A stretch of DNA of 64,000 nt, from positions 1-64,000 of the IMG/VR virus record IMGVR_UViG_3300038441_001119, one strand, 5' to 3'. Position numbers and translations under genes: made by a program. Each line of letters begins with the position of its first letter. Position 1 is the stretch's first letter. A model generated the notes under the pieces. It had not been told where the DNA came from and ran no database searches. It worked only from the letters and a program-made list of their open reading frames with translations. Shown one piece after another: positions 1 to 64,000 of the stretch.

Positions 1-185
1 TACAGTTGCGTCACACCGGGAGTGCTGGCAGGAGGTTGCCATGCAGGAGTCCTAGGAAGTGGTGGCCTGCGCAGGACACCTGAGGGAGCCTTTGGAGGAC
101 GGACTCTTGAGAGCCACTTGCCGCGATTCACTTTACCAATGGTACCGAACACATTGGCTAGTTTAATGAAATCACTTTTTGTCAT
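1..185 (-). CDS. Hypothetical protein, truncated by window edge (MTKSDFIKLANVFGTIGKVNRGKW...); possible internal virion protein
   Basis: Open frame from ATG at 185 to the edge, 3 nt after the stop of the upstream gene; not in ORF track; N-terminus nearly identical to that of the neighbour. Confidence 0.65.
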   Translation of the reverse strand, partial: MTKSDFIKLANVFGTIGKVNRGKWLSRVRPPKAPSGVLRRPPLPRTPAWQPPASTPGVTQL

Positions 186-188
186 AAA

Positions 189-623
189 TTATCTAACTCT
201 ATGCATGTAGTCTGCCACGTCTAGAGGCGACATATTAGAACCACGGGCGTTGTGACCTATAAGCGAGGTGATGGGGTCATTGAAATCTCCTCCGGGAACT
301 TTCAATGCATCTTGTCTTATAATGTCTCTGTCTTCCTTAAAATGACTTAAGACTCGTTTACGCTCTGCCTTGTAAAAGTCTTGCGACTGTGGGAAAAACT
401 TATTGCCTCTAGCATTGGCTCTTTGTTTCCATAACGATTCCAGTTGGGAATTTCGTATTTTACCCAAAACATCGGACGAGTCGTATGCTCCGGTGTTTAC
501 GTACGTAGGCATCGTGGGCTTTGCTCTTGCAAGAATGTCTCTTCCCTTGATTTTAGGATGTGTCAAAAATTCATGCAGAACCCTGAAACGGTTAGCACGT
601 TTAATGAAAGCACTCTTGGTCAT
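189..623 (-). CDS. Hypothetical basic protein (MTKSAFIKRAN...), possible internal virion protein
   Basis: 144-aa ORF downstream of a sigma70-like promoter. Confidence 0.75.
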   Translation of the reverse strand: MTKSAFIKRANRFRVLHEFLTHPKIKGRDILARAKPTMPTYVNTGAYDSSDVLGKIRNSQLESLWKQRANARGNKFFPQSQDFYKAERKRVLSHFKEDRDIIRQDALKVPGGDFNDPITSLIGHNARGSNMSPLDVADYMHRVR

Positions 624-634
624 AGGAATGAGCT

Positions 635-663
635 ATTGTACACAGAACGAGTCATTCTGTCAC
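635..663 (-). promoter_or_regulatory. sigma70-like promoter GTGACA-17-TACAAT
   Basis: 5/6 and 5/6 consensus match, 17-nt spacer, 11 nt upstream of ATG 623. Confidence 0.6.
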
Positions 664-712
664 TAAACAAGAAGCCCCTAGGTGGTTCGCATCGTTGAGA
701 GGCGTCTAGGGG
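664..712 (-). terminator. Putative terminator of the tRNA operon
   Basis: CCCCTAG/CTAGGGG stem (675-681, 706-712) with a long loop, followed by a T-rich tract. Confidence 0.4.
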
Positions 713-722
713 ACCTATTGAT

Positions 723-797
723 TGGAGTCGAATGTCAGGATTGAACTGACGACAGCTTGGTTGGAAGCCAAGTGCTCTACCTCTGAGCTAATTCGAC
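723..797 (-). tRNA. tRNA-Gly(UCC)
   Basis: Canonical cloverleaf: acceptor GTCGAAT/ATTCGAC, anticodon loop CT-TCC-AA, T-arm GTCAG-TTCAATC-CTGAC, encoded CCA. Confidence 0.93.
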
Positions 798-799
798 AT

Positions 800-871
800 T
801 GGTCGTAGGAGTTGGACTCGAACCAACACGTTCCGCTGATCAGGCAGACGCTCTACTTAAGCAATCCTACA
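800..871 (-). tRNA. Atypical tRNA-Ile(GAU)-like
   Basis: Acceptor TGTAGGA/TCCTACG plus ACCA, T-arm GTTGG-TTCGAGT-CCAAC, anticodon loop CT-GAT-CA; 5-nt D-loop without GG, C at position 37. Confidence 0.7.
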
Positions 872-875
872 AATT

Positions 876-1009
876 GAAATTTCGCTTGTCTTTCCAAGCT
901 GTCAAATCTGTTCCAACCTAGGGAACCACTCTCCTCGGCTTACGCCTGTCATGGATTCGAACCATGTCCTTCGCCAGATCTCGATTAGCGAGCGGGAATC
1001 GAACCCGCC
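876..1009 (-). ncRNA. Candidate structured ncRNA inside the tRNA operon, with two T-arm-like hairpins
   Basis: Hairpins GGCGGG-TTCGATT-CCCGCT, CATGG-TTCGAAT-CCATG, GGC-GTAA-GCC and GCTTG-GAAAGA-CAAGC; no ORF; lies between tRNA genes. Confidence 0.55.
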
Positions 1010-1022
1010 TGAATTTATAAAT

Positions 1023-1111
1023 TGGCAGGACGTGCTGGATTTTTACCAACATCCCCCGGCTTTCAACCGGTAGCACTCGCACCCTCATGGGTCTTTTATG
1101 CCTAACGTCCT
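1023..1111 (-). tRNA. Atypical tRNA-Phe(GAA)-like with expanded D-loop and non-canonical T-loop
   Basis: Acceptor AGGACGT/ACGTCCT plus GCCA; anticodon loop TT-GAA-AG; extra hairpin ACCC-ATGA-GGGT in the D-loop; T-loop TAAAAAT. Confidence 0.7.
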
Positions 1112-1118
1112 ATTTGAT

Positions 1119-1192
1119 TGGTTGCGGAAATGGGATTCGAACCCATGTGCAAGGCTTATGAGACCCTTGAGTGACCACTACTCTATTCCGCG
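1119..1192 (-). tRNA. tRNA-Met(CAU), probably initiator type
   Basis: Cloverleaf with CT-CAT-AA loop, C1-A72 mismatch typical of fMet tRNA, encoded CCA; only two G-C pairs next to the anticodon loop. Confidence 0.88.
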
Positions 1193-1201
1193 TTTGAAAA
1201 T

Positions 1202-1272
1202 TGGCAAGGGAGGGTGGAGTCGAACCACCAACCGAAAGTTTCCCAACTGCTTTACTGTTAAGCTACTCCCCT
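1202..1272 (-). ncRNA. Anticodon-less tRNA-like RNA
   Basis: Acceptor AGGGGAG/CTCCCTT plus GCCA, D-arm GCTT/AAGC, T-arm GGTGG-TTCGACT-CCACC; anticodon arm is AGTT-GGGA-AACT (GNRA tetraloop). Confidence 0.75.
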
Positions 1273-1281
1273 ATGTTTGAT

Positions 1282-1380
1282 TGGCTTTTAAAGTCATCCA
1301 ATCTCAGGACTACTCTCTTCTGGTCCGCCCCAACTAGCCTCAGACCTATTCGGAATGCTTCAAGGGGCGGTAAAAGAGAG
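1282..1380 (-). ncRNA. Candidate ncRNA ending in GCCA, first unit of the tRNA operon
   Basis: Stems CTCTCTT/AAGAGAG and CCGCCCC/GGGGCGG, T-arm-like GTCC-TGAGATT-GGAT, 3' GCCA followed by the same ATCAAA spacer as the tRNAs. Confidence 0.45.
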
Positions 1381-1417
1381 TGAGGGGACCTTAATACAGA
1401 TCCCCTCACGTCGTCAA
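1380..1417 (-). promoter_or_regulatory. Putative tRNA-operon promoter (TTGACG-15-TATTAA) overlapping a 9-bp inverted repeat that may also act as a terminator
   Basis: TTGACG at 1412-1417, TATTAA at 1391-1396; arms GTGAGGGGA/TCCCCTCAC with 12-nt loop; spacer shorter than ideal. Confidence 0.45.
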
Positions 1418-1433
1418 CAGTTTATTTCAAGTT

Positions 1434-1967
1434 TTATACAGAAATCTTAAGGTACCCATTGGAGTCGATATAAACGACGCCGGGACTTGCGGGGTCACTC
1501 GTTGGCAAGTTAGTCAGAAACAAAGAGCCTGCCGTCAAATTAGATGGGCTATCGAGAGCATTCTGCACCCGCACGCCGCCGGATCCATCAGAAACAAGTC
1601 TCCCGTTAGGATTACCGGAATCGAGGAACAGGAATTGTCCATGAACGCTTGCGGTATTGTAGGTGCCTGTGCCATTCACGGTAAGATCCCCATTTATTTG
1701 TACGTCACCATACGAAACAACGGGCGGCTCAGTATCTCCACCAGAGCGATTATAAATGGAGAATACAGTACCTTCCGATTCTCCAATGGAAAATATCGCG
1801 TCATCGAAAGGAATATCACCTTGCAGCAACACAAGAGGAGCTGTCACCTCTCCTGCGCCTCCTTCGTCCAGCTCAGTGGCAACAGCTCCTAGCTTGGTAT
1901 AAAGATCATCAACCTGCCGTGTCGTAGTGCGCGGCTTCTTACCGTCTGTAATATCAGAAAAAGACAT
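1434..1967 (-). CDS. Tail-fibre-like virion protein
   Basis: Gly/Ser/Thr-rich beta-type sequence, C-terminal LPTSDPASPGVVYIDSNGYLKIS motif typical of fibre proteins. Confidence 0.6.
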   Translation of the reverse strand: MSFSDITDGKKPRTTTRQVDDLYTKLGAVATELDEGGAGEVTAPLVLLQGDIPFDDAIFSIGESEGTVFSIYNRSGGDTEPPVVSYGDVQINGDLTVNGTGTYNTASVHGQFLFLDSGNPNGRLVSDGSGGVRVQNALDSPSNLTAGSLFLTNLPTSDPASPGVVYIDSNGYLKISV

Positions 1968-2021
1968 GTGGAATATTTTATATTAGAGCAATCGAGTCTT
2001 CCATCTATTTTTTACCTAGCA

Positions 2022-2369
2022 TTAGGCTGGGAAAGGTGCTGGCGCTGGGGATAAAGCCTCATACTCCGCAAGGGTGTGCTCATTGATCATATTGCTAGCA
2101 ATAGCTGCAACCAGCATTTCTTCATCTGCAGGCAATATGCGCCATGTCTCAGACGAAATCAGGATGTCTCCAGTATCGGTCACAAGGCAGTTCTCAGGTA
2201 ACGGTAGTCCTCGCTCTGTAACTGCTGCTGTGCCTTCTCCAGCAGGGAATCCACGTCTCTCATCAATCTGCAGACACAATGCAGTGTAGATTGGTTCAGG
2301 AGCACTGAAGAATCGACGACCTGTGTCGCGTGCTGATTGCTGTAGAGGTGTGAGTGGTGTTTCGTCCAT
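2022..2369 (-). CDS. Hypothetical protein (possible fibre chaperone)
   Basis: 115-aa acidic ORF 1 nt after the 775-aa gene. Confidence 0.6.
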   Translation of the reverse strand: MDETPLTPLQQSARDTGRRFFSAPEPIYTALCLQIDERRGFPAGEGTAAVTERGLPLPENCLVTDTGDILISSETWRILPADEEMLVAAIASNMINEHTLAEYEALSPAPAPFPA

Positions 2370-2370
2370 A

Positions 2371-4698
2371 TCAGAGTGTGTTCAGGTAATTGTTGATACG
2401 GTCAATGTGGTCCGTGAGGTCTTCAAGGCTAAGAAGCACAGCGGTCACATCGCCAGACATAGGGTTGAGGAATCCAGCAGTGTGAACATACAAAGCACCA
2501 AGACATCCGAATCCAGTAAAAGCATCGACTGTCATCTCTCCAAGAAGAGTTCCGTTTTGGTAGGCGTTTGTCACACCACCCGACCGAATGATGTAGATGT
2601 TACTGGCAGTACTCCGCGCCACAATTCCAGCATACGCGTCAAAGGCGCCACCAATACCACTCACAATCTCACCATTTCCAGTGTTCCAAATACGTAGAAT
2701 CTGTTCATTGGTGATGGTTGGAATGGAGTAATCACTTGCGATAACGGAATCACCTGATGAAGTAAGCCGCACAACAAGAGTGAAGTCTCCGGTAAGGGGG
2801 ATCCTCGTGCTTGTCAGGGCGTCATCAATACCATCAAACCTGACCACAGGCTTGCCGCTCACAAACTTCAGGGTAGAGCGTTTGGTTTCAGTAGTCTGAC
2901 CAAAGATACGCTCCGAATCAGTAAGTTCATCGCTCCATCCTCCAACAGGTGAACCATCAACTGCGGAAGGCACTGTGCATTCGTCATCTTGATATAGACC
3001 TAATGGAACATTGTCACCATTGTGGGTCTGCAGGCGGAGAGCGAGGGGCAGATCGACAAGAGGATCGATAACCGCAAGGATATTGCTCCGCTTTCCATTG
3101 GAATCCCATACGCGCACTTCGTCATCCTCAGTCACTGACAAAGGAATGGTTGTATTGGTAGTAGTGAATGTCGCACCAACGTTGACACCATTGACAGTGA
3201 GTTGATATGGAGGAATACCACCTTGCACCACCAAATCTCCACCTGCAAAGGCTCCTTCTGGTGCATAGATGTAGACATCGCCCAGATACTTGTTTAGGAC
3301 GTAGTTACGAATATCTTCTACAATGACGGGATCAGCGTCATGCGGAACAAGCCATGCTCCAAAGAATCGAATTGCAGCATGCGCCTGACCATCGCCGCCT
3401 AAGTAACGACCGCCTATAGCATAATGGGTCACATTCAGATTCTGGTCCGCAGCTACAGTTCCAATCTCAGTATTGTCTCTCCACAAAGTTATGTCACCGC
3501 CAGATGGCTCAAAGAGCGCCTCAAAGACATGCTTGCCTTGATAACTCGTCGAATCACTGATCCGGAAGTTCCCTCCTTGGTGTGCTGCAATATTGGTTCC
3601 CCCATTATTGCGAATGAGCATGAAATGTCCACCGCTGTAGTCCTCGTATTCACTGCCGCTACCAAAGACACGTGCGTACTGCTGACCTCCATTACCGAGA
3701 ACCTGATAGGCCACAAAAAGTCTGGCTCCAGTAAAGGACGTGTTGTATGTACCTCTGAGCCAGTCATCGAATCCCTCGAAGATGGAGGAAGGGCGACGGA
3801 TGACAAGGGCTGGATTGTTGCCGCTTTTGTTGGCAGTTACTACCTGACCTGTGGAACAAGCGAATGATGTGGCATTGTCGATAACTGCTGTGTCAGTGAA
3901 ATCAGCATCGAGGCGTTTATCTGTGCCATTGAGGGAAGCGAAGACCTGCACATGTTGAGCTGCATAGCGTATAGGGCTGCCGGTACCGCGATCATACGTT
4001 CCAATCTCGAAGTTTTCATCCGAATCAAACAAATTAACACCCGGTTGAACCGTTGCAGCGGAGCCTACCTGCGTCCATGTCGTCCCGTCGATACTTTCAT
4101 AGAATTTCAATTCACCATCGCTAACCTGTCTGGTAACTCTGACCCATCCCGGAACTCCGTCTACTAGAGTAATGTCCGCGTCTGATGCATTGGCAGTAAT
4201 TCCACCAGAACCATCCGGGGACATGTAGAAAACAAGTTTCCTATTGTTGACTGCAAACACAAAGCAGTAGTTAGCTACATACCATTTCGAGAACAGAGCC
4301 ATATTGGCGGACGAGGTGTGCCAAGATGCAGGACAAAGCTTAACCCTGATGTCGATATCTCCTGTAATGGAGTCTTCTGTAAGATTAGGTATACTGAAAT
4401 AGTTCCCAGCTACGCCGGGAAGGTAGCCATATCCTCTATTCTCTGTCAAAGGCAGATAGATAGGTTGGCTACCGCTTGTAGGCTGCGTTGCATTGGATGC
4501 TGTACCTCTGTTGATCGTAGTGTTAATCAAATCAAAGATACCAGCAGATGTACCGCCTGTCTTCAGTACGCCGTAGTCCATCTCCAGCCTTACAATGGGC
4601 TGTATATGATCCCACACAGGACCATCGGAGTACCATTCGAGATACTGAGTCAGGTCCACACTTACAATCGGACCATGTACGCTTCTAGACAGAGACAT
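2371..4698 (-). CDS. Virion spike/fibre protein with LamG/concanavalin-like domains
   Basis: 775 aa, beta-rich, LamG-like motifs (FDGIDD, GDVTAVLL); shares the LRLQTHNGDNVPLGLYQD module with 48201-51455. Confidence 0.7.
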   Translation of the reverse strand: MSLSRSVHGPIVSVDLTQYLEWYSDGPVWDHIQPIVRLEMDYGVLKTGGTSAGIFDLINTTINRGTASNATQPTSGSQPIYLPLTENRGYGYLPGVAGNYFSIPNLTEDSITGDIDIRVKLCPASWHTSSANMALFSKWYVANYCFVFAVNNRKLVFYMSPDGSGGITANASDADITLVDGVPGWVRVTRQVSDGELKFYESIDGTTWTQVGSAATVQPGVNLFDSDENFEIGTYDRGTGSPIRYAAQHVQVFASLNGTDKRLDADFTDTAVIDNATSFACSTGQVVTANKSGNNPALVIRRPSSIFEGFDDWLRGTYNTSFTGARLFVAYQVLGNGGQQYARVFGSGSEYEDYSGGHFMLIRNNGGTNIAAHQGGNFRISDSTSYQGKHVFEALFEPSGGDITLWRDNTEIGTVAADQNLNVTHYAIGGRYLGGDGQAHAAIRFFGAWLVPHDADPVIVEDIRNYVLNKYLGDVYIYAPEGAFAGGDLVVQGGIPPYQLTVNGVNVGATFTTTNTTIPLSVTEDDEVRVWDSNGKRSNILAVIDPLVDLPLALRLQTHNGDNVPLGLYQDDECTVPSAVDGSPVGGWSDELTDSERIFGQTTETKRSTLKFVSGKPVVRFDGIDDALTSTRIPLTGDFTLVVRLTSSGDSVIASDYSIPTITNEQILRIWNTGNGEIVSGIGGAFDAYAGIVARSTASNIYIIRSGGVTNAYQNGTLLGEMTVDAFTGFGCLGALYVHTAGFLNPMSGDVTAVLLSLEDLTDHIDRINNYLNTL

Positions 4699-4720
4699 TC
4701 CCTATATTCTACAACTAGAA

Positions 4721-7700
4721 TTAGAATTTACCAGTCTGATTGATCTTTTCACCAAATCCGACACCGTATCCAAGTCTCGGAGCAAAGTGCTGGTTCTCAG
4801 CGAAGTTGGTCTCAGCCCCACGAACAGCACTGTCTGCCAGCTGTTGCGACAGATACGATGTACTCATGCTTGCAAGCCAGTCCTCGTTGGCATGTGAAGC
4901 AGTACGAAGCCTGTCCATACGTGCAGTGAACGGTGGTTTCTCCTCAGTAGCCTTGAAGTTGGTCACACCATTGTTCTTCAGGTCCTTCAGCATACTCTTG
5001 GTGATCCTTGTACCACTGGTGTGATGCAACACATCGCCTGCAAGATACCCTGAAGGGATTGCGTTGTCCGTGCTGACATCAATGATGCTCTTGGGTTTCC
5101 AAGCTCTTGAAGCCTTGTTGTAACTGATGCTGTCATCAGGCAGGTTATCAAGATCTTCCATCTCTTCATCCAGATTGACAGTGCTCAACGCTCCCTTGGC
5201 AAAGATCTCCAGATTTTTTTTATCTGCTGATAGTCCTGAATCCGCATAGATCTCCTTCAAGCGGTCAACATAGTATCTGCGTGCTTCACCAAGGCCCTTG
5301 TAGTTGACCACATCACGCACATCAACGATACCTTCGCTCAGTGCATCGCCTGCTTCCACTTCATCGCCCTGTTTGACAAGCACTGGATAGCCCTGAGGCA
5401 CATACAGCTCCTTCTCATTGACTTTGACGAAGTGTCCACCTTGCGGGGCTTCACGAACCTCTGTAACAATGCCATCTTCCTCAGCGACAGTGCTCTTGTG
5501 CTGGTACTCACTCGGGGACTGCACAAACTGAGACAGGATCTCGAAGCCACCATAGGTACGCTTCGCCTTACCTTGACCTGCAGTATGCTTCGCACTGTTA
5601 CTGACTATCATTCCATTAGCCAGCACGAACAAGTGATCAGGATTAGCCACCTCGATGTCCCAGCATTGCTTGTACATTGGAATGGTTGCACGCACAGCCT
5701 GAGTAAGACCATACATAGTGACAATCTTACTTGGGAATCCCTGTCCATCATTTCTGAGAGTCCTTGTGATGCGCTCACCAAGCTCAACTTGTTTGCCATC
5801 ATTGTAGACAATCTTCTCATTGAGGAACTTGTGGTTCGCAGTGCACTCCACAGAGAAACTCTTTCCATTCACATTGGCAAAGTCCCATGTTTGTACAGGC
5901 TGTTCCCCCTGATTGAACTTATCGGTAACCTCAACAGGTCCCGTTCTGCCCAACTTGTCTGAACCAAGCACAATGTCACCAATACGGATCTTCTCAATGG
6001 CTTTCTCACTGCCATCCCACATACGCACCATGGTTCCCTCCGCCAAGCAAAGAGCACCTTGGGTCACAGGCTCACTGTTGTGTGTGATGAGCAGTCCCTC
6101 TGTAACAAACAGATGTGATTCGTTGTCCACAGTAATGTCCCATGTAGGAAGATTGCCAGCAGGATTAACTTGCTTCAGAAACGCAATGTCACGAAGACTA
6201 CGAATGGCCTTCAGCTTACGCAGCATCTCATCCAATGCGAACTTCTTCACTCCAAGCATGTATGGCAACAGATATGATCCCAGTCTGAAGATACCATTGG
6301 TATTGCGAGTGCGGATATCCCATTCCTTCACACCTTTCCTGTTGTACTCAGTTTTGAACACACCCGGAATAAGCAGTCGGTTCTTGATGAGCCTGAACAC
6401 GTCGTCTGCAAGCTGTTCGCTGCTGTTGGTGAATTTGATCACCTCTCCCTCTTTACCAATGTAGCCATCAGTTACAATCAAGCCTGCAAGGAATGCACAC
6501 ACAGAAGAATGGTCCCAACGAGAGAACACTTCATCAGGGATATGTTTGTCCTTGCATCTGCTTCCCCACAGACCAAGCTCCGTAGCACGTGTCTTGAGGA
6601 AGTTCTTGTACACTCGTGCATTGGCCCCATTGTTGAGTATGGTGAATGTGCCTTGCTGTGCTTCCAATGCCTTGGGACCGCTCAGTTGCATTCCTTTCTC
6701 TTGGAGATAGTCATTCAACTGGCGAACAAGAATGGGATCATAGCAGGAGAACGTCGCTGAACCACCTGCATCAAACGTACCATCGCCCAGCATTGCTCCA
6801 AGGATGAATGCAAGGTTCTCATGTATGCTGTCTTGTGGTTCCCAATGAGTGGAAGCAACGGTGAGGCCCTTACGGAAACGTGCTCCTTGTTTGTTGATAG
6901 GGACATCCTTCAGTGTGGACTCTTCACTTGTGACCAGCTTGTTGCGGCAGTCGTAAACACTTGCGTGCCACCTGTGATTCTCTGTCGCGACTACCGTCGT
7001 CTCTTTTTCCTGCGAATAAGTCGTAAACACATATTTGTTGCACGATTGGTTGCCTCTATCGTGCACAGCAGTCACCTTCGTCGGGGAGAACGTATTGTTA
7101 TGGTTATATCCCACCACAGTATCCCCAACCTTGATCTCCTCAATGTTCTTCCAAGTACTATCACCCATCAGCACCTTTGTACCCTCTGCAAGACACAAGG
7201 CGTTGGCAGCAGTAATACCCACATGCTCCCCTATCTTGGGAAACCTATGCTCGAACGTCATACCCACACACTTGCTGCACAGACCATCAGCCTTACAACT
7301 CAACGGTGATCTGGCTATGACCTTCTCCACTCCTTGTTTCTTGAGAGCTGCCAATGCCTGTCTGTCCAGCAGAGTACCAGCCTTCATACCACCAGTATCC
7401 CTAGCAAGCACTCTATTACGTACAGTACTGTCATCCACCTCATAGGAGATACCATTGTTTGTATGGCAGTCCTTGTCAGTGATCACAAGGTTGGCTGCAG
7501 TCTGTGAAGCAAGCTTACCGAAGTCACCACCTTTGGCAGTTGCAACCTTGGTGGAGATAACGGATGAACGTGCACCATATGTACCAGCCATGTACTCATA
7601 GGGTCTCAGTCCTTCTGCAAATGAGTTCCTGATGAATACTGGGATAGTCTTACCATTGGCATCCTGATACACACCGGGAGTGGATAGCATAGCCTGTACC

Positions 7701-8137
7701 TGTACTGGCTTACCCCGTGATCCCGATGATACTGCCATACCCAGATTGTTGAACTGGGCTTTGGCTGCACTCATGGTGTCTTTGATGAGAAGATCATTGT
7801 ACTTGTACCAGATGGCTTCCCGCTGTCTGTTGAACTCATCTGGATCATTACGGAAGGTTTTCTTTGCTTCCTTGATCTCAGCATCCATTGCCTTGAAGAT
7901 TACTCCCTTGTCTATGACTGGTACGAGATCCTTCAGTCCGATGGATTCACCTTGTTTGTATGATGCTTCCCTGCCCACTGTTGCGATCTTGTGGGAGATG
8001 TCCTTGTACTTGTCCGGATGTTTCTGGTACAGGGTGACAAGCATATTGTTGATGGACTTGTCATCAAACCCTGTGAGTGAGTCTTTCACATCATCAGGGA
8101 GGAGGGAGCGGATAAGTAATTCTACAGCCTTGGCCAT
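4721..8137 (-). CDS. rpoC: Multisubunit RNA polymerase beta' subunit, C-terminal piece, with two inteins
   Basis: SGSRG, NSFAEGL, bridge helix YGARSSVISTKVATAKGG, Zn site C-x5-C-x2-C, spliced trigger helix GEHVGITAANALSEPVTQGALSAKHTAG; start moved to MAKAV (8137). Confidence 0.92.
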   Translation of the reverse strand: MAKAVELLIRSLLPDDVKDSLTGFDDKSINNMLVTLYQKHPDKYKDISHKIATVGREASYKQGESIGLKDLVPVIDKGVIFKAMDAEIKEAKKTFRNDPDEFNRQREAIWYKYNDLLIKDTMSAAKAQFNNLGMAVSSGSRGKPVQVQAMLSTPGVYQDANGKTIPVFIRNSFAEGLRPYEYMAGTYGARSSVISTKVATAKGGDFGKLASQTAANLVITDKDCHTNNGISYEVDDSTVRNRVLARDTGGMKAGTLLDRQALAALKKQGVEKVIARSPLSCKADGLCSKCVGMTFEHRFPKIGEHVGITAANALCLAEGTKVLMGDSTWKNIEEIKVGDTVVGYNHNNTFSPTKVTAVHDRGNQSCNKYVFTTYSQEKETTVVATENHRWHASVYDCRNKLVTSEESTLKDVPINKQGARFRKGLTVASTHWEPQDSIHENLAFILGAMLGDGTFDAGGSATFSCYDPILVRQLNDYLQEKGMQLSGPKALEAQQGTFTILNNGANARVYKNFLKTRATELGLWGSRCKDKHIPDEVFSRWDHSSVCAFLAGLIVTDGYIGKEGEVIKFTNSSEQLADDVFRLIKNRLLIPGVFKTEYNRKGVKEWDIRTRNTNGIFRLGSYLLPYMLGVKKFALDEMLRKLKAIRSLRDIAFLKQVNPAGNLPTWDITVDNESHLFVTEGLLITHNSEPVTQGALCLAEGTMVRMWDGSEKAIEKIRIGDIVLGSDKLGRTGPVEVTDKFNQGEQPVQTWDFANVNGKSFSVECTANHKFLNEKIVYNDGKQVELGERITRTLRNDGQGFPSKIVTMYGLTQAVRATIPMYKQCWDIEVANPDHLFVLANGMIVSNSAKHTAGQGKAKRTYGGFEILSQFVQSPSEYQHKSTVAEEDGIVTEVREAPQGGHFVKVNEKELYVPQGYPVLVKQGDEVEAGDALSEGIVDVRDVVNYKGLGEARRYYVDRLKEIYADSGLSADKKNLEIFAKGALSTVNLDEEMEDLDNLPDDSISYNKASRAWKPKSIIDVSTDNAIPSGYLAGDVLHHTSGTRITKSMLKDLKNNGVTNFKATEEKPPFTARMDRLRTASHANEDWLASMSTSYLSQQLADSAVRGAETNFAENQHFAPRLGYGVGFGEKINQTGKF
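5597..6049 (-). mobile_element. Mini-intein (151 aa, no endonuclease)
   Basis: Starts CLAEGT, block B ECTANHKF, ends WDIEV..HLFVLANGMIVSN followed by Ser+1. Confidence 0.9.
6077..7195 (-). mobile_element. Intein with LAGLIDADG homing endonuclease (373 aa)
   Basis: Starts CLAEGT, block B ATENHRW, motifs LGAMLGDG and LAGLIVTDG, ends HLFVTEGLLITHN followed by Ser+1. Confidence 0.93.
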
Positions 8138-8175
8138 AGAGGTAGGATAAGGGAAGAGAGGGGGATTTGATAGAT

Positions 8176-8216
8176 AAAAAAGAGGAATGCCCTCCACAGG
8201 GGTTAGCTGTGGAGGG
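8176..8216 (-). terminator. Intrinsic terminator
   Basis: 10-bp stem CCCTCCACAG/CTGTGGAGGG plus T-tract. Confidence 0.7.
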
Positions 8217-8221
8217 GTTGA

Positions 8222-8821
8222 TTATCTGATCGATTTGTACTCCACTACTTCCTTGCATCGGAACGACTGTCTCCATGACTCAATGAAGTCTTTCAGGCTA
8301 ATCTTCATCTTACCATCAGACAGTTCACTGAATGAGTCATCGCGTTTCCAGTACACCAATCGATCACCATCTTTCAGGAGCATCAGGATTACGGTATGCC
8401 CGTCTTCCTGCCCTCCGTAATCGATCATACCCTGCATCGGCGTTGTGATAGGCTCTCCTTCGTCATAGGGCGCAGGGTATTCCGTCATATTGACAAACAC
8501 CTTGTCCTTTGGGTACAGACCTTTGGATTGGCAGACTGCCGTAACATCCTCATCCTTTATCACGGTAATAACATCCACCGTCAGGATCGTAGGATCATGT
8601 ACAGGGGAATTGGGGAAGCCGAGGAAGTGAATGTGGTCGCATTTCGGGCAGGACATGTAATATTCCTTTCCGTCCTTTTCCACGGTTTGTTGGTGCGCGA
8701 CGTTGAAATTCGAAGACAACTGGAATTTCAGTTTCTCCATCATTTCAACATCGGTGAATGTATCCTTGCATTTGTTGCACTGGAGTATCTCGGGGCGTGT
8801 GTCGTTGGTTCTTTTGTACAT
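8222..8821 (-). CDS. Hypothetical zinc-ribbon protein
   Basis: CNKC and CPKC pairs; start moved to MYKRT, 5 nt after the upstream stop. Confidence 0.65.
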   Translation of the reverse strand: MYKRTNDTRPEILQCNKCKDTFTDVEMMEKLKFQLSSNFNVAHQQTVEKDGKEYYMSCPKCDHIHFLGFPNSPVHDPTILTVDVITVIKDEDVTAVCQSKGLYPKDKVFVNMTEYPAPYDEGEPITTPMQGMIDYGGQEDGHTVILMLLKDGDRLVYWKRDDSFSELSDGKMKISLKDFIESWRQSFRCKEVVEYKSIR

Positions 8822-8825
8822 CGGT

Positions 8826-9200
8826 TCAGACAGAGTACACGTACGCAGGCACCACTTGGGTATCCAGTACGAATGTTTCGCCATTGCACCATCCATCATT
8901 CTCGTCAATGTGGACTTTCACCTCGTCATCGAAAAGAATGTCCTTGGCTTCCAGTTTCAGATAGGACAGAGGGTCCCAGTCCGTACGGTACTCCAGCTTG
9001 TTCTGGTGCAGCCAGTAAAGACCAGCGCAGGATCTGTTCCAAAGTTCAGCGACCTTTTCCTTCGTCACTTCTCCATAGCGATCAATCCCTCCGTCAAGGA
9101 TAGCTCGCAGGAAGGCAGTGAAGGTTGTGGAGAAGTCATTGTCATGGAAATCAATCGCAATGATCTTTGGATTTACGTGTTTCTTGGTTGGTTCTGACAT
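8826..9200 (-). CDS. Hypothetical protein
   Basis: Tightly packed ORF; start MSEPT. Confidence 0.65.
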   Translation of the reverse strand: MSEPTKKHVNPKIIAIDFHDNDFSTTFTAFLRAILDGGIDRYGEVTKEKVAELWNRSCAGLYWLHQNKLEYRTDWDPLSYLKLEAKDILFDDEVKVHIDENDGWCNGETFVLDTQVVPAYVYSV

Positions 9201-9210
9201 TGGTTTCAGG

Positions 9211-9573
9211 TTAATTTGCAGCCAGACCACGGTAGTAGCGGGACAGCTGTTTCAGGTGTTCGAACATCTGATACAACACTGCTGCTGTTTTCTGATCCTC
9301 GATTTCCGTTTCAATATCACCGCCACGGTTGCTACCATAGTCGGTGACAAGAACGTATTTATCCTTACGCAAGGCAATCCATGAATCCGCGTGTCCGGAG
9401 ACATCGCTTTTGACCCATATATTGGCTTTGCGGGCTGTTGTCACAATGTCTTCGTGAAGTGCTTCCAGCATTGCAATAGGAGTTACCTCCAGTTGCGACA
9501 CGGTGGTAACACTCCCCGTGACTTTGAGTGTGTCGGTTGGTTTTCCCATTGCGGTTAATTGTAAATGCTTCAC
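9211..9573 (-). CDS. Hypothetical protein
   Basis: 120-aa ORF with ATGA overlap. Confidence 0.65.
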   Translation of the reverse strand: MKHLQLTAMGKPTDTLKVTGSVTTVSQLEVTPIAMLEALHEDIVTTARKANIWVKSDVSGHADSWIALRKDKYVLVTDYGSNRGGDIETEIEDQKTAAVLYQMFEHLKQLSRYYRGLAAN

Positions 9574-9932
9574 CTTCTTTCCAGAACCTCGACTGCCTCG
9601 GCTCCGGCGCGCTCGGATGTAACGGTGTCCTTCACATGGAAGTTGCCGTTAGGGATAAGCTTCGCCTGAATACGGTAGATTTTGTGTTTGCTGAACTGGG
9701 CACTTGCGATCAATGCCGCACACTGGGCCTGCTTGAAGGCAGACATTGGAACGCCATTGATCTCCAAGTCCCTGTCATAGATGTTGGGACCATCAGCTCC
9801 TTCCTGACTGAGCCATGTACCGTCAGTGGTATCAAACAAGCCATATTTCAAGCCTGATGGTCCTTTGTCGATTATCACTGGAGGGATCGAGTCCTCCTCG
9901 GTTTCTTCTTCGTTGGTGGGTTGTTGGTTCAT
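9570..9932 (-). CDS. Hypothetical protein
   Basis: 120-aa ORF in operon. Confidence 0.65.
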   Translation of the reverse strand: MNQQPTNEEETEEDSIPPVIIDKGPSGLKYGLFDTTDGTWLSQEGADGPNIYDRDLEINGVPMSAFKQAQCAALIASAQFSKHKIYRIQAKLIPNGNFHVKDTVTSERAGAEAVEVLERR

Positions 9933-9938
9933 TGTTGG

Positions 9939-10238
9939 TTAACGTTTGAATAGTTGTCTTGCTCTTCCGTGTTTACGGTATGTTCCTCTGGTGTATGTAG
10001 GTAGACCTAGCCACCAGCATGCTTTACACCAGTCACACTTGTAGGCCCTGAAAGGTTTGCCCCGAAGGTGACGCAGTACTCTGTCATAGTAGTAGTCATT
10101 ACACCTCAACGGGTAATTCTCCTCAAAGTAACAGAACCTGCACATCGCCTCCAAGGGTAACTCAGGATTAGTGTACCCGAATGGACTCTTGCCTTTTACT
10201 GTCTTTGATGGTGGCATGGAGTCCGAGTGTGGTTGCAA
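9939..10238 (-). CDS. Small Cys-rich hypothetical protein
   Basis: CRFC and RAYKCDWC motifs; start uncertain. Confidence 0.55.
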   Translation of the reverse strand: MQPHSDSMPPSKTVKGKSPFGYTNPELPLEAMCRFCYFEENYPLRCNDYYYDRVLRHLRGKPFRAYKCDWCKACWWLGLPTYTRGTYRKHGRARQLFKR

Positions 10239-10389
10239 GCATTACTGCCACAGCCTGAGCAATAGCAATGACGATGAGTAATGGGAATCCTTTATGCACG
10301 CCGCTAATCGCCGTACACACTGCTGAGGACATCATGGAGATAGTCAGCAGATACATAAGGATAGTGGCTATTATACGTTGGAGTTTCAT
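10168..10389 (-). CDS. Small membrane protein
   Basis: Two hydrophobic segments. Confidence 0.55.
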   Translation of the reverse strand: MKLQRIIATILMYLLTISMMSSAVCTAISGVHKGFPLLIVIAIAQAVAVMLATTLGLHATIKDSKRQESIRVH

Positions 10390-10393
10390 TTGG

Positions 10394-10777
10394 TTATTCT
10401 GGTAGTTTGGATGTATGCACCCATGCGGCGTACTGCTCCCTCGTCATCCCAAGGTACTCGGGCAAGGTACAGTCGAAGCTTCCGGTATGCCATTCATCCA
10501 CAGCGTCATCGACATCAAGCGTAGGGTCCTTCCTATACTTCTCCATGAAAGGTGTGAACTTCATTGGTTTCAGTACACGCTTGGTACGGGGAACACGTTC
10601 TGGTTTGGACGAGAGGATCTTTGGTGGAGGAGATGATTCATACCGGGGATCTGCTGGGATCAGCTCGTCCTCGCCCATGACAAACAGCTTGTCCTCCATT
10701 GTCAGGTAGAATGTACGTCCGTTATAGTCTGTACGCGGATACGTATCCGTCTCCTTGTCGAATACTTCGAATCTCAT
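10394..10777 (-). CDS. Hypothetical protein
   Basis: 127 aa; C-terminal VDEWH...LPEYLGMTREQYAAWV motif. Confidence 0.7.
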   Translation of the reverse strand: MRFEVFDKETDTYPRTDYNGRTFYLTMEDKLFVMGEDELIPADPRYESSPPPKILSSKPERVPRTKRVLKPMKFTPFMEKYRKDPTLDVDDAVDEWHTGSFDCTLPEYLGMTREQYAAWVHTSKLPE

Positions 10778-10977
10778 CAGTCTGTGTTGGGTTTTATTCG
10801 TGTTACTGGAAACATGAAGGTGAGCATCAAGGGACCGATGAACAGCTTGGCGGATAGTACGGTGCAGCGTCTTTTGAAATCATCAGACACGCAGCTACAA
10901 GTTTCCCCTGCTATTCCCAGTCCCCAGACAACACGCCAGTGTTTGTTGAATGCGTAAAACTCTTTGGTTTTCTTCAT
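10777..10977 (-). CDS. Hypothetical protein
   Basis: 66-aa ORF with stop/start overlap. Confidence 0.55.
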   Translation of the reverse strand: MKKTKEFYAFNKHWRVVWGLGIAGETCSCVSDDFKRRCTVLSAKLFIGPLMLTFMFPVTRIKPNTD

Positions 10978-10980
10978 TGG

Positions 10981-11082
10981 TTATTTGGACAAATACCATG
11001 ACAGCCCCATTGCTATCCAGATAAGGATAAACAGGAATGCGGCCAGCAATAGTATTCGCTTATGGTTTAGGGGTTCTTCCAT
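10981..11082 (-). CDS. 33-aa single-pass membrane peptide (MEEPLNHKRILLLAAFLFILIWIAMGLSWYLSK)
   Basis: Translated by hand; fills the operon gap; below the ORF-track cutoff. Confidence 0.55.
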   Translation of the reverse strand: MEEPLNHKRILLLAAFLFILIWIAMGLSWYLSK

Positions 11083-11086
11083 TGGA

Positions 11087-11626
11087 TCAGTAGCCTTCGG
11101 ACCAAAGGTCTTCGGCAAGTTGTTCGTATGGTTCCAGATCCTCAGGTTTGAAGGCGCTCGTAAGACGGAAGCAACGCGCTTCGTACCACGCCTTCAGCAC
11201 ATGGTGCTTTACTCCTTCATTGGAGGATAGTCCCAGATAATTCAACAGAGGACCTATACGCCCTGCGATCCTTCCTTGCCGCAGTCCGTTGATAGCCTCT
11301 TCAAATTCGAGCATATCTTCAAGTTGCGACCCGGTAATTTGGGGCGCAACACCTCCGGACGAGCTGACTTCCTGTGGTGTCAACGGACGCTGGAACGTAC
11401 TTTGTACTGCTGCGGTGGCGGCACAGCCGAAACACTTCACTTTACCAGTAAGGTGGTTGACAGTACTGCGACCATACGTGTCCATGGCTATCTCAAATCC
11501 ACGCTCCTCGTCTGTGCTGCGCAAACCCTTCAGCATCAGTGCGATAGCAACAGAAGTTCGTTGCGCACAGTAATCCCGGAATGTCTCTTCCGGATTCTTT
11601 GATCTTGTTGGTAACATTACTTTCAT
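11087..11626 (-). CDS. Hypothetical protein, paralogue of 11979-12482
   Basis: Shared EERGF-x-I-x-M-x2-YG...C-x-GCAATAA...EFE-x-AI motifs. Confidence 0.75.
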   Translation of the reverse strand: MKVMLPTRSKNPEETFRDYCAQRTSVAIALMLKGLRSTDEERGFEIAMDTYGRSTVNHLTGKVKCFGCAATAAVQSTFQRPLTPQEVSSSGGVAPQITGSQLEDMLEFEEAINGLRQGRIAGRIGPLLNYLGLSSNEGVKHHVLKAWYEARCFRLTSAFKPEDLEPYEQLAEDLWSEGY

Positions 11627-11632
11627 GGTTGG

Positions 11633-11722
11633 CTAACGTGAAATAAGGTTGATGGTTAGAATTACTGCCAGCAGGATTGCAATGACAGTGAATACAAAGG
11701 CGGTTACGGATATTCCTCTCAT
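11633..11722 (-). CDS. 29-aa membrane peptide (MRGISVTAFVFTVIAILLAVILTINLISR)
   Basis: Translated by hand; fills the operon gap. Confidence 0.5.
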   Translation of the reverse strand: MRGISVTAFVFTVIAILLAVILTINLISR

Positions 11723-11727
11723 AGTGT

Positions 11728-11973
11728 TTAATCACTCTTGGAAACGAAGGCAGAAACCAGTGACAGTAGAAACGCCACATAGCTGGCCATCATTGACATG
11801 GTTGTATAGAAGAGACCCTTTATACAAGCCTCCTCAAAGGATAGTCTTATACCGATGTCCGTGGAGAACCACATATATCCGGTACAGATCAACAGGATCA
11901 GTCCCATCAATCCACACAACAGAGAGGTGACCATACATCCCACCCATATTTTAAAACATATTCGTTCGGGCAT
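11728..11973 (-). CDS. Small membrane protein
   Basis: Two hydrophobic helices; start MPERI. Confidence 0.55.
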   Translation of the reverse strand: MPERICFKIWVGCMVTSLLCGLMGLILLICTGYMWFSTDIGIRLSFEEACIKGLFYTTMSMMASYVAFLLSLVSAFVSKSD

Positions 11974-11978
11974 GGATT

Positions 11979-12482
11979 TTAGAGTCCTTGAATGTACAAA
12001 GCTTCTGCGAAGCCTCTCCAAGCCGCGAGTTCCGATGGTGTATACTCGCTGCTTAATGGTGCCAATTCCGAATCATGCAATTTGAGGACTATGCTAAACG
12101 CCTCGCTATGTTGGACCCCCATATATCTCCGAAGGCAGCGGAAGAGTTTCAGACGTACGTTATCTATCGCATTTTCGAATTCGACTAGATCGTTTTCGCT
12201 GAATGTACGACTGAACATATTGCCGCGTGCAAGGCGACGAGAGTGGAACAGGTCTGGATTACCTCTTTCGTGGTCACATGCGTAGATGGCAGCTGTTGCG
12301 GCGCACCCCACGCATATACCGTCAACTGCACCCCCATACGAAAGCATAAGGATACGAAAGCCACGTTCTTCTTCGGACATAGACAGCCCTGTCACCATTG
12401 CAAGGATGGCAAGGGATGGTCTGTTCTGCAGGTAATCAGCAAATGTTTGGTCAGGTCGTTTTGGTTCAGATGGTAGTTCCAT
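11979..12482 (-). CDS. Hypothetical protein, paralogue of 11087-11626
   Basis: Shared motifs as above. Confidence 0.75.
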   Translation of the reverse strand: MELPSEPKRPDQTFADYLQNRPSLAILAMVTGLSMSEEERGFRILMLSYGGAVDGICVGCAATAAIYACDHERGNPDLFHSRRLARGNMFSRTFSENDLVEFENAIDNVRLKLFRCLRRYMGVQHSEAFSIVLKLHDSELAPLSSEYTPSELAAWRGFAEALYIQGL

Positions 12483-12484
12483 GG

Positions 12485-12700
12485 TTATTTTCCTTTGGTT
12501 CTAAGTATGGTACTGATGATGAATAGGCCGAATGATAGGAACAAGCATGCAAGGAACAGCGTCCAGTACCACTCAGGTACCGGCGCTATTGGTGTTTGTT
12601 TGCTGGCACGAAGATAGGCCACAATCCACCCCACTGAAGGAACAATGACGAGGAGATCGGCTACCGCTCCAAGTGCTCTCGATGTTCGGATGGGTCTCAT
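12485..12700 (-). CDS. Small membrane protein
   Basis: Two hydrophobic helices. Confidence 0.6.
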   Translation of the reverse strand: MRPIRTSRALGAVADLLVIVPSVGWIVAYLRASKQTPIAPVPEWYWTLFLACLFLSFGLFIISTILRTKGK

Positions 12701-13044
12701 TCGGCTTTTGGTCCGTTAAGGATTTGCTCATACAGTTCTGGATTTACTTTCAGCTTCTTATAGTGAGCGTTGATGGTTTCGATTGCAGGCATCGCATAAA
12801 TCGTGGAAGTACGGTAGAGTGCTTCAAGGAAAGCGAGGAAGGGATCCTCAGGCTTCTCGAACTCCGCTGCAAGTTCCTCAAAGGTGATAACCTTGCGATT
12901 GATACCAATACCGGAAAGAAGGACCTTACCATCGGCTACTTCTGTGATACGAACGATGCGCTGGTCGGTCTTGCGAATCCAGCAGGTATTGAAAAGGGGA
13001 TGTTCAACGATGGAATCATCGTCCTTGATAATGGAGGTGTTCAT
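12697..13044 (-). CDS. Hypothetical protein
   Basis: First gene after promoter 13088; start MNTSII. Confidence 0.65.
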   Translation of the reverse strand: MNTSIIKDDDSIVEHPLFNTCWIRKTDQRIVRITEVADGKVLLSGIGINRKVITFEELAAEFEKPEDPFLAFLEALYRTSTIYAMPAIETINAHYKKLKVNPELYEQILNGPKAE

Positions 13045-13087
13045 GGTGGTGCGTGTGTTGGTTAACAATGAAGAGCGTTGTGCTCTC

Positions 13088-13103
13088 CAAGTCTATATAG
13101 CAC
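13088..13103 (-). promoter_or_regulatory. Phage promoter motif GTGCTATATAGACTTG
   Basis: One of 11 copies; lies after a terminator and before a 5' hairpin. Confidence 0.75.
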
Positions 13104-13118
13104 GTAAAAGAAAGGAAT

Positions 13119-13150
13119 TACCCTCGACAGATTCACATCTGTCGAGGGTA
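13119..13150 (-). terminator. Intrinsic terminator
   Basis: 13-bp stem TACCCTCGACAGA/TCTGTCGAGGGTA plus T-tract. Confidence 0.75.
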
Positions 13151-13162
13151 ATCGAGATATGG

Positions 13163-13291
13163 TCAGAACCGGAATAGATCTCTATCTCGGAGCATTCGTT
13201 GGGTCCGCTCATAGCAATCCCTACATTGTCCCAGCATATAGATCTTCGTACGGTGACAGTGTATGCACTTGCGTTCAGGTTTCTTTGGCAT
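13163..13291 (-). CDS. 42-aa zinc-finger peptide (MPKKPERKCIHC...CRDC)
   Basis: CxxC...CxxC; ends just before the terminator. Confidence 0.5.
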   Translation of the reverse strand: MPKKPERKCIHCHRTKIYMLGQCRDCYERTQRMLRDRDLFRF

Positions 13292-13580
13292 TTTTCTGTT
13301 CTTTTTGTCTGCCTCCCCAATAGAACTTGATCCCTCGGGGGTTGTATGGTTTCTGTCTGAAACGAGAAGCATCCGCTAGCTTGGATACCCAGCCTAGCTT
13401 ATCCATCATACGCAGCATTGCCCTGAACGCATCATTGATACGCCCCTTACTATCTACCTGCGCTTCAATAATAAGCTTCCCATTATAGAAGACTCTGCAG
13501 CCCCATAGTCCCGTTTTAATGAGCGTGACTTTGGTGGTGATAGGATCAACATACGTGCTCTTGGTTTTACGCTTAGGCAT
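13275..13580 (-). CDS. Basic hypothetical protein
   Basis: Start MPKRKT, 4 nt after the upstream stop. Confidence 0.65.
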   Translation of the reverse strand: MPKRKTKSTYVDPITTKVTLIKTGLWGCRVFYNGKLIIEAQVDSKGRINDAFRAMLRMMDKLGWVSKLADASRFRQKPYNPRGIKFYWGGRQKEQKNAKET

Positions 13581-13584
13581 CGTT

Positions 13585-13989
13585 TTACAGTAAGTCCTCC
13601 ACAGTATAATGATCCGTAGGAAATCCCCTATGGAATGCCATACCACGAATAGCGTCTGTTATTGGCGCCCACATATGCCCGTCACTAATCGCCTTTATTT
13701 CAGGATGGGTCCAGATGTAGGTGCATCCTCCGTGGGACAAGGCAATAGCAACAACCTTGTTATCCGCATTGGAGGCTCCGATAATGGATTTGACCCTGTC
13801 GACCACCTTGGTTTTTACAGGTGCCAAATGAGACCATTCGTATGCTTGTGCGATGACTTTGAATTTCTCGAAGACATCGGCTCTTTGCATGAATCCGCTA
13901 ATCATTTCGTCGGATAGAACGACGATAGCTCTGGCTCTCTCAAAGCCCTCAGGAGTCGCAGGATCACGGTGTAGGACTTGTACCTTCAT
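13585..13989 (-). CDS. Hypothetical protein
   Basis: Start MKVQVL. Confidence 0.6.
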   Translation of the reverse strand: MKVQVLHRDPATPEGFERARAIVVLSDEMISGFMQRADVFEKFKVIAQAYEWSHLAPVKTKVVDRVKSIIGASNADNKVVAIALSHGGCTYIWTHPEIKAISDGHMWAPITDAIRGMAFHRGFPTDHYTVEDLL

Positions 13990-14434
13990 TGGGTGGGGTT
14001 GGTGGTTTCTGCAGGAGATGCAATGCCGTTGCTGCTGGACCTGGTACATCTGTAAGCAATGGGTCGATGTAGTGGATCTGCAGGAGATCTGCGATGTCAC
14101 TATGGCTCAACTGTAGCTTGTCATTGACTTGGATGAAATCGTAGGCTCCCTTGTTTCCCGGTGTACCGAAGTAAGGTTGATAATGCTTTCCTGAGGTAGC
14201 CCAACCAAAGTATGCCGATACGTGGGACACACGCCTCGTAGCATCTGGTTGCTCCTCTTTCATGACATCGAGCGCCACTTCCATACAGCAGCGGGTGAAG
14301 TAACCCGGTTTACCCGGGGATTCGTCGCAATGCTTTTTCCAAGCTCCACGACACTCCTTGCCATTGTTATCCTTGAGTGCTGTGTGGAGCTTTTGGTTGC
14401 GTTCCAGTTTCTGTTCCTTGGTGGGTTCTTCCAT
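13964..14434 (-). CDS. Hypothetical protein, paralogue of 15862-16350
   Basis: Shared RN..L..AL..NNGKE.R.AW.K, SA.FGW, ND.L.LSH.DIA. Confidence 0.75.
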   Translation of the reverse strand: MEEPTKEQKLERNQKLHTALKDNNGKECRGAWKKHCDESPGKPGYFTRCCMEVALDVMKEEQPDATRRVSHVSAYFGWATSGKHYQPYFGTPGNKGAYDFIQVNDKLQLSHSDIADLLQIHYIDPLLTDVPGPAATALHLLQKPPTPPNEGTSPTP

Positions 14435-14442
14435 ACTGTTGG

Positions 14443-14700
14443 TTATTTGCGTGTGAATTTTCTGCGGTTCTTTTTGTATTTGTATCTCGGAGGACGGCGG
14501 AGCAGGTCCATGAGAATTTTAACCAGCACACCTGTTGCTTCAGCAAGCTGGTCTATGAATTCTTTGGCTGCCTTGTTCCCCTCCTGATACCCCATGTAAG
14601 GGAAGATCTCCACAGGTTCACCACATCGGGTAACCTCTGTGGTACCTTCCCATGAAGTGTAAGTAATCTCGTAACCTTTGTATTGTGATGTGGAAATCAT
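14443..14700 (-). CDS. Hypothetical protein
   Basis: First gene after promoter 14723. Confidence 0.65.
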   Translation of the reverse strand: MISTSQYKGYEITYTSWEGTTEVTRCGEPVEIFPYMGYQEGNKAAKEFIDQLAEATGVLVKILMDLLRRPPRYKYKKNRRKFTRK

Positions 14701-14722
14701 TTGAGGAAGAGTTAGTGCTTCT

Positions 14723-14738
14723 CATTAATATATAGCAC
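14723..14738 (-). promoter_or_regulatory. Phage promoter motif GTGCTATATATTAATG (variant)
   Basis: Motif copy. Confidence 0.65.
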
Positions 14739-14761
14739 ACAGGTACAATGAGTTGCGGCAA

Positions 14762-15244
14762 TCAGAGGGCTGCAAACTCCAGTTTCTTTTTATCTATCTG
14801 TTCTTGTAACTGCGACTCCATCAAACTAAATAGCGCAGGGTTAGGAGCGATACAGGGATCAAATGACGATGGAGCCGCGCTATTGCAAACAAACACAAAC
14901 ACTTGCTTTCCAGAATTAACAGAGGACTGTAGTCGAGTTATGGACTTTTCCAGATTGGCAATATCTATCTCCAAACCTACTGCCTTCATGAAAGTTTCTT
15001 CAGATGCGTAAGAAGTAAACTCTTTCAGGAGTGTCGCCTTTCTATCCTCAAAGTAATTGCTCAGGCCCTCTACGTGGGTACGTGTGAACTTGACCTTTTT
15101 GAAAGAGTATGAATTTCTATGGAAGTCTACTCCCAATACCTCTGACGGTCTAAGAGTGACACCTGCGAGGTTGGTGACATTTGTTTCGACGATGTGAAGC
15201 TCGGATTTGATGTCCTTGAGCCTTTGAAGAGTTTCGTAGGTCAT
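14762..15244 (-). CDS. Coiled-coil hypothetical protein
   Basis: 160-aa ORF. Confidence 0.65.
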   Translation of the reverse strand: MTYETLQRLKDIKSELHIVETNVTNLAGVTLRPSEVLGVDFHRNSYSFKKVKFTRTHVEGLSNYFEDRKATLLKEFTSYASEETFMKAVGLEIDIANLEKSITRLQSSVNSGKQVFVFVCNSAAPSSFDPCIAPNPALFSLMESQLQEQIDKKKLEFAAL

Positions 15245-15266
15245 GTGTGGTAAAAGTTAGTCATAT

Positions 15267-15297
15267 GCCCTACTGGAGTGGGTAGTTCCAGTAGGGC
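15267..15297 (-). terminator. Putative terminator
   Basis: 11-bp stem GCCCTACTGGA/TCCAGTAGGGC. Confidence 0.55.
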
Positions 15298-15350
15298 TAC
15301 TTGGTTAGTTGTTAATGTAGGGTGAAATAGTTGTTAATCCTGCGGCGTAC

Positions 15351-15644
15351 TCACCTTCCGGCAGTGGTTGGAGGTACTGGTAAAACATACATTGAACGCG
15401 GGGATGCCAGATAGGTCTGCCCTGTCTGCGTGTTCACTATTTCGAACACTGCCTCAGCATCTCCCTCAGTGGTGGTTGCCTTCTTGGGAGTGACCGTATA
15501 GCTGGCAAGTGGCAGGACTGAAAGACGTGCTTGCGCTTGAGTCTTCCTGTCTATCTCCATGGCGTATGGATATGCCGCTATGATGATGCCAATAATGCAT
15601 ATGATCCAAATGAGGGTGACGATTAACTTGGGGATTGCTCTCAT
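15351..15644 (-). CDS. Membrane-anchored hypothetical protein
   Basis: N-terminal TM helix; start MRAIP. Confidence 0.6.
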   Translation of the reverse strand: MRAIPKLIVTLIWIICIIGIIIAAYPYAMEIDRKTQAQARLSVLPLASYTVTPKKATTTEGDAEAVFEIVNTQTGQTYLASPRSMYVLPVPPTTAGR

Positions 15645-15655
15645 GAGTCTGTTGG

Positions 15656-15862
15656 TTAGTTGGTTTCGGTGTGTCCGCACTTGGGGCATCCTATCTTTGC
15701 ATTGAGAAGGAGAATCCCCCTGCACAGCAAAGATGTATGCCCACAGCGTTCACAAGGTATATGAAGTACAGTTGCTCCCTGCCATGCGTCCAAAGAAAAG
15801 GAATCAGAAATCAGTTCCAGATCTTTCAACTCATCAGCAATGGATTGTATAAGACGTGACAT
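15656..15862 (-). CDS. Small zinc-ribbon protein
   Basis: CERC and CPKC. Confidence 0.6.
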   Translation of the reverse strand: MSRLIQSIADELKDLELISDSFSLDAWQGATVLHIPCERCGHTSLLCRGILLLNAKIGCPKCGHTETN

Positions 15863-16350
15863 CAGGCTGCTTTCTGATCTGCGATGAATTGTCTCAACGC
15901 TTTGGTGGTCAGTGAGAACGCGCCGGGGGTGAAAATCGGGGCAGGTATGCCGTCTGTGAAAGGTTTAACAAAACAAGCTCTTACCATAATAGCGATGTCC
16001 TCATGGGACAGCTCCAGATTGTCATTGAGTTGAAGCGGTCCCATGATTGGACTACCAAAGTGAGGCCAAGAATCGACCGGGCGGTTACTTAACATACCCC
16101 AGCCGAACCACGCGGATGCGCGATATATGCATTGATCTGGAGCTGCTTGCACAAAGGCATGGTCTACCGTAGCACCTTTATCTTCCCTCGCCCATACGTC
16201 GACCACCACCGTAAGGAAGCACCGACACTCATTATCACCGCTCTTCTTGCGCCAAGCGCATCTGGCTTCTTTTCCGTTATTCTCTTCAAGTGCAACGGCG
16301 AGCAGCTCATTGCGACGGGCGTATTCAAGTATTTCTTCTTTGGGGTTCAT
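15862..16350 (-). CDS. Hypothetical protein, paralogue of 13964-14434
   Basis: Start MNPKEE; the track start lies inside the promoter motif. Confidence 0.75.
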   Translation of the reverse strand: MNPKEEILEYARRNELLAVALEENNGKEARCAWRKKSGDNECRCFLTVVVDVWAREDKGATVDHAFVQAAPDQCIYRASAWFGWGMLSNRPVDSWPHFGSPIMGPLQLNDNLELSHEDIAIMVRACFVKPFTDGIPAPIFTPGAFSLTTKALRQFIADQKAA

Positions 16351-16378
16351 ACGTGTGTGGGAGGATTTGTTATCCTCA

Positions 16379-16392
16379 CAAGTATATAGCAC
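16379..16392 (-). promoter_or_regulatory. Phage promoter motif GTGCTATATACTTG
   Basis: Motif copy directly after a terminator. Confidence 0.75.
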
Positions 16393-16394
16393 AT

Positions 16395-16432
16395 AAAAAA
16401 GAAGAAGTGCCCGTCAGGGAGCACCTGACGGG
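16395..16432 (-). terminator. Intrinsic terminator
   Basis: Stem CCCGTCAGG/CCTGACGGG plus T-tract. Confidence 0.7.
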
Positions 16433-16449
16433 GTTACTTCTTTTAAACC

Positions 16450-17235
16450 CTAAAACGCAACAACGCGGGCTTTGTCCAACTGCTTGATGAAATAGTGCAG
16501 GTAACAAGGCATGATATGCGCTACCAATTCAGTGATAGGCATGGACAGCGATTGCACGAACACTTTGTCAATGGCAGCTTGGTCACCTTTGAACATAACC
16601 TTACCCACCATTTGCCGAAATCCAAGCATCTGGAACGGTGGTATTGTTTTCATCTTTTCTTCAACCTCCTTACGCAGTGTGGCAAGCTCCGTCATATCCT
16701 TCACTTTGACCACAGGACCATACAGACCACGCTGATTGGTTGTGGGTTCTTGTGCTAGGATATCGACAGGAGGTGCTTTGGATACTGTGATCTGCGGCTT
16801 GGAGGGTGCTGAGTGTTTCCATGTGTACAGCTCCTTTTTCTCAAGTGGACGAGCATATGCGCACTCAGACTTGATGTTGCTGCAGTATGGGCGACTAACG
16901 ATGGTGATCTCGTCGCACTCAAGATTGCAGATCCATCGGCGCCGGTTGTATGTGAAGTGAATCCTGACCGTACCTTCATAGAAGAGAACGAACCCTCTCG
17001 ACGTTACGATCTTTCCGTTATGTTCGTGCCTTACAGACACGACATCGCCTTCATAGATCATGCGGTCATTTTGGTCAATGATTCCCGTGGAACGATACAC
17101 CCGGTAGTCTTTTCTGGAAATAGCCTGTAAGCCTAAGGCATCCGGGATGTAGAGAACACCGTTGGAAGAAGCAAGGACATTGGGTACAAACCGTCCTGTC
17201 TTCTTATTGATCACTCTGAATGGGTTGATGTTCAT
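16450..17235 (-). CDS. YopX-domain protein (N-terminal half)
   Basis: STGIIDQNDRMIYEGDVV matches the YopX signature. Confidence 0.7.
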   Translation of the reverse strand: MNINPFRVINKKTGRFVPNVLASSNGVLYIPDALGLQAISRKDYRVYRSTGIIDQNDRMIYEGDVVSVRHEHNGKIVTSRGFVLFYEGTVRIHFTYNRRRWICNLECDEITIVSRPYCSNIKSECAYARPLEKKELYTWKHSAPSKPQITVSKAPPVDILAQEPTTNQRGLYGPVVKVKDMTELATLRKEVEEKMKTIPPFQMLGFRQMVGKVMFKGDQAAIDKVFVQSLSMPITELVAHIMPCYLHYFIKQLDKARVVAF

Positions 17236-17238
17236 AGG

Positions 17239-17385
17239 TCAGATGACTAGGTTCAATGCTTTCATCAACCCTAGGAAAATAACCAGAGTTATGAAGAAAC
17301 CGACAAACCGGAAAATCATACCGAGGGGCAGCCAATCCGGGGCTGCTTCCTCCCACTCATTGAGTTTGTTAAAAAAGTTTTTCAT
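17239..17385 (-). CDS. 48-aa membrane peptide
   Basis: Start MKNFF; one TM helix. Confidence 0.55.
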   Translation of the reverse strand: MKNFFNKLNEWEEAAPDWLPLGMIFRFVGFFITLVIFLGLMKALNLVI

Positions 17386-17438
17386 GTTATGAGCTAGTTC
17401 GTGTGTGTTGATTTTGTGCGTAGGGGAGTAGTCTCCTC

Positions 17439-17454
17439 CAAGTTTATATAGCAC
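17439..17454 (-). promoter_or_regulatory. Phage promoter motif GTGCTATATAAACTTG
   Basis: Motif copy after a terminator. Confidence 0.75.
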
Positions 17455-17456
17455 AT

Positions 17457-17500
17457 AAAAAAGAAATACTGCCCTCCACCAGTCAAGGCAGAGGGCAGTA
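17457..17500 (-). terminator. Intrinsic terminator
   Basis: Stem TACTGCCCTC/GAGGGCAGTA plus T-tract. Confidence 0.7.
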
Positions 17501-17503
17501 AGA

Positions 17504-17713
17504 TCACGTGAGCTGATTGGACCAGCGGGAGCGGAGTTGTCGTCTGATTTTGTTGCGAGTCGAGTGGATTCGACGTAACACTATGGGGTTATTGATGATG
17601 GGGCGAGGGCCTGTCGGCATCATTTCAACCTCAGCAAGCATGGCAGCCATGGATTCATAGCTGCGACCTACTTTGGTGAACCGACACTGTCTTGTAATGG
17701 AGAATCTTGCCAT
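17504..17713 (-). CDS. Small Arg-rich hypothetical protein
   Basis: 69-aa ORF. Confidence 0.55.
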   Translation of the reverse strand: MARFSITRQCRFTKVGRSYESMAAMLAEVEMMPTGPRPIINNPIVLRRIHSTRNKIRRQLRSRWSNQLT

Positions 17714-17761
17714 GTGTATGATAAAAGAAAACCCACCCTGTTGCTAGCAGGGTGGGTAGGA

Positions 17762-17980
17762 TTATTCGAAATAGTCGTAGGGCGGATGACCAGTAAACTG
17801 CTCAGTCGCACACCACGTTATCTCGACCGCGTAGCCGATACCGAAATTATTTATATGTCCGTAAAACAATCCGGCAGGTGTTTCCGCCAGCCAGTTGTAT
17901 GCGTCTATACAAGCGAAATCAGTCATCTCGCTACCACCGGGTATGTATTCCTGTACTGCTTCGATATATGTTGTTGCCAT
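17762..17980 (-). CDS. Small acidic hypothetical protein
   Basis: 72-aa ORF. Confidence 0.55.
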   Translation of the reverse strand: MATTYIEAVQEYIPGGSEMTDFACIDAYNWLAETPAGLFYGHINNFGIGYAVEITWCATEQFTGHPPYDYFE

Positions 17981-18021
17981 AGAGTAGGTTGATTTAGTTC
18001 TCTAGACACAACAACATGCTT

Positions 18022-18267
18022 TTACTCAGCAGACCAGCCGTACTGGATTTGTGTATTGGCGTATACGCCTCCGACGATGATCTCCTCGTACCACCACTCG
18101 GGGTAACCCCCGTTGGCACGCTTGACCATATCACAGTGCTCGTTCCACATGTCCGACGAATTGGATGAGGACATGAGGTGCTTCACATCTTTGACGGTCG
18201 TAAGGTCGAGGGACTCGACTGACTTGGCTTCGTTTTGTTCTTGGTTTTGTTCCGGTTTGTCTTGCAT
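18022..18267 (-). CDS. Hypothetical protein
   Basis: 81 aa; W-x3-C-x2-VK-x-ANGGYP-x-WW motif. Confidence 0.65.
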   Translation of the reverse strand: MQDKPEQNQEQNEAKSVESLDLTTVKDVKHLMSSSNSSDMWNEHCDMVKRANGGYPEWWYEEIIVGGVYANTQIQYGWSAE

Positions 18268-18282
18268 GGTGAGAGAGGGGTG

Positions 18283-18308
18283 AGCGGGGTTACCTCGGTA
18301 ACCCCGCT
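18283..18308 (-). terminator. Putative terminator
   Basis: 11-bp stem AGCGGGGTTAC/GTAACCCCGCT. Confidence 0.6.
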
Positions 18309-18313
18309 ATAGA

Positions 18314-19066
18314 CTACGATGGGAGGATCAGGTCGTCCTGATGTCCTCCGGGACCGTGGATCTTTCCACAACCCGGACATGGTTTTCCGGGAGCAAACAG
18401 ATCCGCCAGTTCTTCAATACTGTCAACCGAGATGACCTTCACATCCGCAATGACGGCACCTTTCGATTGTGACATGGTGCGGGTGATCTGGTCATGCATG
18501 ACGACCTTTGCCTGACGCAGACCGATCTCGACGATGTCATTCGAAATAGGTCTCGCCTTGGCCAAACGTTGGTGCAGCTCCAGCAAACGATGCATGGCGT
18601 TATCCATGACAACATCTTCCGGTGTACCCACTGACGCCTCGGCGGTTGCTGCGGCGGCGAGGGCTGGGAAGAGTTCCGCTGTTTCCGGGTACATTGCCGC
18701 CAGCATCTTGCGATACTTGGTGGACGTGTGGAGGATCTCCATGGAAGTGATTGCCTTGAAATCGTGCAGCCACTCTTCTGGAACCTCAAACTCCCAGTTC
18801 ACGACTTCAGGGATATTCTTGTCAGTGGTACCTGACACGAGACCCTTCATCGCTGCGATCTTACCGTTTTCCGCTGCGAACTGTTCGCTACCCATGGGAC
18901 CGGTAACGGTGGAGATCCAGATGCGGTCTTTCGGCTTCTCGTCGAAATACATCAGTGGGCCGTGACCGTTCAGGAAGTTCGGGATGTCCTCCGCTTTTAC
19001 TCCCAACATTGGGACAAGGAGGAAGGCCGCGGAACTGATTTTCTGAAGACTAGTGCTTGCGGACAT
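18314..19066 (-). CDS. Hypothetical protein with C-terminal CPGC-x3-H motif
   Basis: 250-aa ORF. Confidence 0.7.
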   Translation of the reverse strand: MSASTSLQKISSAAFLLVPMLGVKAEDIPNFLNGHGPLMYFDEKPKDRIWISTVTGPMGSEQFAAENGKIAAMKGLVSGTTDKNIPEVVNWEFEVPEEWLHDFKAITSMEILHTSTKYRKMLAAMYPETAELFPALAAAATAEASVGTPEDVVMDNAMHRLLELHQRLAKARPISNDIVEIGLRQAKVVMHDQITRTMSQSKGAVIADVKVISVDSIEELADLFAPGKPCPGCGKIHGPGGHQDDLILPS

Positions 19067-19328
19067 GATTTGTGCGGGGTTCGAGTTTGCTCAAAACAAA
19101 GGCATCGTACATATACAGGGACGCAGCTATAGCAAGCAGTATCCCAGCATAGGCAATGCATTTCGCGGATGTCAGGTCGGGTGCTCTCCAGCTGGAATCC
19201 AGCATGGAATACACTGCATAAGACAGTCCGAGTAGTAGGATGAGGAAGGACGCGATCATTGTCGACATGCGTACGACATAGATGCGTTTGTCTCCCATGT
19301 TATCAGTCGTTCTTTTCCGATTTGCCAT
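19050..19328 (-). CDS. Small membrane protein
   Basis: Two TM helices. Confidence 0.6.
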   Translation of the reverse strand: MANRKRTTDNMGDKRIYVVRMSTMIASFLILLLGLSYAVYSMLDSSWRAPDLTSAKCIAYAGILLAIAASLYMYDAFVLSKLEPRTNHVRKH

Positions 19329-19351
19329 GGCGTGTGTGCTTTGTGTGTTAT

Positions 19352-20011
19352 TTAGAAACCGCGGTCATTGTCTTTCTTGATAATGCCGCTTTTTACCATG
19401 AGGTAGAACCTTTCGGTCATTACGCCCATGCATTTGTGGTTGGTGTCTGCCGTGTTTTCAAGGACGCCCTTTTTGCACCAAGTGACGATGGGCAGGTTTG
19501 TATTTCTCCTGATCCACATTGGGCCGTCACAATCAGGACACTCCACATCGCCATCCTTGACCTCTCCTTCCAGATCCGGTCGGCGTGACAGCGGTAGGTG
19601 CCATTTGCTGCATACAGGGCATTCCTTGTCTTTCCCCGAGCATGTCCCGCAGGTAGTCTTAGCCACCTCGTGGGACATACCAGTCAACTTAGCTAGGAAG
19701 AACAGAGAATCAGAGGTCAGCTTGGAATGCTTGAATCTCTCATTTTCATACTCTTCCTCCATTATCGCAAGCCTTGCCAGCCTCTCTTCCCTTATTCGTC
19801 TGGCTTGCGCCCGGATGGACGCCATCATCAGCACAGCGCCGAGGATAGTACCCACCATGTAGGAAGACGATAGGACCGTGTAGACATTAACTTTGTCCTT
19901 GGGGATCTTGTGATCATACGATGCCTTGTATCGAATGGCTCCAATACAGCACATGGTTCCAAGGATAACAGACAGTATACCGGAGAATAGGAGGCGTTGT
20001 TCTTTGCGCAT
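19352..20011 (-). CDS. Membrane protein with C-terminal Cys-rich zinc ribbons
   Basis: Two TM helices; CGTC, CPVC, CPDC. Confidence 0.65.
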   Translation of the reverse strand: MRKEQRLLFSGILSVILGTMCCIGAIRYKASYDHKIPKDKVNVYTVLSSSYMVGTILGAVLMMASIRAQARRIREERLARLAIMEEEYENERFKHSKLTSDSLFFLAKLTGMSHEVAKTTCGTCSGKDKECPVCSKWHLPLSRRPDLEGEVKDGDVECPDCDGPMWIRRNTNLPIVTWCKKGVLENTADTNHKCMGVMTERFYLMVKSGIIKKDNDRGF

Positions 20012-20209
20012 TTAAGTTAATTGGATTTCAGGGGGTTCTTCTGGTGGAGGTGCGTGAGCCTCAAACCATGCGTCGAACTCGTTTCGCGTTGTCCACGAGA
20101 CGAGTTCGTTGTCTTTCAACATCTGAGCGTACCATTTTTCAAAGGACGCGCTGTTGACGACAGTAGCTGCGCCTCCAGCATTGAAGGCGGCGAGTAATAA
20201 TGCTTTCAC
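20012..20209 (-). CDS. Hypothetical protein
   Basis: 65-aa ORF in operon. Confidence 0.55.
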   Translation of the reverse strand: MKALLLAAFNAGGAATVVNSASFEKWYAQMLKDNELVSWTTRNEFDAWFEAHAPPPEEPPEIQLT

Positions 20210-20736
20210 TTCTTGGGAGGTCCGAGAGTCTTGTCCACGTAAGCCTTGAAGTCATCCGGGATAGGGACCTCCATGATCTTCGCCTGCTTGAGCAGATGAG
20301 GATTGTAGTCACGAGTTGTCACCGTCGTGGTGGTGATAATAACTTTGCAATCCCCTAGCCACGAGAAGATGGCGCTTTTACCTGATTCGAAGATATCCAG
20401 TTCACCGAAGCCTCCACGACCTTTGGGGAGCTTCTTGAGGAAGTCCACAGCCTCTTGAGAGATCTGCAGCTTCTCCATCTCCGTCACGAAGCCGATGTTA
20501 CCTTTATTGGCAGGGCTGGCCAAAACTCCATCAGCTTTGTAATCCGAAATGATGCCTACATGTCCCCGATAGTAGAAACACTGAGTCACCTTTGGGGTAG
20601 CTTCAGCTGTGTCCTTCTTGTCTTCCTTCGGTGTGGTCGCCTTCATCTTTGCCCTCGGCTTGACTGGGGTTTCCTTCTTTTTCTGGCCGGTCTTCTGCGC
20701 CGCCTGCTTCGTTTGCTTTGGTTTCGTTTGAGACAT
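20206..20736 (-). CDS. Hypothetical protein with Lys-rich N-terminus
   Basis: 176-aa ORF. Confidence 0.7.
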   Translation of the reverse strand: MSQTKPKQTKQAAQKTGQKKKETPVKPRAKMKATTPKEDKKDTAEATPKVTQCFYYRGHVGIISDYKADGVLASPANKGNIGFVTEMEKLQISQEAVDFLKKLPKGRGGFGELDIFESGKSAIFSWLGDCKVIITTTTVTTRDYNPHLLKQAKIMEVPIPDDFKAYVDKTLGPPKK

Positions 20737-21088
20737 GTACTGGTTTTCGTGCTGGAGGTGTGTACTCTGGTGTATGTCTTGCGAACGCGGCCTGCGCGTC
20801 TTGTTGCCATTCCGGCGAAAACAGCATGGCGCCTATAGCATCTCCGATGTGGTATGTGATCTGACGGTATTGCTCCCGGTCAACATAGAACGCAGGTCCT
20901 TTCTGCCCATTGGAGCGGCTTTTCTCCAAGGCGAACAGGAAGTCCGTGTAGCTCATGTTCCAATCATCATCAATGTCTGCCTGAGTCTTCATTATCAGAA
21001 GAGCAAGACTTTCCTTGGTCTCGTTCTTCAGTTTGCTGTTATGTGGGAACGACACAAAGTCGCTGGGTCGCAGTTCTTTTACGGGCAT
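20603..21088 (-). CDS. Hypothetical protein
   Basis: 161-aa ORF; 3' end overlaps the next gene. Confidence 0.55.
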   Translation of the reverse strand: MPVKELRPSDFVSFPHNSKLKNETKESLALLIMKTQADIDDDWNMSYTDFLFALEKSRSNGQKGPAFYVDREQYRQITYHIGDAIGAMLFSPEWQQDAQAAFARHTPEYTPPARKPVHVSNETKANEAGGAEDRPEKEGNPSQAEGKDEGDHTEGRQEGHS

Positions 21089-21393
21089 GGTGGAACTTGT
21101 TCGGGTGGGATGTAGTAATAGTTATCCGTAACATGCCCCAGTTGGAGCCTGCTAGGAGTGGCGTACCTGTGGTACTTCTCAAAACGGAAGTCGTGGTTGT
21201 AATGAGCATCTTCAGGAGGAGTCTCCAGAAGCTTGATCATGTACTCGGGATTGAACTTGAAACGAAAGATGGCTCCTTCTTTCAGATGTTCAAACTGAAC
21301 CAGTATTCCTATCCCATCCGAAACTTTGCCGAAGTTCCTACGCCTTCGTGCCCGTTTCAGCTTTTCCGGTGTATCAACAGTATCGAGGGACAT
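21079..21393 (-). CDS. Hypothetical protein
   Basis: First gene after promoter 21426. Confidence 0.6.
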   Translation of the reverse strand: MSLDTVDTPEKLKRARRRRNFGKVSDGIGILVQFEHLKEGAIFRFKFNPEYMIKLLETPPEDAHYNHDFRFEKYHRYATPSRLQLGHVTDNYYYIPPEQVPPCP

Positions 21394-21425
21394 GGTGTGC
21401 GTATTTCATGAGGACGTAATACCCT

Positions 21426-21441
21426 CAAGATTATATAACAC
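21426..21441 (-). promoter_or_regulatory. Phage promoter motif GTGTTATATAATCTTG
   Basis: Motif copy. Confidence 0.75.
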
Positions 21442-21444
21442 ATA

Positions 21445-21915
21445 TCAGCCTCTCTTATCATCAGGGAACATAGCATGAAGGATCACATCGAGGATCCTTA
21501 GCTTGTTGTCCAGCTGGTAGTAATAGTACTCGGAGAACCTTCGTTTGATGATCTGCGGCAGTGTCAGCTTGAGAGAGGGCCACCGCCACCACATAGGAAT
21601 CGCCGATACCTTAAATGGATCGTTGCATCCCTGCACATGGTAGGTGTCTTTCCCAAGAGCACAACAAATGGAAACCATCAGGCTGTGCGCACAGTCATAG
21701 TACTTCTGCTGAGTGAACGAAATGATCAGCAGATTATCATCCCGGTTGATGTTCAAGATGTCCTCAGGTAGCTCCCATTTGTTGGCACGCAAGCGCAGGC
21801 CAACAAATATGTGCCCGAAGAGTTCTTGGAAGTCCGGGGTAAACAGAGAGAACAGCTTGTTCTTCTGATCGAGTGTGACGTTAATTGCTAGGTGGTTGTA
21901 TTTCGCTTTGGCCAT
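21445..21915 (-). CDS. Hypothetical protein
   Basis: 156-aa ORF after promoter 21947. Confidence 0.65.
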   Translation of the reverse strand: MAKAKYNHLAINVTLDQKNKLFSLFTPDFQELFGHIFVGLRLRANKWELPEDILNINRDDNLLIISFTQQKYYDCAHSLMVSICCALGKDTYHVQGCNDPFKVSAIPMWWRWPSLKLTLPQIIKRRFSEYYYYQLDNKLRILDVILHAMFPDDKRG

Positions 21916-21946
21916 AAAGATAAATAGTTTTGTGAGTTAATACCCA

Positions 21947-21962
21947 CAAAACTATATAACTC
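21947..21962 (-). promoter_or_regulatory. Phage promoter motif GAGTTATATAGTTTTG (variant)
   Basis: Motif copy. Confidence 0.6.
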
Positions 21963-21986
21963 CCACAGCTCGGCTATTGCTCGATT

Positions 21987-22253
21987 TTACTTCCTTGAGG
22001 CAGGAAGCTCCTGAGCCTTAAGCTCTTTCAAAACTCGCTTACTCTGTGCAACATTTAGGATCGCGCCCACCTTACGGTATTTACAGGCTAGTGCAGTGGC
22101 TTGCCGAACGCTAACAGAAACGTTCTCAGGGATCATCGCGAGGACGATCTCTTCTTGTCCATCATACACTACGACAGCACCATTGATCCCGTGTTCGAAG
22201 TTAACGCCGAGAGATGCCACCCGTTTGGCTTTGCGGTTCTTGGAGGTTGCCAT
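21987..22253 (-). CDS. Hypothetical protein
   Basis: 88-aa ORF divergent from the plus-strand cassette. Confidence 0.6.
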   Translation of the reverse strand: MATSKNRKAKRVASLGVNFEHGINGAVVVYDGQEEIVLAMIPENVSVSVRQATALACKYRKVGAILNVAQSKRVLKELKAQELPASRK

Positions 22254-22354
22254 TTCGGAGATAAGTGTAGCTGGTTCATTGCATAAAGGGAACTGGAATT
22301 AAATTGAAATTAGCACTTGCATACTGGTTGGTTAAAGGCCACCGTGAGCAGGTA

Positions 22355-22993
22355 ATGAATAACGAAGCACCTCGTCTGATCGCCGTTTCCGCTTTTGCGC
22401 AATCGGGTAAAGATACCTTCTATGAGTTCCTGAAACACCACGCACATGATGCTTGGGGTATGAAGGTTCACAAATGGAAATTCGCTGATGCACTCAGGCA
22501 ATCAGTCAGAGAGGAATGTCTGGAACTTGGTATTGATCCTTGGACCGAGCACCCTGATGAGAAGGAGATCATCCGCCCCATCCTTGTTCGTGTTGGTCAA
22601 GAAGCTCGTGCCAAGAACCCTGATCACTGGGTTGAGACCCTCCTTGCAAACAAGCTACCGTTGAATGGTATCGTCGTCATCACTGACATGCGTTACGTCA
22701 ATGAGCTACTCAAGGTGGAGGCTCAGAAAGATCCTGAGGACAAGTTCTATGTCTGGTTGGATCGCGAAGGGAAGGGTCCTGCCAACGATGAGGAGAAAGA
22801 GTATACTACTTTGCTGCGTGAAGAGCTGTTCAAATATGACAATGCTGTTCACTATGCATGGCTCAAGGACTTCGACAACCTCGCTTATGAGAACTGGGAT
22901 TCCGGTTCCAAGGCTGAGATCTACAAGGATCTGACTGAACAAGTCTTCAACCCTATTCAAGAATACTGGGGTCTTAAAATCGTTAAGCCATGA
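22355..22993 (+). CDS. Deoxynucleoside-monophosphate kinase family P-loop kinase
   Basis: P-loop AFAQSGKDT, KFADALR, EKEIIRPILVRVGQEARAKNPDHW, VVITDMRY. Confidence 0.75.
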   Translation: MNNEAPRLIAVSAFAQSGKDTFYEFLKHHAHDAWGMKVHKWKFADALRQSVREECLELGIDPWTEHPDEKEIIRPILVRVGQEARAKNPDHWVETLLANKLPLNGIVVITDMRYVNELLKVEAQKDPEDKFYVWLDREGKGPANDEEKEYTTLLREELFKYDNAVHYAWLKDFDNLAYENWDSGSKAEIYKDLTEQVFNPIQEYWGLKIVKP

Positions 22994-23187
22994 AAAAGCG
23001 ACCCACTCGTATTATAGAACACACTCGTCCTAGTGGTACACAGTACTACACGGTTCAATTCAAACGATTTGGCATCTGGTTTACTTATGACGACGAGTGG
23101 ACTGGGTCGTACACAACATTGGAAGACGCTAGAAAAGCTATATGCTGGTGCGATGGAACTAAATTTACAAAGAGAATAATAGAATGA
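22990..23187 (+). CDS. Hypothetical protein
   Basis: 65 aa; Y-x-VQ-x-KRFGIW motif; ATGA overlaps. Confidence 0.65.
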   Translation: MKKRPTRIIEHTRPSGTQYYTVQFKRFGIWFTYDDEWTGSYTTLEDARKAICWCDGTKFTKRIIE

Positions 23188-23432
23188 ACGACAACCCTGT
23201 CATACAGAACAAACAATGGCGCAAGCAACTCGACGACATCCTGCAGGAACTACAAACTCCTCTAGATGGACGTAAGAGTCGAAACCGTTCAATTGCTATC
23301 ACTCGCCTTGAGGACGTCATCATGCGACTTGGTCTTGATCTCAAGGAATTGAATGAAACCAATCCTTATCCCAATAGTAAGGATCCTACCAATGCTAAGA
23401 TCGAACCTACAGCAGATGGGCTAAAGTTTTAA
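23184..23432 (+). CDS. Acb2/Tad1-like helical-hairpin protein (candidate cyclic-nucleotide sponge)
   Basis: SRNRSIAITRLEDVIMRLG resembles the SRE-x3-A-x-T-x-LEEA-x-MW core of Tad1/Acb2-like proteins, as recalled. Confidence 0.55.
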   Translation: MNDNPVIQNKQWRKQLDDILQELQTPLDGRKSRNRSIAITRLEDVIMRLGLDLKELNETNPYPNSKDPTNAKIEPTADGLKF

Positions 23433-23447
23433 CACATAAAAGAATCA

Positions 23448-23477
23448 AAGAAGGGGACCCCGAAAGGTCCCCTTCTT
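23448..23477. terminator. Bidirectional terminator between convergent genes
   Basis: 12-bp stem AAGAAGGGGACC/GGTCCCCTTCTT. Confidence 0.75.
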
Positions 23478-23507
23478 CTTATCTATGCCAATGGACTAAC
23501 CCGGAAA

Positions 23508-24131
23508 TCAGTGTAAGTAAACCATAGGATCCTTGTGCAGAACCGTTGTAGTACCACGGTGACCGAAGTCATAGGCATTGACATTCTGCGACTCAGGCAT
23601 TGGTGTGTGGGCTGACCACGAGGTGAAGTACCAGTCACAGATGCCATGATTCGGCTTGAGGAAAGAACTGATACGCATATCAACGCGCAGCTTATATCCC
23701 TCCTTCAAGTGAATGTCCTGCTGTACCATCTCTTTCCAAATACGAGTATCTTCGAGCCATTTTCTGCGAACAACAATCTGTTGCGAAAATGACATTACTT
23801 TCCTGTAATTGGAAATAGTCACGACTATGGCGTCCCTCCCGGGTACGTCGACCAGATCGAAGCGAACGGTGTCGATATGCTTCATCCATTCGACCTCAAT
23901 TTGCGTCTTGAGGATATTGGCGATGCCCGTGACTGACTCGTCCTTCGGGAGGTTGTCCTTGAAGCTGCTGAGGTATGCTCCAATGAATTCCCGCAAGTAC
24001 TCTTCCTTCATGTTTTCAGGAAGAGTCTTGAAGTTCATCACTTCTGGAGTAGCCAGAGCAGCCACCACAGGAGGAGCGCAGGTAACAGCTGCGAGACCGA
24101 TAATGCCTTTGAAGAAATGCCTGCGTTTCAT
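23508..24131 (-). CDS. Hypothetical protein with Tat signal peptide
   Basis: N-terminus MKRRHFFKGIIGLAAVTCAPPVVAALA. Confidence 0.7.
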   Translation of the reverse strand: MKRRHFFKGIIGLAAVTCAPPVVAALATPEVMNFKTLPENMKEEYLREFIGAYLSSFKDNLPKDESVTGIANILKTQIEVEWMKHIDTVRFDLVDVPGRDAIVVTISNYRKVMSFSQQIVVRRKWLEDTRIWKEMVQQDIHLKEGYKLRVDMRISSFLKPNHGICDWYFTSWSAHTPMPESQNVNAYDFGHRGTTTVLHKDPMVYLH

Positions 24132-24787
24132 GCCATGAGATGAGGCCAGAGTTTGTAACCGTAGAACTGCTGCGCAGCGTAATGGATTTTGTCTGGGTCA
24201 ATGCTACCCATACTGCTCACCAGACCGCAGTTGCTACCTGTGTAAGAATTCTTACCAAAGTAGTATGCAGGTCTGAATGAGTAGGCGAGCGGACGGGTGT
24301 TGGGATTCTTTTCAGATTCGTAAACAGCTTTGACCAAACTCTTGTACACAACCGTATCTTTCAGCGCTTCAATGTTCGCACCGAGGATGATTATGTTGAA
24401 TTCAGGAGCAGCCGCGTTCTTGTGGTGCTCCATGGGTCGTGCCTGAATCCGGATAGAACTGAGGAGATCCGAAGTGGCCTCTTCCAGAACTATCGTCAAC
24501 ATGACATCCGACTCACCGTCCCACCAGTCCTTGCGGTACATAGGTGGTGCGGATTGTGGGTTGTCCAGCAACGAGAAATGTCTGGAAACAGGACCAGACT
24601 TGATACCCAGGACAGCATGATCCAAAGCCTGCACAAAGGCACGTAAAGCCTCCGCAGATTCTTCTCTGGTCATGTCCTCGAATTCCAGTACCTTTGTTTC
24701 CTCAGGTACCGTGATTACGGCAGCCGAAGCTGCCGTACAGAGGGTAGCAAATGCCGCTACTCCTCTGATGAAATCACGTCTTTTCAT
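24128..24787 (-). CDS. Hypothetical protein with Tat signal peptide
   Basis: N-terminus MKRRDFIRGVAAFATLCTAASAA. Confidence 0.7.
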   Translation of the reverse strand: MKRRDFIRGVAAFATLCTAASAAVITVPEETKVLEFEDMTREESAEALRAFVQALDHAVLGIKSGPVSRHFSLLDNPQSAPPMYRKDWWDGESDVMLTIVLEEATSDLLSSIRIQARPMEHHKNAAAPEFNIIILGANIEALKDTVVYKSLVKAVYESEKNPNTRPLAYSFRPAYYFGKNSYTGSNCGLVSSMGSIDPDKIHYAAQQFYGYKLWPHLMA

Positions 24788-24789
24788 GG

Positions 24790-25839
24790 TTACTCGGCGT
24801 TGAGGGGTACGAGGGCGGAGAAGATGATGACCTTGGTGAGGTTCATCGTCTGCTGCTTGTTGAGCTTGGTTCCCTTGAGGTCGATGGTGATCGAGGACTC
24901 GGTAACCGTCTCACCTTGGAACTTGTCAACGTAGTTCATCGTGCCGCCAAGAACCGAGATGTCAGGTGCCGTCGTAAAGAAAGCACTCTCGTCGTCGGCT
25001 TTGGCAAACGCATCGCTTTCAGTGGCAACAGGCTCATTGACCCGGATGTCAAAGTCGTAGTGACCTTTGCCGGTGACGTCCTTGTCCTCTGCGTCGATCC
25101 AACGGAGTGACCCGGAGATCTTGTCGGTGACATTCCTGTTATCCTTCTCCGTGTAGGTGATGGACAGGTTGTGGAAGTACCATGCCGAGCGGTCATAGTC
25201 GAACACCATCGCCCCGTTGACCGTGATCTCAGGGTAGATAGGCACAGGCCCCACAGGAATCACATGCTGGCGAAACTCCATCAGGTCGTAGTCCTTGACC
25301 GTGATCTTGGACTTGCCGCCCTTGAGGGTCAGTGCGTTCTTGGCTGTACGGACGAACCCCTTCGGTTTGTGCAGGGGCTTGCCCATCGTAATACCGTCGA
25401 ACTTCGCATCGATACCACGCGCATTACCCATCTGGTGGATGCCGATCTTCAGCTCGCCTGTGTTGTACCTGTAGGTACCATCCTGCTGAACGGGAACCTT
25501 GCCGAAGATCTTCCCGACGTTACGACGCTGGGTAGGATTGGCAGGGTTCATGACGTCGCACTCCATGTCGTAGCTGACAAACGCCGACTGCTTGACGGTG
25601 TTACCACCGATGCCTCCCATGATGAGAGGCATGAAGTAGACGTTGCCCTTGTAGCCGACGCTGTTGTTGACGTTCAGGTCCAGCATGTAGAAGTCACGGG
25701 TATTCTCCTTGTCCTTGTAGATGCGGCTGTTGTACTTGATGTCCAGCGTACCCTTGACGAATGTGGTTTCGACAGGGGTCTGAGAGTAGGCGGATGACGA
25801 GGCGAGCAGCATACAAGCTGCGAACAGTAGTTTCTTCAT
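24790..25839 (-). CDS. Secreted beta-rich protein (Sec signal peptide)
   Basis: MKKLLFAACMLLASSSAYS signal; start moved from the track. Confidence 0.75.
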   Translation of the reverse strand: MKKLLFAACMLLASSSAYSQTPVETTFVKGTLDIKYNSRIYKDKENTRDFYMLDLNVNNSVGYKGNVYFMPLIMGGIGGNTVKQSAFVSYDMECDVMNPANPTQRRNVGKIFGKVPVQQDGTYRYNTGELKIGIHQMGNARGIDAKFDGITMGKPLHKPKGFVRTAKNALTLKGGKSKITVKDYDLMEFRQHVIPVGPVPIYPEITVNGAMVFDYDRSAWYFHNLSITYTEKDNRNVTDKISGSLRWIDAEDKDVTGKGHYDFDIRVNEPVATESDAFAKADDESAFFTTAPDISVLGGTMNYVDKFQGETVTESSITIDLKGTKLNKQQTMNLTKVIIFSALVPLNAE

Positions 25840-25864
25840 GGTGATGTGGTAGGTGGGGAATTGG

Positions 25865-25987
25865 TTATTGGTTGATGTAAGACGGCGTGTAGCTTTCTTC
25901 GACTTCTTCAGTAGGGGCACTGAACATGAGAAGATAGACAACAGCCAACAACAGGAGGATGATACCTCCAATAATGCGGAATTTCAT
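25865..25987 (-). CDS. 40-aa single-pass membrane peptide (MKFRIIGGIILLLLAVVYLLMFSAPTEEVEESYTPSYINQ)
   Basis: ATGA overlap with the upstream stop; absent from the ORF track. Confidence 0.65.
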   Translation of the reverse strand: MKFRIIGGIILLLLAVVYLLMFSAPTEEVEESYTPSYINQ

Positions 25988-26772
25988 CGTGGGAGGGTTA
26001 CTTTCTCTTTTTCAGTGTTGCGGACGTTCAGGGTGTCGATTTCGAAAGCCGGAGCTTCGATACCGAGGGGATCGGCTTTGTTTGATTTGGTGGACACCAC
26101 CTCAGCTTCGACCTCGATGGACTCGTTGAGGATGGAGGTTTCCAGATCAGCGAACGCAGAGTTCATACTCGACTGGATAGCCGTCACAGCTGTGTCGGTC
26201 ATCAGTTTGGTGATGAAGTCTTCTCCAGCGTTGGCTGCCGAACTCAGTTTGGCAGCAGCCTGAGCCACACGCCATTCAGCACGCTTGTGATCGATCATCT
26301 CGCCAAACTTGACAAGGTCGGACTGCGCCTTCTTGTATTTGGCTTTGCGAAGTTCGAACAGCTGTACCAGTTTTTTGTATGGTTCAGCGAACTTGTCCGG
26401 CTGATCGGGATACTTCTCTTTGAAGTCAGTATATTCCGATCTGAAGTTGAGCACTTCATTATGGAACGTTCTGATGGTCTCCAAGAAACGAGCCAGATCC
26501 TTTTCGCGTTGAACGAATTGGTTCTCCAAGGTTTCCACCGGATTGATGGTTGCCTCATACTTCATGGCCTTCAACCTCCAGTTGGCGAACTTCATGGAGA
26601 TCGCCGGAAGGAATGTCAGGGTGAGCGCCGCAATGACACCTGCGACAATCAGCGCAAGCAGTCCTTGGATGGCGAGGAAGACGAACGGATAGACGACAAA
26701 ACCAATGATCAGGAGACCGATGATTTTGGCGACTTGTTCGAGTTGTTTTCTTTTTCTTTCGAGTTGGTTCAT
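25984..26772 (-). CDS. Membrane-anchored long coiled-coil protein (PspA/IM30-like architecture)
   Basis: Two N-terminal TM helices followed by about 150 aa of heptad-rich helix. Confidence 0.65.
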   Translation of the reverse strand: MNQLERKRKQLEQVAKIIGLLIIGFVVYPFVFLAIQGLLALIVAGVIAALTLTFLPAISMKFANWRLKAMKYEATINPVETLENQFVQREKDLARFLETIRTFHNEVLNFRSEYTDFKEKYPDQPDKFAEPYKKLVQLFELRKAKYKKAQSDLVKFGEMIDHKRAEWRVAQAAAKLSSAANAGEDFITKLMTDTAVTAIQSSMNSAFADLETSILNESIEVEAEVVSTKSNKADPLGIEAPAFEIDTLNVRNTEKEKVTLPR

Positions 26773-26832
26773 TGTGCTGTGTTTACAAGTATAAAGAGAG
26801 CACCGAGTTGTCCCGATGCTATCTGGTGGATG

Positions 26833-27465
26833 TCAGACGATTGCGTCGTAGGGTAAGTTGTGGGACACTTTGTAGGAGCCTTCCACGCCCTTGACCTTCT
26901 TAAAATATGCCTCGCGTCTTGCGACAACGTCAGCAGAAGGCAGGTATATCATATGACCAACACAGTTTGCACTGACCAGCTTACCGCTAGGATCATTCTC
27001 CACATAACCATAAGCCACCGTGAAGTCTGATTCCGCACAGCAGCTAATGTAGAAACTCTCCTTGTCTCCCACATTGGAATAAAAGTCTTCCCACGCTACC
27101 GTACTTTTGAGATGAGGGATATCCTCGTAATCCTGTTGCCAAGAAAACTGACGACATGCGTAGGGGTCGTAGTAACGCATAGTGACAGTGTACCCGCAAG
27201 TCCGGCATCCGTCATGGCCCTGTCTCCACCGCTTGATGTACAGCAGAACATCCAGACCTTCGTTGATAGCATGCTTGAGTTGGTATTGAGCCTCACAGCT
27301 CTCACGATAGAAAGGTGCGTCCATACCTGCAGCAGCTGCAAGCAAGAACTCCTTGAACCCACGAATACATGTCGCAGGTGCTTCCGCTGTCGCCACTTGT
27401 GGTACAGCGAGCAGGGTCGCGATGGCAACGCCAAGGACCCCCGATAGGAATGATCTTCTTTTCAT
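26833..27465 (-). CDS. Hypothetical protein with Tat signal peptide
   Basis: N-terminus MKRRSFLSGVLGVAIATLLAVPQVATA. Confidence 0.7.
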   Translation of the reverse strand: MKRRSFLSGVLGVAIATLLAVPQVATAEAPATCIRGFKEFLLAAAAGMDAPFYRESCEAQYQLKHAINEGLDVLLYIKRWRQGHDGCRTCGYTVTMRYYDPYACRQFSWQQDYEDIPHLKSTVAWEDFYSNVGDKESFYISCCAESDFTVAYGYVENDPSGKLVSANCVGHMIYLPSADVVARREAYFKKVKGVEGSYKVSHNLPYDAIV

Positions 27466-27474
27466 GGTGTGAAT

Positions 27475-27498
27475 GAGGGGCTGCCGAAACAGCCCCTC
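27475..27498 (-). terminator. Putative terminator
   Basis: Stem GAGGGGCTG/CAGCCCCTC. Confidence 0.55.
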
Positions 27499-27508
27499 TG
27501 TTGATACG

Positions 27509-28399
27509 TTACATATTGTCTGCGGTCAGCAGGTTGGTGAACTCATCCGAAAGGGCCAAGATGCTCGACCATTTCTCGAATTCATTACCGGCACCGGTTG
27601 CAAGTTCCTGCAGCTGTGACACTGGAATGAACTTGGGATCGTGCATGCTGTTTTCGAACTCAAGGTTGTCGATGTTCTTCAGATTGACCGTGAACACCAG
27701 TCCGAGATGGACTTTGGACACGGAGGACTCCGAATCGCACAACAACCCTTCGTACTCGATGAGATCGATGTCCTTGGGCAGGATACCAAGCTCTTCTTTC
27801 AGCTCACGCAGAAGCGCAATCATCTTCCAGTTGTCGGGCATGTTGTGTGCGCCGAACTGCTGAACACCGATACCGAAATCAGTGTCATTGATGTGCCCTC
27901 CGACGCCGACAGCATACTTTCCGACGAGCCTGCCTTCGCCGCTCTTCTTGGAACGCTGGTAAACGAGCACCCGATCTTGGAAGCGCACCACCGCGTAGTT
28001 GATGAGCTGCCTGTACATCGGGTCCAGTTCGGCTTGGAAACGCGGAATGAACGTCAGTTCGGACTCCGAGATGGAATCAGATCCAACAGACATAAATCCA
28101 TCTTGGCTAGGCTCCTGTTTGGTAACCAAGACCCGTTCACCGTTGTAGTGGTCATCCGGATCCGTTTTGACCTGTTCCACGATAATGATGGTTTCCTTCA
28201 GAACCGTGTGCGGGATATGGATGGTGGCACCAGACTGGCTTTCCACTTCCACCAAGATACGCTTTGAGCTTGCGGACAAAGCCTCTTCGATGGCTGACTG
28301 TACAATAGCGATGCCTGCCTTGGTAAGCGCAGGAGTCACTACGATAGGACCCAGTGGTCCGGGGCGCTTGATGATGAGAGTATACAATACTTCAGTCAT
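27509..28399 (-). CDS. NUDIX-family phosphoesterase (COG4112/YmaB-like) with N-terminal extension
   Basis: E-x-DP-x-YRQ, GEGRL..KYAVGVGGHIN, RELKEELG, VHLG. Confidence 0.75.
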   Translation of the reverse strand: MTEVLYTLIIKRPGPLGPIVVTPALTKAGIAIVQSAIEEALSASSKRILVEVESQSGATIHIPHTVLKETIIIVEQVKTDPDDHYNGERVLVTKQEPSQDGFMSVGSDSISESELTFIPRFQAELDPMYRQLINYAVVRFQDRVLVYQRSKKSGEGRLVGKYAVGVGGHINDTDFGIGVQQFGAHNMPDNWKMIALLRELKEELGILPKDIDLIEYEGLLCDSESSVSKVHLGLVFTVNLKNIDNLEFENSMHDPKFIPVSQLQELATGAGNEFEKWSSILALSDEFTNLLTADNM

Positions 28400-28416
28400 A
28401 GATAAAGCGGCTGAGG

Positions 28417-28977
28417 TTAGTTGCGCTCGTGATAAGGAGTATTGAATCCTCCCGGAGACTTCTTCTTGATCTCCTCCACTAGTTCTGGATTCCACACAGG
28501 AATGCCGTCACCAGCGACTTGGAGGATGTTAATCTCCATGCGATCAGGCACCTGTCCTGTCTTCGGAATGCGTCCTTCGGGCTGGAAACAAACGTGCTGA
28601 CACCCCGACATCAAGAAGGCAGTGCGGATGGCAACGCCCTTGATACCGCTGTGAACATCGGTCACAACATTACCGAGGAAGTCACGTGGATCGACGCTAC
28701 CTTCCGGCAGGTCAACAAATTCAGCTCCGTCGAGACGCTCAGGAACCACCCAGAATCCTTTGACCGGATGAAGGGTTTCCTTGTCGATTTCGCGTGGTTG
28801 GAAGTGGTACTCCACGTTCCCGCCTAGTGCGAAGATCATGAAGTCCAAATGCCCGTGCTGTCCGGTAACTTTGTCAAACACTCTGGTGTTGAGTTTCAGC
28901 ATCTTCAGCAGAGTACGCTCCGCTTTGTCAGGTGTTCCGGGAGCTGGTGCCGGTGTTTTGGCTGCTTTGTCTTTCAT
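28417..28977 (-). CDS. Hypothetical protein with two internal repeats
   Basis: Twice D...G..G........G......FQP. Confidence 0.7.
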   Translation of the reverse strand: MKDKAAKTPAPAPGTPDKAERTLLKMLKLNTRVFDKVTGQHGHLDFMIFALGGNVEYHFQPREIDKETLHPVKGFWVVPERLDGAEFVDLPEGSVDPRDFLGNVVTDVHSGIKGVAIRTAFLMSGCQHVCFQPEGRIPKTGQVPDRMEINILQVAGDGIPVWNPELVEEIKKKSPGGFNTPYHERN

Positions 28978-29003
28978 GGTGGTTTGGTTTCTGTACGTGT
29001 TGG

Positions 29004-29630
29004 TTATTGGTTTTGGGGAGATTCTTCTTGGCGGTATTCGTGGGCTTCAAGATAGTCTTTGTACTTCTCTTTCCATCCGTTTACCGCGTGACCGAGTTTG
29101 CCGACGTCAATGTGTACTTCCTTGCCGGTTTCATTGCCATAGGGTAACTCAAAGTTGGTGATGTACTGGTTGGGGTTATTGAACTCCCTGATCAGTGTCT
29201 TACCTTGCCCATCCTGCATAGTTGGATAGCCTGCCTTGGTAAACTCCTCCAAGAGCTTGGTGGCATGATGTCGGGAGATCTGCGCAACAGTCACGTAAGC
29301 CAGACGGGTTGCCATGATACGGAAGCACTGGAAAGCTTCGTCCCATGTAGCGAACCTGTACTCACGATTATGAGTAACGCCGAAATCATCCACATGGCGG
29401 ATGATCCAAGGAGAACCTCCGGGTTCTTCCAGACATCCTTCTACGAGCCATGGGCGAAACTCTACAAGCAGGTCGTAGGTCCTGAAATAAGCAGAACCTC
29501 CATAGACCGCGTGGGTATAGGTGCTGGATCCTCTGTCAGATTTGGTTCTGAAGAGTGCTTGGGCTTCTTGCGTTTGTTCACGAAAGACATCGAGCTGTTC
29601 TTTCGTCCAGATTACTTTGGGTTCAGGCAT
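29004..29630 (-). CDS. Hypothetical protein
   Basis: Start MPEPKV, after promoter 29666. Confidence 0.7.
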   Translation of the reverse strand: MPEPKVIWTKEQLDVFREQTQEAQALFRTKSDRGSSTYTHAVYGGSAYFRTYDLLVEFRPWLVEGCLEEPGGSPWIIRHVDDFGVTHNREYRFATWDEAFQCFRIMATRLAYVTVAQISRHHATKLLEEFTKAGYPTMQDGQGKTLIREFNNPNQYITNFELPYGNETGKEVHIDVGKLGHAVNGWKEKYKDYLEAHEYRQEESPQNQ

Positions 29631-29665
29631 GGATATGTTGGTTAATGAATAAGGATGTAACTCCT

Positions 29666-29681
29666 CAAGAATATATAACGC
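29666..29681 (-). promoter_or_regulatory. Phage promoter motif GCGTTATATATTCTTG
   Basis: Motif copy. Confidence 0.75.
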
Positions 29682-29862
29682 AGGGTGGGGGTTATTTACC
29701 TGCAGGTAAAAAAGAGACTGCATACCCGGTGCCTGTCTAACACCGGGTATGCTCACAAATCATGAATAAAATACAAAAAGAAAAATCAGTGTGCGTTGGT
29801 TAAGTTACTTCATTGTTAGATGAGTTTTATCCCTTCTATTATATCCGGAGTTGGCTACAAAT

Positions 29863-30171
29863 ATTATCTATGGACGCCGGGGCGCCTCACGGAGTTTCAC
29901 CGTCCGTTTAGTTGTCTTGGTTTTACATAGGCGTATTCTACAGGCTCTTTTGTGTGCGTTCCTTGTCTCCCTTACGGGATTACGGAGAGGGGTCTCCCAG
30001 TTGCTGGCATGTTTCATCACGTAGTTCCCCCATTCTTCACGACCCCACTCAGGGTACACGAAGTCAGCAACCGGGAGCTTGGAAAAGGAATCCTCAACTG
30101 CAGCTATTAACCATCCAGACTATGTCAGCGCCAACCGAACATGCTAGAAACCAAATGGCGCTGCAGTTGAG
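29863..30171 (-). ncRNA. Candidate structured ncRNA directly downstream of tRNA-Ile2
   Basis: 12-bp stem 30093-30104/30160-30171, 13-bp stem 29994-30006/30066-30078, GNRA hairpin CCC-GTAA-GGG. Confidence 0.45.
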
Positions 30172-30176
30172 AAAAG

Positions 30177-30251
30177 TGGTAGGCCCGGCTGGATTCGAAC
30201 CAGCGACTCAAGGATTATGAGTCCTTTACTCTACCGCTGAGTTACAAGCCC
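30177..30251 (-). tRNA. tRNA with CAU anticodon, probably tRNA-Ile2 (lysidine type)
   Basis: Cloverleaf, GA-CTCATAA-TC anticodon arm, GTCGCTGGTTCGAATCCAGC 3' half typical of Ile2, paired 1:72, encoded CCA. Confidence 0.88.
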
Positions 30252-30293
30252 ATTTTTCTAGCTATGAACAACTTCATAACGTAGAATGTTTAC

Positions 30294-30659
30294 ATGAAGA
30301 AATGCTTAGTATGTGGTACTTACGTACCTGAAACTTACAAAAAGTTCTGCTCTAAAAAATGCAAGGTACGTCATAACAGTTCTTATCCTGCGCAGCAGGC
30401 TAGAGGACTGGAACGAAAAACCACTTTAGTAAAACAGAAAGGTGGATGTTGCGAGCACTGCGGTTACCGTAAGAATTTATCTGCGCTACAGTTCCATCAC
30501 ATAGATCCAACCGCTAAGCTAGGACAAGTCGACATGCGCAGCCTTAGCAACCATTCTTGGGAATGGTGTGTTAGGGAAGTTGCGAAATGCCAGCTACTAT
30601 GCGCAAACTGCCATTCGGAACTGCATAATCCTCATCTAGACATCACATCTCTTAGTTGA
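30294..30659 (+). CDS. HNH endonuclease (putative free-standing homing endonuclease)
   Basis: CEHCGY, LQFHHIDP, KCQLLCANCHSELH; N-terminal C-x2-C...FCSKKC Zn motif. Confidence 0.85.
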   Translation: MKKCLVCGTYVPETYKKFCSKKCKVRHNSSYPAQQARGLERKTTLVKQKGGCCEHCGYRKNLSALQFHHIDPTAKLGQVDMRSLSNHSWEWCVREVAKCQLLCANCHSELHNPHLDITSLS

Positions 30660-31404
30660 ACCTGTTTGCAAAAAGGTTCACACGTTTCAGACTATCTTTG
30701 GGGATACTGTCCTTGTGTTCAGAGATTTCCTTCTTGCTTGCAGAGCGAATGTGCCTCGTGTCGATGTGGCAAATCACCGCCTTCGTACCAGACGGACTAG
30801 GGAGCGTGCGATACAGGAAAACAGCACCTGCAGTCCTGACGGCTGTGTAGCGCCCGACATTATGAGGAGTGAAGCCAAGCGATACGTTGACTTCGTCAAG
30901 TGGCGCCTTGAAGACGTGCCCCTTCTCGCGGAACCAAATGTGACCGTCCTTCTCATAATAGTTGGCCTTGAAACTATAAGGCGCGTGATGCCGTTTGTAG
31001 CATCGGAGGATACCTTCTGGATCGACGTACAAGGCTCCGTCGTAAAGACTTTCGACAGTGCGGGGTTGTCCTCCTCCGTCGATTACCAATACGCTCTTAT
31101 GAGTGTCGTCTGCGTAGGCAGATGTTGTGTATACATGCCGAAAGAGCTGCTCCACCTCTTTCTTGCTGCAATGACTGTGAATCCATGAACTGACTGTTGT
31201 CCATGATTTGCCGACCATCGAATTGAGCATACGATGCCCGGCACTGTTCAGATATTGCCGTGGTGTGAAATCACGGTTCCGAGGCTTGGTGGGAAGTCTG
31301 CTCGGTGTTTCGTCGTCTTCGGGATCAGAACCGGGACGAGCTTTAGGTGCCTTGAGTGGGGCGCCGTCGAACTCTTTCTCGGCTGTAAGGATGTTGCTTT
31401 TCAT
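30652..31404 (-). CDS. Hypothetical protein
   Basis: Start MKSNIL, after promoter 31510. Confidence 0.7.
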   Translation of the reverse strand: MKSNILTAEKEFDGAPLKAPKARPGSDPEDDETPSRLPTKPRNRDFTPRQYLNSAGHRMLNSMVGKSWTTVSSWIHSHCSKKEVEQLFRHVYTTSAYADDTHKSVLVIDGGGQPRTVESLYDGALYVDPEGILRCYKRHHAPYSFKANYYEKDGHIWFREKGHVFKAPLDEVNVSLGFTPHNVGRYTAVRTAGAVFLYRTLPSPSGTKAVICHIDTRHIRSASKKEISEHKDSIPKDSLKRVNLFANRFN

Positions 31405-31504
31405 GATGAATGTGTAGGGGTTAAAAAGAATGAGTGCAGGGAGGACATGTCCCAAAAGCCTCCCTGCACCGGTTGTTGTCTTCCGTTATGGAAGCACAGA
31501 TGTG

Positions 31505-31762
31505 CTACCCAAGAATATATAGCACGATGTTCTTGATTGTTGCGAGGTGTCGCAGAGCAAGCTGGATCAGTATAAACAGAAGTGCTGCTATCCAGATGGA
31601 CTGTCTCATCCAAAAGAATCTACCAGCATTACCGAATGTGCGGTCCGGACAACGGGCGCAGCCTACTGCTGTAATCGCAATAGCGTTAATAGCCAGCAAG
31701 AGCCAGTTGGTTTCGGGTTTACCGTTGATGGCAGCAACACTGGATATAGAGAAGCTGATCAT
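31505..31762 (-). CDS. Small membrane protein (start uncertain)
   Basis: Hydrophobic helices; 3' end overlaps the promoter motif. Confidence 0.45.
   Translation of the reverse strand: MISFSISSVAAINGKPETNWLLLAINAIAITAVGCARCPDRTFGNAGRFFWMRQSIWIAALLFILIQLALRHLATIKNIVLYILG
31510..31525 (-). promoter_or_regulatory. Phage promoter motif GTGCTATATATTCTTG
   Basis: Motif copy. Confidence 0.75.
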
Positions 31763-31824
31763 GCATAGTACGTAGCAGAACCTGCCTATGAAAACCCTCG
31801 TAGGTTTATTGTAGTCGCTCACTG

Positions 31825-32355
31825 TTAGTTGCGTCTTGGTAGTGGAGGAAGCTTGATCATATTGTCGAGTTCCTTTGAAACCTTTGCCCACACATCACCG
31901 CGCAGAGCTTCCTTGAACCCACTAACTACCTCGACCATGCTGTCCTTCATGGCTTGCGTGAAGACTTCCAGCATGACGCTTCGCATGAGGTACTGTGCGC
32001 GGGTCTGGTTACCGTATGTGGTGGGTTTGCCGCCGCTGTCCACTTTTGCGTCCCAGTATTCTTTGGACTGTGCGTAAAGCATATCCCGAATGGTGGTCTT
32101 CTTGCCTGTGGCTTGACCCCATTGATCGACTGGAGTGAACTCCATGAGGGCGGTTTGCTCGATATTCTCTCGTAGATAGTCCCCAACGAGAGTCTGAGCC
32201 TGCTGTTGCATTTCAGGCTTGATGACGTTTTTGACATGGTTCTCCAGCCCAGTCATTACTCCGTCTTTATTGAATGACTCGATCAACTGGTCGATGGCTC
32301 GTTGAGTGAGTTCCTCTTGAGTGAGGCCAAGTATGTTTAACAGATCTAGTCCCAT
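31825..32355 (-). CDS. Helical hypothetical protein
   Basis: 176 aa; D-x-WG-x-ATGKKTT motif. Confidence 0.7.
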   Translation of the reverse strand: MGLDLLNILGLTQEELTQRAIDQLIESFNKDGVMTGLENHVKNVIKPEMQQQAQTLVGDYLRENIEQTALMEFTPVDQWGQATGKKTTIRDMLYAQSKEYWDAKVDSGGKPTTYGNQTRAQYLMRSVMLEVFTQAMKDSMVEVVSGFKEALRGDVWAKVSKELDNMIKLPPLPRRN

Positions 32356-32369
32356 ATTGTAAAAGAATG

Positions 32370-32395
32370 AGGGTACCCCCTTTCGAGGGTACCCT
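32370..32395 (-). terminator. Intrinsic terminator
   Basis: Stem AGGGTACCC/GGGTACCCT plus T-tract. Confidence 0.65.
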
Positions 32396-32430
32396 GTTTA
32401 TTTCCCGGTGGCGTGTGTGTAGGTGGGAAG

Positions 32431-34311
32431 TTAGTTGGCGTTGTACTGTCCGTCGACAGGTTCCAGCGGCCAGAGACCCTGCAGGGTAGGATGCTGGTTC
32501 CGAGCGTCGAGCGATGCCTTGACATAGTCAGTGTACGGTTGACCACGACGGGCAACGCGTTGTTCTTCGAGCCGCTTGCGGACATCGTCGAGCGTACACG
32601 TATTGTATTGCTTGCTGTCCTTGAAGATGAGCTGGTAAGCGCAGTTCTCCAATTCTTGCATCGTGGCCTTGTCCTTGAGGTAGGGGACGCCGTCCTTCGA
32701 GAAGAACACAGCGGGGATACCTTCAGCCGACTTCTTGGTACCGTCATCGGTAGCAGGGTTCTTCGACAGAGCGATGGGCTTGTCACCAAAGATACCGAAC
32801 GTCGCTTTGACAGCCATGGCGTGTGTGTCACGGGTGACGAACTGATAGCTGTAGCTTCCGATACCGAAGACGATATTCGTCGAGCAGAAGCCGAGAGCCT
32901 TCATCTGCTCAAGGATCGACTGGCAACGCTGAAGCGTGATCGAGTCACCGTAGATCAGACCAACGAATGGATTGATCTCCCGGTAGCCCTTCGCATTGAC
33001 CTTTCCGCCGAACTCATCCCAGAGACACTCCAGCGATCCGCGAAGGACCGGGGTGTCGACGACAGGAACCAGCTCGTAGTAGTCGTGCTGCGAGTTGGCC
33101 TTGATCTCGTAAGGCTGCCCCTTGTGCCGGACATGGAAGTAGCCGAGAACACGGATCTTCTCCAGAGCGAGTTTGAGGATTTCGTCTTCGATGCGAGTAC
33201 CGACGGCGATTTCCTCAACGTCATAGATCGCCTTGAGAGGATAGGCTTCGCCGCAGACGATCTTGATTGGATCTCCACTGTCAGGGCGGAACACCACCTT
33301 GGCAGGCTGTCCGTTTTGATTGGGCTTCCGGTCGAGGATGATGGGCTTGAGACGCTTGAGACCTTCCGTCATCACCTTCCAGTAGTTGTTGGTGTCCGAG
33401 ACAGCCGACACGATACCGGTAGGGTACTTCTTCGAGAAGAGGTTCTCCATGAAGCGCATCTCACCTTCCCACTTGTCAGTACCGCCGCCGTAGACAGCGA
33501 TACCAGCTTGGGTAACCGAGTGTTCCGTGGCCCGCACCGAGGTACCAATAAGGCTTTCAGTCGGGTAGTAGTTCCGAGTGAATGGGACCGCAGGCATGGT
33601 GTCCGTACCGCAGAAGCTGGTAAGGTGCGACATGCCGGTAAGACACGAGGCTTCCAGACCCTGCATACCTCGCATCGAGAAGTCGTGACCTTGGAATGGA
33701 ACAAAACCCATGTCGCCGCCGGTGTCCTCGCAGAAGCGATCCATCAGTGTACGATACAGATGCGCCGTGGTTGCAGCCGTGACACAGGGCCACATGTTCT
33801 GCGACAACGAGGTCTCCTGATGGTTGACAAGCCAGAAGAAGCGGCTGTCGGTGTTGTAGATCACCATCATCGGAACACGAAGCGGAGTGAGTGTACCTTC
33901 GGGAAGCGCCCAGATAGCCAGAGGCAGATAGCCGAGATCGTGCAGTTCACGTACGTGGTTGTCTCCGACAACACCGGGACCATAGAAGGCGTCGATGTTC
34001 TTGCGGTACAACAGTACGGCGATCTCCTTGTCGCACGAGAAGAAGGCTTCATCCCAGACACCGAGTAGCTGGTACTGGACCCAATACTGGCTACCGAAAG
34101 CAACCACCTCGGTAAGACCGGGATGGCGGGTTGCGCGAGCAGTCAGGTTGGCCATGATCAACTGCGTGTTGTCAGGGTGCTGTGGAAGGTGGTCACCTTT
34201 GTAGGCATCACATCCGGTCATGGGGTCTTGCCACGGGCGGTAGACCTTGTTGTTTGGAGTACGGCGAGCCTTCGGTTTGTCGGCTGCGATCTCTTTGGCG
34301 ATGTTTGTCAT
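32431..34311 (-). CDS. nadV: Nicotinamide phosphoribosyltransferase-like protein (Nampt/Namat)
   Basis: DAYKGDH, GYLPL..ALPEGT, HDFSMRG, GTDT, ATEHSV, VSDT, RPDSGDP, GLIYGDSIT, NIVFGIGS, RDT. Confidence 0.92.
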   Translation of the reverse strand: MTNIAKEIAADKPKARRTPNNKVYRPWQDPMTGCDAYKGDHLPQHPDNTQLIMANLTARATRHPGLTEVVAFGSQYWVQYQLLGVWDEAFFSCDKEIAVLLYRKNIDAFYGPGVVGDNHVRELHDLGYLPLAIWALPEGTLTPLRVPMMVIYNTDSRFFWLVNHQETSLSQNMWPCVTAATTAHLYRTLMDRFCEDTGGDMGFVPFQGHDFSMRGMQGLEASCLTGMSHLTSFCGTDTMPAVPFTRNYYPTESLIGTSVRATEHSVTQAGIAVYGGGTDKWEGEMRFMENLFSKKYPTGIVSAVSDTNNYWKVMTEGLKRLKPIILDRKPNQNGQPAKVVFRPDSGDPIKIVCGEAYPLKAIYDVEEIAVGTRIEDEILKLALEKIRVLGYFHVRHKGQPYEIKANSQHDYYELVPVVDTPVLRGSLECLWDEFGGKVNAKGYREINPFVGLIYGDSITLQRCQSILEQMKALGFCSTNIVFGIGSYSYQFVTRDTHAMAVKATFGIFGDKPIALSKNPATDDGTKKSAEGIPAVFFSKDGVPYLKDKATMQELENCAYQLIFKDSKQYNTCTLDDVRKRLEEQRVARRGQPYTDYVKASLDARNQHPTLQGLWPLEPVDGQYNAN

Positions 34312-34368
34312 ATGTTGGTTACGATGGGAATGGAGCAGGTTCTCAGCCTGCCATATTTGCTGTAAAAA

Positions 34369-35298
34369 TTATACCGGTGCAGGTGCTTCAATAGCCACTG
34401 TAGATGGTGTCGAGAACATGGCTGCGGTTGCCTTTTCGACGGCCTCCAGTACGTCAATCGCACCATTGGTCTGAAGCTGACTGCTGAGGATACCAATCTC
34501 CAGAGAGCGGGTATTCTTATGGACGTTCTTCTGCATATTGCGAAGCTCACGTTGTTCCATTGCAACCTTTTCCAGCTCGATGGACAGTTCCAGAACGCGA
34601 AGGACGGTTTCACCTAAGGCACCATCCAGAGAGAACTCCAGATCAACCGAGGTATAGTTGTATTCATCGTCGCGATAAAATCCTGGAGAATCCCTATACT
34701 CTTTGCTGACACGGTGTGCCAGTGCGATATTTGTACCGATGGTTACCTTCAACACTCCCTCTTTGAGGATCTGTTCCCACACGGATGGTCGGGCAACGTA
34801 AGTGTTACCCGAAAGGTAATTGTGTGTCAGATTGGACACACCGCCACTGGTGCGTCCTGTTATCAGATCATCCAGAGGATGTGAGGTCTCGGTGACCTTC
34901 GGAAAACGGAAAGACAGGTTCATACTGTCGATGAACTTGTCAGCTTCAGCTTTCTTCTGCTCAGGTGTGACTTTGTCGTCAGATTTGAAGACCAGAACCT
35001 GCATTGCCCAGAACACGAGGTTCTTCAGTCCGTCGTGACTTGCCACGATATGTTTCGGGTCCAACAATGGATGCTTGAGGAAGCCGTCGGTGTAAGCGAT
35101 CTTGAGTGCTTCGGCAATCTCGTCATAACGCTTGAGCAAAGCGTTATTTCTATTATCTATTTCTTCTTCAGATTTCAGTTTGACGAGCTGAAGGGCAGCT
35201 TCAACGCGTGCTTGGTCGACTGCTACCGAGTCGCGGGTCTGGGTTGGCACTCCAACAACTTCTACTGTGGTTTCTGCTCGGTCGATATTATCGGACAT
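34369..35298 (-). CDS. Hypothetical protein inside the NAD cluster
   Basis: 309-aa ORF. Confidence 0.75.
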   Translation of the reverse strand: MSDNIDRAETTVEVVGVPTQTRDSVAVDQARVEAALQLVKLKSEEEIDNRNNALLKRYDEIAEALKIAYTDGFLKHPLLDPKHIVASHDGLKNLVFWAMQVLVFKSDDKVTPEQKKAEADKFIDSMNLSFRFPKVTETSHPLDDLITGRTSGGVSNLTHNYLSGNTYVARPSVWEQILKEGVLKVTIGTNIALAHRVSKEYRDSPGFYRDDEYNYTSVDLEFSLDGALGETVLRVLELSIELEKVAMEQRELRNMQKNVHKNTRSLEIGILSSQLQTNGAIDVLEAVEKATAAMFSTPSTVAIEAPAPV

Positions 35299-36089
35299 TT
35301 GGTTTCTTCTTTGGGGATGTATTGGGTCAGGTCAACCAGAAGTTCACGATTGAACTCTGGGTTGAGATGGTCAGGAACATAACCGTGTGGGTTTGAGATC
35401 ACACGGGTATTGTTTATTTTGTAATCATTGCTTGCATGAATATGCCCATGTATCCACAAGGGGATAGCATATTTTGCAGTAATAGCTGATAGGTCGGAGG
35501 CATACGCCGCACGAAGGGGGTCTTCCATTTCCGCAGGAGGTACTGAGAAAATGGATGGAGCATGATGCGTAACGACGATGGTTCTCTTTGGGTCGTGCTC
35601 TTCCAAGAACTGCTCCAGCAAGAACCGACTCCTTATGTGGGTGGAGCGCGTATCAGCAGCTGAAAGCTTACGGTATTTATCTCCTCTGTTATAAGTGATC
35701 TTTACGTAGTCATTCATCTGATATGCTGCGATACCCATGTCCGCCCACCAGTCATTGTGGAGATTGAAGTCAGCCCACAGCGTGCAGCCGTAGAAATACC
35801 AACCGTCAATCTCCACAAAACTGTCTTCCAAGAAGTGTATGTTACTCTTGGGATTCTGATTCTTAAGCTCTGCAACGAGATTAGGGAACTTCTCTCCATA
35901 GTACTCGTGGTTACCGCAGACATATATAACAGGGATACCTTCCGCAAACTCCCGCAGCCATTTGAAGCCAAGGGTGCCTTTGTCGATATCACCTGCTGCA
36001 ATGAACACATCTGCGTATTCCGAATGTATGGGAGTAGTAGGTCCTTCACCGAATTCACGGTGCAGGTCGCTGAAGATCTGAAGTTTCAT
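35262..36089 (-). CDS. Calcineurin-like metallophosphoesterase
   Basis: SDLH, AGDI, GNHEYY, THHAP, HGHIH, SNPHGY. Confidence 0.9.
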   Translation of the reverse strand: MKLQIFSDLHREFGEGPTTPIHSEYADVFIAAGDIDKGTLGFKWLREFAEGIPVIYVCGNHEYYGEKFPNLVAELKNQNPKSNIHFLEDSFVEIDGWYFYGCTLWADFNLHNDWWADMGIAAYQMNDYVKITYNRGDKYRKLSAADTRSTHIRSRFLLEQFLEEHDPKRTIVVTHHAPSIFSVPPAEMEDPLRAAYASDLSAITAKYAIPLWIHGHIHASNDYKINNTRVISNPHGYVPDHLNPEFNRELLVDLTQYIPKEETKCPIISTEQKPQ

Positions 36090-36103
36090 AAGGGGTGCTG
36101 TTT

Positions 36104-37075
36104 TCACTTATAGTACCCGTACACTGGTATACGAGTAAGATAGGGGTATGACAGGTTTCCTTCTTGCAGGAAGTAAGGAGCTGCCATGCTATCAGTGGAA
36201 ATACACCTGTCAATACCAGCTGCCAACATTTCAGCCTGATTCATCGTTCCTTCGTTGTGGGAAGTGACGAGGACGATCTCCCGAGCGCCGATGACTTTCA
36301 GGGCAGCTGCGATACCTTTGAAGGTTCCTCCCTTAGAGCAGATGTCGTCGATGATAAGGAACTTACCATCACTCAGCACCGAAGACACGGAAGCTTGCAG
36401 GGATGCCGTGTCGAGCTTGGTCTTGCTGTGGTCGATCACACCAGTAGACGGGTCGCGATCCTTGTACGCCGTAACAATAGGACCTTTGAATTCCAGATTT
36501 CTGGCCAGCGTGAAGATCTTCTTGGCAGCTCCTGCATCAGGCGCAACCCAGACATACTTGTGATATGCCAGCCCTCCATAGGGAGGAAGCGAAGCCATGG
36601 ACAGTACGTTCTCCTGTGTGTATTCCTGCACTCCATTGATGAGGAGTTTCGACACATTGCTGTGCAGATCAAGAACCTCCACTCTATCGAAATTGAGGGA
36701 GTTCAGTATTTTGGAATATGTCAGAATGCCGCAACCTTCTCCCGGCGTCATCTGTCTGTCCGAGCGGGTGCAGGGCACGTACGGCAGACGCAGTGTGAGG
36801 TATTGTTCCGGTTCGCAGGTCCAGCGGATGGCATCTCTGAGAAGGGCCAGCTCGTACAACCGCGAGGCCGCATTGTCTTGGAAAAGAACAATGAGGTTCT
36901 TTACGATGGCACCGTTTGGCTTCAAGATACGGAGACCTGCTTCTCCTGTAGGATAGGTGATGAATTCCAAACCAAGCTTGTGTTGCAGCTCGTTCGGTTG
37001 ACTGTCGATCCTCGTGCGTGCATCGAGGTACCATGTGTATGGATCGTTTTCTCTGAAATCAAACTGTTGAAACAT
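36104..37075 (-). CDS. prs: Ribose-phosphate pyrophosphokinase-like protein (Prs/Adps)
   Basis: YPTGE, LPYVPCTRSDR, DLHS, VAPDAGAAKK, LIIDDICSKGGTF. Confidence 0.88.
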   Translation of the reverse strand: MFQQFDFRENDPYTWYLDARTRIDSQPNELQHKLGLEFITYPTGEAGLRILKPNGAIVKNLIVLFQDNAASRLYELALLRDAIRWTCEPEQYLTLRLPYVPCTRSDRQMTPGEGCGILTYSKILNSLNFDRVEVLDLHSNVSKLLINGVQEYTQENVLSMASLPPYGGLAYHKYVWVAPDAGAAKKIFTLARNLEFKGPIVTAYKDRDPSTGVIDHSKTKLDTASLQASVSSVLSDGKFLIIDDICSKGGTFKGIAAALKVIGAREIVLVTSHNEGTMNQAEMLAAGIDRCISTDSMAAPYFLQEGNLSYPYLTRIPVYGYYK

Positions 37076-37364
37076 TTCGTGTAGGTCTGGGTGGGAGTGT
37101 GTTGATGAGTTCGTTGAAGGCAGCTTCTTGATCCGGGGTGCCTGCGCATTTACCCAGAGTGAATTCCTTGCCTGTCAAAGTGGTGACGATATTACCGTCT
37201 TTGAAAGCAATGCGAGCTGTCATGATAGCCTGCCCATCTTTGGACTGAGCAGAGCCGAAGATGCTGCCTCTAAGGGAAGCATGATTGTTGCCATCTTTGC
37301 GGTACGCTGTGAACACAACGAGGGTCCAATCTTCCAGTGTAGGTATATTGACCTTTATTTCCAT
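37059..37364 (-). CDS. Hypothetical protein
   Basis: Start MEIKVN; L-x-G-x-IFG motif. Confidence 0.6.
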   Translation of the reverse strand: MEIKVNIPTLEDWTLVVFTAYRKDGNNHASLRGSIFGSAQSKDGQAIMTARIAFKDGNIVTTLTGKEFTLGKCAGTPDQEAAFNELINTLPPRPTRNVSTV

Positions 37365-38206
37365 AAGACACCAAATACTACACCGATGATACCGATAGCT
37401 GTTCCGATGGCGGCACAGATCCATGCTTTCTTGGAAGAAGGCGGCTGGTTCCATGTTACGGTGGTTGTATGCCTGACTCCCAAATGCGGAGCGCCATAGA
37501 TCTTCTCCAGAAGCTCAGGGCGATCATCTTTGATTGTTCTTCTGACCTGAGAAGGGATGTTGTACCAATAGGCGGCCTTATCCGTGGGTCCAGTTGGAAC
37601 GTAGCTCTCGATGGTTTCGATCAGCAACTGAGCTGGGACGGCGTAAGATATCCAGTCATTGCGCAGCAGGTCGGGAGTGATCTCCAGAGCCTTTCTGTAC
37701 ATGGACTCCGTAACCCTGTCTTTACCTGCATGCGTGAAGACAGCCTTGAAGTCACTACCATTACCATTGGTAATAATCTCCATCAGTTGCTCCTCAGTAA
37801 GAAGTTCGTGGTTGGCCAGCAGCGCATCCGATGGGTGCAATTTGATAAGCCTTTTGAGTTTGTCTGCATCTACCTTGTTGGTGAGGTATTCGAAGAAAGT
37901 ACGTGGGTCATTGGCGACAACGAACTCCACCATCTCTTCGTCCAACTGGGCGTCCAAGTGCCCGATACCCTCTTCACCTACACCGCCTGCGATGAAGTCT
38001 TGCAGGTATTTCCAGATGTGCTTCTTCTCGCCTGCGATGAACTTCCAAGGTTCCCCATCAGAGGCTTCCTTGATTTGTTCGTACGTCATATACCGTACAC
38101 AGGCCATGAGGGTGTCCTCGCTCATAGCCCCGGCATCGACGACGTCTTTGATCAAGGCATGGAACAAGTCTTTCGAAACTAGAACAGTCTTGTTATTTTC
38201 AGACAT
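37355..38206 (-). CDS. Helical-repeat protein with C-terminal TM anchor
   Basis: Repeats such as LLTEEQLMEII and VTESMYRKAL; hydrophobic C-terminus. Confidence 0.7.
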   Translation of the reverse strand: MSENNKTVLVSKDLFHALIKDVVDAGAMSEDTLMACVRYMTYEQIKEASDGEPWKFIAGEKKHIWKYLQDFIAGGVGEEGIGHLDAQLDEEMVEFVVANDPRTFFEYLTNKVDADKLKRLIKLHPSDALLANHELLTEEQLMEIITNGNGSDFKAVFTHAGKDRVTESMYRKALEITPDLLRNDWISYAVPAQLLIETIESYVPTGPTDKAAYWYNIPSQVRRTIKDDRPELLEKIYGAPHLGVRHTTTVTWNQPPSSKKAWICAAIGTAIGIIGVVFGVLWK

Positions 38207-38236
38207 GAGGGTTGTTGTATGTAAAAGTAAGGAGAA

Positions 38237-38269
38237 AGCCCCGACAGGGTACGTGACCTTGTCGGGGCT
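38237..38269 (-). terminator. Intrinsic terminator
   Basis: Stem AGCCCCGACAGG/CCTTGTCGGGGCT. Confidence 0.65.
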
Positions 38270-38289
38270 GGGGCCTCTAGGAGGTGGCG

Positions 38290-39780
38290 TTACTTTCTCT
38301 TACTAGGAGAAGTGAACGTAGATGCCGATTTGACGATATGGTCAGCGAAATAGCGGGCAGAGGCTTTCTTAGTATTCTCTCTAAGATCGTCGAGTGCTTG
38401 CTTCAGTTTTTCACTGCCGGTTTTGGGTTCAAAATTGATCACTGCAAATCCCAAGCCAAGAGGATCTTCTTTCTTTTCTTTGACTGGAGTGGCAATAGGC
38501 GCTTCCATGACCACGCGACCAAAGATGGTCTCCTGTGCAAGGGCTTGGATGTGTGACTGGTTGCAGAGCTTGTTCTTGTCAGGGAATCTCGCTTCGTACA
38601 GACCAGAACGGTCATCTGTCCACTCAGCGGAATCGAGGAAGTTGTTGAACACCTGCTTTCCTTGCTCCCATGGTACGCCCGTCAGGGTAACCCTGTGATC
38701 AACACGACCCGGTCTAAGCAGGGCCTTATCGAACTTCTCGGGATGGTTGCTAGTTAAAATGAAGACACACTTTTCTGGAGTTGTCGCTCCATCGAAAAAG
38801 TTCAGTAGCTGTGACAACTGGATGGCGTCATTATTGGGATTGCCGCTGCGATCAGTAGAAGCACCTTGGACGTCGAAATCCTCGATCAGTACAACGGACC
38901 CACCACGAGTTGGGATCAGCGACAGATAGTCTCCGAAATCGGTTGCCTTGGCACCAGACAGGTCCAGCTGAACCAGACGTTTGCGGAACTCGGTGGCGAT
39001 CGCCTTTGCAAGAGAGGTCTTGCCTGTGCCGGGTTCGCCGTCAAGAAGCAGGACGTACTTGAATGGTACGCCCAGCTTCTTGTAGGCATCTTCAGACTGT
39101 GAGAACTTACGGAGCGACTCCATGATCTCCTCAAGCTGTCCGCCCATGAGGACAATCGACGACAGAGGACGACCCGGTTTGAACTCGTAAGAAGAGGTAA
39201 CGCCTTTGCTGCTATTGAAGATGCGGCGAATCTCAATATCCGGTACCGTCTGCGTTTTGCTGATTTCGTGTTTCTTTGGTTCCGCCAAGGTAACAGTGCG
39301 GTGGATCTCCGCCATCTGTTTTCTGGTTTTGAAGGGGAACCATATTTGCAGCTCTCTGTGAGGTAGACCAATCATACCCGGTACGATCCTGTAGCGAACC
39401 ACGACACGGTGATTGCCTTTCAGCTTGCACAAATGGAAATGGTCCGTGGCAAGATCGTACACATGGTGTCCGGTGTGCTTGATTCCTTCGAACATCTCAC
39501 TTCTGTCCTGACGAACGAGGAACCCTTTATTGTCTTTGTTGACTTCCTCCTTCCATGCTTTGAACGCCTCGGTATCGAGTCGGTTGTGTGAAAAGATATG
39601 CGTACGCAGGTGGGGCTTGGTGACACTGATGAGATCACGGAAGTAGTAGTCAGCTGGCGTCTTATCCGCCTCGTCGGTCGGATAAGAATCGTACATAATC
39701 ATCGATGGTACGAACCAACGGACATACATAGCGGACAGGACGAGTAGACCTAACAGAGATAGCAGAATAGTGGAAATCAT
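38290..39780 (-). CDS. Membrane-anchored AAA+ ATPase, BCS1-like
   Basis: N-terminal TM, Walker A GEPGTGKT, Walker B LIEDFD, SRH TSNHPEKFDKALLRPGRVD. Confidence 0.85.
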   Translation of the reverse strand: MISTILLSLLGLLVLSAMYVRWFVPSMIMYDSYPTDEADKTPADYYFRDLISVTKPHLRTHIFSHNRLDTEAFKAWKEEVNKDNKGFLVRQDRSEMFEGIKHTGHHVYDLATDHFHLCKLKGNHRVVVRYRIVPGMIGLPHRELQIWFPFKTRKQMAEIHRTVTLAEPKKHEISKTQTVPDIEIRRIFNSSKGVTSSYEFKPGRPLSSIVLMGGQLEEIMESLRKFSQSEDAYKKLGVPFKYVLLLDGEPGTGKTSLAKAIATEFRKRLVQLDLSGAKATDFGDYLSLIPTRGGSVVLIEDFDVQGASTDRSGNPNNDAIQLSQLLNFFDGATTPEKCVFILTSNHPEKFDKALLRPGRVDHRVTLTGVPWEQGKQVFNNFLDSAEWTDDRSGLYEARFPDKNKLCNQSHIQALAQETIFGRVVMEAPIATPVKEKKEDPLGLGFAVINFEPKTGSEKLKQALDDLRENTKKASARYFADHIVKSASTFTSPSKRK

Positions 39781-39784
39781 GTAA

Positions 39785-40333
39785 TTAACGGGAGTAGATG
39801 CACTGGATGATGGACTTGTCTTGGGAGACAGTACGAATGTTTCTGAACCTGTGTTCGAAGTTAGGGAAACGTTCGTCGTAGAAAGATGGATTGGAACCAA
39901 CAGGTTCGCTGTCCAACAGGAAGGTAACATGCAGTTCGTCAATCTTGCGCTCCGTGATGAACGAAGCCCAATGTTTGGGACCCACATGTAGATAGACATC
40001 CGTTTCCGTCGCGAAGCATTCCTCTACGGAGGACACCACGTGAGCGAAGGACATCGGACTTTCAGGAGGGAAGGACTCCTTAACATGCCGGGAGAGTACC
40101 CTGACGTTCCAACTTCCACTCTTGGCTGCCATTTCCTCAGCCGAGGTGAAGTTGAAACGTTTGACGATCTCCTCAAAAGTAAGGCGCCCCAGCAGGAGTG
40201 TTGATCCCTTTGGGGCGCCTTCTGGTAAGAAGAAGTGGTATTTCCCTGCAACGTCACGAGGTACCCTTTGTTGTCCGAGTGTCATACGGACACCCATGAT
40301 AACTTTCGGTTTAGTCGGGGCTTTGGGAGGCAT
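39785..40333 (-). CDS. Divergent dihydrofolate-reductase-fold protein
   Basis: LLLGRLTFE, NVRVLSR, VSSVEECF, IDELHVT in DHFR order; catalytic N-terminal motifs not recognisable. Confidence 0.55.
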   Translation of the reverse strand: MPPKAPTKPKVIMGVRMTLGQQRVPRDVAGKYHFFLPEGAPKGSTLLLGRLTFEEIVKRFNFTSAEEMAAKSGSWNVRVLSRHVKESFPPESPMSFAHVVSSVEECFATETDVYLHVGPKHWASFITERKIDELHVTFLLDSEPVGSNPSFYDERFPNFEHRFRNIRTVSQDKSIIQCIYSR

Positions 40334-41015
40334 ACGCTTTGATGATTTGCGAAGACAGTAGTTGTTTGTTGAACTTTTGTTTCGATGTCGGATGGACTGT
40401 CTGTGCCCACGACACCATGTCGTTATTCATCCTGATTACCGTATCCATCGATGCACTGTTGTTACACAGGGCTTCAATGGTTTTCAGTTCATCCAGATCG
40501 AAGAGTACCTCATGGTTGAACTCGACTTTACCTGTTGTCAGCAGGCGCCCCAGCATACGAGTGTACGTATACCTGAACGCAAGTCGCAGTCCGTCGTACT
40601 GTTTGTTGGTACGTCCTTCGCCTACACAAATCTTGAAAGCTTCCGCTAAGTAACGTTCCATGGACAGCTTCAACTTGTCAGCTGCCAGAAACTCACCAGC
40701 GTTTGCTCTAAGGTTCTTGGCGATTTCCGTCATCTTCACAAACGTCCAAGAGGGGGCCAACAGGAAATTAATGGCGTACGGTGTGACGTACGCACAATCC
40801 TTGAACAGAGTAAACAGATCCATTGACTCCAGCACCTCTCCTTCGATCTGTGACTTCACAAGCGTCAGAGGAGTGCCAAGTTCATTACTGGCCTGTAACA
40901 TCTCGAAACCATTGGGCGAGAGATGGAAACCTGAGTACCCTACCGGAACACCGACTGGGAACGAAGATTTCAATCCAAACGAGCTAGGTTCAACTTTGAA
41001 TGCGGCAACGATCAT
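40311..41015 (-). CDS. Hypothetical protein
   Basis: 234-aa ORF in operon. Confidence 0.7.
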   Translation of the reverse strand: MIVAAFKVEPSSFGLKSSFPVGVPVGYSGFHLSPNGFEMLQASNELGTPLTLVKSQIEGEVLESMDLFTLFKDCAYVTPYAINFLLAPSWTFVKMTEIAKNLRANAGEFLAADKLKLSMERYLAEAFKICVGEGRTNKQYDGLRLAFRYTYTRMLGRLLTTGKVEFNHEVLFDLDELKTIEALCNNSASMDTVIRMNNDMVSWAQTVHPTSKQKFNKQLLSSQIIKAYASQSPD

Positions 41016-41356
41016 GCTACTTTGGACACTTTGGCTATGAGGGTAACATTATCACGGACATCTGCAGGAAGATCCGGATGATGTACGAATAGAAACAGAC
41101 CAAAGGGTTGTTCGAAATTCGTCACTTTCTCTCCTTCTGCAAAATACTCAATTGGGCCGCGCTCGGGGTTATTCGCTGGAGGGCGACTGACTCCCATAGG
41201 TACCAGAGTCCGTAGCTTGTAAGCACCGTTGAATTCTGGGGCAGGAACCAGCTGGTTGGGGTGCAGCAACAAAGACTTGATGATCTCTGAAGATGCCTCC
41301 TTGCTGAGATGCCCCATGGGTTCCGTTACCAGAACGTTGGCGTCAGATATTTTCAT
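41012..41356 (-). CDS. Hypothetical protein
   Basis: 114-aa ORF. Confidence 0.65.
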   Translation of the reverse strand: MKISDANVLVTEPMGHLSKEASSEIIKSLLLHPNQLVPAPEFNGAYKLRTLVPMGVSRPPANNPERGPIEYFAEGEKVTNFEQPFGLFLFVHHPDLPADVRDNVTLIAKVSKVA

Positions 41357-41365
41357 GTGATGAGG

Positions 41366-41746
41366 TCAATAGGTGGGGTCGAGGGATAGGCTGGTTCTGG
41401 ACGGGGTTCTCTTTTCGAGGAACGTGTCGAGCTGCTGGCTTTCAAGAAACAAACCGTGCAGCTCAAACAACATCGAATCGAGAGTCGTCCTGATAGGCTT
41501 GTACATCACACGGGGAGGCTTGGGTTTGCTGTTGGTTCTCTCCGTGAACATGCTCTTTGGAAGTGAATCAGGATGCGGTCTGCCGAATTGGAGTCTGAAG
41601 ATAGCACGTCGTGCCAATGCCAGTTCTTCCGGGGTCATGGGAAGAGGTTTGGTGTATCCCGGTCCCAGAGCGTGACAAGCCAGCTCGGCTACTTTTCTCA
41701 GGGTACGGGATTGTGTGTGACCAAGTGGAGACAGTTTTTTATGCAT
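41366..41746 (-). CDS. Hypothetical protein
   Basis: 126-aa ORF. Confidence 0.6.
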   Translation of the reverse strand: MHKKLSPLGHTQSRTLRKVAELACHALGPGYTKPLPMTPEELALARRAIFRLQFGRPHPDSLPKSMFTERTNSKPKPPRVMYKPIRTTLDSMLFELHGLFLESQQLDTFLEKRTPSRTSLSLDPTY

Positions 41747-41811
41747 GGGGTATAAAAAGAAAAACCCCGACTCTTTGCAGAGACGGGGTTGGGTTGTTTA
41801 TAACTTTGCTA

Positions 41812-42240
41812 TTACTTGACGTCGAAGCCAAGTACCTTTGGGGGTTCCGTAACAGGGGAGGTTGGAACTTCGCCTAGGAACTGCAGTTCAGCAAACAGAG
41901 GGGCTACTTGCGTATCCACCTCGATATCACCAAAGTGCTCTTCCTTGACCTCTCTGATTCGTCGCACCACAGCGGATGCAAGACGCTCCAGCGCAAGGCC
42001 AATACTGTCGTCATAGATTGCAATCAGCGGACGAAGGATCTCGGTTTCACCAAGGTTCTCTTCGATATTGGTTGCAGGAAATGCCTGTTCTACCTTTGAT
42101 TCCTGTAGATCGTTAAGTGCGGTTTCCACTGCTTCCTGATACTCCTGAAGGAAGGAGAAGTCAGTGTCAGCTGCAATGGACGCGGTTGGTTCACAATTAC
42201 AGTTACCGCAGCAGGTGTTGGTGGTGTTGTCGGTGCTCAT
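41812..42240 (-). CDS. Acidic hypothetical protein
   Basis: 142 aa; preceded by two promoter types. Confidence 0.7.
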   Translation of the reverse strand: MSTDNTTNTCCGNCNCEPTASIAADTDFSFLQEYQEAVETALNDLQESKVEQAFPATNIEENLGETEILRPLIAIYDDSIGLALERLASAVVRRIREVKEEHFGDIEVDTQVAPLFAELQFLGEVPTSPVTEPPKVLGFDVK

Positions 42241-42249
42241 GAGGACCGA

Positions 42250-42277
42250 AACATAAACAAAACAAAGGAGAGGTCAA
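42250..42277 (-). promoter_or_regulatory. sigma70-like promoter TTGACC-16-TATGTT
   Basis: 9 nt upstream of ATG 42240. Confidence 0.5.
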
Positions 42278-42298
42278 CCATAAAAATGCTGTCCTCTC

Positions 42299-42314
42299 CA
42301 AGTTTATATAGCGC
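42299..42314 (-). promoter_or_regulatory. Phage promoter motif GCGCTATATAAACTTG
   Basis: Motif copy. Confidence 0.75.
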
Positions 42315-42339
42315 AAAAGCGCACTCTGTTGCAACTACC

Positions 42340-43026
42340 TTACAGAGAGATCCTTCGATCTTTGGTAATCTTGACGTGACCTTTGTTCTCCAGAACTTTC
42401 ATGATAGCAACCGTTCCCAGCTGCTTATCCATGACATTCCGATCAAACTTACCGTCTGCGACGTACTTGCCCTTTTGTTGCTCCGTAGTAGCGCCGAACA
42501 GGTAAGGACTTGCCAGACCCTTGTTACGATAACCAAGACCATTGTAACGTTCGTTTTTCTCCAGCAACACTCCCAGTGTCCAAGGGTTAACGCCAATGAA
42601 CTTGTCGTAGGCCATAGCATCTACAGCAGACTCATACCAAGTGAAAGGAGGATTACCTTTCAATGGGCGTCCTTTGGGGATCCACTTGGTTCTACCTGTA
42701 AGGGGTGAGCCTTCATGGAGATGCTTGGAGAAAGACAGAGAAGCTTCCCGGTAATGTAGTACGCCTACAAGGAACCACGGTACGCCTGTAGACTCCTGCA
42801 CCTGCTCATAGCGAGACTTATGCTTAAGGATGCTGTTAGCCGCATTGGTAGCCTCATTGACGCGCTCAGGACGAACCTTGGCTCGATACCAGCGTTGTTC
42901 ATTGGCAGAGGTAGTCTGAACCGCAGCAGTGATACGCTTTGGCTCTGTCTTACCTTCTTCCTTCAGAGGGATGGTCGAAGCTGCTACAGCTCCGACACCC
43001 AGCCATGTAAGTAGCTTAGTTACCAT
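42340..43026 (-). CDS. Endolysin, COG5526-type lysozyme with N-terminal signal/SAR-like segment
   Basis: GVPWFLVGVLHYREAS, ERYNGLGYR, SPYLF, GKYVADGKFD, QLG. Confidence 0.88.
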   Translation of the reverse strand: MVTKLLTWLGVGAVAASTIPLKEEGKTEPKRITAAVQTTSANEQRWYRAKVRPERVNEATNAANSILKHKSRYEQVQESTGVPWFLVGVLHYREASLSFSKHLHEGSPLTGRTKWIPKGRPLKGNPPFTWYESAVDAMAYDKFIGVNPWTLGVLLEKNERYNGLGYRNKGLASPYLFGATTEQQKGKYVADGKFDRNVMDKQLGTVAIMKVLENKGHVKITKDRRISL

Positions 43027-43390
43027 TGATGACGAACAGGATGGGTTTGAATGCTATCACAGCGGTGACCAGCAAGACCCACACAGTTGCAAACAGAAGC
43101 TTGAACTTCAGTTCGTCAGGCAGAGCCTTGAACCTTTCAGCAAAATCCTCCTGATCCGTCAGAGCATCCAGTGTACGGCGGAAGGTGATCTGAATGAACA
43201 GCCAGACAGTCAGAGCTGCAAGGGTGAGGATAACCGTACCAGTAGAGATGACACTCAGCACCGACAGGTCGAGGATAGCCGACGAGGGGTCAATCAGCTT
43301 GAACAGCTTAGGTAGACCAAGGAACACGACAGTACCCGCAGTTACAGCTGCGAGCGCGTGTTTGACATTAGATGACAGATTCTTAAACAT
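43016..43390 (-). CDS. Putative holin (three TM helices)
   Basis: Hydrophobic protein directly upstream of the endolysin. Confidence 0.6.
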   Translation of the reverse strand: MFKNLSSNVKHALAAVTAGTVVFLGLPKLFKLIDPSSAILDLSVLSVISTGTVILTLAALTVWLFIQITFRRTLDALTDQEDFAERFKALPDELKFKLLFATVWVLLVTAVIAFKPILFVINGN

Positions 43391-43920
43391 TACTTAATTA
43401 GTCCGAGGGTTTGTACACTTCTGACCTTTTTGTAGATCCTAAAGATACAGTAGAGAACGATAACGAGAATAATGGAGAAGTAAATCCAATTCCATTTGCG
43501 GGAGTTGGCTAACTTGGTTTCTCCTTTGGCGTTCTTCTCTTTCTCCTTTAGCTTGGCGTCATGTTCTCGCTGCCAAGCATCCAGCGTTGCTTTGATTTCT
43601 TTGACAACTCCTTCTGCCAGAACTTCTGATTTGATGGTGGCTCCTTTGCCAGCATCAAGTTCTACAGCGGCATTGTCAATATGCTCGTTTAGTTCTTTGG
43701 TGTCTTTGGAGTTGGCCTCCAGACCTTGCTTGTCTGCTTTAACTGCGATGACTTTAGCTTTACCAATAGAACCTTGGGCATTGACTATGTGTTTCCTCGT
43801 CTCCTTGATAGCAGGGACGGGTGACTCCACTACAGGTGCATTCCTAGGTGGAGGGGTATTACTGGTACAGCCTGTGAGTGCAATCAAACAGGCTGCCGCA
43901 ATGTGTAGATATTTAGACAA
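43390..43920 (-). CDS. Putative unimolecular spanin-like lipoprotein
   Basis: TTG start, lipobox LTGC, coiled-coil middle, C-terminal TM WNWIYFSIILVIVLYCIF. Confidence 0.6.
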   Translation of the reverse strand: MSKYLHIAAACLIALTGCTSNTPPPRNAPVVESPVPAIKETRKHIVNAQGSIGKAKVIAVKADKQGLEANSKDTKELNEHIDNAAVELDAGKGATIKSEVLAEGVVKEIKATLDAWQREHDAKLKEKEKNAKGETKLANSRKWNWIYFSIILVIVLYCIFRIYKKVRSVQTLGLIK

Positions 43921-44230
43921 GTGAGATGTTTCCACTCCAGACATTGGGTTGTACCGCCAGTCTGACACTGTAGAACGCATCACCGCCCGTAGCAGTGATT
44001 CTAAGCGTTTTGCTGGGCGCCCAGACTAGCTTACCGCCCGCAGCCGTGAAAGGATCATCAGTCACCGGAATGACGTAATCGTTACCTTCAAAGTTGATGA
44101 CAGCTTCAACAGTCGCAGAAGTGAAGCCCTCGTCTCCAATGGATACGATGTAAGGGAACCCGGCAGTGACGGGGATGTCAACGGAGTCACCTCCCGTAAC
44201 GATACCAGCAGCGGCTGTATAAGCTTTCAT
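43913..44230 (-). CDS. Small beta-rich putative virion protein
   Basis: 105-aa ORF between fibre and lysis genes. Confidence 0.65.
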   Translation of the reverse strand: MKAYTAAAGIVTGGDSVDIPVTAGFPYIVSIGDEGFTSATVEAVINFEGNDYVIPVTDDPFTAAGGKLVWAPSKTLRITATGGDAFYSVRLAVQPNVWSGNISLV

Positions 44231-44263
44231 TAGTAGGAATGATAAATCAAAAGAAACCCGAAA

Positions 44264-46408
44264 TCAAGAGACGAATTGGTCGAAGCCGCCTGAGAACCCG
44301 ATGTAGATCAGACGTGCCGAAGTCAGCGTAGAGATACTGACATTACTTCCATTGTTAACTCTGCAGGTGCCACTGCCTGTAACAGTCATCGTCTGAGTCG
44401 AGCTATTACGTACGATGAAATGTTGACCTACTTGCATGGTACCAAGGCTGTCTATAGTCAGAGTATGTCCGCCAGAGTTGTAGATACCGATGTATACCTT
44501 GCCTGCCGGATTGCCACCAGAGTAAGTGGAGATGTCGAGAGAAGCAGAGGAGGCCAGACCAACAATATCGTAAGGAAGAGTCTCCAAGTCCGTAATGTCA
44601 GCCATTACGTGAGTGTGCGTTCTGTCCGCTGCATCAAGGAAGATCCGAGCATCGTTGTCGTTCAACGCCACAAGGAAGTCCTCCATGAACGGCTCCACGT
44701 CGACAATATCCTCTACAGTAATAGTGTGGGTGTGCGATGTAGAGGGTACATCCAGAGCAGTACGCCATGCTGCTGCATTCGCCAACGAGGCAAGGGTACC
44801 AGAGAAATAGATGTCAACGCCAGTGATGGACGCTATAGCGTGAGTATGAGAAGTGGAAGCCGCGTCTAGGTAACTGCGTGCACTTGTTGCCGTAGTTGCA
44901 GTTGCCAAGTTAAGACCAAGAGTGGAGAAACCACTAGTGATATCACTGAGGCTATGCGTATGCGATGCTGCTGCAGCAGAGATCGTGGCGCGAGCTGAGG
45001 CTGCATCGACAGTTGCGAGTAGGGACGCACCAGTGACACCGGCATTGGAGATTTGACTGATCGTATGGGTGTGTACTGTAGAGGGTACACCAAGCGTGGT
45101 CCTGATTGCAGTAGCGTCTGCACCAGTGAGCACTGCTCTGCCAGTTGAACTGGAGTCACTGATATCAACAGCGGTAATGCCGAGAGCAGACTTGGCAGCA
45201 GACGCTGAAGTCGTGGCTAGCAGGGTACTACCAAAGGAGCCTTTATAGCTGGAGACGACCCATGTGGTGTCATACTGATCAATGTCATAAGTACCAGCAG
45301 GAAGGATCACCGATGCGCCCAGCGAGTTACCCGAGTCAGAGACTAGGGTCGCAGGCGATGTGACATTGACTGTGAAGGTGTAGCCAGTACCAACGAACAC
45401 GCTGATCTTACTATGCGTGTTCGTATAATTGGCGGGGTTGATGTTAACCGCACTCGAAACAGAATTGACGATATACTTCTTAGTACCAGAGCTGTTGATC
45501 AGGTTGAAGGAACCGGTATTAACAACCACCAGATCCATGGACCCCTGACTGGAGAGCGCATCAATGGCTGTGCGAGCATCGGCTGCGGAAGCTACGGCCA
45601 TCAGTGTTTTACCCAGCGCGGAAGTGTCGGTGATGTCGTTGATGACGTGCGTGTGGACTTCGTTGGCAGCATCAATCAGATCCCGAACCACCGAAGCAGA
45701 AGCAGCCCCAGCAATGCTGCGACCAAGAGAAGTCGTATCAGTGATGTCTGTGAGAACATGGACATGAGAGGCTGCCGCCGCAGCGATTGCTGCACGTGCG
45801 TTAAGTTGCGAAGAAGCACCCAACACGGCTCTGCCAATCGCAGTGGAGTCACTGATCTCAGAAGCGGTGTGCGTATGCGAAGAAGGCGCTCCGCCGATGA
45901 TGGTGAGCACTGAGCCTCCGGATGCTGCGGTCATGATCAGGCGACCAGTGGCGGTGGCATCGGACAGCTGGCTTACAGTATGGTTATGGGCATTACCCAT
46001 CAGGGACTGCAGCTTGTCCCAGCGAACCGTAAAGGTGCTCTCCCTAGCAGAAGGAATGACAATGGGAAGGCGAGAGTTAGCAGGGAGGCTATTACCCTTG
46101 AAAGGAGGAAGCGAGGAGAAGGGTATACCCCTGTCCGGACCTTCCGTTACGATCTCGGCGTCTTCACTACCAGCCAACCACGACAACACGTAGTCATCGG
46201 TATCAGGAGGGGTAATCAGATCCACAGTGAAACCTGTTTCTGATCTAGAGGTAACAACAGCTTCAAGCCAAAGCTGCGATTCAGCCTCCGCAGCATTGTA
46301 AACATCCGTATGGATCAGCTGTGGAGGAGCCGTGAATGCAGAAGGATAGGAGACCTCATAAGAGACCTCACCAGTTACCAAAGAAAGTAGACCTTGTTGA
46401 AGCGCCAT
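44264..46408 (-). CDS. Long tail fibre with nine H-x-H repeats
   Basis: Roughly 37-aa Ala/Ser/Thr repeats each containing HTH/HNH/HVH...(I/L)(S/T)D. Confidence 0.85.
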   Translation of the reverse strand: MALQQGLLSLVTGEVSYEVSYPSAFTAPPQLIHTDVYNAAEAESQLWLEAVVTSRSETGFTVDLITPPDTDDYVLSWLAGSEDAEIVTEGPDRGIPFSSLPPFKGNSLPANSRLPIVIPSARESTFTVRWDKLQSLMGNAHNHTVSQLSDATATGRLIMTAASGGSVLTIIGGAPSSHTHTASEISDSTAIGRAVLGASSQLNARAAIAAAAASHVHVLTDITDTTSLGRSIAGAASASVVRDLIDAANEVHTHVINDITDTSALGKTLMAVASAADARTAIDALSSQGSMDLVVVNTGSFNLINSSGTKKYIVNSVSSAVNINPANYTNTHSKISVFVGTGYTFTVNVTSPATLVSDSGNSLGASVILPAGTYDIDQYDTTWVVSSYKGSFGSTLLATTSASAAKSALGITAVDISDSSSTGRAVLTGADATAIRTTLGVPSTVHTHTISQISNAGVTGASLLATVDAASARATISAAAASHTHSLSDITSGFSTLGLNLATATTATSARSYLDAASTSHTHAIASITGVDIYFSGTLASLANAAAWRTALDVPSTSHTHTITVEDIVDVEPFMEDFLVALNDNDARIFLDAADRTHTHVMADITDLETLPYDIVGLASSASLDISTYSGGNPAGKVYIGIYNSGGHTLTIDSLGTMQVGQHFIVRNSSTQTMTVTGSGTCRVNNGSNVSISTLTSARLIYIGFSGGFDQFVS

Positions 46409-46422
46409 AACTACACCCTGTA

Positions 46423-46767
46423 TTATAGATCCTTAGGCTTGTCTTGTCGCTTCTTTTTATTGTATCTCTGACAAGCTCTCTTGGCTACAGGTACAGCATT
46501 CCATAGTAATGCATCAGACATCCTGATGATGGCCTCGATCTGATCCTCTGTAAACAGGTAAGCCAAACCAGAGTAAGCGAATAAGGCATGATGCAACTCA
46601 TGCCTTACAGTCCCTTCAAACAGGGCGGTATCTTTGACTGTATTGGGATGCAGTATGATTGCGTCCCTTTCATAGTCGTAGTTACCGTGGTCCTCTAATG
46701 AAGGGTCTTCGATTACGGGGATCTTGCGACCTGCTATCTTCAAATTAAATAGCAACGTCTCTGCCAT
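46423..46767 (-). CDS. Small HExxH zinc-metallopeptidase-like protein
   Basis: G.Y......I.L......TVRHELHHALF. Confidence 0.65.
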   Translation of the reverse strand: MAETLLFNLKIAGRKIPVIEDPSLEDHGNYDYERDAIILHPNTVKDTALFEGTVRHELHHALFAYSGLAYLFTEDQIEAIIRMSDALLWNAVPVAKRACQRYNKKKRQDKPKDL

Positions 46768-46777
46768 ACAATCAGGA

Positions 46778-48148
46778 TTATACCTGACCGGGTTCGGATC
46801 TCCAGCTCAAATTAGGAAGCAGGTGTTTCCACGTTTCGTAAATGGATTTATTCTTGTGGTAGGAGTTAGGAAGCAATATCGCCTTACGTCCTGCTACGAG
46901 GGCGGAGATAGCGAAGTGCAGACAGTCTGTTTCCACCTCCCTATACCTAGCTGCACTCCTGACGTAATCCATAGCAGTCTTCATTCCGAGCCGGGGATCA
47001 TTCTTAGGGTGCGACGGAAAGAAGGATTCTATATCGTCACGTAAGAAGACGCCCTTTTCATTAGGAGGGTCAGGGAACTTCAGAAGTGGGATGGAGAACG
47101 CGAAGTCCGGGACAATACGTGTGTCTTTGTGTTTGGACATATCAAACGAGGTCTGCTCCCGTACAAACAGAATGTCCGCCAGATCCAGATGCGGGCGGTA
47201 CTCTTCGATAGTCTGCGGAAACACGATCACCTTCTTGCCTAGCGGTTTGACAGCCTTAGCCAGTCCAACAAGGATATGATCATGGTTCCAACTTCCTGAG
47301 ACACCTCCACCTCCCCCGTATGCATAAATGTCAGCTTGAGGGAGGTTCGTAGATGTCTTGGAATCATAGATACCGTGTTCAATCCCATTACGTTTGAACA
47401 GGGAAACCATACCTTCAACTATAAGGTCATCCCCTACATTACCGGGAGGTTTGATTACTACGACCGACTTACCTCTGAGTTCTTTCAGTAGAGGTTCGAA
47501 GTTACTATCTGGGACCAGTACATCGTCAGCGTTCAAGGAACGGGGCGGCATGTACTCGCCGGTTCGGTCGGAGAAGCCCTCCACCGTTGAGAAGTACATC
47601 TTGGGTAGGCGCAGGATTCTTGTACCTACATCTTTGCACGCGAGAGCAATAAGCTGCTCGTAGCATACTGCTTTAGCTTTGAGGGGTTTGGTGGCTGCGT
47701 TCTCGTAGGCAGCTAACAGCCATCCATTACTCTTAAGTAGGGGAGCATCATACAACACCGCTTGAGTTCCATGATATGGAAGAAAGACTTCATAGAACCC
47801 GGTACCCGTGGAAACCGAGTACAGCACTTCAGCACCCAGCAAGAAGATACCTTCGCCTTCAGGAGCTTCAAAAGTCAGTGTCTTAAGTTCCTCCACGTTC
47901 TGCGGTAGAGCATCATCCTCCAAAACAAGGACCATTCCTTTGGCTTCTTTAACTGCCTTGAGGTGGCTTAGCGAACACCCACGAATAGCACGAGCTGTCC
48001 TGTCCATTTCCCAGTCTGGGGTAATGGCATTCATAATCCGTGATTTGGGAAAGATCTTTCGAACCTCTGCAATAGCTGGCTCGCGGTCTACTCGTGTAGG
48101 AGAGTGGATGATTACGACTTCGCACTCCTGTAAAGAAATAAGGCTCAT
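46778..48148 (-). CDS. GT25-like glycosyltransferase fused to polysaccharide pyruvyltransferase
   Basis: N-terminal GCSLSH, VLVLEDDA, GTQAVLY; C-terminal GNVGDDLI, GGGG, PQTI, VRE..S, PDFAF, LHFAI.A, NSYHKNKSIY. Confidence 0.8.
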   Translation of the reverse strand: MSLISLQECEVVIIHSPTRVDREPAIAEVRKIFPKSRIMNAITPDWEMDRTARAIRGCSLSHLKAVKEAKGMVLVLEDDALPQNVEELKTLTFEAPEGEGIFLLGAEVLYSVSTGTGFYEVFLPYHGTQAVLYDAPLLKSNGWLLAAYENAATKPLKAKAVCYEQLIALACKDVGTRILRLPKMYFSTVEGFSDRTGEYMPPRSLNADDVLVPDSNFEPLLKELRGKSVVVIKPPGNVGDDLIVEGMVSLFKRNGIEHGIYDSKTSTNLPQADIYAYGGGGGVSGSWNHDHILVGLAKAVKPLGKKVIVFPQTIEEYRPHLDLADILFVREQTSFDMSKHKDTRIVPDFAFSIPLLKFPDPPNEKGVFLRDDIESFFPSHPKNDPRLGMKTAMDYVRSAARYREVETDCLHFAISALVAGRKAILLPNSYHKNKSIYETWKHLLPNLSWRSEPGQV

Positions 48149-48188
48149 TGCTGGAGCAACTAAACCCCAGCAATGAGCCTTGTGTCAA
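48140..48188 (-). promoter_or_regulatory. 15-bp perfect inverted repeat covering the start codon, preceded by TTGACA
   Basis: Arms 48140-48154 and 48167-48181, 12-nt loop, TTGACA at 48183-48188; could also be a terminator. Confidence 0.5.
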
Positions 48189-48200
48189 CTTTATTTATGA

Positions 48201-51200
48201 TTAACCCCTCAGGTCATTCAAGTAGTCCATCAGATGTGCGTCAATGGTATCAAGAGATGCCGCTACTGCGTAAACATCTCCTTTGAAGAACCTGCTGGAG
48301 GTACCATCTATGTAACCGCCCACAGAGCTACCCATAGTCGGAGTGTTGAATGTACCGGCTCTGGAGTAGCGGGGAACCAGGTCGTTAACGTATACATAGG
48401 CTTGGCTACTACCATTCTTCATAGCAATAACCCCTCCGTCCTCTAGATTCACCGTAGTGGACATCCACTCCAGTGCATCATGTATACAGACACCGTAGGA
48501 GCCGGGAACATCAAACGAACTTCCTGCAGCACCGGAGCCAATAGACCAGCCAGTACCCAGCCCTCCATTACTGAAGGCAGAGCCTCCGGAATCGCTGTCA
48601 GGTCTGCAGACCACATAGGTCGTCAAATCTGTAGAGTTATCAGCGAGCGTAGTATTGGAGATAAGGATCTTTCTGGTACCTCCGGGGAAATTAACCACAG
48701 GAACACCGTAACGGAACCTAAGTGTTGGGCGCTGAGATGAATCCGGAGCTGTATACACTAGGCCAGATGAGGTCAATACGTCTTTCCACACGTAGATAGG
48801 ATCTCCATCTTCCATTGCTGGAATGGTCATAGCAGCGTCTTGATAGAGACCTAATGGGACATTGTCGCCATTGTGAGTCTGCAGACGAAGCTGATACGAT
48901 GGAGGCGGTCTAAGGGAGTGGGAGTGCTGCGCTACTTTCTGCAGATCTGCGAATGATAGGTATGCAGTACCTGCGAAGTACCCCGTTCCTTTATGCGTAG
49001 AAATGGAATATCCCGCTCCTCCGCTAATATCCGTACCATGCACAGCAAGTTCCAGATTACCAAGTGAAGCAGAGAAGGGAGAACTTAGTGTACCTGTGGT
49101 TTCGATATTGGACGTGGGGGTAATGGTGACCTGCCTAACGCTAGTTCCATTCCACGTCACGGCTACCGTATTCCATTTATTAGCAGTTACAGCTTGCGCG
49201 TTAACCGGACCGGTCACACCGATGTGCCCAAGGCCATAGATATTAGTAGTATTATCGCGACATAGGGCGGCTCCCCCGCTGCTGACTCCAAGCAATGTAC
49301 CATAGGGCGCGGTTTCTTCGGCAAGGAATGTGGCCACCAAGAAACCTGATGAGTTGATGCTGGTGGCTGGGAGGTCTGTAACCATACGAACTGTACCCCC
49401 GGTCATTGCTAGCACCGGAGTACCGTTGATGTAGTCAACTGATGGGCGTTTACCTGCGTCGGTCTGCGTTCCAACACCATCAATACCGCTCCAAGTATGT
49501 ACAAGATCCCCATCAGCAACTGCAGGAGTCTCACCTGAGTCTTTCCTCATTTTATACGGGAAAGGCGTTCTATCTCCCAAATGCGATTGAAGTCTGAGAC
49601 TAAAATCAATATCTACGATAGGGTCCACCGGAATCTGCGATCCAAGGTAATTACGAATGACTGTACGGTCGCCGTCCAGAGTATCCGATGCGCGGCTGAC
49701 GAAGATTACTTCTCGCACAGTACCGGACCATGTGGAGGGGCGGGAGTCTCCTATAACAGGATCCTCTCCTAAGGCAAACGTATTGTCACCAGTGGCGTGA
49801 AGTAACGTACTGTTCAACCAAGCTTTCCAATAACCATTCTTACTGGAGACTTCATATATGTACCAGTCCGACAGGACGGTGGAGGGGTTGCCAACAACCT
49901 TCCTTACATTACTGGCAAAATCATCATAGATTATCCCGTCCAGATATGGCATATGGCCACCATATTCCGCACCATTTCCTACATCACCAATTAGACCTCC
50001 ATCGCCGGTTCCGATCACTGGTGGATCAAGGTTGTTCTTTGCCAAGACAAATACGGACAGCTCTGAATATCCTTCTCCTTCAAAGGTTGGTAAATGGAGG
50101 CGGTCGCCAACTCCATCAAATCTTACACCAGTTTCATACAACGTCGGTGCAGAACCTACAGTATCAGATGTACCGGCACCGGCAAGTGTTCCACGGTTAG
50201 GCCACGACATGACAGACGCTCCGATACCGTCAAGGTCAGTATAGCGATATCGTGCGACAACGTCTGGCACGTTGACAATAGGATCCGTGTAGTTGTGGAA
50301 CGATCTGAGGTCCACAACTTCAGGAAGATAGTACGTAGCAATACCTGCGGCTGCGTCTACAGCTGAGATGATAGCTTCCCAGTCACGATTGTAGTAGTAG
50401 GGACCTCTGTGAGGGTAGTACCAATGACTCAGCAATACCAGCTCTCCATTTACAGGGATTACAGAGGGACCTCCAGAATCTCCCGCAACAGGATAGCGGA
50501 AGAAGGGGGACAGATTGTCTCCGGACAAGGTTCCATATGTAGCACTGGTAATGGAATCATCTAGATACTCCAGAGTATAAACAGCTGCCTCTCCAAATTG
50601 ATTCCTACCAAACGTATGAACGCCCCACTCGGTCTTCCTGAGGTAGTCACCAAGGTTGTCAGGCGGAATCAGTAGAGGCTTGATGACAGATGGTAAATCC
50701 TCGTTGAGTGCGGCTATGGCAATGTCAGTTCCCGGAACGAAGTAGGTTGCCAAGACTGTTCTATCGTAGACATCATCATCAGCACTTACAAACCTTACAG
50801 TGCTGCCTGTAGGGAATGGATTGCCGTAGTGGACTGCTCCGACAATATGCCGAGGGGTAATGAGATTGGCAGCCGATGTTTGACCCCACACGGAGTTCCA
50901 CACTGCCATACCTGACATACCGGCTGCAAAATCAGCACACCACACATCAGTATTACGGACATAGGACGCCTCCGTATGGGCAGCGGAAGAAAATATCTTC
51001 CACGTAGTCGGACTGACTGTTAGCCCTTCGGTTCTACCATCGATTTCGTCAAAGATATGCTTTGCGAGGGATCCGTCAGCCCACCTCGAAAAGGTATATG
51101 TTTCCGCAGGATCCAGTAGCTCTACATTGACCGTGAACTTCTGGGTCCTTGGTCCTGTGTAAGCCATAATCTCCGCTGCACCATCAGATACATACGTGAT

Positions 51201-51455
51201 ATTTCCTTCCGCGTCCACTGTGGCAATGGAAGGATCCAGACTGGCGAAGGTACCGTTGTTACCGAACCCCCTAGGTACGAGAACGCCTTCCTTATAGTAG
51301 GAAGCACCTTCATGCGCCCAGAGAACAGCGTCCTCTTGTACCTCTTCAGTAGTACTACCGGGGTCTGCAATGCGTTGGGTGTACTGCAAAGCGTACCCAT
51401 CATTGGGCAGCTTGCCTACAAGATAATGCGAACTAGAGCTGTCACCGACAATCAT
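48201..51455 (-). CDS. Multidomain spike/fibre: Ig-like domain, trypsin-like serine protease, LamG-like modules
   Basis: SLDPSIATVDAEG (Ig-like), LITPRHIVGAVH / TDIAI / GDSGGP triad, LamG-like repeats. Confidence 0.8.
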   Translation of the reverse strand: MIVGDSSSSHYLVGKLPNDGYALQYTQRIADPGSTTEEVQEDAVLWAHEGASYYKEGVLVPRGFGNNGTFASLDPSIATVDAEGNITYVSDGAAEIMAYTGPRTQKFTVNVELLDPAETYTFSRWADGSLAKHIFDEIDGRTEGLTVSPTTWKIFSSAAHTEASYVRNTDVWCADFAAGMSGMAVWNSVWGQTSAANLITPRHIVGAVHYGNPFPTGSTVRFVSADDDVYDRTVLATYFVPGTDIAIAALNEDLPSVIKPLLIPPDNLGDYLRKTEWGVHTFGRNQFGEAAVYTLEYLDDSITSATYGTLSGDNLSPFFRYPVAGDSGGPSVIPVNGELVLLSHWYYPHRGPYYYNRDWEAIISAVDAAAGIATYYLPEVVDLRSFHNYTDPIVNVPDVVARYRYTDLDGIGASVMSWPNRGTLAGAGTSDTVGSAPTLYETGVRFDGVGDRLHLPTFEGEGYSELSVFVLAKNNLDPPVIGTGDGGLIGDVGNGAEYGGHMPYLDGIIYDDFASNVRKVVGNPSTVLSDWYIYEVSSKNGYWKAWLNSTLLHATGDNTFALGEDPVIGDSRPSTWSGTVREVIFVSRASDTLDGDRTVIRNYLGSQIPVDPIVDIDFSLRLQSHLGDRTPFPYKMRKDSGETPAVADGDLVHTWSGIDGVGTQTDAGKRPSVDYINGTPVLAMTGGTVRMVTDLPATSINSSGFLVATFLAEETAPYGTLLGVSSGGAALCRDNTTNIYGLGHIGVTGPVNAQAVTANKWNTVAVTWNGTSVRQVTITPTSNIETTGTLSSPFSASLGNLELAVHGTDISGGAGYSISTHKGTGYFAGTAYLSFADLQKVAQHSHSLRPPPSYQLRLQTHNGDNVPLGLYQDAAMTIPAMEDGDPIYVWKDVLTSSGLVYTAPDSSQRPTLRFRYGVPVVNFPGGTRKILISNTTLADNSTDLTTYVVCRPDSDSGGSAFSNGGLGTGWSIGSGAAGSSFDVPGSYGVCIHDALEWMSTTVNLEDGGVIAMKNGSSQAYVYVNDLVPRYSRAGTFNTPTMGSSVGGYIDGTSSRFFKGDVYAVAASLDTIDAHLMDYLNDLRG

Positions 51456-53263
51456 TACGAAGAAGCATACATTAGGGTAGCACCGTTACAAGCAAGAAGC
51501 AGAGCCGAGGCGGACCCCAGAGCAACGGAATCATTTATTTTGAAAACAACAGAACGGGGATCGTTCACTGTAGATTCGGTGTAGAATCCGGTGTATACCA
51601 CATTGTGAGGAAATATCTCCCGCATATAATGGTTTACCTGCCCATAGTAACCCGGACCGGACGCATTGAATACAACCTCCGTGTTGTAATTGTATGTATC
51701 GAATTCTATAACACCGGTTCCACCTGCCGATACCGGCGAGTACGATTGGTTGATCGTAACTTTATCTGCATTCAGCGGCAGCGTAACTATCCCGTCGATG
51801 AGGTTCAGGTAATCTACGTAGTCAGGGTGACTTGAAAGCGTATAGATCTGATGACCGCGCCAAGGAAGCTCACCAGCCACCGTGACCCCATCTCCCATAC
51901 CAGTACAGTAGTTGAAATAAGGCACAGTGAACAGCTCACCTGCAGCAGGTACGTCCGTGCTAAGATCACCGTACGGGATCTCGCGGGGCTTCAGCCCAGC
52001 AACAGGCCACTCCCCATCAAAGTTAAGACGGGGAACTTTGGCAATGGAAGCAACATCCTTGATACCGATAACGTCAGGCTGATCAACCAAGAACAACACT
52101 TGTCCATTGTTGAGCTTGTTGAAGTATAGGCGAGGATTAGTGAAATTAGCGGGGGCGGGAGCCGTACCCCCCGAAATCCACGTCCAGTTGCCTCCGGGGC
52201 TGTCCACGTTAGGACCTCCACCGACACGTCTCCACAAACGGTGATCAGGGAACCCGAGGGTTCCCAATGGGTTTTCATATAGAAGTTCCCATGCACTATT
52301 GACGCTGGACCAAGTCATACTGACGCCGCCGAAAAATTCGTGAACAGGGGTGCCGTTTTTATAATAGGCCAGCTTGCCGTTAACGATGTCACCGTTAGTG
52401 TACCACTCTCCCCAGAAGTAATAATCTTCCGGCAACATGTTACGAGAAGGGTACACCCAAAACGAGTCCCAGTAAGCTGTGGGATCTTCAGGCTCTTCCT
52501 CTAATTGAATAGCCGTTCTGGAACGTGTTTCGACCATCCTGAGTACAGTAGTCGAAGTTGTAGCAGTGCTGTTTTCTGCAAAGGGCTGTGGTTGATAACC
52601 GGAGAACCACCCGATGTCGCCTTCCATGATCATGGCGGCGGAACCTCCGTGAAGAGTGTTACTGATCTTCACCACAGGATATGTGTTGTTAGCAGTAGAG
52701 CCGGTGAAGGTCGTAACCTGTCCAGTCGTAGTGGTATGCTGCGCGTTAGCCAGTGGTGCCTTCAGAGCAAGGTCCGAGACAAGGTTAACTACGGTCGACT
52801 GATCTTGAGTACCGGTGTGATTGGAACGGGCAAGCAGGGAAGCGTTGTCAAGGTTAGCGGTAGCACCCGGAGAAATGTTGGAAAGCTTGATATGCTCCGC
52901 GGAAGTCATGAAGCCCGATTGAAGACTGTCCACGTAAGCATGGGCAGATCCTCCAGCTCCTATATGACTGCTCAATGAAGACGACACGAAAGACAGTTCG
53001 TCTGTAAGAACGGACACATCAGTAGAAAGATCTGAGACTTCTGTCGTAAGATCATCCACGGCATCTTCAAACCCGACTATGTCTGATGATTTGGCAAGTT
53101 CAGCCCATCCACCATCCGTCGGAAACTTATAGTAAATACGATTACCGTCCGATGCAGTCTGTCCAAAGTCTCCCGGAGTTTCAGGATCAACATTAGACGG
53201 AATACCAAAGTAAGGGTCTGGAATACCATTCCCGAAAGGGTTAGTTACAACGAAATCCGACAT
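51455..53263 (-). CDS. Tail fibre protein
   Basis: LLARSNHTGTQ..STVVNLVSDLALKAPLA motif; Ser/Thr/Gly-rich. Confidence 0.75.
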   Translation of the reverse strand: MSDFVVTNPFGNGIPDPYFGIPSNVDPETPGDFGQTASDGNRIYYKFPTDGGWAELAKSSDIVGFEDAVDDLTTEVSDLSTDVSVLTDELSFVSSSLSSHIGAGGSAHAYVDSLQSGFMTSAEHIKLSNISPGATANLDNASLLARSNHTGTQDQSTVVNLVSDLALKAPLANAQHTTTTGQVTTFTGSTANNTYPVVKISNTLHGGSAAMIMEGDIGWFSGYQPQPFAENSTATTSTTVLRMVETRSRTAIQLEEEPEDPTAYWDSFWVYPSRNMLPEDYYFWGEWYTNGDIVNGKLAYYKNGTPVHEFFGGVSMTWSSVNSAWELLYENPLGTLGFPDHRLWRRVGGGPNVDSPGGNWTWISGGTAPAPANFTNPRLYFNKLNNGQVLFLVDQPDVIGIKDVASIAKVPRLNFDGEWPVAGLKPREIPYGDLSTDVPAAGELFTVPYFNYCTGMGDGVTVAGELPWRGHQIYTLSSHPDYVDYLNLIDGIVTLPLNADKVTINQSYSPVSAGGTGVIEFDTYNYNTEVVFNASGPGYYGQVNHYMREIFPHNVVYTGFYTESTVNDPRSVVFKINDSVALGSASALLLACNGATLMYASS

Positions 53264-53303
53264 ATCAGTACGGTAATTATAGTCTATGTAACTACTTACG
53301 GAA

Positions 53304-53332
53304 AGTAGAAATCTACCACGTAGATTTCTACT
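53304..53332 (-). terminator. Perfect 12-bp hairpin, probable terminator
   Basis: AGTAGAAATCTA-CCACG-TAGATTTCTACT. Confidence 0.55.
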
Positions 53333-53757
53333 AGCAAATTATTTTTAGGCAGACCTGTCCTTAAACCCTTTGGCTATTTTTGTTTTAGCAGTCGCTTTGT
53401 CCTTGGTCTTCGTTTCGCCATCCTCTGTCCTGTTACTTTATCACCTTCACTTTCATCTAGCCTCTGCGCGAGTAGCGAGCGAGAGAGAGCGGAAGCGGCG
53501 TTAGGCCGCGATGCGCAGGGCGTTATCCGTCGCAGACTTCGTCTGGCGACACGTTGTCGACTCTAAATCGACTTTTGGGGGCCCCGAGGCGATGCCTCAC
53601 CCCTCAAAAGCTCGATTTTTAAAAGGGTTATTTTTAATTGTGTCCCCTTTGTAGACAGTATAGAGAACACTTACATTGTTTGAACTTAATTACATTTTGT
53701 TTGTAACCTCTTTACTGGAGCAGAAACATTGTAAGCATTTTCTCTTGGAATACAGAT

Positions 53758-53785
53758 ATTATACCATAACTTATTTCCATGTCAA
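53758..53785 (-). promoter_or_regulatory. Perfect-consensus sigma70 promoter TTGACA-16-TATAAT
   Basis: TTGACA at 53780-53785, TATAAT at 53758-53763; points into about 490 nt of non-coding DNA. Confidence 0.8.
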
Positions 53786-53809
53786 GGAAAAAAGTGAGTA
53801 CAAGGAGAT

Positions 53810-53861
53810 AAAAAAAAGATGTATCTCTGTAAGATACTCTGGGTGAATATCTTACAGAGAT
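53810..53861 (-). terminator. Intrinsic terminator
   Basis: 14-bp stem ATCTCTGTAAGATA/TATCTTACAGAGAT plus T-tract. Confidence 0.8.
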
Positions 53862-53876
53862 GAAAAAAGTATGAAA

Positions 53877-54860
53877 TTAGATCAGAAGATTCTCCTGAGT
53901 GATAGCTTTGATCAGTTTTTCAACTGTAGGATTATCCTCCTTATATTTCTGAATGATCTGTTCATCCATGTAGTCAGGATTTTTTCTTCCTGTATAACAG
54001 TGGAATTTGTTATGTAGAAATGCTTTGTTATCCTTATACCTTCCATGGTCTGGTAAACATGAAGCCAAGGAAATAGCCACGTGTGGATGCTTCTTAATCA
54101 GCTTCAAACTGGCAGCCATATACTTTGCGTATCTCTTGCTCATGTATACTGGTCTGTCCTTGTTCTCCATGTATACCAGAGCCAAAGCATGTCTGTTCTC
54201 CAGATTCAGGAAACCAATGGAGAAAGTCTTCCACCATTGTTTAAGGTAAACATAAGTAGAGAGACCAAGAGCCATTCCCATAATGCTGCCCACATCCTTT
54301 GGAGAAGTGTGCGCTAGAGCGCCGGTTTGATTCGCAAGTGCCGCGACCCCCAGTACGAATACAGGATATGGGATGGCGATATTGGTGAGATTTTTCTTAA
54401 CCCATTTCTCCAGTATCGTCAGAGGTTGAAGGACATGCTTATCTAAGTAGGTTGTAATATATTTAGCGGTAAGATCGTTCATCCGCTCTTCGTCAATAGC
54501 TTGTCCGGGTGCCTCTTCCTTGCATTCTTCTTCCGCTTGTTTCAATGCTGATCTAACACAGAACCAGATCCTATCCTTCCCCGCTCTCGCACCGTGATTA
54601 GCTATACCTGTGCGAAGCAACCAGCCGGGAGGTCTTACAGTAAGTATACGTCCCAGTACGTTGAGGCTGATCACCGACAGGATCGGGATAGCCATCAGTT
54701 TCGGGTTAGCCATCTTGTCCTCCTGTCCAAACCACAGAACAAGCATCAGGATCAACCCAAGCATACTGCCTAGCATGATCGTAAGGCGTGAAACGTATTC
54801 TGGTGGAGCGCAGACCGAGTCTTTCAGGTCTGCTTGGTAGACTTTTGTATGTGGTTGCAT
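53877..54860 (-). CDS. Multi-pass membrane hypothetical protein
   Basis: 327 aa with about four hydrophobic segments. Confidence 0.7.
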   Translation of the reverse strand: MQPHTKVYQADLKDSVCAPPEYVSRLTIMLGSMLGLILMLVLWFGQEDKMANPKLMAIPILSVISLNVLGRILTVRPPGWLLRTGIANHGARAGKDRIWFCVRSALKQAEEECKEEAPGQAIDEERMNDLTAKYITTYLDKHVLQPLTILEKWVKKNLTNIAIPYPVFVLGVAALANQTGALAHTSPKDVGSIMGMALGLSTYVYLKQWWKTFSIGFLNLENRHALALVYMENKDRPVYMSKRYAKYMAASLKLIKKHPHVAISLASCLPDHGRYKDNKAFLHNKFHCYTGRKNPDYMDEQIIQKYKEDNPTVEKLIKAITQENLLI

Positions 54861-55396
54861 TACTGTATGAATGTGTAGGTGGCTTTTGTGTAGTCCCCGT
54901 GCAGGGCTGCCAGTGGGGGTTCTGTTGGGATCTTGGGTTCTTCGAGGCGTTGCGTGGAAAGAAGGATACCCGTGTGAGGGCAGACATCTTCCAGACGGAT
55001 GGACAGGGCTGTAAGGAGGTGCTCTGTAGTCCGGTGTATTGTTGTTTCCACTGCGGTGGGTTCAAATGTGTTATCCAGCTGGAAATCCAGAATACCATGC
55101 TCGGTAACCCACATCCTCATAATGTGCAGAACCATAGGTTCTCGGTACTCTTCGTACTCGCCGGTTATAACCTTCAGCAGTTTGCGGAACGGGTGCAGCT
55201 TCCTCCAATCATTCAGATTTCCAACGTGCAGGTTGGTGGCCAGCTCATTGAGAGTGATCAGAGTCTCGGATATTGTACGAACCCATCCGATAGGTATGAA
55301 GTCCGGAGTAGTCAGCAACGATATCCGGTGGTTGTGTTCCAATTGATTGTTGAATAGAACGACAGCGCCGTTCTCAGGAGGGGTTGGTTTAGACAT
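54860..55396 (-). CDS. Hypothetical protein
   Basis: 178-aa ORF. Confidence 0.7.
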   Translation of the reverse strand: MSKPTPPENGAVVLFNNQLEHNHRISLLTTPDFIPIGWVRTISETLITLNELATNLHVGNLNDWRKLHPFRKLLKVITGEYEEYREPMVLHIMRMWVTEHGILDFQLDNTFEPTAVETTIHRTTEHLLTALSIRLEDVCPHTGILLSTQRLEEPKIPTEPPLAALHGDYTKATYTFIQ

Positions 55397-55411
55397 GTGT
55401 GAAATAAAAGG

Positions 55412-55441
55412 AAAAAGCCCGGAGGGTTCCCTCCGGGCTTT
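55412..55441 (-). terminator. Intrinsic terminator
   Basis: AAAGCCCGGAGGG-TTC-CCTCCGGGCTTT. Confidence 0.7.
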
Positions 55442-55443
55442 GG

Positions 55444-55716
55444 TCAGGGTGGTGTGGGTGGTCCAAAGTGACGCGAGAACAGATCCCTATTCTCAGGCCA
55501 CCTTGTTATCGCATGCATGCAGTCCTCGCAGTAGTACTTGTGTGTACCCCTGTTGTACCAGAAGATACCTTCCGTCGCTTGGCATGCCTTGCGGTAGCAT
55601 CTCTTACCAAGTTCTCCAGCATCAGGCATCCGCCCGTACTTGTCCAAGAGCTTGGGGTCGATGTCACCTTTCGGGATTTCATAATAAAGTGCGAGTGGAT
55701 GTTTGAACATGGTCAT
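55444..55716 (-). CDS. Small Cys/His-rich hypothetical protein
   Basis: C-x4-C, WYNRGT-x-KYYC-x2-C. Confidence 0.65.
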   Translation of the reverse strand: MTMFKHPLALYYEIPKGDIDPKLLDKYGRMPDAGELGKRCYRKACQATEGIFWYNRGTHKYYCEDCMHAITRWPENRDLFSRHFGPPTPP

Positions 55717-56648
55717 AGTCCTACGTCTTTGCATGCTGCCTCCAACTCCTTGTCGAAGTCGTAGGCTTTTTCAGTTTCAAGAAGGTCCGCGATGTTGTCC
55801 ACACGTGCCCCGGCATTCTTATAAGGAGGAAGTCCCTGCAGAATGTTGAGAGCAATGTGTGCGAAGATCTGAACGGAGTCCGTGTTGCGGTGACCCTTCA
55901 GTTTCGGTTCAGCGAACAATGCCTCCCAGAGAGTCTGTGTACTGGTGACATGCAGTCCCAGTCCCACTTTCTCAGCGGCATACAGACGAGTGATACCAAA
56001 GTCACGCAGACAGAGCAAATCCCAGAACGACGAGGACAGGGAGGTGCTCGCTACCTTGGGTTGAGGGAACACTGTCTTCTGTGTCAGCGCCCAGTAACCC
56101 AGCGGATCGCAGGTACCGATGTTCTTGATGTCATTGAGCTTGTCCACCGACCAGATGTGCTTGCCTGTAGCGTCACCAAGGTAAGGACCAAAGTTCAGCT
56201 TGAATTTGTGCTCATCCAGATGTAGGTAGATTTCGTTGTCCTCCACTTTGTGATTGAGGAGCATCAACTGTGCAAGTGTGGCAAGATTCTGGCGTTGTTT
56301 TTGAGTCATTGGGAAATACTGTAGTAAGTTTCGGGGTTCTTCTATCAGAGTCCAGTCCTTCCAGTCCTGCCAAGGGGTTGCAGGGTTGAATGTTCCTACT
56401 CCATCTTTTCGGTGGTACACCAGTCGACCTGAAGACAAGTCTTCACTGATGATGGGATACCTGTCATGCGGGCTAGCCTTGGTGACTACTCTGCATGCCC
56501 TTCCGTTGTGGTAGCGTGTACTTCCATTTTCGGAGGGGTGGTGGTTTGTTGAGTCTTCCGGCGGTTCAATTCTTTTTCGAAATAGACGGCTTTTTGACAG
56601 CTGCGTACTGCGAAAAAGCCTAATACGATTAAAGCTATCAATAGACAT
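55713..56648 (-). CDS. Hypothetical protein; C-terminal domain paralogous to 57339-57821
   Basis: Shared L..LA.L.L.NH and CD.LG.W motifs; start uncertain. Confidence 0.7.
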   Translation of the reverse strand: MSIDSFNRIRLFRSTQLSKSRLFRKRIEPPEDSTNHHPSENGSTRYHNGRACRVVTKASPHDRYPIISEDLSSGRLVYHRKDGVGTFNPATPWQDWKDWTLIEEPRNLLQYFPMTQKQRQNLATLAQLMLLNHKVEDNEIYLHLDEHKFKLNFGPYLGDATGKHIWSVDKLNDIKNIGTCDPLGYWALTQKTVFPQPKVASTSLSSSFWDLLCLRDFGITRLYAAEKVGLGLHVTSTQTLWEALFAEPKLKGHRNTDSVQIFAHIALNILQGLPPYKNAGARVDNIADLLETEKAYDFDKELEAACKDVGL

Positions 56649-56722
56649 ATGATAAAGGATACGATGCGTGCTGCGACGTCGAACATGTCGTCGAGAAGTT
56701 TTCGAATGATGTCAGCGTCCAT
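56486..56722 (-). CDS. Small membrane protein
   Basis: One TM helix; overlaps the 5' end of the next ORF. Confidence 0.45.
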   Translation of the reverse strand: MDADIIRKLLDDMFDVAARIVSFIICLLIALIVLGFFAVRSCQKAVYFEKELNRRKTQQTTTPPKMEVHATTTEGHAE

Positions 56723-56858
56723 TGTACTTTTCGTAGGCTTTGCGTTCCAGTTTTCTGCCTGTATGCATACCAATACCGCAACCAAGAATGAACGAGGATA
56801 CAGCAATGAACAGCACAAGCAGGACAGCCTCTCGGGTGGATAGGATGTTGAGTTTCAT
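56712..56858 (-). CDS. 48-aa membrane peptide (MKLNILSTREAVLLVLFIAVSSFILGCGIGMHTGRKLERKAYEKYNGR)
   Basis: Translated by hand; overlaps the upstream stop. Confidence 0.55.
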   Translation of the reverse strand: MKLNILSTREAVLLVLFIAVSSFILGCGIGMHTGRKLERKAYEKYNGR

Positions 56859-57088
56859 TTATTCTTGTATTTCATGTCCGCGTACAAGCAGAGCAGAATG
56901 AAAAAGGGACCGAACAGGTAGAGCAGGATGTATAGCGTAAGCTTCAACCTCCTTACCGACCATTTGGATTTCATGGACATTGCGTCCAACCTGTGCGGCA
57001 TTCCGTTAACTGCTGCCATCACATGCGATCCACAGTATATGTTGAACAGCAGGTACAGGAGCAGTATTAGCGTTATGGTGTGGGACAT
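56855..57088 (-). CDS. Small membrane protein
   Basis: Two TM helices; start MSHTI. Confidence 0.6.
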   Translation of the reverse strand: MSHTITLILLLYLLFNIYCGSHVMAAVNGMPHRLDAMSMKSKWSVRRLKLTLYILLYLFGPFFILLCLYADMKYKNK

Positions 57089-57342
57089 GGTTCGTTTTTC
57101 TTCAGGTGTTTGCGTGCCAATTGTTTCCAACCTTCTCCCCAAGTGCGCATACTTTTGAACGCTTCCCTGATGTTCTCCATTTCATCAGGGAGGTTCACCA
57201 GACTTGCATAGATGTCGCTGGTGCGTTCGTCCTCGATCTCCATGTTGTCGAGAGCAAACTCCAGCTTGTCTATAATGGCATCAATAGTAGGGCACTGGGG
57301 CGGAGGCTGTGCTTCGATATTATACTGATCTTCCGATGTCAT
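57073..57342 (-). CDS. Small coiled-coil protein
   Basis: CP-x-ID...E-x-IR-x5-R-x-WG motif; ATGA overlap. Confidence 0.65.
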   Translation of the reverse strand: MTSEDQYNIEAQPPPQCPTIDAIIDKLEFALDNMEIEDERTSDIYASLVNLPDEMENIREAFKSMRTWGEGWKQLARKHLKKNEPCPTP

Positions 57343-57821
57343 TTCGGCTTGGCTTCCGAGGTTAACCTTGCTTGCAGACAATCCAACATGTCGTTGAGAT
57401 CCTCCACGTCGTAGGTCAGCTCACTATAGCACCCGTGCCTGAGCAACCAGTCGTCATACCATACGAAGGCGATCACTCTTCTAGTGAACTCACGGACTCC
57501 GTATTTGGGGTCATGAGCGAACATGTAGTAGTACGGTGTGTTCTTCTTAATGGATAACTGCACACCGAATTCACGCTGGAGGATCTCAGCCCAGTTGTCT
57601 TTTTCATGTTCCACACATTCAGGATGTGCATAAACCCAGAAGCCTAGGGCATCGCACTTGTCCGCGTTGGTCACATGAAACGGATAACTGATAGGCACAC
57701 CATTCTCGGAAGCAAACTCGGCAGGGCTGTATCCGAGGTCCCACCCTTCATGCATACAGTCAGTATGGTTCAGTACGAGATCCGCAAGTTCCAGTAGGTT
57801 AAGTTTTTGGTCGAGGGTCAT
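57339..57821 (-). CDS. Hypothetical protein, paralogue of the 55713-56648 C-terminal domain
   Basis: LLELADLVLNH, CDALGFW. Confidence 0.7.
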   Translation of the reverse strand: MTLDQKLNLLELADLVLNHTDCMHEGWDLGYSPAEFASENGVPISYPFHVTNADKCDALGFWVYAHPECVEHEKDNWAEILQREFGVQLSIKKNTPYYYMFAHDPKYGVREFTRRVIAFVWYDDWLLRHGCYSELTYDVEDLNDMLDCLQARLTSEAKPK

Positions 57822-57840
57822 AGGGAGGTGCTGTAAATGG

Positions 57841-58215
57841 TTAATCGGATAACAGTTCGTCCCAGCCTTTGGGGCGGGATTTTTCTACCATCTTCAAACA
57901 AGGGGTACAGTGATTGAACCAAAAGATGCTAACCTGCTCGTTGACTCTTTTGAATTCGTTCGGATTATCCTTATCCTTTTCGATAGCAGCGGCTTCACCG
58001 GTGATTTCCTCTATGAAAGTCCAGAGCAGAAGCCTGTTCTCGTAGTTACCATTCTCCCGTGCCAGATCGTACAGCTTTGCGAATTTCTCGCGATGCTCCT
58101 TGGGGATGATGTACGTGTGAAGCTTTGGTGACGCAGGCTTCGGTTTCCTGAAGAAAAGCTTGGCCCAAAAGCCTTGCTTAATTACCGGGGGTGTTGTCGG
58201 GAGGGTGGTGTCCAT
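57841..58215 (-). CDS. Hypothetical protein
   Basis: 124-aa ORF. Confidence 0.65.
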   Translation of the reverse strand: MDTTLPTTPPVIKQGFWAKLFFRKPKPASPKLHTYIIPKEHREKFAKLYDLARENGNYENRLLLWTFIEEITGEAAAIEKDKDNPNEFKRVNEQVSIFWFNHCTPCLKMVEKSRPKGWDELLSD

Positions 58216-58726
58216 CTGTTTCTGGGAGAGTAGGGACTTCAGGTACGTCTGGTCCTTTGAGATCCTGCAGTTCAGCTTTCAGTTTGTCCAAGGCGTCAGC
58301 CTGTTGCTTGTTAAGCTCAGCGGCCTTGTCGAGTTTTGCCTGCAGCTTCCTTTCGGATTCTGTCAGAGCTACGATTTTGTAATACCGCTGCGAGGATTCG
58401 TCTCTTGCAGCATCTCGCTCGCGTTCGATGGTGGCTATCTGCACTGCATTCCGAATCATCCTGTTGACCTCGCCCTGTGAAACACTAGTGCCTGCCTGAT
58501 CTGGAATCATTGCATCGCGAATCTTGACAATGTCACACGAGGCGTGGATAGCCTGAATGACTTGTTTGATCAGTTTGCACACGCAGAGGATGGCTACAAT
58601 ACCTACGCTATAAGGTACGATGATCTTCAGGAATTCCAGAACGATCCAGACGATTGCGAAGTCTTTGACTCCTTCGGCGGTACCTTGAACTACTTCAAGG
58701 ATCGTTTTCATTTTTGCGAAGTCCAT
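58178..58726 (-). CDS. Membrane-anchored coiled-coil protein
   Basis: TM segment followed by a heptad region. Confidence 0.65.
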   Translation of the reverse strand: MDFAKMKTILEVVQGTAEGVKDFAIVWIVLEFLKIIVPYSVGIVAILCVCKLIKQVIQAIHASCDIVKIRDAMIPDQAGTSVSQGEVNRMIRNAVQIATIERERDAARDESSQRYYKIVALTESERKLQAKLDKAAELNKQQADALDKLKAELQDLKGPDVPEVPTLPETDGHHPPDNTPGN

Positions 58727-58743
58727 ATTGGGTAACGGTGAGA

Positions 58744-59139
58744 TTAGTCGATAAGTTCAACCCAGCCGGTTGGTGCGTCCACGACGCGCATAAAGATAGC
58801 CAGAGGTGCATTACATCCTTTGTAGTTTCTCTCACGCAAATAGAAGATACCGATAGGATCCGCAGGGTTCTTGCGATCCGCATTGATGATCTTCAGCAGG
58901 TAGGAGTTGAGGTTGATTACCGCCCTTTCGAAGTTGTGTGGAGTAATGTGCGAATGGTTCAGGTTACGTTCCATCGCATTCTTCTTATGTTCCTCCTGCG
59001 CCTTTCTTTCGATAAGCGAGGTTACTTCAGGGATGTGTTTCTCAGGGATGAGGTATGTCGCATGAGTTTTTGGTTTCACCTTGTCCTCCTCTTTCGGCGG
59101 AGTAGATGGGGGTCTACCGAACGCTAGTATGTTTATCAT
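58744..59139 (-). CDS. Hypothetical protein
   Basis: 131-aa ORF, first after promoter 59248. Confidence 0.6.
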   Translation of the reverse strand: MINILAFGRPPSTPPKEEDKVKPKTHATYLIPEKHIPEVTSLIERKAQEEHKKNAMERNLNHSHITPHNFERAVINLNSYLLKIINADRKNPADPIGIFYLRERNYKGCNAPLAIFMRVVDAPTGWVELID

Positions 59140-59247
59140 GTGTATGTTGTTGGGGGTAAAAACAATTCAGGGGAACCGGCATGCATTGCAGTACCGGTTC
59201 CCCTTAGGAATTAATCACCAATTTCTTGTAGACAACTGTGTTACCTA

Positions 59248-59263
59248 CAAGATTATATAACTC
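59248..59263 (-). promoter_or_regulatory. Phage promoter motif GAGTTATATAATCTTG
   Basis: Motif copy. Confidence 0.7.
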
Positions 59264-59283
59264 AAACCACCCTCTGGTTGCTA

Positions 59284-59535
59284 TTACTTCTTAACCACCT
59301 TGGAGAGAGTCCCTTCGCCATCATCTTTATATTCTTGTAGAGGGACGAACTCGACCTTGGGAAAAAGCTTCTTGTAATTCTTAGCTTCAGGAGTCTTATC
59401 CGTGAAGGTGCAGGTCTGTTGACCATCTTGGAAAAAGACAATACCGACCTTACCATCCATATCCACCAGTTCAATGAAACGAAACTCGGGAGGCAGTTGG
59501 ATGTAATCGCCGTTTGTCTTTCTTAGTCTGATCAA
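59284..59535 (-). CDS. Hypothetical protein
   Basis: 83 aa; ATGA overlap. Confidence 0.7.
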   Translation of the reverse strand: MIRLRKTNGDYIQLPPEFRFIELVDMDGKVGIVFFQDGQQTCTFTDKTPEAKNYKKLFPKVEFVPLQEYKDDGEGTLSKVVKK

Positions 59536-60071
59536 AATGCCTGCATTTGTTGATTCATCTCCTGATCCTTAAGGAAGGACTGAACCACACGGGTTACTTG
59601 TTCGAAGTCCTGCTCAAGAGCTTCAATGCGAGCTTGCAACTCTTGGTTGCCCTCTTCCTTCTCTTGCTGCAGTTGATCGAATCCTGCCTTAAGCTCTTCT
59701 ATATGTCCAGAGATTTCCTCAACTGCTTGTGCCACTTCTTGAATCACCTGTACGAGCTGTGCGAGATCTTCTTCGCTGACCCCTGAGACCATAGGATCGC
59801 CACCGCCCTGTGGGGGAGGCCCTGCAGGAGCGCCCTGAGGAGGAGCACCTCCCATCATAGCAGGGTCCATGGGTTGTCCAGTGGCTGGATCAATTGGCAT
59901 GCCTGTAGCAGGATCCACTGGAGGACCACCAGCAGGAGCACCCTGAGGAGGAGCGCCTCCCGGGGGCATGCCGCCACCCGGAGGAACCATGGGCTGGAAT
60001 GCCTTCTTGACAATCAATTCCTTCAGTTCCTTCATGGCGCTGATGCTATCTTCAATTTGTTTCCTATCCAT
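59532..60071 (-). CDS. Pro/Gly/Met-rich low-complexity plus coiled-coil protein (possible scaffold or virion protein)
   Basis: GGAPPQGAPAG twice, DPATG twice, acidic coiled-coil C-terminus. Confidence 0.8.
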   Translation of the reverse strand: MDRKQIEDSISAMKELKELIVKKAFQPMVPPGGGMPPGGAPPQGAPAGGPPVDPATGMPIDPATGQPMDPAMMGGAPPQGAPAGPPPQGGGDPMVSGVSEEDLAQLVQVIQEVAQAVEEISGHIEELKAGFDQLQQEKEEGNQELQARIEALEQDFEQVTRVVQSFLKDQEMNQQMQAF

Positions 60072-60087
60072 AGGGCGACTTCTAAGT

Positions 60088-60116
60088 AGTTTACATTTTT
60101 TTAACTACTGTGTCAC
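60088..60116 (-). promoter_or_regulatory. sigma70-like promoter GTGACA-17-TAAACT
   Basis: 16 nt upstream of ATG 60071. Confidence 0.55.
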
Positions 60117-60164
60117 GGGTTTATGATAGGTAAAGAAAAGGGACCCAGTAGGTCCCTTTTCGTT

Positions 60165-60581
60165 TCAATTGGCTACAGCCGCTACCTGAGGTTTATGTTC
60201 CTTCAGATATCCCTCGATGTAGCTCGGGTAATGTATTGGGTTCGCGATAGGCTGAACTTCTGCGTTCAAATATGACACGAAGAAGCGTTGCCCGTTGCGA
60301 GGATCGTCAGCAGTGAGTAGCAGAAATCCAGTTCTCTTTTCGTACTGGACGTAGTGCTTATTTCCGATCTCATCGACCGTTGTGGAATACAATGTATCCA
60401 AGGTCTCACACTTATTTGGAATAAATGTACTGGGACCGACCGGATGTTTGATAGTGTACGTGAAGTACTCGTTCTTGGCTTTCTCTTCGGCGTTCGATAC
60501 GTGAAGGATCAGCTTGACGGTTCCGAAGACCGTAGCAAGTCCTAGAAAAATCAAAAAGGCGAATGATTTATTTGAGTTCAT
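60165..60581 (-). CDS. Membrane-anchored hypothetical protein
   Basis: N-terminal TM; follows promoter 60607. Confidence 0.65.
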   Translation of the reverse strand: MNSNKSFAFLIFLGLATVFGTVKLILHVSNAEEKAKNEYFTYTIKHPVGPSTFIPNKCETLDTLYSTTVDEIGNKHYVQYEKRTGFLLLTADDPRNGQRFFVSYLNAEVQPIANPIHYPSYIEGYLKEHKPQVAAVAN

Positions 60582-60606
60582 AGCTTTGTGTTGAATAGGG
60601 GTTACT

Positions 60607-60622
60607 CAAAGCTATATACCCT
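60607..60622 (-). promoter_or_regulatory. Phage promoter motif AGGGTATATAGCTTTG (variant)
   Basis: Motif copy with a 5' hairpin. Confidence 0.55.
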
Positions 60623-60623
60623 G

Positions 60624-61844
60624 TTATACCGGATTATTGCCTATTTGAGGACCTTGTACTGGAGCAGGGACTGGCATACCTCCCATAGGAGCAGGAGGCA
60701 TCATAGGAGGAGGTCCGATCTCAACGTTATCCGACAGTCTTACCTTCTTGTCTCTGATGGCTTGCATAGCTGTAGCCTCGTCAGGGAAGTAGTGGGTCTC
60801 CTTGGCAGGACGTTGGTGCGCGGAGTACAGCCCAAGGATCTGCTCGTGCTTCAGTGCGGGAACAATCTTGTCAGCTTCCTTGATGGAGTAAACCATCTTG
60901 GAAGGCATAAGGATGTCCTTGGCCTCATCCACAGACTCCTTCATGGAAGGAACGTGGATGTTCAGAGTATCACCGTCGTGGTCAAGGTTAAGGCCAGTGG
61001 ACACATATGGATTGGTAGCAACGTTGTCTCCGTCGATTAGTTTTGGCCATCCTGCAAGGACGTTGTACTTGTGCCACGCTGGAGCGCGAGAGTAGATAAC
61101 AGGACGCTCAGTTACTTCCCGGTCCAGTGCTTTCTTGGCGAAGTCCGTACGCTTGGAAACGTGCTCAAGGGCAGACAGGGAACTCATACCTGACTGCACA
61201 AGGCGGCGTTGGATATATGGGCCGTACACCTTCCATGCCATGTCAATAGGGATACCGATCTGATCCATGTCGAGATCTGGATTAGCGGTAGCAACGCCAC
61301 GTCCGACAGAGTCCATTGTCTTGGAGAATAGACGGCGATGAAATATAGAGTGCTTGGGACCAGCTCCTTTTCCAATGAGATGGTCCAGGAAGCCGCTGAC
61401 ACCGCGTTGTTTTGTCTTAGGGTTGACGGCCTCGCCATACCCATAAACAGCTTTAGCAGCGTTGTAGAGTTGGTATGCAGCATCTTTGGAGCCTTCTTCT
61501 CCAACCTCACCCTTGAGATCATTGTAGACTCCCTTGTAGTTGATCAGGTCCTTGTACAGCTCGTTTGCGTCACCGGGCATGAAGGTGTCGCCTGTGATGG
61601 AGAACGGTCTGAAGACAGGGGGAATGACTGGTACCTTGGAGATGGTCAGGTCAGCAGGCGCAATCTCATTCTTGCGCAAACCCGCAATGACGTTGAGGAT
61701 CTTGACGGCAGGTCCGCGCTTGGTCTTCTTGCCTGTAGCCAGATCATCCCTAGCTTGTTTCTCCAGAGCGTCAATGTCGACTTCCTGCAATGCCTTGTAG
61801 ATGGCCATTGGTCCGGTTCCATAACGTCTTTCTTCCTGCTGCAT
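60624..61844 (-). CDS. rpoC: Multisubunit RNA polymerase beta' subunit, catalytic (N-proximal) piece
   Basis: VPVIPPVFRP, RRLFSKTMDSVGRGV, SRAPAWH, catalytic NLDHDGD (60969-60989; NADFDGD equivalent). Confidence 0.92.
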   Translation of the reverse strand: MQQEERRYGTGPMAIYKALQEVDIDALEKQARDDLATGKKTKRGPAVKILNVIAGLRKNEIAPADLTISKVPVIPPVFRPFSITGDTFMPGDANELYKDLINYKGVYNDLKGEVGEEGSKDAAYQLYNAAKAVYGYGEAVNPKTKQRGVSGFLDHLIGKGAGPKHSIFHRRLFSKTMDSVGRGVATANPDLDMDQIGIPIDMAWKVYGPYIQRRLVQSGMSSLSALEHVSKRTDFAKKALDREVTERPVIYSRAPAWHKYNVLAGWPKLIDGDNVATNPYVSTGLNLDHDGDTLNIHVPSMKESVDEAKDILMPSKMVYSIKEADKIVPALKHEQILGLYSAHQRPAKETHYFPDEATAMQAIRDKKVRLSDNVEIGPPPMMPPAPMGGMPVPAPVQGPQIGNNPV

Positions 61845-61882
61845 TCCTTGTATTGTAATGCATACAGGGTTCTATTACATAA

Positions 61883-61915
61883 AAAAATAGCGCCCCTTTT
61901 GAGGGCGCTATTTTT
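61883..61915 (-). terminator. Intrinsic terminator
   Basis: 13-bp stem AAAAATAGCGCCC/GGGCGCTATTTTT. Confidence 0.8.
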
Positions 61916-62166
61916 CAAACCTTACCTAGTTCTTCGTCTAGTAGTTTCTGGTAATGGGCTATTTGTTTCTCGATACCGGGATACGGACAGTGCTGGAAAT
62001 GACCGTCGTAACTAAGGGCTGGGGCGGATTTACCACACCCTGCACACATATAGTAAGGGTTACCTCCTCCTATAGGTACATCCTCCCTTATCTTTCCTCG
62101 GAGAGTATTTATCCTGTTCTGTAAACGTACAGCCCGGGGAATGTGGTTATCCTTCATTGTAACCAT
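61915..62166 (-). CDS. Small Cys-containing hypothetical protein
   Basis: NPYYMCAGC...H..HC. Confidence 0.6.
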   Translation of the reverse strand: MVTMKDNHIPRAVRLQNRINTLRGKIREDVPIGGGNPYYMCAGCGKSAPALSYDGHFQHCPYPGIEKQIAHYQKLLDEELGKV

Positions 62167-62342
62167 AATTTGATTAGCCGTACGGAAGCCGCCACCACCA
62201 CAAGCAATCCTATATGAAACATGAATGCGGCAAAGAAATCCACCACTGCTGTAAGCCTGTCAGTATGCGGTCGTCCTTTGTATCCTTTGAAAACCAGAGC
62301 AGGCAGTATCAGGCGTCGGTAAATATTTGGAAAGTCTTTCAT
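62154..62342 (-). CDS. Small membrane protein
   Basis: 62 aa; C-terminal TM. Confidence 0.55.
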   Translation of the reverse strand: MKDFPNIYRRLILPALVFKGYKGRPHTDRLTAVVDFFAAFMFHIGLLVVVAASVRLIKLWLQ

Positions 62343-62635
62343 GCGGCGTAAGTGGGTACGAGTCTGGATATCAGTATCAAGCCTTTGGGTCCTCTGATAA
62401 TAAGTTCATCAGGCAGGGACAGCTCAAACAGTTGCCTCATATGCAGATACCATTTGGTGGTCTCTTCGTTGCTCTTGTTACTGAAGGGTGTTATCCCTAC
62501 CATCACCATCTGAGCTGCGTTCATTTCGCTCCACTGCTCTTTGGCCTTCTGCTGTACATGCTGACGTAGGGCAGTCAAGTCGTACACAGGGATTGACGAA
62601 TCAGGGCCTATGGGGATAGGTTTTTCAGTGGGCAC
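62339..62635 (-). CDS. Hypothetical protein
   Basis: 98-aa ORF. Confidence 0.6.
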   Translation of the reverse strand: MPTEKPIPIGPDSSIPVYDLTALRQHVQQKAKEQWSEMNAAQMVMVGITPFSNKSNEETTKWYLHMRQLFELSLPDELIIRGPKGLILISRLVPTYAA

Positions 62636-62891
62636 AGCGTTTGGATGAGGGTTGAGGTAAATTTCTCCATTCTTTGTAGGAAAGGTTACCGGGGTTACCT
62701 GTGTGCTTTGTCCAAGCCTCGTATCGTTCCACGTCCCACTTGGTTACCTTCAGGTAATAGGCGTACGGGACAACAGTAATGAGGATGAAGACTTCAATAG
62801 CCAATATGATCTTCAGCTTGGTCAGAGGATCCATTGATTTCTTGTTTTTACCTGCAGCCAATTTCTGACAGTGTACGCAGTTGTCTTTCAT
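62625..62891 (-). CDS. Small membrane protein
   Basis: Start MKDNC; TM helix; Y-x-AW-x-K-x-TGN...LSYKEW motif. Confidence 0.6.
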   Translation of the reverse strand: MKDNCVHCQKLAAGKNKKSMDPLTKLKIILAIEVFILITVVPYAYYLKVTKWDVERYEAWTKHTGNPGNLSYKEWRNLPQPSSKRCAH

Positions 62892-63145
62892 TTCTGTGGT
62901 CTCTTTGTGACTTTGACGTGGTGATTGCAGGTGTGCCTGACGAGGGCGAATGCTTTGCGGAGCGAGTCTGCAAATCCATCTGCGGCTTCCCTTGTCGTAA
63001 AGGCTTCCACTTCTGGTTGTATGTCGAACGACATCTCTCCATGACGGGAGGTCCACTCGACATAGAATAGATCGATAGCATCGACTTCCTTGGTGTTATT
63101 GGTTTCAGGGACGGTTAGTTTTTTGAATCTGAAGAATCGGAACAT
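62888..63145 (-). CDS. Hypothetical protein
   Basis: V-x-W-x-SRHG...E-x-EAF-x5-A-x2-F...L-x2-A motif. Confidence 0.7.
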   Translation of the reverse strand: MFRFFRFKKLTVPETNNTKEVDAIDLFYVEWTSRHGEMSFDIQPEVEAFTTREAADGFADSLRKAFALVRHTCNHHVKVTKRPQK

Positions 63146-63169
63146 GGTGTGAATTGAGAGTTAAAAGAA

Positions 63170-63200
63170 AAAGGGAAGGGACCCTCACGAGTCCCTTCCC
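63170..63200 (-). terminator. Intrinsic terminator
   Basis: GGGAAGGGA/TCCCTTCCC stem plus T-tract. Confidence 0.65.
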
Positions 63201-63209
63201 ACAAAAACG

Positions 63210-63617
63210 TTAAGCAGCTTTGGTCAAGACCTCCTTTCCAGCTACCAGCCATGCACGGACGTCGTCGCCAGTGTAGGTAGGTTTGCAACCATACGTACGC
63301 ACCATTTGAGCGATGCGTTGGATCTGTTTGGTCTCCAGTGTGGTAGCTTTCTGCTCGACAGTTTCGTAAGTCTTACCGCGAACAATAGCCAGAGCCAGCA
63401 ATGCTTCCCGTGCTGCAGTTCGAACCTCATTGACTCGATGCATACGCAGGTAGTTGTACTGATTCCAGCTGCTTGTTCGTTGTTCTTCCTTGCGGATTAC
63501 CATAGCTTCCAGCGCCAGCGATTTGATCTTGACCCGCAAGGCACACCTCCGATCCAATGGTTGGATAGTTGATGTCTTCTTACGGGCCTTTCTCTTATCG
63601 CGTGTCGCTGCTTTCAT
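63210..63617 (-). CDS. Basic helical hypothetical protein
   Basis: KIKSLA-x-EA-x2-IRKEE...HR-x2-EVR-x2-AR-x2-LLA...RG motif. Confidence 0.75.
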   Translation of the reverse strand: MKAATRDKRKARKKTSTIQPLDRRCALRVKIKSLALEAMVIRKEEQRTSSWNQYNYLRMHRVNEVRTAAREALLALAIVRGKTYETVEQKATTLETKQIQRIAQMVRTYGCKPTYTGDDVRAWLVAGKEVLTKAA

Positions 63618-63678
63618 GTTTTTGTTTTGGTCAATCTACGTTTTCATTGTGCGTAGTTCTCCTTTGTTCGTGGGAGAG

Positions 63679-63758
63679 TGGTGGAGTATTGCGGAGTTTA
63701 ACCGCCCTAGGGGTATTAAGAGGGGCTTCCCTCACCTAGTCGTACGAACTTATACCCC
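63679..63758 (-). ncRNA. 80-nt alanine-acceptor RNA resembling the tmRNA tRNA-like domain, without mRNA-like domain
   Basis: Acceptor GGGGUAU/AUACUCC with G3-U70, discriminator A, CCA; stemless D-loop ending CGAC; CUAGG/CCUAG helix capped by a short hairpin; T-arm GCGG-UUAAACU-CCGC. Confidence 0.75.
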
Positions 63759-63847
63759 AGAAAAAGTAGCCTCGAATTCCCGACATTATTGGGGCATACG
63801 GATAGGTCCCGAAGTCAAGCATCCTCGCATTCGACGACCTTTGGAAA

Positions 63848-64000
63848 TTATTTCTTGATAGTCTTGTTGGAGGTAACGGCCTTGGTGACGAGCTTGGCCA
63901 ACGCAAGAATCGAGGCAGGGGCAAGGGTCTGGCATTCCACCTTGACGGTACCGTCCGAGGCGACGACAGCCACGTAATCGCCAAGCTTCATGGTTGCCGC
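63848..64000 (-). CDS. Hypothetical protein, 3' part only (window edge)
   Basis: Open frame ...MKLGDYVAVVASDGTVKVECQTLAP...IKK-stop. Confidence 0.5.
   Translation of the reverse strand, partial: AATMKLGDYVAVVASDGTVKVECQTLAPASILALAKLVTKAVTSNKTIKK

What the first reader, a model, noticed from the sequence alone, without database searches (positions are those of the whole stretch)
63679..63758. Mini-tmRNA: alanine-chargeable tmRNA-like domain with no tag reading frame
Seen in sequence (minus strand): GGGGUAU-AAGUUCGUACGAC-UAGGUGAGGGAAGCCCCUCUUAAUACCCCUAG-GGCGG-UUAAACU-CCGCA-AUACUCC-A-CCA. It has a G3-U70 wobble and A discriminator (the AlaRS identity elements), a stemless D-loop ending CGAC as in tmRNA, a T-arm and an encoded CCA. 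It has no 7-nt anticodon loop; about 30 nt of hairpin sits where tmRNA has about 270 nt of pseudoknots and tag ORF. Established: domain-only tmRNAs occur in some mitochondria, and the phage tmRNAs I know of are full length. Inference: it could rescue stalled ribosomes without a degradation tag, titrate SmpB to block host trans-translation, or donate Ala outside the ribosome. Caveat: the canonical GAC linker before the T-stem is reduced and the T-loop has A at position 56.
Basis: partly seen in the sequence, partly recalled or inferred. Interest (0 to 1): 0.85.

Follow-up and report, generated by a model that had tools for sequence, protein, structure and literature searches.

The report
Anticodon-less alanine-type tRNA relic
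An 80-base RNA gene in a jumbo phage keeps the amino-acid-accepting half of an alanine tRNA but has no anticodon arm, and because it sits exactly where related phages carry a stop-codon-suppressor tRNA, it is more likely a derelict or repurposed tRNA than a miniature tmRNA.

Summary
The sequence is as described: window 63758..63679 (-) has a perfect 7-bp acceptor stem with G3:U70, A73, an encoded CCA and a T arm, and no 7-nt anticodon loop. It is not chance.

It fails every family model. ARAGORN and Rfam (tRNA, tmRNA, mt-tmRNA, E<=10) find nothing, whereas genuine TLD-only tmRNA-like genes in other phage contigs score 48-73 bits on Rfam tmRNA.

Context decides the reading. The element ends 31 nt before a Shine-Dalgarno-led mini-ORF (ATG AAA ACG TAG) that opens a 135-aa gene. 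In about 60 relatives of that gene, a suppressor tRNA (CUA or UCA type) occupies this slot, and the mini-ORF's stop codon matches the tRNA's anticodon (Fisher P 2e-5).

From residue 37 to the CCA the element is colinear with a class I tRNA. Its loop reads CUCUUAA, one base from the cassette's CUCUAAA. Four extra bases (GCCC) displace the 5' strand of the anticodon stem.

My best reading is a decayed or repurposed cassette tRNA. The CUA-type tRNA 2 kb upstream probably does the suppressing now.

An active, alanine-charged, non-decoding RNA is not excluded, and the window holds a second anticodon-less tRNA-like gene. Only one identical second assembly exists, so no covariation test was possible.

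The parts
63679..63758 (-). tRNA-like element, 80 nt. Layout: acceptor 5' strand 63758-63752; mini D arm 63749-63739; hairpin GAGGG-AAGC-CCCUC 63733-63720; relic anticodon loop CUCUUAA 63722-63716; T arm 63706-63690; acceptor 3' strand 63689-63683; A73 63682; CCA 63681-63679.
   Evidence: Sequence. Fold and pair probabilities. R2 model 17.7 bits, E 0.014. No ARAGORN or Rfam call.
63710..63716 (-). Internal AUACCCC, a perfect second complement of the 5' acceptor strand. In the tRNA-colinear reading it overlaps the 3' strand of the former anticodon stem (UACCC).
   Evidence: Sequence. The alternative pairing 1-7:43-49 has probability 0.39, with an energy of -22.8 against -25.2 kcal/mol for the MFE.
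63811..63818 (-). TTGACTTC, a possible promoter element 52 nt upstream of the element.
   Evidence: On the coding strand of 68 kb this 8-mer occurs only here and 34 nt upstream of the tRNA at L001:2070. The sigma-70 consensus scan found no promoter here. This is weak evidence.
63659..63665 (-). Shine-Dalgarno AAAGGAG of the mini-ORF. Its GGAG core (63662-63659) starts 16 nt after the element's CCA.
   Evidence: Sequence. The same AAAGGAGA motif precedes the mini-ORF in L080, L048 and L040.
63636..63647 (-). Leader mini-ORF ATG AAA ACG TAG, in frame with and open to the 135-aa gene.
   Evidence: SD-led mini-ORFs of 1-2 codons (the window's has 2 after the ATG) are 29-fold enriched in the 200 nt before genes of this family, and their stop codon matches the neighbouring tRNA's anticodon.
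63210..63617 (-). 135-aa gene of an uncharacterised phage family (motif LKVKIKSLAAEARIIRKEE...HR..VR.EAR..LAYGFLRG) that travels with suppressor tRNAs. Its true start may be the ATG at 63647, reached by amber read-through.
   Evidence: No Pfam, PHROG or PDB match. AF2 model pLDDT 88.7, helical hairpin, with no Foldseek match at E<1.

Best explanation
The element is the tRNA member of a mobile phage cassette. The cassette order is: suppressor tRNA, then 15-39 nt, then an SD-led mini-ORF that ends in the stop codon this tRNA reads, then a roughly 100-150-aa helical protein.

In this phage the slot tRNA has an alanine-type acceptor end. It has lost its decoding half in three ways:
- The D arm is reduced to 3 bp.
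- Four extra bases (GCCC) separate the old 5' anticodon-stem strand (GGGAA) from the loop.
- The loop reads CUCUUAA (CUU) instead of the cassette's CUCUAAA (CUA).
The region now folds into a GAGGG/CCCUC tetraloop hairpin.

Shown: the anatomy, the position and the cassette rule.

Inferred:
- The element no longer decodes.
- Amber suppression of the retained ATG AAA ACG TAG leader is now supplied by the 8-nt-loop CUA-type tRNA 2 kb upstream (L001:2070-2148).
- The intact acceptor/T minihelix with CCA would still be cut out by RNase P. That would define the 5' end of the mini-ORF mRNA, and the released RNA could be charged with alanine.

The element is therefore a relic whose remaining role, if any, is transcript processing, not ribosome rescue.
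For: Position:
- The CCA-to-ATG gap is 31 nt here and 15-39 nt in 9 relatives that carry a tRNA upstream.
- ARAGORN calls a suppressor-type tRNA within 620 nt of the gene in about 30 of the roughly 65 relatives. At least 16 more have uncalled 66-69-nt tRNA-like genes with a GGG-CUUUCAAU-CCC arm about 100-150 nt upstream.
- The stop codon matches the anticodon: amber tRNA with TAG 11, opal tRNA with TGA 12, opal tRNA with TAG 0, amber tRNA with TGA 2; Fisher P 2e-5. Mini-ORF density is 2.2 per kb upstream of the gene against 0.075 per kb elsewhere in the loci.
- The window's AAAGGAG-ATG-(AAA)-ACG-TAG is shared almost base for base with L080, L048 and L040, which carry tRNA(CUA).

Colinearity (from the sequence):
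- The segments add up as 7+2+18+5+[4]+7+5+4+5+7+5+7+1+3 = 80, which is a 76-nt class I tRNA plus 4 nt.
- CUCUUAAUAC matches the L049 tRNA(CUA) CUCUAAAUAC at 9 of 10 positions, with the same spacing to the T stem.
- Reduced D arms are normal among the cassette tRNAs.

Other support:
- R2 aligns only the acceptor, T arm and CCA (17.7 bits); the D and anticodon arms are skipped.
- All seven tRNAs of this phage seen here have an encoded CCA.
- The same genome holds other tRNA debris: two orphan T arms and an 89-nt odd tRNA-like.
- A CUA-type tRNA lies 2 kb upstream on the same strand.
Against: - There are no homologues of the element itself, so neither decay nor selection can be measured. The second assembly is 100% identical.
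- Neutral decay should not spare a 7-of-7 acceptor stem, A73, CCA and most of the T arm while remodelling the rest.
- None of the cassette tRNAs examined has G3:U70, so the alanine-type acceptor is unusual for the slot.
- The 13-nt CGAC segment and the UUAAACU T loop resemble tmRNA.
- A second anticodon-less tRNA-like gene (1272..1205), with a neat GGGA tetraloop replacing the anticodon arm, suggests that such RNAs may be used by this phage.
- The anticodon loop of the upstream CUA-type tRNA is itself non-canonical (8 nt).
Confidence: 0.5

Rival explanations
1. An active, non-decoding alanine acceptor. The RNA is processed like a tRNA and charged by host AlaRS. It then acts off-template, as a decoy or sponge for tRNA-directed host factors (anticodon nucleases, modification or charging enzymes, EF-Tu), as an alanine donor, or as a partner of the adjacent 135-aa protein.
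For: - The alanine identity set, CCA and a 7-of-7 acceptor stem are all present. No Ala-type hit appeared in 100 shuffled windows.
- A second anticodon-less tRNA-like gene at 1272..1205 has a canonical acceptor, D arm and T arm (Rfam tRNA 42 bits), with its anticodon arm replaced by a 4-bp GGGA tetraloop hairpin.
- The 135-aa protein family is always next to tRNA or tmRNA genes.
- The loop sequence CUCUUAA is that of a Lys(CUU) anticodon loop, displayed in a non-decoding context.
Against: - There is no conservation data.
- The T stem has a G.A mismatch, and the T loop lacks C56.
- The fold is no better than shuffles, and a competing conformer has probability 0.39.
- No homologue was found in 690 kb of related loci.
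Confidence: 0.22
2. A true reduced tmRNA. The tRNA-like domain descends from ssrA. It binds SmpB and enters stalled ribosomes without adding a tag, or it titrates SmpB.
For: - R1 (the element's model) aligns end to end with the TLD-only RNA of L099/L100: acceptor, 13 nt ending CGAC, a helix, an insert of about 20 nt, the T arm and CUCCACCA (22.5 bits, E 0.005).
- GGTTAAACTCC-N6-CTCCACCA gave 10 matches in bacterial genomes. ARAGORN places 3 at tmRNA 3' ends, and none lies in a called tRNA-Ala.
- TLD-only tmRNA-like genes do exist in phage contigs.
- Permuted tmRNA genes lie next to the same protein family in L071, L072, L077 and L078.
Against: - Rfam tmRNA, mt-tmRNA and the permuted tmRNA families give no hit at E<=10, against 72.6 and 47.9 bits for the controls.
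- There is no GG..UUCGAC motif and no GGAC linker, and the T stem follows the helix directly.
- A tRNA(CUA) scores the same as the TLD under R1.
- In the cassettes the tmRNAs lie downstream of the gene, whereas the upstream slot holds tRNAs.
- The length arithmetic fits a 76-nt tRNA plus 4 nt.
- The TLD-only genes of L100 and L101 are not next to this protein family.
Confidence: 0.1
3. Still a working suppressor. The RNA decodes UAG (or UAA) with an expanded, 11-15-nt anticodon loop.
For: The downstream mini-ORF keeps its TAG. The cassette tRNAs tolerate odd loops, such as the 8-nt CUUUCAAU.
Against: - No CUA or UUA triplet sits in a 7- or 8-nt loop closed by a stem.
- The loop triplet in register is CUU.
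- The GAGGG/CCCUC hairpin (probability 0.95) sequesters the first 3 nt (CUC) of the CUCUUAA loop.
- ARAGORN makes a call here only at 60% of its threshold, as Ser(GGA), along with two spurious calls in the same 261 nt.
Confidence: 0.04
4. A chance resemblance in an intergenic spacer.
For: One probable chance hit of the generic pattern exists elsewhere in the window (40393-40495 on the plus strand).
Against: The alanine-type ends, the coding-strand orientation, the intergenic position and the exact cassette slot all argue against chance. The E-value is 0.014 without using any of that context.
Confidence: 0.02

Closest known systems
Phage suppressor tRNAs, e.g. tRNA-Sup-CTA of Stenotrophomonas phage DLP5 (8 nt after DLP05_071), and the CUA/UCA tRNAs of L034-L095
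   Same: Same cassette and strand. The distance to the SD-led mini-ORF is the same (31 nt against 15-39 nt). The CCA is encoded. The relic loop CUCUUAA differs from CUCUAAA at one position.
   Different: No closed 7-nt anticodon loop, a degenerate D arm, 4 extra bases, and an alanine-type acceptor that none of the cassette tRNAs examined has.
tmRNA tRNA-like domain, including TLD-only forms: jakobid mitochondrial mt-tmRNA (Rfam RF02544) and the 72-82-nt phage genes found here (L100:7283-7202, L101:978-907)
   Same: G3.U70, A73, CCA. A D region of about 13 nt ending CGAC. A helix where the anticodon stem would be. No tag reading frame. The T loop UUAAACU is seen in real tmRNAs.
   Different: It fails the Rfam models. 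It lacks the GG..UUCGAC and GGAC signatures. Its genomic slot is that of a tRNA.
tRNA-Ala and alanine minihelices (AlaRS charges acceptor-T minihelices carrying G3:U70; established knowledge, Francklyn and Schimmel 1989, from memory)
   Same: The full acceptor identity set and a coaxial acceptor/T helix with CCA.
   Different: The D and anticodon domains are not those of tRNA-Ala. Charging has not been tested.
Anticodon-less tRNA-like small RNAs (mascRNA type, Rfam RF01684) and tRNA gene fragments or pseudogenes in prokaryotic genomes (PMC9897764)
   Same: A tRNA top half with a shortened or altered anticodon arm. The cassette's short tRNA-like L035 even hits RF01684 at 29.4 bits.
   Different: The element itself hits none of these models.

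Membership tests
tmRNA (Rfam RF00023 and the permuted, alpha, beta and cyano variants) | Covariance-model score at or near the gathering threshold | tested here: not met
   No hit at E<=10 in window 63560-63880 and none at the gathering threshold. Positive controls with the mRNA domain deleted: L100 72.6 bits and L101 47.9 bits against a gathering score of 47.
tmRNA | Acceptor stem with G3.U70, A73, and a CCA end | tested here: met
   Read from the sequence.
tmRNA | Stemless D loop with the GG..UUCGAC signature, and a GGAC junction before the T stem | tested here: not met
   The D region is AAGUUCGUACGAC (no GG, and UUCG separated from CGAC), and no linker lies between the helix and the T stem. 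The phage and bacterial tmRNAs fetched here all carry the motifs.
tmRNA | T arm of 5 bp with a 7-nt loop | tested here: inconclusive
   The stem is 4 bp plus G.A. The loop UUAAACU occurs at the 3' end of ARAGORN-called tmRNAs L110, L111 and L112, but A56 also occurs in phage tRNAs (L071, L081).
tmRNA | mRNA-like domain with a resume codon, a tag ORF and pseudoknots | tested here: not met
   Only 23 nt (25-47) lie inside the central helix. ARAGORN finds no tag peptide.
tmRNA | SmpB partner and alanylation | not testable with these tools
   Only 68 kb of the 212-kb genome was in hand, and biochemistry is needed.
mt-tmRNA (RF02544) | Covariance-model score | tested here: not met
   No hit at E<=10.
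Canonical tRNA (RF00005 / ARAGORN) | Cloverleaf with a D arm and a 5-bp anticodon stem closing a 7-nt loop | tested here: not met
   No ARAGORN call down to 80% of its threshold. No Rfam tRNA hit at E<=10. R2 skips 32 model positions covering the D and anticodon arms.
Canonical tRNA | 7-bp acceptor stem, T arm adjacent to it, discriminator and CCA | tested here: met
   (17.7 bits, E 0.014).
Cassette tRNA (slot upstream of the mini-ORF of the 135-aa gene family) | Same strand, with the 3' end 15-39 nt before the ATG of an SD-led mini-ORF | tested here: met
   31 nt.
Cassette tRNA | Anticodon complementary to the mini-ORF's stop codon | tested here: not met
   The mini-ORF ends in TAG. The element has no closed anticodon loop, and the relic loop reads CUU.
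AlaRS substrate (minihelix-Ala type) | G3.U70 with G2-C71, G4-C69 and A73 on a stacked acceptor/T helix with CCA | tested here: met
   Met on sequence only. Charging itself cannot be tested here.

The most novel reading that the evidence does not exclude
This phage deliberately makes anticodon-less, chargeable tRNA-like RNAs: this alanine-type one and the tetraloop one at 1272..1205. They act at the ribosomal A site or on tRNA-directed host factors. Together with the tRNA-linked 135-aa protein they would form a minimal tag-less rescue or decoy system, tied to a stop-codon-suppression sensor.
Probability: 0.12. Interest if true: 0.85.

Novelty: new member of a known kind. Interest (0 to 1): 0.5.

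Why it matters
Taken alone, the element is probably one more degenerate tRNA gene. Chasing it did three useful things.

1. It showed that the mini-tmRNA label fails a test that real TLD-only phage tmRNA-like genes pass. Such genes do exist (L100, L101).

2. It uncovered a widespread, unannotated phage cassette. In it a suppressor tRNA is followed by a start-X-stop mini-ORF whose stop codon matches the tRNA's anticodon, and then by a protein of unknown fold. This looks like a built-in sensor of suppression and bears on how phages time or control stop-codon read-through. The cassette occurs in cultured phages (Stenotrophomonas DLP5 and Summit, Agrobacterium OLIVR1-3), so it can be tested.

3. 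It showed that annotation pipelines miss whole families of short non-canonical phage tRNAs.

If the element is in fact active, it would be a natural alanine minihelix with a function outside decoding.

Tried and rejected
Searches for homologues of the element:
- GenBank phages with 4 kb of DNA, near and distant modes: no match.
- Flanking proteins in IMG/VR: only the source contig.
- JGI metagenomes with the 135-aa protein: one 100% identical second assembly and one distant relative.
- The 23 related jumbo phages found through the RNAP subunit: no cassette and no tRNAs near that gene.
- A model of the element run over 690 kb of loci: no homologue.
- DNA pattern GGGG..CTCCACCA in the loci: only chance or coding matches.
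- Mini-ORF pattern scan of IMG/VR: 14 unrelated hits.

Other ideas tested and dropped:
- Genome-wide TAG recoding: simple ORF statistics give no sign of it in the window.
- A specific parent tRNA: local alignment of the 3' part against 126 tRNAs in the loci shows only generic similarity.
- Function of the 135-aa protein: Pfam, PHROGs, PDB sequences and Foldseek against the PDB gave nothing.
- A sigma-70 promoter upstream of the element: none found by the consensus scan.
- A third covariance model built from TLD-only genes: dropped because the two usable sequences align out of register in the acceptor strand.
- The L043 and L072 80-nt elements looked similar in size, but they have their own CUGAUAM 7-nt loop hairpin and are a different kind of odd tRNA.

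Full report
WHAT IS THERE. The window is part of a 212-kb jumbo-phage contig, IMGVR_UViG_3300038441_001119. It encodes split multisubunit RNA polymerase subunits, NAMPT and several tRNAs. The quoted 80 nt lie at 63758..63679 on the minus strand, which is the coding strand. They sit in a 200-nt gap between a 163-aa gene and a 135-aa gene.

The acceptor stem is perfect (7 of 7 pairs, with G3.U70). The discriminator is A and the CCA is encoded, as it is in all seven tRNAs of this phage that I could see. The T stem has 4 pairs plus a G.A mismatch, and the T loop is UUAAACU. Between the two acceptor strands lie a 13-nt segment ending in CGAC, a CUAGG/CCUAG helix and a GAGGG-AAGC-CCCUC hairpin. There is no 7-nt loop closed by a 5-bp stem.

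The whole-molecule fold is no more stable than shuffled sequence (z -1.08). A rival conformer, in which the 5' strand pairs with an internal AUACCCC, holds 39% of the ensemble.

IS IT MORE THAN CHANCE? A generic pattern of acceptor stem, T arm and NCCA turns up 0.14 times per shuffled window. With alanine-type ends it turned up 0 times in 100 shuffles. A tRNA-plus-CCA covariance model built from 20 related phage tRNAs and run without filters gives the element 17.7 bits (E 0.014). That places it directly below the phage's tRNA-like genes and above the best unrelated hit of 11 bits. Only the acceptor stem, T arm and CCA align; 32 model positions covering the D and anticodon arms are skipped.

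FAMILY TESTS. ARAGORN finds nothing at the default or at 80% of its threshold. At 60% it calls the exact interval as 'Ser(GGA)', along with two spurious calls in the same 261 nt. Rfam finds nothing at the gathering threshold and nothing at E<=10 in a 321-nt slice. That covers tRNA, tmRNA, the permuted, alpha, beta and cyano tmRNAs, and mt-tmRNA.

This negative result is meaningful because a pattern scan of IMG/VR turned up real TLD-only tmRNA-like genes. L100:7283-7202 (identical to L099) is 82 nt and scores 72.6 bits on Rfam tmRNA, with 304 model positions replaced by 12 nt. It has no coding piece within 1.4 kb. L101:978-907 scores 47.9 bits. So miniature tmRNAs do exist in phages and the model sees them. 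The window's element lacks their GG..UUCGAC and GGAC signatures.

- The element's own model aligns colinearly with the L099/L100 RNA (22.5 bits, E 0.005). A tRNA(CUA) from L049 ties with it at 22.4 bits.
- The motif GGTTAAACTCC-N6-CTCCACCA gave 10 matches across 185,579 bacterial and archaeal genomes. ARAGORN places 3 of them at tmRNA 3' ends, and none lies in a called tRNA-Ala.
- A at T-loop position 56 therefore does not disqualify a tmRNA, although it also occurs in phage tRNAs (L071 and L081).

CONTEXT. The 135-aa protein has no Pfam, PHROG or PDB relative. Its confident AF2 model (pLDDT 88.7) is a long helical hairpin with no Foldseek match at E<1. It does have about 65 relatives in viral and metagenomic contigs.

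In roughly 30 of these, ARAGORN calls a tRNA with a CUA, UCA or odd 6- or 8-nt-loop anticodon within 620 nt on the same strand. My own scanner found at least 16 more uncalled tRNA-like genes of 66-69 nt. These have a mini D arm and a GGG-CUUUCAAU-CCC arm, and lie about 100-150 nt upstream of the gene. One of them hits only the mascRNA model. Permuted tmRNA genes lie just downstream of the gene in L071 and L077, and further away in L072 and L078.

Between the tRNA and the gene sits a Shine-Dalgarno-led mini-ORF of one or two codons. Its density is 2.2 per kb there, against 0.075 per kb elsewhere in the loci. Its stop codon matches the neighbouring tRNA's anticodon:
- amber tRNA with TAG: 11
- opal-type tRNA with TGA: 12
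- opal-type tRNA with TAG: 0
- amber tRNA with TGA: 2 (both are overlapping secondary calls in L083)
The Fisher test gives P 2e-5.

In L080, L048, L040 and the window, the mini-ORF is almost the same DNA (AAAGGAGA ... ATG (AAA) ACG TAG). It is in frame with the gene and open to it. L080 and L048 have no other ATG before the conserved domain. Expression of the protein therefore appears to report on suppression.

The tRNA's 3' end lies 15-39 nt before the mini-ORF's ATG in nine relatives. The element's CCA lies 31 nt before it. The element occupies the tRNA slot of this cassette.

ANATOMY RE-READ AS A tRNA. Counting from the 5' end, the segments are:
- acceptor strand, 7 nt
- 2 nt
- D region, 18 nt
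- GGGAA, 5 nt
- GCCC, 4 nt
- CUCUUAA, 7 nt
- UACCC, 5 nt
- CUAG, 4 nt
- T arm, 5+7+5 nt
- acceptor strand, 7 nt
- A, then CCA
The total is 80, which is a 76-nt class I tRNA plus four bases. GGGAA can pair with UACCC (4 of 5 pairs).

The decamer CUCUUAAUAC matches CUCUAAAUAC of the L049 amber tRNA at 9 of 10 positions, with the same spacing to the T stem. The loop as it stands is a Lys(CUU)-type loop, one base away from the cassette's amber loop. With the four extra bases present, the region prefers the GAGGG/CCCUC hairpin (probability 0.95).

Reduced D arms are common in the conserved short cassette tRNAs, so that feature alone is not evidence of decay. No particular parent tRNA could be identified.

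MOST LIKELY MECHANISM. The element descends from the cassette's tRNA and can no longer decode. The phage keeps the TAG leader, and 2 kb upstream on the same strand it has a tRNA with the 8-nt loop UUCCUAGG (CUA or CCUA; Rfam tRNA 44.6 bits). That tRNA is the likely current suppressor.

The intact minihelix with CCA is a standard RNase P substrate shape. It also carries the full alanine identity set (established knowledge on minihelix-Ala). I therefore expect the element to be excised, which would set the 5' end of the mini-ORF mRNA, and possibly to be charged. These two steps are inference.

The same genome holds other tRNA debris in its tRNA cluster: two orphan perfect T arms and an 89-nt odd tRNA-like gene. 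That fits ongoing turnover of tRNA genes.

WHAT KEEPS THE ALTERNATIVE ALIVE. The acceptor half is too clean for a long-dead pseudogene. None of the cassette tRNAs examined has G3.U70. The window also contains a second RNA that is a canonical tRNA in every respect except that its anticodon arm is replaced by a 4-bp GGGA tetraloop hairpin (1272..1205; Rfam tRNA 42 bits with a local deletion; no ARAGORN call). Two anticodon-less tRNA-like genes in one phage may mean that such RNAs are in use.

LIMITS. No covariation test was possible. The only other copy is 100% identical over 6.4 kb. The related jumbo phages lack the cassette. I saw only 68 kb of the genome, so the presence of SmpB or AlaRS genes is unknown.

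Noticed in passing
window 63636-63665 (-); L034-L095, e.g. L080:2472-2491, L037:2401-2420, L050:2407-2428: A conserved cassette: a suppressor tRNA, then an SD-led 'ATG-X-stop' mini-ORF whose stop codon matches the tRNA's anticodon (TAG with CUA, TGA with UCA type; Fisher P 2e-5), then an uncharacterised helical protein of about 100-150 aa. It looks like a sensor of stop-codon suppression. I found no description of it in four literature searches.
   Followed up: partly
window 1205-1272 (-): A second anticodon-less tRNA-like gene. Its acceptor stem, D arm, T arm and GCCA end are canonical, but the anticodon arm is replaced by a 4-bp stem with a GGGA tetraloop. Rfam tRNA gives 42 bits with 15 model positions replaced by 11 nt. 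ARAGORN does not call it.
   Followed up: partly
window 1023-1111 (-), 992-1008 (-), 950-966 (-): An 89-nt odd tRNA-like gene (7-bp acceptor stem, T loop UAAAAAU, GCCA end; 23.7 bits on my tRNA model), and two orphan perfect T arms (GCGGG.UUCGAUU.CCCGC and CAUGG.UUCGAAU.CCAUG) that have no 5' halves. All lie inside the tRNA cluster.
   Followed up: partly
L001:2070-2148 (+), about 1.9 kb beyond the window's high end, on the same strand as the element: A tRNA with an 8-nt anticodon loop, UUCCUAGG (ARAGORN anticodon 'ccta'; Rfam tRNA 44.6 bits), directly followed by tRNA-Gln(UUG). It is a likely amber or quadruplet suppressor for the TAG leader.
   Followed up: partly
L035:817-888, L045:2328-2397, L050:2325-2395, L052:2319-2390, L057:2337-2405, L061:2275-2344, L068:2352-2421, L076:1513-1582 and others: A family of 66-69-nt tRNA-like genes missed by ARAGORN. 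They have a mini D arm (3-4 bp), a GGG-CUUUCAAU-CCC arm with an 8-nt loop, a canonical T arm, and mostly an encoded NCCA. Full-size tRNAs with the same 8-nt loop also exist (L058, L056). Their pairing with TGA mini-ORFs argues that they read UGA.
   Followed up: partly
L100:7202-7283 (-) = L099:10-91 (-); L101:907-978 (-): Genuine TLD-only tmRNA-like genes of 72-82 nt in other phage contigs. They score 72.6 and 47.9 bits on Rfam tmRNA with the whole mRNA domain absent, and L100 has no coding piece within 1.4 kb. They are not next to the 135-aa protein family.
   Followed up: partly
L102:8674-9235 (+): A permuted (two-piece) tmRNA gene (90 bits) has an extra GGGG... 5' strand just upstream of its acceptor piece, which can pair with that piece. 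It may be a remnant of the tandem duplication that produced the permutation.
   Followed up: no
window 674-712 (-): A sub-threshold match to the abiF RNA motif (27.3 bits, gathering score 37, E 0.015), immediately downstream of tRNA-Gly.
   Followed up: no
window 63811-63818 (-) and L001:2028-2035 (+); window 63836-63846 (-) and L001:2226-2236 (+): TTGACTTC precedes both RNA loci, and TTCCAAAGGTC occurs once near each (after tRNA-Gln, and after the stop of the 163-aa gene). These are possible phage promoter or processing motifs. The counts are too small to judge.
   Followed up: partly
L043:2877-2956 (+), L072:2897-2976 (+): 80-nt tRNA-like genes with no D arm. They have a covarying hairpin (CCGC/GCGG against CGCC/GGCG) closing the loop CUGAUAM (a GAU anticodon?), followed by 22 nt before the T arm. 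L043 scores 27.2 bits on Rfam tRNA, just under the threshold.
   Followed up: no
L001:162-1049 and 1039-2031; L001:3009-3485 and 3506-3997: Two pairs of adjacent paralogous genes lie upstream of the element: 295 and 330 aa, sharing a ...ASWGDEA... C-terminus, and 158 and 163 aa, with similar basic N-termini.
   Followed up: no
L127 (Stenotrophomonas phage DLP5, 49873-50342), L128 (Agrobacterium phage OLIVR1, 40274-40918): Cultured phages carry the cassette. In DLP5 the hypothetical protein DLP05_071 is followed 8 nt later by the annotated tRNA-Sup-CTA. In OLIVR1 the gene gp84, annotated 'putative structural protein', lies 104 nt after a tRNA annotated as Val, which ARAGORN reads as an odd 'ccta' loop (L090).
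   Followed up: partly
L103:3722-3746 (-) against the tmRNA at L103:5705-6080 (-): A second copy of a tmRNA-type 3' end lies 2 kb from the intact tmRNA gene in a gammaproteobacterial MAG. This is the usual footprint of an element integrated into ssrA.
   Followed up: no
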